Part shown: piece by piece, positions 1 to 13,698 of the stretch
Position numbering within the stretch: position 1 is the stretch's first letter
How the letters are laid out: each line of letters starts with the position of its first letter
Notes under the pieces: generated by a model
What the model was told of the DNA's origin: nothing
The model's database searches: none
The model's input: only the letters and a program-made list of their open reading frames with translations
Translations under genes and position numbers: made by a program
Source: Patescibacteria group bacterium
GTDB taxonomy: Bacteria; Patescibacteriota; Minisyncoccia; Phycocordibacterales; JBBUBG01
NCBI GenBank assembly: GCA_040384765.1
Contig: JAZKIQ010000009.1
Location: forward strand, 1 to 13,698
DNA: 13,698 bases
Reading direction: 5' to 3'

Positions 1-56
1 CCCGCTTTTCTGTTCTGACTAAACTCTGAGCTCTGTAAACTGAACTCTGATTGCTC

Positions 57-1247
57 CTACGCCTTCTCTCCCGCAAAGCTGAGCGTCATCTTTTGCTCCT
101 TTGCGTCAAAGAGAGTGATCGAGAACGGATAGCTCTTGCCGAGCTCGAGCTTCTTTCGGAGGATATCTTCACTGCCGAATTCAGATACGTGCACGAGGCC
201 CGAGATACCCTCTTCGATCGAGACGAGTGCTCCGTACTTGTTGTACTTGATCACTACGCCTGTTGCGTTGTCACCCTTCTTGTATTTTGCTTCCGCGCTC
301 TTCCAAGGGTTCTCCTTGAGAGCTTTGATCGAGAGCGAGATCTTGCCTTCCTTGATCTCGATGATCTTTATATCAACACGCTCTCCAATCTTGAATCGAG
401 TGCGAGGATTGTCGACGAGCGCCCAGTCGATTTCGGAAATATGCACCAGTCCTTCGAGGCCTTCCTCGAGACGAACGAATACACCGAAGTCTACGACGCC
501 GGTCACTTCGCCCTGCACCACATCTCCTACTTTATATTTTTCTATGATAACTTCGCGTTCCTTCTGGTTTGGATTCTTCTCAGAGAAGATCAGCTTGCCC
601 TCCTTTGAGTCGGCAGAGATGATCGAAACAGAAAGTTTCTGGCCAACGAGGTTTTTGAGCTCGTTCATGATCTTGTCCTTGTCGCCATCATCTACGCGAG
701 GATAGTGCTCAGGCTTGAGCTGGGAAGCTGGCAAAAAGCCCGCGATCCCTTTCCATTCGAGAATGATGCCGCCCTTGTTGGCATCTTTCACGGGAAGCTC
801 AAATACCTCTTTCGATCTGATCGCGTCGTCTGCCTCCTTCCATACCACAGCCTGTCGAGCCTCTTTGAGCGAGAGCTCGATATAGCCATCCTCGTTTTCT
901 CCCTCAACCACCTTTGCGGTGATCGACTCACCTGCGTTCATCTTTTTGATGATGTCGCGGGCGTTCAAATATTCGCGTCCAAAAATGATACCGGTGCCGA
1001 ATACGCCAAGGTCTATGTAGAGCGCGAGCTTTCCGGTGCCAATAACAGTGCCTTCAATGAGCTTACCGGCCGCAGGCGGGGTCGGTGAGTTTTTTACGAG
1101 GTCATCCATCAATCCACCCTTTTCCTCAGGGGCGATGGCGAGCACGGCCGAATCCTCCTTTCGATCCTCGGTAGAGGAAAGAGGAGGTGCTTTCTTTACG
1201 GGAGACATTAAATCAGTAAATGTCCCGAATCTCTTTATAATTAACAC
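57..1247 (-). CDS. rpsA: 30S ribosomal protein S1, short four-S1-domain form. The first codon of the ORF is GTG; an in-frame ATG (MSPVKK...) lies 13 codons downstream (the ATG lies near 1206-1209), so the true start is uncertain
   Basis: The 396-aa translation contains four consecutive S1 (OB-fold) repeats with typical signatures: GTVIGTG...YIDLG, GESITAKVV, GQKLSVSII, GDVVQGEVTGVVDFGVFVRL and GDNATGVVIKY...GALVSI..GISGLVHVSE. The frame is uninterrupted and there is no convincing competing ORF on the opposite strand. Confidence 0.85.
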   Translation of the reverse strand: MLIIKRFGTFTDLMSPVKKAPPLSSTEDRKEDSAVLAIAPEEKGGLMDDLVKNSPTPPAAGKLIEGTVIGTGKLALYIDLGVFGTGIIFGREYLNARDIIKKMNAGESITAKVVEGENEDGYIELSLKEARQAVVWKEADDAIRSKEVFELPVKDANKGGIILEWKGIAGFLPASQLKPEHYPRVDDGDKDKIMNELKNLVGQKLSVSIISADSKEGKLIFSEKNPNQKEREVIIEKYKVGDVVQGEVTGVVDFGVFVRLEEGLEGLVHISEIDWALVDNPRTRFKIGERVDIKIIEIKEGKISLSIKALKENPWKSAEAKYKKGDNATGVVIKYNKYGALVSIEEGISGLVHVSEFGSEDILRKKLELGKSYPFSITLFDAKEQKMTLSFAGEKA

Positions 1248-1328
1248 TGTCCGAAACGGGGAAGACAGCTAGGAAACTGTACCTTTTTTGAGCCTTTTTA
1301 GCTAGGGGCAGTAGCTATATCCAAACTC

Positions 1329-1356
1329 TTTACATATTCATAAAACGTGATATAGT
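1329..1356 (+). promoter_or_regulatory. Sigma70-like promoter for the 1409 gene: TTTACA, 16-nt spacer, TATAGT
   Basis: tttaca lies at 1329-1334, followed by a 16-nt spacer, then tatagt at 1351-1356. The predicted TSS falls near 1363, about 45 nt upstream of the TTG start. Confidence 0.35.
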
Positions 1357-1408
1357 TTCGAATGGGGGAAGTTCTCGGTGTAGTAAAAAGCAACGACAAG
1401 GAGCGCTT

Positions 1409-1933
1409 TTGAACGGAAAAGAGACTGCAGGTGCGGAAGTGGAAGCGGGCAAGATCGACTACCGGTCTGACGCTGAAGCGAACTATCGGCTGATGCGCAT
1501 CCTCGAGGAGGTGATGGGGATCGGAGAGCTGATCGTAATCAGGCACGGTGATGATTTCGTGAATGCTCGCGCGATCAGCCCTTCTGATCAGGCACTTCTG
1601 GTTTCGACAACCAACGGCCTGCACACGGCGTTGACCAAGTATTTCGGCAACAGCGAACGCCAGCCTGTCGTGGGTGTGCCGCTCGATCCAGATGTGCTCG
1701 AGCAGGTGAAGATCGCGCATGCAAGCGTGGGGGAAGCGATCGACGCGCTCGAGAAGAAGCTGCTTGCAACCAAGCTTGCGGCAAGCTTGGAGAAAGAGAA
1801 GCCTGGTGTTCCGGTAGATGCTCCGACCCGGATTGGGATCGAAGGCATCGTAGCGGCACGGCTGCACATGCTCTGCAGTGCGCCGTCGGGAGATCCTGCA
1901 CGCGCCGTAGAGGAAGAGAAGTCGTCTTCCTGA
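1409..1933 (+). CDS. Hypothetical protein of 174 aa with no recognisable family. It uses a TTG start
   Basis: A strong SD, AAGGAG at 1398-1403, sits 5 nt before TTG at 1409. The amino-acid composition is clean (EEVMGIGELIVIRHGDDFVNARAISPSDQALLVSTTNG...). A rho-independent terminator follows. The antisense ORFs covering the same region are rich in R, C and H and are probably shadows. Confidence 0.5.
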   Translation: MNGKETAGAEVEAGKIDYRSDAEANYRLMRILEEVMGIGELIVIRHGDDFVNARAISPSDQALLVSTTNGLHTALTKYFGNSERQPVVGVPLDPDVLEQVKIAHASVGEAIDALEKKLLATKLAASLEKEKPGVPVDAPTRIGIEGIVAARLHMLCSAPSGDPARAVEEEKSSS

Positions 1934-1963
1934 GGTACAAGCTGTAGTCCAGCAACAAAAAGT

Positions 1964-1999
1964 GGCCCGACCAAATGGGTGGTCGGGCCTTTGATTTTT
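1964..1999 (+). terminator. Rho-independent terminator: a 10-bp GC-rich stem (GGCCCGACCA/TGGTCGGGCC) with a 6-nt loop, followed by TTTGATTTTT
   Basis: ggcccgacca at 1964-1973 is perfectly complementary to tggtcgggcc at 1980-1989, and a T-rich tract follows at 1990-1999. It lies 30 nt after the stop of the 1409..1933 gene. Confidence 0.65.
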
Positions 2000-2039
2000 A
2001 TGCAGTCCACTTTTTTGGGACCTTGAAACAAGCCTTCTT

Positions 2040-2699
2040 TTGCGCTATCATATACGAATGGTTTTGACCTATTACGGCAAGGCGTGTGTGAAGGTAACTC
2101 AAGGCGATACTACAATCGCCTTCAATCCTTTTGGCAAAGGCGTGGGCGATCGCTACCCTCGTTTTGGTGCAGATATTGTCCTTGTTTCTCGCAAAAGCTC
2201 CGAGTACAACGCGAGCGAAAATATGAGTGCCGGTGAGAAGATGCCGTTTGTTATTGATGGCCCCGGCGAATATGAGGTGGGAGGTATTTTTATAAAAGGG
2301 TATGGCGTGCCCAACCCTGAGAATGTAAGCGGCCCGCACAATACGATCTATTCATTGGTGATCGATGATATAAAGCTGTGCCACCTTGGTGGGCTTCAGT
2401 CTTCGACGCTTCCTCCCGATACTCTTGAGCAGTTGGGCGAGATCGACATCGTGTTTGTGCCTGTGTGGAAAGGCGATGTTCTTCCGCCAGCAGATGCGTA
2501 CAAGCTTGCGGCCTCGCTTGAGCCAAAGCTTGTTATTCCGCTTGCAAACGGAGAGGATGAAAAGGATGCGCCCCTCGCCACCTTTATGAAGGAGGCAGGA
2601 GAAAGTAAAAATGAGTGGGTAGATAAGCTCACCCTCAAGCGAAAAGACCTTGAGGGCAAAGAGGGCGATATTATATTAATCTCACCTGGACTAAGCTAG
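2040..2699 (+). CDS. MBL-fold (metallo-beta-lactamase superfamily) metal-dependent hydrolase. The likely true start is the second Met, at 2058 (MVLTYYGKAC...)
   Basis: The N-terminus MVLTYYGKACVKV..GDTTIAFNPF resembles the MKITWLGHACF start typical of UPF0173/UlaG-like MBL-fold proteins. Length is about 213 aa. The call is made from motif memory only. Confidence 0.5.
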   Translation: MRYHIRMVLTYYGKACVKVTQGDTTIAFNPFGKGVGDRYPRFGADIVLVSRKSSEYNASENMSAGEKMPFVIDGPGEYEVGGIFIKGYGVPNPENVSGPHNTIYSLVIDDIKLCHLGGLQSSTLPPDTLEQLGEIDIVFVPVWKGDVLPPADAYKLAASLEPKLVIPLANGEDEKDAPLATFMKEAGESKNEWVDKLTLKRKDLEGKEGDIILISPGLS

Positions 2700-2706
2700 C
2701 TCCCCC

Positions 2707-2937
2707 ATGAAAACGCCCCTTGAATATATAGAGCATCTTCGGATGAAGCCGGTGCATCACCGGAAGCGGGCTGCGTTTCTCGCGACGGCACTTATCGGAG
2801 GCTCGATCCTCTTTACCTGGGGTGCGTACCAGTCAAAAAAGCTGACGATTCAAAGCCCGGCAGAGCTTTTGGCAAATCAGCAAAGGGGTTCCCAGGCGGC
2901 GAGTCCGTTTCAGGCGTTTGGGGGTATTTTTAAATAG
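2707..2937 (+). CDS. Small hypothetical membrane protein of 76 aa with one predicted TM helix
   Basis: The ORF starts 8 nt after the upstream stop and ends 24 nt before gyrA. It has a hydrophobic stretch, AAFLATALIGGSILFTWGAY. There is no family assignment. Confidence 0.35.
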   Translation: MKTPLEYIEHLRMKPVHHRKRAAFLATALIGGSILFTWGAYQSKKLTIQSPAELLANQQRGSQAASPFQAFGGIFK

Positions 2938-2960
2938 GAAAGTAGTGTCACTGTATCGAT

Positions 2961-5423
2961 ATGGCAAAAGAGAAAGAATCAAAACCAAACAATCTTCCTG
3001 AGCGCGGCATCGTCGATATCGACATCGTGCCGGAAATGCGCACCTCATTCCTCGACTACGCCATGAGTGTGATCGTGGATCGTGCACTTCCCGACGTGCG
3101 CGATGGGCTAAAGCCAGTGCACCGCCGTATCCTCTATGCCATGCATGAGCTTGGGCTTACCTCTTCTGCAAAGTTTCGCAAGTCCGCAACGGTAGTCGGA
3201 GATGTGCTTGGTAAATATCATCCGCACGGTGATATCTCTGTGTATGACGCAATGGTAAAGATGGCGCAGACGTTTTATATGCGCTACCCGCTTGTGCAAG
3301 GCCAGGGCAACTTCGGCTCGATCGATGGAGACTCGGCTGCTGCTATGCGTTATACCGAGGCGAAAATGTCTCGTCTCGCTGGCGAGCTGTTGCGCGATAT
3401 CGAAAAGGAGACGGTCAACTTTGTTCCAAACTACGACAACTCTCGCAAAGAGCCTGCAGTGATGCCTTCGGTGGTGCCAAACTTGCTCCTAAACGGCACG
3501 CTTGGTATCGCGGTAGGTATGGCGACAAAGGTGCCGCCACACAACCTCCGCGAGCTCATGGACGCGCTTGCGTACCTTCTCGACAACCCAGGAGCGACGA
3601 CCGACGACCTTATGCAGTTTGTCAAAGGCCCTGACTTTCCGACAGGCGGCATCGTATTTAATACAAAAGATATCCATCACGCATACGCAAATGGTCGCGG
3701 TGGTGTGACCGTGCGTGGCGAGGCGGAGATCCTCGAGACGAAGAGCGGCATGTTCCAGATCTTGATCACCTCGCTTCCGTATCAAGTGAACAAAGCCGAG
3801 TTTATTATTCACGTGGCAGACCTCGTCCGCGAGAAAAAGCTCGAGGGAATCAAAGATATCCGTGACGAATCGACGCGCGACGTGCGTATTGTGATCGACC
3901 TCAAGTCCGGCACCTATCCGCAGGCCGTGCTCAACTTTATCTACAAACATACTGAGCTTGAGCAGGTGTTCAACTACAACATGCTCGCACTCTCAGACGG
4001 CGTGCCAAAGCTCCACTCGCTTTCCTCGGTGCTCAATGAGTTCGTAGCGCACCGCAAAGATATTATTCGCCGCCGCACTGAGTACGATCTCAGGAAAGCG
4101 CTCGAGCGCGAGCATATTTTGATCGGTCTTACGATTGCACTTGATCATATCGACGAGGTGATAAAGACGATCAAGCAGTCCAAAGATACTGCTGAAGCGC
4201 ATGCAAACCTCGTAAAGAAGTTTAAGCTTTCAGATATTCAGGCGACTGCGATCCTCGATATGCGCCTGCAGAAGCTTGCCGGACTCGAGCGCAAAAAGAT
4301 CGAAGATGAGCTCAAGAGTGTGCAAGAGCTCATCAAAGAGTTGAAAGAGATCCTTGCGAGCGCAAAGAAAGTGCTCACTATCATCAAAAAGGAGTTCATG
4401 GAGATTGCCGAGAAGCACGGCGATGACCGCCGCACCCGTGTGGTGAAAGGTGCTGCAAAGGCGATCAACATCGAAGACCTCGTACCAGACGAAGAGTCGG
4501 TGCTTGTGTTCACGCGTGGTGGCTATGTAAAGCGTACGCATCCTACCGAATATCGCGCACAGCGCCGCGGCGGCGTGGGCGTAATGGACCTCGATACAAA
4601 AGAGGAAGATTTCATTTCACTTTTTCTTACGGCAAATACGCACGCAGACCTTCTCTTCTTTACCGATCGCGGCAAGGCATACCAGATCAAGATGTACGAG
4701 ATTCCGGAAGGGAAGCGCGCTACAAAGGGCAAATCGATCATCAACTTTATTTCACTCGGTGATACTGAGCGCGTAACCTCGATCCTTGCGATGCCGAAAG
4801 ATGTGAAGGGCACCTCGCTCTCGCTCCTTATGGTGACAAAGCTTGGTGTTACCAAGAAAGTTGCCGCAGACTCCTTTACCGATGTGCGCCGCTCGGGCCT
4901 CATTGCTATTACGCTCGAAGCAGGAGACGAGCTTCTCTCGGCAAAGCTCTGCCAGAAGAGCGACGACATTATTCTCACCACTTCAGAGGGTCAGTCGATC
5001 CGATTTAAAGAGTCTGATATTCGCCAGATGGGCCGCACAGCTATGGGTGTGACCGCCATGAAGCTTGGCAAGAAAGGCGATATTATTGTTGGTGCAGATA
5101 TCGTAAAGGGCGGCACCAAAGATGCTGAGCTCTTGGTGATGTCCGCAAACGGCTACGGCAAGAAAACCAAAATTACGGAATATAAGGTGCAGAAGCGTGC
5201 AGGCTCGGGTATCAAGGCAATGAATGTAACACCAAAGACGGGCAAGCTGATGGTCTCAAAGGTTGTCACCGAAGCTGAATCGGAACTGATCGCCATCTCG
5301 AAGAACTCCCAGGTGATCCGCATCGGCCTCGACGAGGTCCCATCGCTCGGGCGCTCGACACAGGGTGTGCGTATTATGAAGCTTCGTGAAGGGGATAGTA
5401 TTGCTTCGCTCACGTGTTTGTAG
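2961..5423 (+). CDS. gyrA: DNA gyrase subunit A
   Basis: The 820-aa product has a topo II A N-terminal domain with the active-site region [15 protein letters not shown]-like [17 protein letters not shown], and [11 protein letters not shown]. The C-terminal beta-pinwheel repeats include a GyrA-box-like QRRGGVG. Confidence 0.92.
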
Positions 5424-5436
5424 TTCTGTGGCGCTC

Positions 5437-5540
5437 CTAAAATCTCGACCTGCTTTGTCGCGGGCTCCAGTCCTCGCTCATGGAGCAGTAACTCCATTCG
5501 CTTCGGGCTTCGCCCGCTTCGCGCATCTCGAAGATTTTAG
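5437..5540 (+). repeat. Inverted-repeat element, copy A, of a three-member family. Its 12-bp terminal stem (ctaaaatctcga/tcgaagattttag) has one bulged nucleotide
   Basis: It lies 14 nt after the gyrA stop. It shares with copy B the ordered motifs ctaaaatc-N4-cctgctttgtYgc ... cgcgcatc-N4'-gatttYtag. N4 and N4' are complementary and covary (tcga/tcga here, ctca/tgag in B). Confidence 0.6.
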
Positions 5541-5560
5541 TTCACGTGGGGTTGCGTTTA

Positions 5561-5566
5561 TATAAT
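5561..5566 (+). promoter_or_regulatory. Possible -10 box (TATAAT) 7 nt upstream of the ATG of the 5574 gene, implying a leaderless or near-leaderless transcript. No convincing -35 is present
   Basis: tataat at 5561-5566 and ATG at 5574. There is no SD. Confidence 0.25.
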
Positions 5567-5573
5567 TGAAAAA

Positions 5574-6638
5574 ATGAAGCAAAAACTGATTCTTCTTATT
5601 GTGTTTGTGGGAGTTTTCTTGGCTATTGGGTATTCGACTGGCATGAGGGGGGTGGCGCAAGAAGGCGTGGGTGCTTCTTCTGAGCAATCGGGCAGTGCTC
5701 GACTGTCAGATGAGGCGATTCGACACGCGTCGATTCCGAATCTCTTTTTCGGCGAACCTTTCGGAAACTACAGCGTTCTCGATGGGGGTGTTGCCTACTA
5801 TACCGAGTCTTCGAAGTCTCCCAATGGTCAAACACGTAGTGCAACAGCGACCGACTATTTTACCGCTATCGACACGAGCGTCTCGTTTGCGCATGACGAC
5901 CTCGATGGAGACGGTGACCCAGATACCGCCGTTATTATGCTGAGCCGCTCCGGAGGTACGGGTACGTTTTATGATCTCGTTGTATTCCGCAATGAGAACG
6001 GGCAGCCTCTCTTTGTGGATCGCGCAATGGTTGGAGATCGGATTGTTGTTCAATCACTTTCGATCAAAAATGGAATCGTTACTATCGACATGCTTGATCA
6101 TGGACCTGGTGAGCCGTTGGTGAGCGCAACATTTCCAAAGACCCTTCAATTTCAACTTATGAATGGAAAGCTCACTCTCATGCAGCTTGCGCAGGGAGAT
6201 GAGGTCGAGGTTACTGGTGAGCAAGCAGCCGTTGCCGCTGTCGCAAAAACATCGATTGCTGCAAAGATCGAGCAGCTTGCACCAGGCACCTTTACTCTTT
6301 CCCGAACGAACTCTTCTGTTGACGATGGTCTCCCTCACATCTACTCCCGCTATTACGGATCTAAGAAAGGATATCTCGTCGAGGTTTACCTCGATAGAGA
6401 GGGTGAATGCTACCAGGGAAAATTCACGTGTCTTATGACGAAGCTTTTCTCAGGAGAGGAGCTAAAGAAAATGTGTACATCTTACTATGATTCTGTGGAG
6501 GAATGCATCAGCACCACGACTGTTGCCACATTTGATGTAAATGAAAAAGGGATCGTGGGTAACTTTCGCATGGAAAGCGCAATCCGGAGCGATGCACAGG
6601 CGCGAGAAGAATCTCTTAGGGCAGCTGGATACTACTAG
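5574..6638 (+). CDS. Secreted or membrane-anchored hypothetical protein of 354 aa with an FG-GAP/VCBS-like calcium-binding-type motif
   Basis: It has an N-terminal hydrophobic signal/anchor, KLILLIVFVGVFLAIGYS. The motif FAHDDLDGDGDPDTAVIM...GTGTFYDLVVF resembles a single FG-GAP-type repeat. A Cys-containing C-terminal region follows. Confidence 0.55.
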   Translation: MKQKLILLIVFVGVFLAIGYSTGMRGVAQEGVGASSEQSGSARLSDEAIRHASIPNLFFGEPFGNYSVLDGGVAYYTESSKSPNGQTRSATATDYFTAIDTSVSFAHDDLDGDGDPDTAVIMLSRSGGTGTFYDLVVFRNENGQPLFVDRAMVGDRIVVQSLSIKNGIVTIDMLDHGPGEPLVSATFPKTLQFQLMNGKLTLMQLAQGDEVEVTGEQAAVAAVAKTSIAAKIEQLAPGTFTLSRTNSSVDDGLPHIYSRYYGSKKGYLVEVYLDREGECYQGKFTCLMTKLFSGEELKKMCTSYYDSVEECISTTTVATFDVNEKGIVGNFRMESAIRSDAQAREESLRAAGYY

Positions 6639-6713
6639 GTTTCGCCGATGAGGATGAAGATTGAGTAGTTCTTTCCACACGGCACGGAAGCTGCCCTCTG
6701 TTATACTCTCTGT

Positions 6714-7244
6714 ATGGCTTTTCTCACGCCCTCGCATGCGATAGCGCCGCTCAATATCCATGAGGGGATGCGTGTGGCAGATTTTGGCACGGGGGGTGGC
6801 GCAATGGCGATAGCTGCAGCGCGCCACGTAGGGCATTCGGGCAAGGTGTACGCGATTGATATACAGAAGGGGTTGCTCGAAAAGCTTGCTCGCCATGCGA
6901 CTGATCTGCACCTTTCAAATCTCGAAGTGGTGTGGGGTAATATCGACCACTCACATGGCTCGAAGCTTGCTCCTGCATCCGTAGATGCGGTGATCATTGC
7001 AAACGTACTGTTTCAGTCCGAGCATGTTGGGCATCTTGTTGCTGAGGCGAAGCGCATCTTAAAGCCACATGGCAAAGCGCTTGTCATCGATTGGACGGAT
7101 TCGTTTGGGAATATGGGCCCCGCACATGGGCATGTGGTAAAGGAGTCCGAAGCAAAGCTTTTTTTTGCCGATGGGGGATTTGTGTTTGAAAAAAACGAGC
7201 CGGCAGGGGACCATCATTACTCTCTTCTTTTCCATAAACCATGA
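6714..7244 (+). CDS. Small class I SAM-dependent methyltransferase. A GTG at 6690 is an alternative start
   Basis: It carries motif I, VADFGTGGGAMAIAAA, then an acidic motif-II-like KVYAIDIQ and VDAVIIANVL...LKPHGKALVID, which is typical of the Methyltransf_11/25-like Rossmann fold. Its stop overlaps the start of the next gene (ATGA). Confidence 0.65.
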   Translation: MAFLTPSHAIAPLNIHEGMRVADFGTGGGAMAIAAARHVGHSGKVYAIDIQKGLLEKLARHATDLHLSNLEVVWGNIDHSHGSKLAPASVDAVIIANVLFQSEHVGHLVAEAKRILKPHGKALVIDWTDSFGNMGPAHGHVVKESEAKLFFADGGFVFEKNEPAGDHHYSLLFHKP

Positions 7245-8581
7245 ACAAAGGTTCCAACTTCCAGCTCGTCGTTCTCGCATTTTTCGGCGTCATCCTTGTT
7301 GCGGGTGTTCTTCTTTTTGCAGGCTTTGGCGGAGGGGGCGGCCTTGGGGGTGCCGGTCGCGGTGCTACCCTCACTCTCTGGGGTACGGTGCCCGATAGTG
7401 TGATGGCCCCTCTTCTCAATACGTTTTCCCAAGAGTACCAAGATTCAATCGGACAGGTGCTCTACGAAGAGAAGCGTGCAGATAGCTTTGAGAGTGATCT
7501 GGTAAACGCGCTCGCCTCGGGCAAAGGTCCGGACATGGTGATCATCCCCCAGGGGCTTTTGGTGCGCCAGGCCGACAAACTGTTGCCTCTTTCGTATGAG
7601 CAGTTTACTCAGCGTAAATATCTCGATGCCTATACAGACGGTTCGGATATCTTTCTCACCAACAATGGCATTCTCGCGCTTCCCCTCTCGGTAGACCCGG
7701 TGGTTTTGTACTGGAATAAGCAGCTTTTCTCGGGAGCGGGCCTCACCTCTCCTCCGCGTTTTTGGGATGAGCTGCTCACGCTCCCTGAGAAGCTCGTGGT
7801 AAAAGATGTTCGTGGCACTATCTCGCAAGCGGCCATCTCTCTTGGTGGCTATCGCAATGTAACCCGTGCAAAAGAGACGCTCTCCTCGCTTTTTCTGCAG
7901 GTTGGCGACTCGATTACCGAGCCGGTCTTTAGCGAAGCGGGTCTTGGGGTGAATCCTGTGCTTGGAGATTCAGCTGCACGCGGAGCGGGTCCCGCCGAAT
8001 CAGCACTTCGCTTCTATGTACAGTTCGCAGACCCTGCAAAAGCGGTGTATAGCTGGAACAGCGCATTGCCGCAGTCGCGTGATCTCTTTGCGCGCGGGAG
8101 CTTGGCGATGTACGTGGGTGTTGCAAGCGACCTCGCAGCAATCCAAAGCGCAAATCCGCATCTCTCGTTTGACGTAGCTCCGCTTCCACAGGTGCGGCCA
8201 GTCAGCGGTGGCCAGCCAAATGCACGGGTGTACGGCAACTACGGAGCACTTGCTGTTCTTCGTGCGGGGAAAAACCCTGCGCTTTCAATGCAGGCGGCGT
8301 TTCTCCTTTCTACCACCAACTATGCGGAGGCGTATGCGCGTGCCCTCGGCTTGGCACCAGCTCGCCGCGACCTTCTTTCGCAAAATACAAGCGGCAATGC
8401 GTTGCGAGCCGTTGTCTTTAAGGCTGCTCTCAACGCTCATGGATGGCTCGATCCGTCCCCGCTCGGTACCGATGCGATATTTCGAAGCATGGTAGAATCT
8501 TTGGTATCAGGAGGTATCACTGAGCGCCAAGCGCTTTCAGAAGCTCGCGCCGATATGAGTGCCCTTGGACAACAACGATGA
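7241..8581 (+). CDS. Extracellular solute-binding protein family-1-like (MalE-like SBP fold) protein. It is membrane-tethered by an N-terminal TM helix followed by a Gly-rich linker
   Basis: A TM helix, LVVLAFFGVILVAGVLLFAGF, is followed by GGGGGLGGAG. The SBP_bac_1 hallmark stretches are present: TLTLWGTVPD, ..GKGPDMVII.., LALPLSVDPVVLYWNKQLFSGAGLTSPPRFWDELL, and MYVGVASDLAAIQSANPHLSFDVAPLP. It overlaps both neighbours by 4 nt (ATGA). Confidence 0.6.
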   Translation: MNKGSNFQLVVLAFFGVILVAGVLLFAGFGGGGGLGGAGRGATLTLWGTVPDSVMAPLLNTFSQEYQDSIGQVLYEEKRADSFESDLVNALASGKGPDMVIIPQGLLVRQADKLLPLSYEQFTQRKYLDAYTDGSDIFLTNNGILALPLSVDPVVLYWNKQLFSGAGLTSPPRFWDELLTLPEKLVVKDVRGTISQAAISLGGYRNVTRAKETLSSLFLQVGDSITEPVFSEAGLGVNPVLGDSAARGAGPAESALRFYVQFADPAKAVYSWNSALPQSRDLFARGSLAMYVGVASDLAAIQSANPHLSFDVAPLPQVRPVSGGQPNARVYGNYGALAVLRAGKNPALSMQAAFLLSTTNYAEAYARALGLAPARRDLLSQNTSGNALRAVVFKAALNAHGWLDPSPLGTDAIFRSMVESLVSGGITERQALSEARADMSALGQQR

Positions 8582-9009
8582 AAATGAGCCTGCGTTCATG
8601 TGCCGCACTATTTCTTTCCGCGCTTTTCTTGCTTGGTCCTTCGCTCGCTCTTGCCCTTGAGCCGAACGCCCCGCTCTCTGGTGCGCCGGTAAATCTGCAG
8701 GCACCATGCGGCAATAGAGCGGGAGGTACTGGAGAAACGCGAGAGTGCACCGTTGCGGACTTCATCAATTTCGTTGGGAGTATCGTTCAGTTTTTGATTT
8801 TTCAGATCTCGATCCCTCTCGCGGTGCTCGCTTTTGTGGTGCTTGGCTTCCGACTGGTGGTGAGTCAAAACAAGCCGACCGTGTATGCTGAGACCAAAAA
8901 ATATCTGATGGACCTGGTGCTCGGTATTTTTCTCGTCGTCTCTGCGTACGCGATCGTATCGTTTATATACAGCTTTGTAGCGGAGCCGTACCGCATATTT
9001 TTTAGATAA
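8578..9009 (+). CDS. Pilin-like small membrane protein, paralog 1, resembling the VirB2/TrbC and T4SS-pilin family. It has a signal peptide and two TM helices
   Basis: A signal peptide, SCAALFLSALFLLGPSLALA, is followed by two hydrophobic helices, SIVQFLIFQISIPLAVLAFVVLGF and LVLGIFLVVSAYAIVSFIY. These are separated by a short polar loop (SQNKPTVYAETKK). The mature N-region has two Cys (PCG...ECT). It is translationally coupled to the upstream SBP-like gene. Confidence 0.55.
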   Translation: MKMSLRSCAALFLSALFLLGPSLALALEPNAPLSGAPVNLQAPCGNRAGGTGETRECTVADFINFVGSIVQFLIFQISIPLAVLAFVVLGFRLVVSQNKPTVYAETKKYLMDLVLGIFLVVSAYAIVSFIYSFVAEPYRIFFR

Positions 9010-9014
9010 TAGTA

Positions 9015-9374
9015 ATGAAAAAAAAGCATCTCCATGGTTTGGCTGGGGCAGCACTCGGATACCTCTTGTTTCCAGCGATTGTGTTTGCCCAGATCGTGAA
9101 CCCATTTAAGGGCGTCGAAAACCTCACCGGTCAGAATGGGCTTCTTGAAAAGCTGATCTCTATTGCTCTCCAGATCGGTATTCCGATCATGGTGCTTATG
9201 ATCATGTGGATTGGCTTTCAGTATGTGTGGGAGGCTTCAAAGGGCAAGGCGGCAAACCTGGCAACCATCCACAAAAATTTCCAATTCACGCTTCTTGGAG
9301 CGGCGCTTCTTCTTGGCGCCTATGTGATTCTTGAGATTTTGCAGAACACCTTTAGATCGCTTCAATCACGCTAA
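9015..9374 (+). CDS. Pilin-like small membrane protein, paralog 2, resembling the VirB2/TrbC and T4SS-pilin family
   Basis: It has a signal peptide with an AxA-type cleavage site (AIVFA|QIV). The helices are IALQIGIPIMVLMIMWIGFQYVW and FTLLGAALLLGAYVILEIL, separated by the loop EASKGKAANLATIHK. It starts 5 nt after paralog 1. Confidence 0.55.
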   Translation: MKKKHLHGLAGAALGYLLFPAIVFAQIVNPFKGVENLTGQNGLLEKLISIALQIGIPIMVLMIMWIGFQYVWEASKGKAANLATIHKNFQFTLLGAALLLGAYVILEILQNTFRSLQSR

Positions 9375-9378
9375 TATC

Positions 9379-9873
9379 ATGAAAAAACTGTTTTTTATAG
9401 TAAGTCTCGTCTTCTCGTTGCTTGCTCCTACTGCCATTGCAATGCCTGTGTATGCTGCACCTGGGGATGAATTTCAGAATGATCTTTTTACCAGCCAAAA
9501 TAGCCAAGGGACATACTACAAGGAGTTTACGCTAGGCTTGCAGCAGGGTGGCGGAGGATCCGGTGCTCGGGGCACCTGTGCTAGCTCGGGTGCCCGCATA
9601 CGGGATCTCAAAGGTCTCCTCTGTTATGCGCAGGACATCATCAACTACAACATCATTCCGCTCATTTTTGCGTACGCTCTGCTGATGTTCCTGTGGGGTG
9701 TCGTCTCGTATATCCAAAAGCCAGACCTCGCCGAGCAGGCAAAGCAGAAGATTTTATATGGGGTGTTCGGGCTCGCGGCAATGGTGTCTGTATGGGGATT
9801 GGTAAACCTGGTGGTGAGAACGTTCAATCTTGATAATACGCCTATTCGCGTCCAAGATATCCAGGTTCGCTAA
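9379..9873 (+). CDS. Pilin-like small membrane protein, paralog 3. The ORF track begins at 9331, but the Met at 9379 (MKKLFFIV...) is the likely start
   Basis: It has a signal peptide, MKKLFFIVSLVFSLLAPTAIAMPVYA|AP. A mature domain follows with a Gly-rich segment and two Cys. The TM helices are IIPLIFAYALLMFLWGVVSYIQKPD and ILYGVFGLAAMVSVWGLVNLVVRTF. The motifs YI(Q/R)KPD and VWGLVNLV are shared with paralog 4 at both the protein and nucleotide level. Confidence 0.55.
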   Translation: MKKLFFIVSLVFSLLAPTAIAMPVYAAPGDEFQNDLFTSQNSQGTYYKEFTLGLQQGGGGSGARGTCASSGARIRDLKGLLCYAQDIINYNIIPLIFAYALLMFLWGVVSYIQKPDLAEQAKQKILYGVFGLAAMVSVWGLVNLVVRTFNLDNTPIRVQDIQVR

Positions 9874-9994
9874 AACATTCTAGAAGCCCCATCTTCTTTG
9901 TTGTCTTCGTCAGGAAAAACCTCAACGTACCTTTAAAAGTACGTCTCAGCTTTTCCCTCCTAGCCGCCTCGAACCTGGGGCTTCTAGAATGTTT
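9873..9994 (+). repeat. Inverted-repeat element, copy C. It has perfect 20-bp terminal inverted repeats (aaaacattctagaagcccca / tggggcttctagaatgtttt) enclosing about 82 bp
   Basis: The left arm at 9873-9892 overlaps the last base of the TAA stop of pilin paralog 3. The right arm is at 9975-9994. The interior shares ctttgttgYcttcg with copy B, and the termini share a ttctaRaa core. Confidence 0.6.
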
Positions 9995-10004
9995 TGGTTG
10001 GGAT

Positions 10005-10046
10005 GATATCCACACTCGGGCAGCCCCTTAGGGCGGCCCGAGTGGT
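10005..10046 (+). other. Compound GC-rich hairpin: a 9-bp stem, CACTCGGGC/GCCCGAGTG, encloses a nested CCC-tta-GGG mini-hairpin, and the outer stem extends imperfectly. No U-tract follows
   Basis: cactcgggc at 10012-10020 pairs with gcccgagtg at 10034-10042. The flanks tgatatc/gtatca pair with one bulge. The hairpin lies between IR element C and the pilin paralog 4 start. Confidence 0.4.
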
Positions 10047-10085
10047 ATCATAAAGTAAATCGATTAACGCATATAAGCATTTTCC

Positions 10086-10460
10086 ATGAAAAATACGCTC
10101 ATTAGGTGGCTCTCTGTTCTCGGGATATTCTTCACCCCAGCATACGCATACGCTCAGTCATCGACCGGTGCCATCGGTATTATCGACCGCGTGCAGTTCA
10201 TCATGAACACTCGTGTAGTGCCGATCATTATCGGTATTGCGCTTATCTACTTTTTGCTCGGAGTGCTTGAGTATATTCGAAAGCCAGACGGTATCATTAG
10301 CGAAACGGCTCGTTCGCGGATGGTGTACGGACTCATCGGTCTTTTTGTGATGATCTCAGTATGGGGACTCGTAAATCTTGTTGGTGATACCTTTGGTATT
10401 CAGAGTGGAGGACAGGCTCCGATCCTTCCCATCGTCAACCCCAACAAACAAGGGATATAG
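10086..10460 (+). CDS. Pilin-like small membrane protein, paralog 4
   Basis: It has a signal peptide, LSVLGIFFTPAYAYA|QSS. The TM helices are VVPIIIGIALIYFLLGVLEYIRKPD and MVYGLIGLFVMISVWGLVNLVGDTFG. It is the closest paralog of gene 3. A TATAAG box ends about 8 nt before the ATG, and there is no SD. Confidence 0.55.
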   Translation: MKNTLIRWLSVLGIFFTPAYAYAQSSTGAIGIIDRVQFIMNTRVVPIIIGIALIYFLLGVLEYIRKPDGIISETARSRMVYGLIGLFVMISVWGLVNLVGDTFGIQSGGQAPILPIVNPNKQGI

Positions 10461-10462
10461 AG

Positions 10463-10572
10463 TTCTAAAATCCTCACCTGCTTTGTTGCTTCGCTCCGGG
10501 GCTCATTCACAAGGCAAGTTCGCCTTGCTCAATCGCTCCTCACTCGCGCCGCGCATCTGAGGATTTCTAGAA
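10463..10572 (+). repeat. Inverted-repeat element, copy B. Its 14-bp terminal stem (ttctaaaatcctca/tgaggatttctagaa) has one bulged C
   Basis: It starts 3 nt after the pilin paralog 4 stop and ends 26 nt before the paralog 5 ATG. With copy A it shares ctaaaatc, cctgctttgtYgc and cgcgcatc in the same order. The 4-nt segment adjacent to the shared termini is compensatorily changed relative to A. Confidence 0.6.
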
Positions 10573-10598
10573 TCTCTCTATAAAGCAACGTTTGTCCA

Positions 10599-10841
10599 AT
10601 GGTAAACCTGATCGACCGAATTAAGGAGAATATCCTCAACCCCATCATGGGGATCATGCTCACTGTTGCGCTCGTGGTGTTCTTGATGGGGATCTACCGA
10701 CTGTTTATTGCCAAGGATAACGAGGCGTTGGGTTCCCAGGGGCTTAAAAATGTGACGTGGGGTCTTGTGGGCTTTGCGATCATCGTGTCTGCTTACGGAA
10801 TTCTCAGTTTCGTGTGTGTGACCGTGACAGCGTGCTCGTAG
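10599..10841 (+). CDS. Pilin-like small membrane protein, paralog 5. It lacks an N-terminal signal peptide and may be truncated or degenerate
   Basis: It has two TM helices, IMGIMLTVALVVFLMGIYRLFIA and VTWGLVGFAIIVSAYGILSFV. Its C-terminal VSAYxIxSF is shared with paralog 1. No signal peptide is present, and no SD sits within normal distance. Confidence 0.45.
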   Translation: MVNLIDRIKENILNPIMGIMLTVALVVFLMGIYRLFIAKDNEALGSQGLKNVTWGLVGFAIIVSAYGILSFVCVTVTACS

Positions 10842-11057
10842 AAAAGTCTAGAGGATGTTTTAAAAGCCTAGATCCGAGGCTCAGCTGCGAATACTTGGAG
10901 CAGTTGAGGGCCGGAAGGAGCAGAGGCGACTGAGGCGGGGTCGAGAACTTTTTGAGTACAAAAAGATTCGTGACACGAGGAAGGAAAAGGTGAGCTGTAC
11001 ATAGGGTACAGTGAGCGTTTTCTGACCGAAGGTAACGACGGAGGTGGGCTTTTAAAA

Positions 11058-11103
11058 TATTCTCTAAAAAAGAAAAAGGGCGGTCACTTGTCAGTGACCG
11101 CCC
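11058..11103 (-). terminator. Rho-independent terminator for the minus-strand operon: an 11-bp perfect stem with a 4-nt loop, then an oligo-U tract on the minus-strand transcript
   Basis: gggcggtcact at 11078-11088 pairs perfectly with agtgaccgccc at 11093-11103. On the minus strand the hairpin is followed by TTTTTCTTTTTTAGAG, the complement of plus-strand 11061-11077. It lies 22 nt past the stop at 11125. Confidence 0.7.
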
Positions 11104-11124
11104 TTTGCCGTTGCGCAAGACGCG

Positions 11125-11970
11125 CTACGGTTTGATCTCGATTTCGAGAGTGGCCTCGTTTACAACGCGGCCAGCTTTCTCTTCGAAGAGATCACCTCGG
11201 TAGAGATTGGGGCGGACGAGGCGGAGGTTTACGAACCTGCCGCCGATCGTCTTTGTGCCATCTTCCGAGATGTGCCAGGTCCAGGTACCGTGTGCAGTGC
11301 CATCCGCCCATTCGAGGACGGTGAACTCGCGCGCACGGCTTTCCGGAGTTTCGGTTGCCTTCTCCTCGAGCTTCCACAGCACTCCGGCGTCGAGCGTGAA
11401 CTCGAACCGTTCGTAGCTTGTTGGCGCTATGCCGCGACTCCTTCTGTTTGGCAGGAGCCGGGCGGTTGCGCGTCCGGTTATCTTGCCAGGAGGAGGAAGT
11501 GTTTCGGGTGGAGCGGTCTCGATCGGTGTTTCCGCAGCGCTCGCTTCCGGAGAAGCGGGAGCCGTGGAGGGCACCTCGGTCGGCGAAGGAACGCTTGCCG
11601 ATGGCGCACTTGGAGAGCTCGGAGGTGGCGTTGCTGCTACCTTCGGACTCTCGGTTGGCTTCTGAGCTGCTGGCGATGCCGAGGGCTTCGCCGGGACACG
11701 CTTTGTGTACCAGGTGGCCTTCTTGGTGACTAGCCACCTCTTGTCGATCTCCCGCCAGAGCACTGTGGCGAGAAAGATGATGAGCAGCCCCACGAGCGGC
11801 GTCTTCCATGAGAGGAGAGCCGCAAGAATGGGATACTTCTCCTTGTCCTTGACGAGCGCTTCCGGATCGAGGCGCCACGAGTCGTGGCTCTCGATCGGAC
11901 TCTCGACATGGGGAGTGTACCCCGGGCTCGGGGCAGCTGCCGCCGGGTCCGGATTACTCGTTGTCGCCAT
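11125..11970 (-). CDS. Membrane-anchored protein with a long Pro/Ser/Thr/Ala-rich low-complexity linker and a beta-rich C-terminal domain of about 110 aa. It may be an NfeD-like partner of the upstream SPFH protein. The start is trimmed from the ORF-track 12054 to the ATG at 11970
   Basis: GGAGG (plus-strand cctcc at 11976-11980) lies 5 nt before the ATG at 11970-11968. There is one TM helix, YPILAALLSWKTPLVGLLIIFLATVLW. An approximately 85-aa linker follows, PAKPSASPAAQKPTESPKVAATPPPSSPSAPSASVPSPTEVPSTAPASPEASAAETP.... The C-terminal domain runs ERFEFTLDAGVLWKLEE...GRVVNEATLEIEIKP. The gene overlaps the upstream gene by 17 nt. Confidence 0.55.
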   Translation of the reverse strand: MATTSNPDPAAAAPSPGYTPHVESPIESHDSWRLDPEALVKDKEKYPILAALLSWKTPLVGLLIIFLATVLWREIDKRWLVTKKATWYTKRVPAKPSASPAAQKPTESPKVAATPPPSSPSAPSASVPSPTEVPSTAPASPEASAAETPIETAPPETLPPPGKITGRATARLLPNRRSRGIAPTSYERFEFTLDAGVLWKLEEKATETPESRAREFTVLEWADGTAHGTWTWHISEDGTKTIGGRFVNLRLVRPNLYRGDLFEEKAGRVVNEATLEIEIKP

Positions 11971-13480
11971 TCTGTCCTCCGTTCTGTTTCCGTTCCTTGT
12001 TGCGCTGCTGGCGGAGCTGCTTCTTGTTTGGCTTCCTGCCGGACCGCTTCCCATCTCGCGATGGAGGGCGATCCGCGCCTTCTTCGCCCATTGCAGCCTG
12101 CGCTCCTGCGAGCCCCGCCGTCAGGTCCTTCTGCTCCTCGGGAACAGTAGGACCGGCGTTGAAGCTTACATCGCGCACGGATGCGGTGATCCCGGTATCG
12201 GGATCTTCGGCAGCCGAAAGCTCGTATGCTTTCGTCGGGTCTACACCCTGTGCGACCAGCTCTTTGGCACGCGTGTTGGTGCCTTCGCGCTGGCGTTTGA
12301 GCTGCTTCTGCTGTGCCTCCTCTTGTGCTTCCTTGGCACGAGTAGCTTGCACTTCAGGAGAGGGCAGCACCGACTTGAGGGTGATCGAGTTCTCTTCCTT
12401 GGCGGATGAGAACTCGACCCCGTTCTCACGGATGAGCTCGTTGATCTTTTCTGCGGTTTTGCGCAGGAGATCAATGCACTTCGGTTCGCGCTTCACGATC
12501 TCGTCTTCGGTGAGCTTCTTGAAGCCTTCGCGGAGATTCTCGGTGAGAATTCCGCGGATGCGTTCGTGAAGCTCCTTGTACGGGATCTTGAGCACCTTGC
12601 GCCCATCCTCGACGTGAGTGAGGACGAATGCTTCGACCGTCAGGTAGAGGCCGTCGGCGCACTGAAACTTCTCAGACTTCGCCTGGCCCTTCTTCCCCTT
12701 TTCTTTTTCTGCGGGTGGGGGTTCTTCCCAGCTGACGTGTGTGATGTGCGACTTGGTGTTGACCACCACTACTCTAGTTGCCCCGTAGGGCAGCCAGAAG
12801 TAGAAGTACACGTGGAGGGGGAGTGCTGTTCCGAAGATCACTTCTCCGAGGAAGTAGTCTTCGGGTACGAAGCCGATGCTGCGGATTCCATACAGGATTC
12901 CGCCCCACCACACAAGTGCCCACACGATCCATGAAAACAGATCGAGCAGGAGCACGGGGTGATCGGAGAGGAAGCGGTTGGGGAGTGTTTCCCCGAGGAA
13001 CGAAGCGAGCCACGGCACCGTACAGGTGAGGTAGAGCACGAAGAGCGGCCACGTCCAGAGGAATCCGAAGATCTTCATCTTCGGATTCCAGTTGTGACCT
13101 CTCTCTGAGAGTGCCCAGAGCCACGCTGTTGTTCCGGCAAGGATGCCGATCGCAACGACGGTAGCTTCGAGCTGGAGTCCGGAGAGGCTGCACCAGAGTA
13201 TCGCCGCGATCGCGGCGGACAGGAAGAGCACTGCTCCCACCATCCGGACGATCGTTGCAATCGGCCCATCCTGCTTGGCTTCCGCTTCCCACCACGCCTT
13301 GAGGCGAGTGAAAAATCCTACCGAAGGCGGGGTGGCTGGCGTCGGTGCGTTCGGGTCCGTAGGTGGCAGGCTCGGATTTCTCCAAGATCGCCACACTTCG
13401 TGGATCTTCCACAGAGTCTGGCCCACGATCGCGATTGCCGCGATCGCAAACAGCACATCGAGAATTTTTTCCTTCTCCAA
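11954..13480 (-). CDS. Polytopic membrane protein fused to an SPFH/band-7 (stomatin/HflK-like) domain, with a basic disordered C-terminal tail. It uses a TTG start
   Basis: GGGAGG lies 7 nt upstream of TTG at 13480. The N-terminal ~250 aa contain about 6 Trp-rich hydrophobic helices. The region FQCADGLYLTVEAFVLTHVEDGRKVLKIPY...ELHERIRGILTENLREGF...NGVEFSSAKEENSITLKSVLPSPEVQATRAKEAQEEAQQKQ matches the SPFH core, including the conserved I.dI.pP.EV..A...A.RE..A segment. The tail is Lys/Arg/Gln-rich. Confidence 0.55.
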   Translation of the reverse strand: MEKEKILDVLFAIAAIAIVGQTLWKIHEVWRSWRNPSLPPTDPNAPTPATPPSVGFFTRLKAWWEAEAKQDGPIATIVRMVGAVLFLSAAIAAILWCSLSGLQLEATVVAIGILAGTTAWLWALSERGHNWNPKMKIFGFLWTWPLFVLYLTCTVPWLASFLGETLPNRFLSDHPVLLLDLFSWIVWALVWWGGILYGIRSIGFVPEDYFLGEVIFGTALPLHVYFYFWLPYGATRVVVVNTKSHITHVSWEEPPPAEKEKGKKGQAKSEKFQCADGLYLTVEAFVLTHVEDGRKVLKIPYKELHERIRGILTENLREGFKKLTEDEIVKREPKCIDLLRKTAEKINELIRENGVEFSSAKEENSITLKSVLPSPEVQATRAKEAQEEAQQKQLKRQREGTNTRAKELVAQGVDPTKAYELSAAEDPDTGITASVRDVSFNAGPTVPEEQKDLTAGLAGAQAAMGEEGADRPPSRDGKRSGRKPNKKQLRQQRNKERKQNGGQNGDNE

Positions 13481-13492
13481 CGGAGAACCTCC

Positions 13493-13508
13493 CTGTCTGC
13501 GTATGCAG
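13493..13508 (-). promoter_or_regulatory. Perfect 6-bp stem with a 4-nt loop (GTCTGC gtat GCAGAC) in the 5' UTR, immediately upstream of the SD of the SPFH-fusion gene
   Basis: gtctgcgtatgcagac at 13493-13508 is palindromic. It lies between the predicted TSS near 13577 and the GGGAGG SD. Confidence 0.3.
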
Positions 13509-13583
13509 ACGGTAACGGGAACATTGAAACGGTTTGCTTCTCTATTCGCTAGCTCACAAAGAGCTCTAAAAATTGCCGATTAT

Positions 13584-13611
13584 AATTATATCAGGAAATA
13601 GGCTTTTGTCA
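13584..13611 (-). promoter_or_regulatory. Near-consensus sigma70-type promoter on the minus strand: TTGACA, 16-nt spacer, TATAAT
   Basis: The minus strand reads ttgacaaaagcctatttcctgatataattataat. TTGACA is the complement of 13606-13611 and TATAAT the complement of 13584-13589. The leader to the TTG start at 13480 is about 97 nt. Confidence 0.5.
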
Positions 13612-13698
13612 ATGGCAAAGAGGGCGAAAATACGTTGAGGAATATGGGGGCGGGAGAGGAGTGGGTCCGAGGACATGGTCCCAGATAATTCGTTCGCC

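Follow-up and report, generated by a model that had tools for sequence, protein, structure and literature searches.

A tandem array of five pilin-like genes in an operon with a methyltransferase and a carbohydrate-type solute-binding protein in Patescibacteria

What is the role of five small, consecutive pilin-like genes that share an operon with genes for a methyltransferase and a solute-binding protein in a Patescibacterial genome? The locus bears on the wider question of what the T4SS of Patescibacteria and its essential pilin array do, for which a pilus serving as uptake conduit has been proposed in speculation only (PMC12857230). It is proposed here, with a probability of about 0.6, that each of the five genes (g1-g5) encodes a different subunit of a single heteromeric pilus or conduit, which depends for its assembly on a T4SS encoded at another locus and is functionally tied to solute capture.

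The array occupies positions 8578-10841 of the plus strand of the window (the whole stretch of DNA analysed, 13,698 nucleotides), where the first-pass annotation had placed five small paralogous genes with two TM helices each; all five ORFs were confirmed. They are g1 (8578-9009, 143 aa), the first-position protein with a predicted leader, a Cys-x12-Cys loop and two TM helices; g2 (9015-9374, 119 aa) in second position; g3 (9379-9873, 164 aa), of a middle class, with a Gly-rich mature N-region that contains two Cys; g4 (10086-10460, 124 aa) in penultimate position; and g5 (10599-10841, 80 aa), the minimal, leaderless last member. The size range first given, 80-166 aa, is right at its lower end and wrong at its upper one, g3 having 164 aa when read from its ATG, the start used here; its mechanical ORF begins at a TTG at 9331. 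Hydropathy analysis gives each protein two strong TM segments, that is, two hydrophobic helices with a short charged loop, and the AF2 model of g5 is a two-helix hairpin (helices at residues 2-40 and 42-79, pLDDT 85). The N-termini of g1-g4 show K/R residues followed by an h-region and an AxA-type site (by inspection, a heuristic; putative sites ALA/LE, VFA/Q, AIA/M or VYA/A, and AYA/Q), and Sec-type leaders are predicted for them; the class III leader motif of Type IV (T4P) pilins (N_methyl, PF07963) has no match in g1-g5. That g5 has no signal peptide, as had been claimed, is borne out by the in-frame stop at 10581-10583, which makes a leader impossible, and the leader is also missing in about two thirds of the last-position orthologues. 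In the predicted topology both the mature N-terminus and the C-terminus lie outside and the K/R-rich loop in the cytoplasm, which would expose the Cys-Cys loops and also the entire ectodomains found in relatives. First-position homologues with N-terminal ectodomains of 300-650 aa and Fn3-like matches were counted in favour of the outward-facing N-terminus. In the natural poly-pilins P0236, P0239, P0263, P0283 and P0243, a single leader is followed by 5-8 hairpin domains in tandem within one chain.

Our profile searches support the assignment of g1-g5 to the VirB2/TrbC superfamily (PF18895), each as a membrane helical hairpin, in line with the first suggestion of VirB2/TrbC or T4SS_pilin-type proteins whose family is expanded in Patescibacteria. 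Searched against Pfam, the check that the first-pass annotation had asked for, g1 exceeds the gathering scores of both TrbC (PF04956; 31.8 bits, gathering score 27.9) and T4SS_pilin (PF18895; 28.2 bits, gathering score 26.6), and g5 exceeds that of PF18895 (34.5 bits) over profile positions 2-71 of 71. The other three match the same families below threshold: g3 scores 26.0 bits against PF18895, slightly under its gathering score, g4 reaches E 0.0076 with that profile, and g2 reaches E 7e-4 with TrbC and E 4e-25 with a family HMM built with the window genes included. Among the members of syntenic arrays, 137 of 145 match PF18895 (E<=0.001) and 27 match TrbC, and independent precomputed annotation finds PF18895 in all six genes of L083/L084 and of L085. 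A weaker match links g5 to NF045849, a Mycoplasma ICE pilin-like conjugal transfer profile (E 1e-5, 25 bits, below its 40-bit cut-off). The proteins are short and hydrophobic, with scores near threshold, and fold searches on the monomer predictions are non-specific and do not discriminate, all of which would suit unrelated small membrane proteins (holin-like proteins, anchors or stress proteins) whose Pfam matches reflect only TM-helix composition. We regard that explanation as barely credible: none of g1-g5 matches a PHROG at E<=0.01, which also speaks against the holin-like origin raised earlier as a possible refutation, coverage of PF18895 is near full length in g5, the family-built profile finds matches in 37,362 cluster representatives (E<=0.001), and PF18895 is carried by 120 of the 120 best homologues listed, beside the weak NF045849 match of g5.

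The array forms the downstream end of an operon that the first-pass annotation missed, and it is translationally coupled to two upstream genes on the same strand. The first of these encodes a class I SAM-dependent methyltransferase (MTase; 6714-7244, 176 aa; Pfam Methyltransf_31/25/11, E down to 3e-15), for which no specific NCBIfam equivalog was matched. The second encodes a membrane-anchored, MalE-like (family 1) extracellular solute-binding protein (SBP; 7241-8581, 446 aa; SBP_bac_1, SBP_bac_8) with an N-terminal TM segment and Gly-rich linker; among solved structures, its best relatives are SBPs that bind sugars (4r9f, 4qrz). The MTase stop overlaps the SBP start, and the SBP stop the g1 start, each in an ATGA (-4 nt); g1/g2 and g2/g3 are spaced by +5 and +4 nt, and the MTase-to-SBP spacing in most relatives is -4 to +30 nt. 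The same tightly packed order of MTase, SBP and 5-6 pilins is found downstream of gyrA in about 50 Paceibacteria loci, and wherever the DNA downstream of an SBP homologue is readable, the next gene encodes a pilin domain (51 of 51). The SBP-pilin link holds in two genomic contexts, the second being L087/L088: there an SBP with just 30% identity lies between SMC/ComM-like genes, a PF18895 gene follows 5 nt later and a methyltransferase of the same type as the operon MTase is found two genes beyond that. No ABC permease (BPD_transp_1) or ABC_tran gene lies beside the SBP in the window, L083, L085, L086, L087 or L089. Two SBP-pilin fusion ORFs (P0151 and P0224) were also seen; both retain a leader-like remnant at the junction and may be artefacts that arose by a frameshift at the ATGA overlap.

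The wider neighbourhood is conserved too. The block S1(-)-MBL-GyrA-MTase-SBP-PIL x5-6 recurs in about 45 of 80 loci, with five pilin genes in 21 arrays and six in 13, and gene order and number are kept across genomes whose GyrA is 60-75% identical to that of the window. Array neighbours in syntenic loci include HisRS, FtsZ/FtsA, DnaK, IF-2, RbfA and ClpB. It had been noted correctly that a T4SS ATPase or VirB4/VirB6 gene is missing from the window; the same holds in relatives, where no T4SS gene (VirB4, VirB6, VirB3/PrgI etc.) was found within ±10 kb in at least 43 syntenic loci and virB4 is not among the 9-13 called genes on each side in the loci examined. Outside the operon, a convergent minus-strand pair (11125-13480) encodes a Pro-rich membrane protein (11125-12054) and an SPFH/Band-7 protein (11954-13480; Band_7 E 8e-8), and relatives have the same convergent pair beside the array, there with a variable membrane protein ahead of the SPFH protein.

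This setting is the ground of the main rival to a T4SS-assembled structure, a hetero-oligomeric membrane ring or channel that is independent of any T4SS. Five or six hairpins side by side would form a pore or platform of fixed stoichiometry in the cytoplasmic membrane, similar to a c-ring or to a pentameric pilus layer, on which the anchored SBP docks; the result would be a novel solute-uptake or sensing device with only its ancestry in common with VirB2. The strict coupling of the SBP to pilin genes with no ABC permease or ATPase gene nearby, the neighbourhood free of T4SS genes, the copy number held at 5-6 with orthologous positions, the poly-pilins, whose build implies side-by-side packing, and the fusion ORFs all point in this direction. 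Against it, the operon encodes no energy source or gating component, the homologous six-gene array of Saccharimonadia is part of the T4SS locus, and array and T4SS are co-essential (PMC10633639), and the junction remnants leave the fusions open to being artefacts. We consider such a ring possible although unlikely.

Are the five genes interchangeable or specialised? Their paralogy exceeds chance: pairwise phmmer gives 65 bits for g3-g4, 27 for g4-g5, about 19.5 for g3-g5, about 17 for g1-g5 and about 15.5 for g1-g2, against a chance level of <=13 bits among 2,000 shuffled targets, while g2-g3 and g2-g4 are not significant in pairwise phmmer and are linked only via the family profile and orthologues. 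The shared motifs reported earlier were found again, YI(Q/R)KPD and SVWGLVNLV in g3 and g4 and VSAY(A/G)I(V/L)SF in g1 and g5. One interpretation of such an array, offered in the first-pass annotation and in PMC12102498, is a diversifying cassette of interchangeable major pilins that arose by recent duplication and serves antigenic or host-range variation; the variable mature N-regions would suit it, as would the low identity within the array (18-31% in the alignment of g1-g5), which is like the mean mutual identity of 25% in published arrays (Quinonero-Coronel et al. 2025, PMC12102498). The closest relatives, however, are same-position genes elsewhere. The best matches of g1 are position-1 genes (L003, L039, L004 and L012) and those of g2 are position-2 genes (42-56 bits); g3 is closest to position 4 of 6 in L007 and position 3 of 5 in L050, and g4 to position 4 of 6 in L023 (86 bits) and L007 and position 4 of 5 in L050. 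Of the cross-genome best matches of last-position genes, 82% are themselves last-position genes, this position being 78-82% faithful, and a paralog from the same genome outscores every foreign match in only 16 of 190 cases. By these comparisons the duplications are ancient and the paralogs hold their positions, which speaks for specialised subunits with fixed places and not for antigenic variants. With order and number also kept at the GyrA distances given above and no inverted-repeat or recombination switch found, the cassette is very improbable. Positional orthology largely refutes it and is likewise at odds with antigenic variation as proposed in the literature.

The intergenic regions of the array are structured. 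Element E1 (9869-9998, plus strand) starts at the g3 stop codon and has a 23-bp closing stem with TTCTAGAA at both ends (MFE -52.1 kcal/mol, z -8.3; inverted repeat 9872-9896 / 9971-9995); the related E2 (10459-10577, plus strand; MFE -41.8 kcal/mol, z -4.4) starts at the g4 stop codon and shares 81% identity with E1 at the 5' end (D3). Downstream of g5 lie a larger element, E3 (10849-11066, plus strand; MFE -96.9 kcal/mol, z -9.35, 22-bp closing stem), and, between the convergent g5 and P309 genes, a perfect 14-bp hairpin (11075-11106) that is terminator-like, with a T-run on the minus strand. Between E1 and g4, a putative internal promoter region (10006-10051, plus strand) combines a DnaA-box-like ATATCCACA at 10006-10014, an overlapping GC hairpin at 10013-10044 (z -5.5) and a -10-like TATCAT at 10046-10051. 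About 22 of 45 arrays have TCCACA ahead of their penultimate pilin gene, against an expectation of about one, with a -10-like box 30-45 nt after it, and L046, L047 and L051 have a TTGAC(C/G) -35 box as well. Judged from these motifs, g4 and g5 may be transcribed from a promoter of their own, with the conserved DnaA-box-like motif ATCCACA in front of it.

Family membership, topology features, operon packing, conserved synteny, positional orthology and the SBP-pilin link are directly supported, and from them we infer filament formation, T4SS dependence, the subunit roles and a part in solute uptake. In the model that we favour, the five anciently diverged, position-specific subunits would build one heteromeric, pilus-like surface tube or conduit, with position 1 as an adaptor or adhesin-bearing subunit and the penultimate and last genes, under their own putative promoter, supplying the bulk subunits. 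Extraction from the membrane and assembly would fall to the monoderm-type T4SS whose genes most Patescibacteria carry at another place on the chromosome. Because the array is translationally coupled to the SBP and MTase, the structure would work with extracellular carbohydrate capture; the carbohydrate would probably be host-derived, and the MTase may modify a component of the structure. A bolder version, which we hold to be a long shot, is an unrecognised nutrient-capture apparatus of Paceibacteria, a heteromeric VirB2-derived tube or ring of fixed stoichiometry, with one of each paralog per layer and the SBP docked or displayed on it, which would channel host carbohydrate into a cell without a matching ABC permease and draw its two bulk subunits from the internal promoter with its DnaA-box-like operator. 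To the question of the pilin array our analysis adds that the 5-6 paralogs appear to be fixed, position-specific subunits and not variants, that across a whole class the array is separated from the T4SS locus and hard-wired to a carbohydrate-type SBP and MTase, and that it has a putative internal, specifically marked promoter; all three points together speak against the reading as antigenic variation.

Neither the pilin family nor the existence of such arrays is new, tandem VirB2-like pilin arrays having been published for Patescibacteria (PMC12102498, PMC10633639); the operon context differs from those arrays. VirB4 was reported in 2,417 of 3,035 Patescibacteria assemblies, and in 813 of 1,948 the VirB2-like genes were placed apart from virB4; the published arrays were counted within ±20 CDS of virB4, and the Fig. 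S9 legend specifies 'array near virB4' (PMC12102498). In Southlakia epibionticum, six essential PF18895 pilins lie within the T4SS locus (SEML1_0014-0019; Wang et al. 2023, PMC10633639). The present five genes constitute an array as defined in PMC12102498 (>=2 tandem PF18895/PF04956 genes of low mutual identity), and they resemble the published ones in being tandem PF18895/PF04956 genes, 5-6 in number and chromosomal, with about 25% identity and, as predicted here, Sec-type leaders. They differ in belonging to Paceibacteria, in lying >10 kb from any T4SS gene and in being part of an MTase-SBP operon downstream of gyrA; a link to an SBP or gyrA is mentioned in neither PMC12102498 nor PMC10633639. 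Like the VirB2/TrbC/TraA pilins of diderm T4SSs (PF04956), the proteins are small and combine a predicted leader with two hydrophobic helices and a short basic loop, but here the host is monoderm, several fixed paralogs replace one major pilin, g5 is leaderless and the VirB3-B11 machinery is not adjacent. Mbov_0395/MMCAP2_0565 of Mycoplasma ICEs (NF045849) are likewise two-TM proteins, about 80 aa long and associated with a monoderm T4SS, and g5 aligns with 68 of the 80 positions of that profile; theirs is a mobile ICE, whereas the present array sits in a core-genome operon. With MalEFGK-type ABC carbohydrate importers the locus shares a membrane-anchored MalE-like family 1 SBP in a monoderm cell, but this SBP comes without a permease or ATPase gene, and pilin-like hairpin genes stand in the place of the permease genes.

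The array comprises five consecutive plus-strand genes, g1 (8578-9009, 143 aa), g2 (9015-9374, 119 aa), g3 (9379-9873, 164 aa counted from its ATG), g4 (10086-10460, 124 aa) and g5 (10599-10841, 80 aa), and hydropathy gives two strong transmembrane (TM) segments in each product, as the first-pass annotation had described. In line with its claim that all members except g5 carry a leader, g1-g4 have a putative N-terminal leader-like segment and AxA-type sites, and the motifs it quoted as shared between members are found in the window proteins. No leader can precede g5, which begins at the conserved amphipathic region itself: an in-frame stop at 10581 blocks any 5' extension. The assignment to the TrbC/VirB2 (PF04956) and T4SS_pilin (PF18895) families, likewise proposed from the sequence, is secure. 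In Pfam HMM searches two members exceed the gathering scores: g1 scores 31.8 bits with TrbC/VirB2 (gathering score 27.9) and 28.2 bits with PF18895 (gathering score 26.6), and g5 scores 34.5 bits with PF18895, covering profile positions 2-71 of 71; g3 falls slightly below the PF18895 threshold (26.0 bits), and g2 and g4 give sub-threshold matches to the same families. PF18895 is matched by 137/145 array members across loci and TrbC by 27. The family is very large, with 37,362 cluster representatives retrieved at E<=0.001 by a profile of last-position homologues; searched against PDB chains, the last-position sequence profile gave a best E of about 1. The AF2 model of g5 is a two-helix hairpin (pLDDT 85). 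A holin identity was rejected, the five proteins giving no PHROG matches.

The five genes are related to one another, with pairwise phmmer scores of 65 bits for g3-g4, 27 for g4-g5, about 19.5 for g3-g5, about 17 for g1-g5 and about 15.5 for g1-g2, all above the maximum of 13 bits obtained with shuffled sequences. The first-pass annotation had taken motifs shared by pairs of members to suggest successive duplications and had named antigenic variants as one possible use of the array. Recent duplication and antigenic variation are contradicted by all-against-all phmmer comparison between genomes, in which each window gene finds its top matches in same-position genes elsewhere. For last-position genes of five-gene arrays, 82% of best matches are last-position genes of other five-gene arrays, and 78% fall on the last position when the target arrays have six genes; first-position genes are position-faithful in 56-65% of best matches versus 17-20% expected, and middle and penultimate genes match each other across positions. 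A within-genome paralog outscores every foreign match in just 16/190 cases. The last-position family is compact (about 80-95 aa), has invariant P15, F28, G31, G55 and G58, and in about two thirds of its members has no room for a leader. This positional orthology indicates that the paralogs are ancient and are fixed, specialised subunits.

The window runs from an S1 protein gene on the minus strand through genes for an MBL-fold protein, GyrA (2961-5423), a 354-aa protein, a SAM-dependent methyltransferase (MTase, 6714-7244) and a family 1 solute-binding protein (SBP, 7241-8581) to g1-g5 and a convergent pair. GyrA is at most 75% identical to homologues in Patescibacteria MAGs of the Paceibacteria/Parcubacteria type (Taylorbacteria, Kaiserbacteria, Paceibacterota). 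The spacings are -4 nt for MTase/SBP, -4 for SBP/g1, +5 for g1/g2 and +4 for g2/g3, followed by gaps of 212 and then 138 nt, so that MTase-SBP-g1-g2-g3 form one tightly packed unit with g4 and g5 set apart. An HMM of the five core regions, run on 80 GyrA-anchored loci, recovered the S1(-)-MBL-GyrA-MTase-SBP-[pilin x n] block in about 45 loci with GyrA at least 60% identical; within the same 80 loci it was not found 3' of gyrA in Patescibacteria that are less closely related. Arrays have five genes at 21 loci and six at 13, and a separate, independent set of gene calls, with Pfam annotation computed beforehand, places six PF18895 genes after MTase-SBP on contigs DASRDX010000009.1 (462 kb) and JAGWUB010000002.1 (288 kb). 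The MTase gives generic class I matches alone, far under every NCBIfam cut-off. The secreted or anchored 354-aa protein lying between gyrA and the MTase gene (5574-6638) has faint FG-GAP/Dna2_Rift matches, nothing stronger, and a BLASTP comparison with all ORFs from the 80 loci gave no homologue; it looks like a lineage-specific insertion in otherwise conserved synteny. Just downstream of the array, the convergent pair (11125-13480, minus strand) encodes a Pro-rich membrane protein and an SPFH/Band-7 protein, and in many Paceibacteria, e.g. L085 12046-13316, the same place holds a membrane protein of low conservation and then an SPFH/Band-7 protein. The 790-nt interval between the S1 and MBL-fold genes (1248-2039) is richer in GC (0.58) and contains overlapping putative ORFs on both strands (1409-1933 on the plus strand, 1298-1867 and 1588-2031 on the minus strand); the plus-strand ORF, the one tested, gave no Pfam match, nor does it have a homologue in the loci of the relatives.

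The SBP resembles sugar-binding proteins of the MalE type and carries an N-terminal TM anchor. Among 51 loci with readable DNA downstream of an SBP homologue, a pilin gene was detected by HMM in 49, and at the remaining two (L021 and L087) Pfam identifies a PF18895 protein after it; at 33 of these 49 loci, the SBP stop codon is overlapped by the first pilin ORF detected or lies at most 15 nt before its start. The most distant SBP homologue, P0230 (30% identity), is surrounded by L19, cytidylate kinase, SMC and ComM-like genes and still has a PF18895 gene 5 nt 3' and the same type of MTase two genes beyond; the SBP-pilin association is thus independent of gyrA synteny. No ABC permease or ATPase gene lies beside the SBP gene at any locus examined. 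The SBP is fused to the first pilin in P0151 (549 aa) and P0224 (746 aa; L086 1327-3567). Both junctions retain a leader-like segment, so the two ORFs may be real fusions or may have arisen artefactually from a frameshift at the ATGA where the stop and start codons overlap.

In first-position proteins the amphipathic helix is immediately preceded by a Cys-x(6-12)-Cys loop, seen in g1, the pilin part of P0151, the protein after the SBP in L021 and the first domain of each of three poly-pilins (P0263, P0243 and P0239). Several early-array proteins with a pilin module have N-terminal ectodomains of 300-650 aa, some with Fn3-like (Pur_ac_phosph_N) matches, and a VirB2-like hairpin at the extreme C-terminus (L081 14364-16073, L021 8536-9966, L064 15281-17476, L059 14384-15697, L012 14740-15852 and L005 14379-15497). 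They are mostly first-position, the L012 protein being second and that of L081 coming after the SBP but before the first pilin that the HMM detects, and they look like adhesin-bearing pilins. From the Cys loop and the ectodomains, the mature N-terminus is predicted to be extracellular and the K/R-rich loop to lie inside, as in VirB2 and TraA pilins, whose loop between the helices is on the inner side of the membrane.

We propose that each of g1-g5 most likely encodes a different subunit of a single pilus-like, heteromeric conduit, which would be built by a type IV secretion system (T4SS) encoded elsewhere and would work with the co-encoded SBP and MTase. No VirB4, VirB6 or VirD4 gene was found within ±10 kb in 43 loci whose large ORFs were clustered and Pfam-annotated; the neighbours there include HisRS, FtsZ, FtsA, DnaK, CysRS, IF-2, RbfA, ClpB and an ABC exporter. 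This lack of nearby T4SS genes lends support to the main rival, a T4SS-independent membrane ring or channel, as do natural poly-pilins in which 5-8 tandem hairpin domains follow one leader. Including P0231, the poly-pilins (P0236, P0239, P0263, P0283, P0243 and P0231) are single chains of up to 820 aa and up to 16 predicted TM helices, in which a single N-terminal leader is followed by 3-8 PF18895 hairpins in tandem, joined by short linkers. The poly-pilins, of which we found no description in the literature searched, imply side-by-side packing of hairpins in fixed stoichiometry. VirB4 is present in 2,417/3,035 Patescibacteria assemblies (PMC12102498).

The penultimate gene is preceded in many arrays by a gap of 79-136 nt, and about 22 of 45 loci, versus about one expected, have (A/T)ATCCACA on the coding strand of this gap (the window and L007, L012, L013, L017, L019, L020, L025, L027, L034, L042, L044, L046, L047, L049, L051, L053, L057, L059, L067, L068 and L082), with TCCCCA at five further loci. 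In the 113 kb of intergenic DNA from all loci, ATCCACA has just 30 occurrences, of which at least ten are the penultimate-gene site. The motif is followed at a distance of 30-45 nt by a -10-like box, with a TTGAC(C/G) -35 box also in three loci; the window copy, ATATCCACA (10006-10014), is followed by TATCAT (10046-10051), 34 nt before the g4 ATG. A generic sigma-70 promoter and terminator scan of the window gave background level. The motif and -10-like box in the preceding gap suggest that the penultimate and last genes are probably a separately controlled unit. The motif agrees with the DnaA-box consensus, TTATCCACA, at 8 to 9 of 9 positions, and we guess that DnaA may be the binding factor; in the window and L025 the motif falls within an inverted repeat.

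At or just after the g3, g4 and g5 stop codons begin E1 (9869-9998), E2 (10459-10577) and E3 (10849-11066), three elements that are related to one another and strongly structured, with z-scores of -8.3, -4.4 and -9.35 and closing stems of 18-23 bp. The ends of E1 and E2 include a common TTCTAGAA, present in three copies in the window versus 0.23 expected and absent outside the elements. An Rfam scan of the window (E<=1) gave no matches. The elements were not found in the closest relatives, and gaps before the penultimate gene in relatives are mostly not structured like E1 (z -2.5 to +1.5). The terminal 16-mer of E1 matches 86 stretches of a metagenome collection, singly except for two same-strand matches in L101; this is consistent with chance, and by 16-mer matching alone no inverted pair, as a dispersed MITE would give, was found. 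Candidate explanations for E1-E3 are stabilisers of mRNA 3' ends, processing sites and a MITE-like insertion of local extent.

Neither the pilin family nor this kind of array is new: VirB2-like pilins (PF04956/PF18895) in arrays of 2-11 genes have been described in Patescibacteria, with no mention of an SBP or gyrA (PMC12102498). In Southlakia epibionticum, six essential PF18895 genes (SEML1_0014-0019) lie inside the T4SS locus (PMC10633639), and the pilus as uptake conduit is a speculation in a review (PMC12857230). The Paceibacteria-wide MTase-SBP-pilin operon, the array's separation from virB4, the positional orthology among its paralogs and the marked internal promoter appear to be undescribed. 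Beyond Patescibacteria, g5 weakly resembles NCBIfam NF045849, the 'pilin-like conjugal transfer protein' of Mycoplasma ICEs, with a near full-length match of 25 bits (cut-off 40). To our knowledge, the usual statement is that Gram-positive systems are without VirB2 homologues; against it, this match hints that VirB2-like hairpins occur in other monoderm T4SSs too.

Follow-up and report, generated by a model that had tools for sequence, protein, structure and literature searches.

Widespread foldback elements, probably MITE-like and non-autonomous, downstream of gyrA and pilin genes in a Patescibacteria bacterium

Four foldback elements downstream of gyrA and three pilin genes

The window, meaning the whole stretch of 13,698 nucleotides that was analysed, carries gyrA and a cluster of five pilin genes on the plus strand. 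An earlier note on this DNA had described three long inverted repeats, A, B and C, as members of one family. These repeats proved to be real, homologous and located where the note had put them, right after the stop codons of gyrA, pilin 3 and pilin 4 (0-13 nt). All three were found independently by R2, a covariance model built from 82 metagenomic relatives only, for which no window sequence was used. The count of three was too low, as a fourth copy, D, had been overlooked. The features of the locus are as follows:

5429-5547, minus strand: element A, a foldback hairpin after gyrA whose better-folding strand is the minus strand (R2 52.8 bits, E 8e-14)
9872-9995, minus strand: element C, after pilin 3; inverted repeat I2 with 25-nt terminal arms, 92% complementary (R2 74.4 bits)
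10457-10577, minus strand: element B, after pilin 4 (R2 84 bits, E ~3e-24)
10463-10489, plus strand: gene-proximal half of the B core, TTCTAAAATCCTCA-CCTGCTTTGTTGC; direct-repeat families D2 and D14
10547-10572, plus strand: gene-distal half of the B core, CGCGCCGCGCATC-TGAGGATTTCTAG; direct-repeat family D15
10849-11066, plus strand: element D, 218 nt; inverted repeat I3 with 28-nt terminal arms; the fourth copy, new here
11075-11106, no strand assigned: canonical bidirectional intrinsic terminator of a convergent gene pair; 14-bp stem with 8 G-C pairs and a T-run in the terminator scan

The gyrA stop codon lies at 5421-5423 and the main stem of A (5437-5540) begins 13 nt further on. The stop codons of pilin 3 (gene 9331-9873, stop 9871-9873) and pilin 4 (gene 10086-10460, stop 10458-10460) are overlapped by the outer stems of C and B, respectively, that of B being TATAGAG/CTCTCTATA. 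Element A reads CTAAAATC-TCGA-CCTGCTTTGTCGC ... CGCGCATC-TCGA-(A)GATTTTAG and element B reads CTAAAATC-CTCA-CCTGCTTTGTTGC ... CGCGCATC-TGAG-GATTTCTAG. As had been claimed, the 4-nt blocks are complementary within A (TCGA/TCGA) and within B (CTCA/TGAG). The gene-proximal half of the B core is the reverse complement of the family consensus motif GCAACRAAGCAG, and the gene-distal half that of ATGCGNGGCGC. The inner stem of A is directly followed by TTTT and that of B by TTTCT, and a T-run on the 3' arm is a family-wide feature, contrary to the earlier statement that none of the copies carries a U-tract. A canonical intrinsic terminator has a short G+C-rich stem of about 5-15 bp and a small loop, with a U-run immediately after the stem. 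In a scan for consensus terminators, A, B, C and D were not called as whole units; an A-run and a T-run flank the hairpin base on both strands.

Element D is located between the stop codon of pilin 5 (10839-10841) and the host terminator. Its orientation is opposite to that of A, B and C, its size is enlarged and its interior is branched. The covariance models R1 and R2 matched it at 10944-11061 on the plus strand, with 37 and 34 bits. TCTA occurs on either side of D and is the only candidate target duplication in the window. The terminator at 11075-11106 is outside the element, and D is inserted upstream of it. Three syntenic relatives were available for comparison (L322, L323 and L324, with GyrA 86, 87 and 84% identical); in all of these an equivalent terminator lies directly 3' of the last pilin gene. 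The site of D is empty in L322, where GTCTAGAG-AAAAGAAAAAAC is followed by the terminator.

A dispersed family with a strand-specific fold

That A, B, C and D are homologous members of a true family was confirmed by the recovery of all four with R2. With R1, Paceibacteria loci totalling 1.2 Mb gave five extra copies, and control viral loci totalling 682 kb gave none at E <= 0.01 (best score 18.9 bits, E 0.14). Copy numbers were 4 in the window, 10 in the window and Paceibacteria loci together, and 82 in 80 metagenomic loci (model matches at E <= 0.001). A strict core pattern gave at least 120 matches in metagenomes and a single match in viral contigs; a loose core pattern gave only chance matches in viral contigs, none supported by the model. 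The elements, of approximately 105-220 bp, are thus short, non-coding, multi-copy and dispersed, as MITEs are, with one copy per several kb at most loci. Element GC ranged from 0.34 to 0.72 across contigs, and the family is distributed over Patescibacteria and metabolically ordinary bacteria. The metagenomic set was chosen with the core pattern, so the invariance of the core in its alignment (A4) is partly by construction; genes in this set were called crudely, as the longest ORFs.

No match to a described family was obtained. Rfam 15 gave no match in the window at E <= 1, and in 12 metagenomic loci with canonical copies the elements were unmatched at E <= 0.1, only neighbouring tRNAs being detected. 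BLAST of one canonical metagenomic copy against 72,556 plasmids found no match. A full-text literature search with words of the core sequence returned nothing relevant, and a second one, on MITEs and the Candidate Phyla Radiation, found the two terms together in passing only. Comparison of the translated elements with Pfam gave no match, and the elements have no coding capacity.

The stems are maintained through compensatory change, with strong helix covariation. Paired cells in the 82 members amounted to 90.9%, against 66.8% in shuffles, and fell below 45% when the partners were slid; changes on both sides of a pair were found in 593 cells, compared with 171 in shuffles. The suggestion of the earlier note that the terminal stem is kept by compensatory change therefore stands. 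In the window, A, B and C folded better than their shuffles on both strands (z = -4.6, -7.5 and -4.7 on the plus strand; -6.4, -8.6 and -5.2 on the minus strand).

Folding is strand-specific. In paired columns, G-U/U-G combinations numbered 197 and A-C/C-A combinations 35. The better-folding strand, which is 59% purine, was consistent in 81 of the 82 members, with a mean of -57.5 kcal/mol against -46.6 kcal/mol for the other. For A, B and C this is the minus strand of the window, antisense to gyrA and the pilin genes, with fold energies of -54.7, -49.2 and -66.2 kcal/mol compared with -46.0, -41.8 and -52.1 kcal/mol on the plus strand. For D, it is the plus strand (-96.9 vs -56.7 kcal/mol). 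On the folding strand the core forms a purine-rich, rod-like hairpin with several tandem G.A mismatches and a conserved asymmetric internal loop, 5'-GAGGC / 5'-AACRAA; the mRNA strand shows C.A and pyrimidine-pyrimidine mismatches opposite the G.U and G.A of the other strand. When the internal loop was checked by hand as a candidate kink-turn, the required G.A/A.G register beside a 3-nt bulge was not matched, and this identity was rejected.

A long outer stem, variable in sequence but preserved in its pairing, closes the core. These outer stems are inverted repeats of 15-28 bp, in keeping with terminal inverted repeats. Usually their 5' arm has an A-run and their 3' arm a T-run, the pair being A-U in 57-65 of the 82 members and U-A in only 1-3 for three of the four columns.

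Position, ends and insertion polymorphism

Members of the family preferentially abut a stop codon, and their folding strand is antisense to the gene that ends there. For 46 of 93 members, an opposite-strand ORF of 80 aa or more ended at the 3' end of the folding strand; the mirror arrangement was present for 14 of 93. In one subfamily, the left end was directly abutted by a stop codon in 13 of 25 members. Both orientations occur among members elsewhere, and some lie beside tRNA genes, including two copies at L245 that are 4-8 nt upstream of tRNA genes and on the same strand as these.

Insertion/absence polymorphism was observed between close relatives. The same five pilin genes are present in L322, L323 and L324, separated by 3-95 nt, and the sites of B, C and D are empty; the gaps orthologous to B are of 21-22 nt, and no counterpart of C is present between the pilin genes. 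At gyrA, a decayed orthologous copy of A was found in L324, and A is absent from L322 and L323. The syntenic stretch holds four copies in the window, three in L324, and none in L322 or L323. In L324, copies lie 3' of the genes for Pth and RbfA; L322 has no element at the Pth site, and a canonical terminator persists 3' of the L324 Pth copy. Copies adjacent to gyrA in two further loci (L039 and L080) were considered as orthologues of A, but this was not demonstrable, as their pairwise identity of 0.43-0.57 is the same as that of unrelated copies. In three other relatives (L031, L034 and L046), gyrA is followed by other long hairpins unrelated to the A-D family.

Flanking direct repeats were present in relatives, of 4 or 8 bp depending on the subfamily, and often include the stop codon. 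Exact 8-bp repeats were AAGCTGTT (L230), ATAGTAAT (L266) and TAATTAAG (L268), and exact 4-bp repeats were TTTA (L250), CTAA (L231), ATAA (L236), TTAG (L218) and TTAA (L211). In an automated boundary test, a common substring of at least 5 nt was found for 10 of 41 members compared with 8.6% in controls, a modest enrichment with fuzzy element boundaries. Since fuzzy boundaries blunt automated detection, the inspected cases and the comparison with empty sites were relied on.

A third terminal repeat (at least 9 matches of 11) was present in 41 of 80 members and in 5 of 81 controls, and in canonical members the best inverted pair was formed by the gene-proximal end and the outer distal repeat. Window elements A, B and C are without the third repeat, and their target duplication is ambiguous. 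The terminal repeats differ between subfamilies (examples of ends are CAGGCTGTTGAAAAA ... TTTTTCAACAGNCTG and GATGGCGTCGTAAAAA ... TTTTTACGAGCTTGTC) and the core is conserved, which is the reverse of ordinary MITEs. No transposase or integrase was detected in a Pfam search of the window. Near the 82 metagenomic copies there was no recurrent neighbour gene family, and no distant partner repeats enclosing a transposase gene were found; one distant repeat partner (L265) precedes a glycosyltransferase gene. The earlier note had proposed that target-site duplications with a cognate transposase would mark these as ordinary MITEs without a structural role. Direct repeats were found, but no transposase, and the structure is clearly constrained.

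Origin of the elements and comparison with known systems

Elements A, B, C and D are probably members of a widespread, uncatalogued family of non-autonomous, MITE-like foldback elements with a conserved strand-specific core, and MITE insertion, one of the options listed in the earlier note, is the best-supported reading. Such elements would be mobilised in trans by a putative transposase binding the terminal repeats, of which one would be gene-proximal and two would lie in tandem distally. Insertion may favour short, A/T-rich, NTAA/NTAG-like targets, and coding-dense genomes might tolerate these chiefly at stop codons, upstream of the host terminator. It would be the element, and not the neighbouring gene, that requires the core, in the form of single-stranded DNA or RNA of one strand. 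An inserted copy may add a hairpin-plus-T-run block to transcription both ways, as a side effect and not as the cause of its presence. Some observations count against the MITE-like reading: the strand-specific G-U and G.A bias is unexplained by a cut-and-paste DNA transposon, no transposase with matching ends was found, the duplication length varies, and variable ends accompany a conserved core.

A more tentative proposal is that the rod hairpin, with its G.U pairs, tandem G.A mismatches and invariant GAGGC/AACRAA loop, is a functional single-stranded module common to Patescibacteria and unrelated bacteria. An undescribed mobility mechanism that depends on the hairpin might use it as substrate or guide, and this would account for a conserved core with variable terminal repeats and duplication length. 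Alternatively, the module might be an element-borne RNA antisense to the abutted gene, for instance one that insulates gene 3' ends from antisense transcription or terminates it there.

Among known systems, the closest likeness is to the transcribed foldback MITEs of 100-160 bp known as Correia (NEMIS/CREE, Neisseria) and ERIC/IRU (enterobacteria), the effects of which are orientation-dependent (PMC10969869, PMC2229807). Like these, the present elements are non-coding and multi-copy, the whole element forms one long imperfect hairpin, and the copies are intergenic, often at gene 3' ends, and polymorphic for insertion or absence (PMC10969869, PMC2229807). Unlike these, which have conserved terminal repeats and a freer core, the present family has a conserved core and variable terminal stems, and no sequence similarity was found by plasmid BLAST, literature sequence words or Rfam. 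Its folding is strongly strand-specific, with the favoured strand antisense to the abutting gene, and it spans Patescibacteria and metabolically ordinary bacteria and is not confined to one genus. SPRITE is an interspersed repeat with AAAA/TTTT terminal repeats and a long duplex followed by a U-rich tract; it is enriched near the 3' ends of coding sequences, and a suggested origin is a mobile element that was recruited for termination (PMC3049150). However, SPRITE is a duplex of 18 bp, lacks a conserved internal-loop core and is restricted to S. mitis and pneumococcus, and no target-site duplication is established for it, whereas the present elements are rods of about 120 nt inserted upstream of host terminators that persist.

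Possible mobilisers are DDE insertion sequences of the IS5 or IS21 type. The target duplication of IS5 is of 4 bp, at YTAR; that of IS21-family elements is of 4-8 bp, and these have several subterminal repeats. The present elements are reminiscent of both in their 4-bp NTAA/NTAG repeats, their 8-bp repeats and the doubling of a terminal repeat, a likeness that is a lead only: no such transposase was found near any copy, and the terminal sequences CAGGCTGTTGAAAAA and GATGGCGTCGTAAAAA were matched to no known IS.

It is quite unlikely that the hairpins are host-selected 3' UTR structures on the gyrA and pilin mRNAs, acting as REP/BIME-like stabilisers, RNase III sites or long-hairpin terminators. 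The start of the elements 0-13 nt past stop codons would suit such a role, as would the good folding of the plus-strand RNA (z -4.6 to -7.5) and the T-run after the inner hairpin on both strands, and there are precedents in Correia (RNase III), ERIC (RNase E) and the terminator-like SPRITE (PMC10969869, PMC3049150, PMC2229807). However, the pairing is selected on the antisense strand while the mRNA strand carries the C.A and pyrimidine-pyrimidine mismatches, and a best-folding strand opposite the genes makes stabilisation of mRNA 3' ends unlikely. Close relatives presumably express the same pilin cluster without B, C and D; the gyrA copy is decayed in L324 and absent from L322 and L323; canonical terminators remain 3' of D and of the L324 Pth copy; and members elsewhere occur in either orientation and beside tRNA genes. 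REP sequences are extragenic palindromes at gene 3' ends and strand-specific single-strand substrates (PMC2817692). The REP/BIME hallmarks, namely G+C-rich units of 20-40 nt with a conserved GTAG-type head, BIME pairs and a link to a RAYT gene, were not seen here: no such short units were found, nor was a Y1 transposase domain in the window. The REP/BIME-type stabiliser or RNase III site that the earlier note had envisaged in the pilin mRNA is weakened by the antisense folding strand, the absence of B, C and D from three relatives, the decay of A in L324 and the persistence of terminators.

Transcription of the folding strand itself, yielding a small structured RNA or else a cis-antisense RNA or terminator by which backward transcription into the gene 3' end is blocked or sensed, is unlikely. 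It would be in line with a G-U and tandem G.A bias that is intrinsic to one strand in any context, with the T-run that follows the hairpin on that strand, with the excess of members antisense to the abutting gene (46/93 vs 14/93) and with the tRNA-proximal, same-strand copies at L245. However, no promoter motif conserved across subfamilies was found upstream of the hairpin by inspection, the promoter scan of the window was at chance, no Rfam family matched, and presence, absence and decay in close relatives speak against an essential RNA.

The elements also resemble integron attC sites, which are imperfect inverted repeats of similar length (57-141 nt) found 3' of an ORF, with a folded strand complementary to it. 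A pilin gene with its downstream hairpin could then be an integron-type cassette, recombining through the folded bottom strand. Element size within the attC range, the position directly after small ORFs that run the same way (pilin 3, 4 and 5), the complementarity of the folded strand to the ORF (46/93 vs 14/93, and A, B and C in the window) and a variable sequence with conserved structure would all agree with this. Nevertheless, attC-like single-strand recombination sites are very improbable, and attC identity was rejected. The ends lack a conserved RYYYAAC/GTTRRRY core, with no R''/R' triplets (AAC/GTT) conserved in the required arrangement, and the outer stems are wholly different between members. 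An integrase is neither in the window, where no recombinase domain was detected, nor recurrent near the 82 members, flanking direct repeats are present, and the copies are dispersed after housekeeping genes (gyrA, pth, rbfA) and tRNAs and are not arrayed. As the relatives have the same pilin genes without hairpins, the hairpin is gained and lost without the gene and moves alone, not as a gene-plus-site unit.

Finally, template switching can yield seemingly compensatory changes in DNA palindromes without selection, and the unrelated long hairpins after gyrA in L031, L034 and L046 might be viewed in this light. That the elements are merely chance or mutational palindromes, unrelated inverted repeats kept perfect by quasi-palindrome correction, is extremely improbable and is refuted by the family-level statistics. 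Unpaired core motifs are conserved across contigs whose elements range in GC from 0.34 to 0.72, E-values down to 1e-24 were obtained with a model blind to the window, and correction would erase the strand-specific G.U and G.A content, which has been retained.

The probable MITE-like family adds an abundant and apparently undescribed interspersed repeat to Patescibacteria (CPR), the genomes of which are small and usually considered poor in mobile DNA, and many other environmental bacteria have related copies. The elements produce spurious ORF calls across the hairpins and can be confused with terminators, attC sites and small RNA genes; the covariance model from this work can be used to mask or annotate them. 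By combining a conserved core with variable ends, the family inverts the usual MITE logic, and its strand-specific folding makes it a good candidate for mobility or regulation that passes through single-stranded DNA or RNA. For the bacterium studied here, the hairpins after gyrA and the pilin genes would be recent, dispensable insertions and not built into the regulation of the pilin operon.

Element copies in the window

Sequence inspection found hairpin elements A, B and C where the earlier note had placed them, with the motifs it had quoted. A fourth inverted repeat, D, with 28-nt arms (10849-10876 with 11039-11066), was detected by a repeat finder. According to the ORF listing and Pfam, convergent minus-strand genes lie downstream of five pilin-like genes, and a transposase or recombinase domain was found by Pfam in no ORF of the window.

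Genes and element copies of the window
2961-5423, plus strand: gyrA (ORF listing and Pfam)
5429-5547: element A
8578-9009, plus strand: pilin-like gene 1 (TrbC/T4SS), 143 aa
9015-9374, plus strand: pilin-like gene 2 (TrbC/T4SS), 119 aa
9331-9873, plus strand: pilin-like gene 3 (TrbC/T4SS), 180 aa
9872-9995: element C
10086-10460, plus strand: pilin-like gene 4 (TrbC/T4SS), 124 aa
10457-10577: element B
10599-10841, plus strand: pilin-like gene 5 (TrbC/T4SS), 80 aa
10849-11066: element D

Each of A, B and C folded far more strongly than dinucleotide shuffles, and the minus strand was more stable than the plus strand (A, -54.7 vs -46.0 kcal/mol; C, -66.2 vs -52.1 kcal/mol; B, -49.2 vs -41.8 kcal/mol). 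The arms of D bracket a branched 218-nt structure which, opposite to A, B and C, folded much better on the plus strand (-96.9 kcal/mol, z = -9.4). The best-folding strand (window minus for A, B and C, plus for D) is referred to as the model strand.

An imperfect hairpin at 10003-10052 (ATGATATCCACACTCGGGC ... GCCCGAGTGGTATCAT), with a small G+C hairpin inside its loop, lies just past C and ahead of the pilin-4 start; no T-run follows it, and it was matched by neither covariance model of the family (R1 and R2). TATAAA/TATAAT-like boxes were present 10-15 nt ahead of several start codons (e.g. 5559-5566 before the start at 5574, and 10581-10586 before the start at 10599) with no obvious Shine-Dalgarno sequence, a pattern suggestive of leaders that are very short or missing. 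ORFs of 57-114 aa crossing elements (window minus strand, 5153-5497, 9842-10015 and 10804-11118; locus L212, 10285-10473) are almost certainly spurious. In metagenomic loci such ORFs even group into a pseudo-family ('...LLKKAHLLRC...'), which makes the repeat a probable source of false hypothetical proteins in databases.

Extent of the family and anatomy of the core

By its GyrA relatives, the window belongs to Patescibacteria/Paceibacteria. Hairpins with the same core followed gyrA in two loci (L039 and L080), and one more was present in L005. A search of 1.2 Mb of Paceibacteria loci with R1, built from six copies, added five copies, including the inner part of D (plus strand); in 682 kb of viral loci picked up by chance with a loose pattern, R1 had no match at E <= 0.01. 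A strict two-part pattern (CTGCTTYGTTGY-N45-70-GCGCCNYGCAT) had at least 120 matches of closely grouped length in the metagenome collection and one match in 2.9 million viral contigs. Among the strict-pattern matches listed, R1 identified 82 full-length members in 80 loci, with an element GC of 0.34 to 0.72. R2 was made from these metagenomic members only, and is thus a membership test independent of the window; it recovered all window copies (B 84 bits, C 74, A 53, D 34). A, B, C and D belong to a real, large family. The neighbours in many metagenomic loci (MoeA, ABC transporters, amidohydrolases, sensor kinases) are typical of metabolically ordinary bacteria, so the family is not restricted to CPR bacteria. 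The elements had no match in Rfam 15. A canonical metagenomic copy (L250) had no BLAST hit in the plasmid collection, and searching the literature for words of the sequence returned nothing relevant.

Other hairpins of ~100 nt with perfect 15-20-bp terminal stems lie past the gyrA stop in three Paceibacteria loci (L031, 12421-12526; L034; L046). They lack the family core, neither model matches them, and they may be other foldback repeat families in the same niche.

On the model strand, the consensus runs from an outer stem with an A-run through CAG-AUGC-GAGGCGC, a variable helix and a purine-rich stretch to GGCGUAC-loop-GUACGUYGAG and the variable helix again, and closes with GCAACGAAGCAG-AUGGG, a T-run and the outer stem. 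In remoter members the helix UGC/GCA covaries (UUC/GAA, UCC/GGA, AAC/GUU), and the internal loop 5'-GAGGC / 5'-AACRAA is kept. Several seeming internal loops are tandem G.A mismatches between G-C pairs, stabilising on the model strand and C.U/U.C on the opposite strand. D retains both core halves (AUCCGAGGC at ~10870-10880 and UAACGACGGAGG at ~11031-11042), with an interior enlarged into three sub-hairpins.

In the 82-member alignment, standard pairs made up 90.9% of cells vs 66.8% after shuffling, two-sided changes occupied 593 cells vs 171, and pairing fell to 26-45% when partners were slid 1-3 columns. This set was ascertained by the core pattern, which partly imposes the invariance of the core motifs; its helices are free of that constraint. 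Paired columns held 197 G-U/U-G vs 35 A-C/C-A combinations, and the alignment-free comparison gave a lower folding energy on the model strand, which is 59% purine, in 81 of 82 members (mean difference 10.9 kcal/mol). The strand bias tracks the element rather than what surrounds it; a particular strand must therefore matter single-stranded, as RNA or DNA. At three of four A-run columns, A-U was found in 57-65 of 82 members vs U-A in 1-3. With this conserved A-run...T-run around the hairpin base, both strands resemble a long-hairpin intrinsic terminator; a terminator-like repeat has a precedent in pneumococcal SPRITE (PMC3049150).

Ends, neighbouring genes and sites in close relatives

Many members, in gene sense, consist of stop codon, CAGGCTGTTGAAAAAGG, core, CCTTTTTGAACAGCCTG, ~10 nt and TTTTTCAACAGNCTG, with one gene-proximal copy of the terminal repeat and two in tandem distally, of which the outer matches the inverted proximal end more closely. 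This three-part layout recurs in other subfamilies with different sequences (GATGGCGTCGTAAAAA..., GTGTTTGAACGAAAAC...), and the third repeat (at least 9/11 matches) was present in 41/80 members vs 5/81 controls. Direct repeats of 8 bp lie outside the full unit in L230 (AAGCTGTT), L266 (ATAGTAAT) and L268 (TAATTAAG), and of 4 bp in the CAGGCTG subfamily (TTTA, CTAA, ATAA, TTAG, TTAA, TAAA); duplication length differs among subfamilies. An automated direct-repeat test, for which element boundaries are fuzzy, gave modest enrichment only. TAA/TAG/TGA directly abuts the element in 13 of 25 CAGGCTG members (chance expectation ~1). This contact suggests that the elements would insert at short NTAA/NTAG-like targets, with a duplication that leaves the stop intact. 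Solo terminal repeats without the hairpin core (CAGGCTGTTGAAAAAC; TTGGCGTCGTAAAAG) were seen in L250 (~3654-3670) and L265 (~3236-3252), one of them shortly before the start codon of a family-2 glycosyltransferase; these may be remnants or independent binding sites.

With metagenomic genes called by a longest-ORF heuristic, an opposite-strand ORF (at least 80 aa) ended a few nt from the model-strand 3' end in 46/93 members, the distances peaking at -2 to +5, vs 14/93 for the mirror arrangement. The placement immediately 3' of genes described in the earlier note is thus a property of the family. The antisense-to-gene arrangement is seen in A, B, C and two copies of the relative L324 (one after pth, one overlapping the rbfA stop), D being the exception, and what the mRNA of the abutting gene contains is the weaker, pyrimidine-rich strand. 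Three origins of the 3:1 orientation bias are conceivable: the mechanism of insertion, selection against having the stronger hairpin in mRNA, or preferential loss of copies with the strong-folding strand on the lagging-strand template. Further copies are found in divergent regions or next to tRNA genes. Some are 2-8 nt from a tRNA gene (copies and tRNA genes at L245, 12-128, 136-207, 279-397 and 401-473, and at L264, 30-152 and 154-226): two copies in L245 are directly upstream of two tRNAs on the same strand, and that in L264 touches the 3' end of a tRNA on the opposite strand.

A GyrA search (84-87% identity) retrieved three contigs, L322, L323 and L324, sharing the gene order of the window: S1 protein, beta-lactamase-fold protein, gyrA, variable segment, methyltransferase, solute-binding protein, pilin cluster (five genes, one uncalled in L322), convergent genes and Band 7 protein. 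Their inter-pilin gaps (3-95 nt) hold no element and their last pilin gene is followed by a terminator alone, so B, C and D are insertions specific to the lineage of the window. The empty D site in L322 reads GTCTAGAG-AAAAGAAAAAAC, and TCTA flanks the D insert on both sides in the window. The post-gyrA gaps of L322 (75 nt) and L323 (27 nt) are without an element. L324 has a recognisable A orthologue there (28 bits), in which three double substitutions kept the outer stem (CTAAAATCTCGA/TCGAAGATTTTAG vs TTAAAATCTTCA/TGAATAATTTTAA), 9 nt of core were lost between two GCTTCGC repeats and the model-strand folding preference is gone. In L324 the pth copy separates the stop codon from an intact canonical bidirectional terminator, which in L322 comes directly after the stop; D is likewise upstream of a terminator (11075-11106). 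The syntenic stretches contain 4 copies in the window, 3 in L324 and 0 in each of L322 and L323.

The gyrA-to-methyltransferase segment is a variable island (window, 5424-6713, 1 gene of 354 aa with no Pfam match; L322, 12467-16794, 6 genes; L323, 4770-8774, 5; L324, 12470-13364, 1), and in many remoter relatives the methyltransferase directly follows gyrA. In L054, L055, L075 and L076, gyrA is ~1.2 kb longer (matches spanning ~3.6 kb). The 1246-aa protein P0025 carries PF14528 and PF14890 beside the usual gyrase domains (precomputed Pfam), and the long GyrA looks like an intein insertion.

Nature of the elements

The elements are best read as non-autonomous, MITE-like foldback elements. They differ from textbook MITEs (non-autonomous DNA transposons) in that the core and not the terminal repeats is conserved, pairing is selected on one strand only, and no mobilising gene is in sight. 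Identity with attC, the integron recombination site, fails on the features that define it: core sites, an integrase, and a gene that forms one unit with its site. Termination is a side effect at most, because host terminators persist beside elements. The role as mRNA stabiliser or RNase III site proposed in the earlier note loses weight through the strand asymmetry and through what the close relatives show. A less probable reading than the MITE-like one is an RNA borne by the element and made from the antisense strand. As the empty, filled and decayed sites indicate, elements are acquired, decay and disappear over the time in which species diverge. The neighbouring genes do not need them.

Follow-up and report, generated by a model that had tools for sequence, protein, structure and literature searches.

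The protein considered here appears, with somewhat better than an even chance, to be a genuine, extremely diverged stomatin-type SPFH protein whose membrane anchor has been lengthened at its N-terminus, and which probably forms a ring scaffold with the product of its operon partner. Its gene lies in a stretch of 13,698 nucleotides (the window) from an uncultured bacterium of the Patescibacteria (Paceibacteria, CPR). An earlier note, made from this sequence, had described an unusual fusion of a polytopic, Trp-rich membrane domain with an SPFH core. The five-helix SPFH architecture is genuine and atypical; on the comparisons below, the change to the anchor is best described as the extension of a plastic region, and fusion with a known polytopic domain is not borne out.

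The open reading frame is real: the NCBI product is identical over 508 aa and bears the name 'SPFH domain-containing protein [Patescibacteria group bacterium]'. The gene and the signals ahead of it are as follows.

11954..13480, minus strand: SPFH/Band_7 gene (ORF), 508 aa, TTG start, stop codon at 11954-11956
13481..13584, minus strand: 5' leader of ~100 nt, including the Shine-Dalgarno sequence GGAGG at 13488-13492
13585..13612, minus strand: sigma-70-type promoter, TTGACA, 16 nt, TATAAT, with TG ahead of the -10

The strong promoter, Shine-Dalgarno sequence and TTG start that had been claimed for this gene all hold: the promoter matches the consensus at 12/12 positions, where shuffles of the region yield a chance expectation of 0.7 such sites, and GGAGG stands 7 nt 5' of the TTG. 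The structured 5' UTR proposed along with them is weak at best, as the leader folds with z = -2.0 relative to shuffles and 9 of 200 shuffles fold equally well; an Rfam search of the leader matched no family, and on these two results a riboswitch or other structured leader was rejected. The two-gene block that begins here is indeed richer in GC than the pilin region next to it: 58.5-61.7% (GC3 0.68-0.71) against 47.5-51% in the five pilin genes, of which four have GC3 of 0.54-0.56 and the other, pil5, 0.70.

The SPFH assignment proceeds from a direct family match to a comparison of orthologues found by position. The match and the four orthologues named individually below are:

12281..12802, minus strand: SPFH (Band_7) domain match (Pfam PF01145), aa 227-400, with a charged insert at aa ~250-273
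Locus L048, 16279-17388: SPFH orthologue
Locus L065, 17400-18350: SPFH orthologue
Locus L080, 19033-19974: SPFH orthologue
Locus L066, 8617-9798: SPFH orthologue

The Band_7 model (PF01145) scores 32.9 bits on the window protein (E 8.4e-8), above the curated gathering cut-off of 23.6, and covers profile positions 26-174 of 176; the SPFH core noticed in the sequence thus passes the HMM search suggested for it. The peptides that had been quoted can all be located: FGFLWTWPLFVLYLTCTVPWLASF spans aa 138-161, LFSWIVWALVWWGGILYGI aa 181-199 and NGVEF...AQEEAQ aa 353-390. Searched alone against the PDB, the single sequence finds no SPFH chain. A profile made from alignment A1, which comprises the window protein and seven syntenic orthologues, finds stomatin (2.5e-18), HflK (3.5e-17), QmcA (6e-13) and the PH1511 stomatin (1e-12), and matches prohibitin and erlin as well. 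The L048 orthologue scores 57 bits on Band_7 and is itself matched by aa 266-408 of the window protein in a phmmer search of a small locus database (E 8.7e-7). These results support a bona fide SPFH protein behind a polytopic, Trp-rich membrane region.

Other classes were considered. A Pfam scan of the window protein, with E up to 10, gave no family besides Band_7, neither Flot nor any pilin family; the flotillin subfamily, which has a C-terminal Flot domain, was rejected for this reason. Similarity of aa 311-403 to the nucleotide-binding domain of ABCB1 (PDB, E 0.002) was judged to be chance: LSGGQ aligns to FSSAKEE, there are no Walker motifs and Pfam returns no ABC family.

Beyond the syntenic loci the protein stands by itself. 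A word-indexed search of 5.8 billion proteins, with full-length and tail-less queries, returned only the self-match; exhaustive phmmer against 1.84 billion representative proteins likewise found no relative besides the protein itself. Neither an exact-protein contig look-up nor a metagenome scan with the SPFH protein gave a match, and a metagenome scan with the neighboring binding protein recovered only distant loci (28-47% identity) that are devoid of SPFH genes. A database search with the A1 profile added only two unrelated Band_7 proteins of 283 aa. These have an N-terminal helix followed by Band_7 and come without source annotation; their sequences look HflC-like.

The anchor is where this protein departs from its family. 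Helices were called by Kyte-Doolittle hydropathy in 19-residue windows, and the region divides as follows.

13079..13480, minus strand: N-terminal extension, aa 1-134, containing TM1-TM3 and a loop, absent from the orthologues (hydropathy, alignment A1)
13409-13465, minus strand: TM1, hydropathy peak 2.04
13193-13261, minus strand: TM2, hydropathy peak 2.39
13106-13174, minus strand: TM3, hydropathy peak 1.74
12881..13078, minus strand: ancestral hairpin anchor, aa 135-200 (aligned with the orthologues)
13004-13072, minus strand: TM4, hydropathy peak 1.67
12884-12955, minus strand: TM5, hydropathy peak 1.70

There are five helices, at aa 6-24, 74-96, 103-125, 137-159 and 176-199, with peaks of 1.67-2.39. 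The original description of about six was right that the region is polytopic and wrong in the count: the sixth hydrophobic stretch, at aa ~210-236, aligns with the first SPFH-domain strands of the orthologues. Its remark on Trp content was sound, with 17 W in aa 1-250 (6.8%) and 1 in aa 251-508. TM5 directly precedes the SPFH domain and constitutes the N-terminal hydrophobic anchor that SPFH membership requires; the classic description asks for at least one hydrophobic stretch (PMC2636767), and the anchors described in PMC2636767, PMC12624060 and PMC12344292 are a single N-terminal helix, a hairpin that inserts halfway, or such a stretch. Calling the anchor unusual was justified: the 19 syntenic orthologues, of 313-472 aa, are predicted to have 0, 1, 2 or 3 helices, and none has five.

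Orientation can be predicted from charge. Ten K+R lie in loop 1, loop 3 and the segment after TM5, against three in the remaining loops, and the positive-inside rule, by itself, predicts an N-out, C-in topology with a cytoplasmic SPFH domain. With that topology everything from the SPFH domain onward, through the long helix and putative cap strand to the basic tail, would be cytoplasmic. The single-helix orthologues, which have KKRKR or KSKRH after the helix, are predicted by the same rule to hold their SPFH domains on the same side.

Alignment A1 locates what is new in this anchor. TM4-TM5 match the two-helix hairpin of the closest orthologues (L048, L065, L080), which leaves only aa 1-134 as the added part. 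Between TM1 and TM2 runs a Pro-rich loop, predicted to be cytoplasmic and to include an amphipathic helix; the three-helix orthologue L066 also has a Pro-rich loop after its first helix. Taken with the orthologues, the window protein looks like the extreme of an anchor region whose helix count varies. For aa 1-134 themselves no homologue was found in Pfam, NCBIfam, PHROGs, PADLOC or 1.8 billion representative proteins. Comparison with the N-terminus of L066 was non-significant, as were a check of the window protein for an internally duplicated hairpin and comparisons of aa 1-134 with an HMM of the four-helix partner class and with each partner singly; because all of these are non-significant, transfer of helices from the partner to the SPFH protein is without sequence support.

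These observations bear on a more literal reading of the fusion, in which the helices are an autonomous module (a channel, transporter, sensor or enzyme) under the control, in cis, of the SPFH ring. Such an arrangement is conceivable, in that regulation in trans by SPFH proteins is known for channels and proteases (PMC12344292, PMC12624060), and the membrane region is long (~200 aa) and unusually rich in Trp. We regard it as quite improbable: the region matches no library family and has no homologue among the 1.8 billion representatives, the ancestral anchor accounts for two of the five helices, and the added part amounts to only three helices, split by a low-complexity Pro-rich loop.

A different objection holds that the five-helix form is an artefact of annotation or assembly, the real start being Met133 or Met135 and the real anchor a two-helix hairpin; the 134 codons upstream would then be untranslated leader, or a separate small membrane ORF fused to the gene through a frameshift, or the product of chimeric assembly in the metagenome-assembled genome (MAG). 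The N-termini of the orthologues do align at about residue 135, where the first ATG of L048 also lines up, and the five-helix form is supported by one MAG contig, with no second copy in any search made; MAG contigs can contain errors. Yet the TTG at 13480 is the start that the consensus promoter and GGAGG are positioned to serve, and no Shine-Dalgarno sequence is evident ahead of Met133/135. Codon-position GC of aa 1-134 is like that of the rest of the gene (GC3 0.69, against 0.71 for the whole), and the 134 codons stay open in only 0.8% of shuffles; they encode three strongly hydrophobic helices with a charge distribution that fits the topology downstream. L066, moreover, has an N-terminal helix and Pro-rich loop ahead of its anchor. 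An artefact is accordingly thought unlikely, and the lengthened anchor remains the preferred reading.

The part of the protein beyond the SPFH core comprises:

12212..12358, minus strand: predicted long helix, aa 375-423, candidate wall or coiled-coil, beginning at the conserved SPEVQATRAKEAQEEAQ motif
12152..12193, minus strand: candidate C-terminal cap strand, aa 430-443, GITASVRDVSFNAG (alignment A1)
11957..12145, minus strand: basic, low-complexity C-terminal tail, aa 446-508 (sequence)

Single-sequence AF2 gave a poor model of the whole protein (mean pLDDT 51, falling to 29-39 in the beta part, aa 200-280), the best part of which is this helical region: helices at 375-410 and 415-423, with pLDDT 66-82. 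The A1 profile alignment continues through aa 375-423 onto the stomatin helix. The GITASVRDVSFNAG segment falls in the same A1 block as a hydrophobic-strand-plus-Gly motif of the orthologues, which makes aa 430-443 a candidate for the C-terminal cap strand. A long predicted helix followed by a strand-plus-Gly motif aligned with orthologues would be a layout competent to form a cage. The tail is long and basic, as had been noticed; AF2 pLDDT in the region aa 440-480 is about 32-39, and the L048 orthologue has a comparable Gly/Arg-rich tail.

The SPFH gene is followed by a second gene, and a terminator closes the operon.

11125..11970, minus strand: partner gene (ORF), 281 aa from ATG 11970, or 309 aa from ATG 12054
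11075..11106, minus strand: intrinsic terminator closing the two-gene operon, 14-bp stem with 8 GC pairs, then a T-run; it starts 19 nt past the partner stop

In all 20 operons compared (the window and 19 related), a partner gene lies directly against the SPFH gene. In the window partner one predicted TM helix leads through a Pro/Ser/Ala-rich linker to a C-terminal domain of ~110 aa, predicted to be rich in beta structure; 8 K+R occur in the 25 aa after the helix, and hydropathy with this charge bias predicts a cytoplasmic C-terminus. Helix number differs among partners, from this single one to between 1 and 8 in relatives. Single-sequence AF2 of the C-terminal domain gives all-beta secondary structure at low confidence (pLDDT 49), and Foldseek with that model found nothing in the PDB with E <= 0.001 (TM <= 0.41), and so recovered no OB fold of the kind that NfeD domains have. 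An HMM of seven other partner C-domains did not reach significance on the window partner (E 0.26). SPFH genes commonly occur in pairs with NfeD genes, which encode proteins of about three hydrophobic stretches and an all-beta domain (PMC2636767, PMC13086221). Going by the low-confidence model, the layout of the partner resembles a short NfeD: membrane helix or helices, linker, and small all-beta cytoplasmic domain. Membership of the NfeD family itself was rejected, there being no PF01957 match in the window partner (E up to 10) nor in 15 partners from related operons.

Position supplies a second line of evidence. Orthologues were sought in 80 GyrA-anchored loci from related Paceibacteria, where a conserved block consists of gyrA, a methyltransferase gene, a binding-protein gene and pilin-like genes, followed by the convergent operon for the SPFH protein and its small membrane partner. 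The convergent SPFH gene is found in 19 of the 80 loci, 4.2-7.9 kb past gyrA, and in 17 of the 41 loci that have at least 8 kb of flank. The window gene shares with these its position convergent to the pilin cluster, its abutting partner, its Band_7 domain, the hairpin aligned to TM4-TM5 and, in L048, the basic/Gly-rich tail; the orthologues differ in being shorter, with fewer helices and only 14-23% identity to the window protein. Across the block, identity falls from 61-75% for GyrA and 33-44% for the binding protein to at most 23% for SPFH, and is undetectable for the partner.

Such divergence suggests another account, that the two-gene block is a fast-evolving accessory cassette, for phage defense or the interface between episymbiont and host, and no housekeeping organizer. 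Only those 17 of 41 comparable loci have the block, no other part of the syntenic region has diverged nearly as far, its GC3 exceeds that of most neighboring genes, and it adjoins pilin-like surface genes. Against this, neither PADLOC nor PHROGs yields a match, and a defense or phage origin was rejected on that result; many species carry the block at one and the same chromosomal position, which points to vertical inheritance and away from mobility; effector domains of the nuclease, toxin or NTPase type are absent; and the SPFH domain is predicted to be cytoplasmic. This account is given a small probability.

Among characterized systems, the best solved matches of the A1 profile are stomatins (human STOM 16-mer, PDB 9wmj/9oh9; Pyrococcus PH1511, PDB 3bk6). 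The parts come in the same order: hydrophobic anchor, SPFH domain, a common motif, 'P..(v/l)q.a.a.eA', that opens the long helix (predicted in the window protein), and a C-terminal strand, for which the window protein has a candidate. The stomatin SPFH domain is cytoplasmic (PMC12344292), as is predicted for the window protein. Stomatin, however, is palmitoylated and has two short helices half-inserted in the bilayer (PMC12344292), whereas the window protein has five full-length Trp-rich helices, three of them in the 134-aa extension; its SPFH domain also contains a charged insert, and its basic tail runs to 63 aa. The SPFH-NfeD pair QmcA-YbbJ of E. coli (PDB 8z5g), which builds a cage of 26 heterodimers (PMC13086221), offers a likeness at the level of the operon: an SPFH protein is encoded together with a membrane protein of helices and a small soluble domain (beta-rich by prediction in the window partner), and both products are predicted to face the cytoplasm. 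The pairs differ in that the window partner lacks the NfeD (PF01957) match.

HflK and HflC also share with the window protein an N-terminal membrane anchor and an SPFH domain, and HflK is the second-best solved match. These form a heterodimeric pair with a single helix each, facing the periplasm and caging FtsH (PMC12624060), and one could propose an outward-facing cage of this kind, modulating a membrane protease such as FtsH. The profile matches HflK nearly as well as stomatin (3.5e-17 versus 2.5e-18), and the only database proteins it found look HflC-like. The proposal seems very improbable, given that the positive-inside rule predicts a cytoplasmic SPFH domain for both the window protein and its single-helix orthologues, that the operon has a single SPFH gene with no K/C paralogue pair, and that the window contains no ftsH gene.

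The preferred reading, the lengthened stomatin-type anchor, allows a mechanism to be sketched by analogy. The strong promoter would drive a bicistronic operon for the SPFH protein and its single-pass membrane partner, an operon whose genomic position, convergent to a T4SS-type pilin gene cluster, is conserved. An ancestral anchor of one or two helices would have been lengthened by ~134 aa, three helices and a Pro-rich loop, to five. SPFH proteins form membrane-abutting rings (PMC12624060, PMC12344292). From the solved SPFH complexes, a ring or dome at the inner face of the membrane, fencing off a membrane patch, is the most likely assembly; the protein is thus likely a cytoplasmic stomatin-type ring scaffold working with its NfeD-like partner, the cytoplasmic domain of which probably assists assembly. 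Each subunit would contribute a Trp-rich five-helix bundle to a thick protein palisade, which could fill most of the enclosed patch. A more speculative reading, improbable on present evidence, is that the hypervariable SPFH-plus-partner operon, which many Paceibacteria keep next to their T4SS-type pilin cluster, specifies a membrane platform dedicated to the pilus or host contact of these episymbionts, with the five-helix anchor turning a ring that usually encloses lipid into a largely protein-filled plug or a large oligomeric pore. In favor of that reading, a published regression relating subunit number to CC1 length (PMC12624060) gives, for ~36 aa of helix, a rough figure of ~16-17 subunits, and hence a similarly rough ~80-85 SPFH helices, plus those of the partner, inside a stomatin-like ring of inner diameter ~12 nm (PMC12344292). 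Predicted helices are also divided very unequally between SPFH protein and partner in different species, 5 and 1 in the window, 1 and 8 in locus L010, and 2 and 5 in L017, which hints that the intramembrane part may itself be the functional, evolving element.

The rings formed by stomatin, prohibitin, flotillin, HflK/C and erlin are cages that fence a membrane patch with minimal anchors. With five helices per subunit, if that is true, the enclosed content would be mostly protein, with less lipid and fewer clients, and such a member would test how far ring geometry tolerates bulky anchors. CPR bacteria have small genomes and limited lipid biosynthesis, and their membrane organization is poorly understood; a pilin-linked SPFH-plus-partner operon in many Paceibacteria supplies a concrete candidate membrane platform. 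The value of the present example is limited because the five-helix form occurs in one MAG, is without homologues and has poor AF2 models (pLDDT 51 for the SPFH protein, 49 for the partner domain).

The 508-aa protein encoded in the window (11954..13480, minus strand, TTG start) belongs to the stomatin type of SPFH proteins, has an anchor expanded to five helices, and shares an operon with an NfeD-like partner; the operon is linked to a Paceibacteria pilin cluster. Its translation is identical to the NCBI entry 'MAG: SPFH domain-containing protein [Patescibacteria group bacterium]', located on a single 14,897-bp contig, and contains every peptide quoted in the earlier note. The Band_7 domain proposed there is found: PF01145 matches aa 227-400 (E 8.4e-8; 32.9 bits against a gathering score of 23.6), spanning profile positions 26-174 of 176. 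The protein matches nothing in NCBIfam, PADLOC or PHROGs.

At the sequence level the protein is an orphan. It matched nothing but itself in word-indexed searches of 5.8 billion proteins or in exhaustive phmmer against 1.84 billion cluster representatives; a metagenome scan gave zero matches; and no SPFH chain came up in a single-sequence PDB search, whose one, weak match was the ABCB1 nucleotide-binding domain. That similarity (aa 311-403; window 12272-12550, minus strand; phmmer E 0.002-0.007, ~18-20 bits) was judged to be chance, since conservation does not extend to the signature motif and Pfam finds no ABC family. Because the protein is an orphan, the neighboring gyrA gene was used as the anchor for finding related loci: 80 loci from GTDB species representatives (top GyrA identity 75%), whose six-frame ORFs were screened with phmmer, hmmsearch and jackhmmer, run locally. 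In 19 of the 80, an SPFH gene lies in synteny on the minus strand, 4.2-7.9 kb past gyrA; among the 41 loci whose flank reaches 8 kb or more, 17 have it. The conserved order is:

gyrA
methyltransferase gene, 176 aa
solute-binding-like protein gene, ~440 aa
four to six TrbC/T4SS-pilin-like genes
convergent SPFH gene, then a small membrane partner

In a Pfam scan, seven syntenic SPFH genes score 20-57 bits for Band_7, six above the 23.6-bit cut-off and one (at locus L022) below it, at 19.9 bits. A profile built from the alignment of the window protein with seven syntenic orthologues matches solved SPFH structures in the PDB: stomatin (2.5e-18), HflK (3.5e-17), QmcA (6e-13) and PH1511 (1e-12), as well as prohibitin and erlin. 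By these profile matches SPFH membership is secure, and the family is, on sequence, closest to the stomatin type.

The window pilin cluster (8578-10841, plus strand) consists of five tandem small genes for 2-3-helix proteins of the TrbC/VirB2 or T4SS_pilin families (PF04956, PF18895), three above the Pfam cut-off and two weak matches. The inspected gene maps of related Paceibacteria loci (L001, L048, L065 and L080 included) repeat the succession of gyrA, methyltransferase, solute-binding-like protein and 4-6 pilin paralogues. In most related loci gyrA and the methyltransferase gene are adjacent, unlike in the window; there, the two are separated by an ORF of 354 aa (5574-6638, plus strand) that has a hydrophobic segment near its N-terminus, no significant Pfam match (Dna2_Rift, E 0.0087, is below cut-off) and none in PHROGs.

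The earlier note described a fusion of a polytopic domain of roughly six Trp-rich helices to the SPFH domain. The Trp-richness holds (17 Trp in residues 1-250, one in the remainder), as does the polytopic N-terminal region, but the count by Kyte-Doolittle hydropathy (19-residue windows, segments above 1.6) is five:

aa 6-24, TM1, hydropathy peak 2.04
aa 74-96, TM2, peak 2.39
aa 103-125, TM3, peak 1.74
aa 137-159, TM4, peak 1.67
aa 176-199, TM5, peak 1.70

The supposed sixth (aa ~210-236, LGEVIFGTALPLHVYFYFWLPYG) pairs in the alignment with the first SPFH-domain strands of the orthologues, and is no further transmembrane helix. The orthologues are 313-472 aa long, with 0-3 predicted N-terminal helices; TM4-TM5 match the two-helix hairpin of those at L048, L065 and L080, which leaves aa 1-134 as what the window protein has in addition: TM1, then a Pro-rich loop of 49 aa that includes an amphipathic helix, then TM2 and TM3. 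The three-helix orthologue at L066 also has a helix, then a Pro/Ala-rich loop, ahead of its hairpin; similarity between the two extensions is not detectable. Residues 1-134 resemble neither the protein's own hairpin nor the partner membrane domains, and match nothing in Pfam, NCBIfam, PADLOC or PHROGs. Thus the N-terminus is real and atypical but joins no two known modules, and is better described, from these comparisons, as an elaboration of an evolutionarily plastic anchor.

Several features, all from one MAG contig, support translation of aa 1-134 together with the SPFH part. GC3 in aa 1-134 (0.69) is close to that of the SPFH part and of the tail (0.71 each), with 0.79 in aa 135-200; when the first 134 codons are shuffled, the frame stays stop-free in only 0.8% of cases. 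Promoter and Shine-Dalgarno are positioned for the TTG start, and no Shine-Dalgarno is evident ahead of Met133/135. The promoter is strong, as had been claimed: TTGACA-16-TATAAT, matched 12/12, with TG ahead of the -10 (13612..13585, minus strand), where shuffles are expected to yield only 0.7 such sites; GGAGG stands 7 nt 5' of the TTG. A 14-bp GC-rich hairpin with a T-run (11106..11075) directly follows the downstream ORF; with the promoter and Shine-Dalgarno, it delimits a two-gene operon. The 'structured' 5' UTR survives in weaker form: the ~100-nt leader folds marginally better than shuffles (z -2.0; 9/200 equal it), and matches no Rfam family. The earlier observation is thus confirmed with corrections (minus strand, five helices, weak leader structure), and its interpretation as a whole is partly supported. 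The two-gene block is indeed GC-richer than the pilin genes (58.5-61.7% against 47.5-51%), and its GC3 (11125-13480) is 0.68-0.71, against 0.48-0.62 in the other genes measured, pil5 (0.70) excepted; expression level, origin or amino-acid bias may be the cause.

All 20 operons have a gene for a membrane protein that directly adjoins the SPFH stop codon or overlaps it. The window partner (281 aa if started at ATG 11970, 309 aa if at ATG 12054) comprises a single helix, a linker rich in Pro, Ser and Ala, and a C-terminal domain of ~110 aa, for which AF2 models eight strands with low confidence (pLDDT 49). Partners in relatives each have a small C-terminal domain behind 1-8 helices; a common class has four, and others are:

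L010:17092-18288, minus strand, eight helices
L017:15990-17018, minus strand, five helices
L051:17760-18581, minus strand, three helices
L033:16976-19036, minus strand, five helices

SPFH anchors have 0-5 predicted helices, and the split between SPFH protein and partner is 5+1 in the window, 1+8 at L010 and 2+5 at L017; among partner comparisons there is no sequence evidence of helix transfer between the two genes. Short NfeD proteins likewise consist of helices, a linker and an all-beta soluble domain (here a low-confidence prediction), encoded beside an SPFH gene (PMC2636767, PMC13086221). The NfeD profile matches neither the window partner nor the partners of the related operons scanned; similarity of the window partner to other partners is not significant (E 0.26); and a fold search with its model gave no match at E <= 0.001. 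We therefore call it NfeD-like in architecture only. At L065 the SPFH gene is followed by tandem partner-gene paralogues (16251-16787 and 16858-17391, minus strand; mutual jackhmmer E ~1e-66 to 1e-74). The 686-aa product of the gene that follows the SPFH gene at L033 has a C-terminal stretch, …AACESGFNHW…GAMGAFQIMP…, which by eye resembles the lytic transglycosylase catalytic motif (SLT/VirB1-like).

Charge suggests an N-out, C-in topology, which would place the SPFH domain in the cytoplasm: K+R total 10 across loop 1, loop 3 and the stretch past TM5, but 3 across the N-tail, loop 2 and loop 4. The partner's C-domain would also be cytoplasmic, with 8 K+R within 25 residues past its helix; single-helix orthologues carry KKRKR or KSKRH past theirs, consistent with a cytoplasmic SPFH domain. 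Beyond the SPFH core a helix is predicted (aa 375-410 and 415-423) that starts at the conserved motif SPEVQATRAKEAQEEAQ and is the best part of the AF2 model; GITASVRDVSFNAG, which follows it, aligns with the strand-plus-Gly motif of the orthologues. Solved cages have the order SPFH1/2, wall helix, cap helix, C-terminal strand (PMC12344292, PMC12624060), and the order predicted here from low-confidence model and alignment is alike. A regression from the literature (subunits = 0.1782 x CC1 length + 10.22; PMC12624060) would give about 16-17 subunits, stomatin-like, for a ~36-aa helix, an extrapolation from helix limits of low confidence. The stomatin 16-mer has an inner diameter of ~11.8 nm (PMC12344292), enclosing a calculated ~109 nm2; at least 80 helices at roughly 1 nm2 apiece would take up most of this. 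A ring of this kind, should it form, would then enclose mostly protein.

The neighborhood is unevenly conserved. Identities of the window proteins to one common set of relatives are:

GyrA, 61-75%
methyltransferase, 41-49%
binding protein, 33-44%
pilins, 24-42%
SPFH protein, at most 23%, that of L048 alone detectable by BLASTP
partner, not detectable

The closest locus by GyrA (L001, 75%) has no SPFH operon; plus-strand genes follow its pilins. Divergence and absence from L001 are compatible with an accessory, fast-evolving module, and a conflict or host-interaction role is for that reason kept as a rival. The operon yields no defense-system (PADLOC) or phage-family (PHROGs) match. The five-helix form itself is a singleton, with neither conservation nor a structural model good enough to use. 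More promising as a lead is what the family shows as a whole: its position is conserved, its divergence is extreme, and the membrane helices are split variably between SPFH protein and partner. The genes past the pilins of L001 (9374-14416, plus strand) encode a six-helix protein of 919 aa and two more of 514 and 240 aa, which may be additional T4SS-like components.
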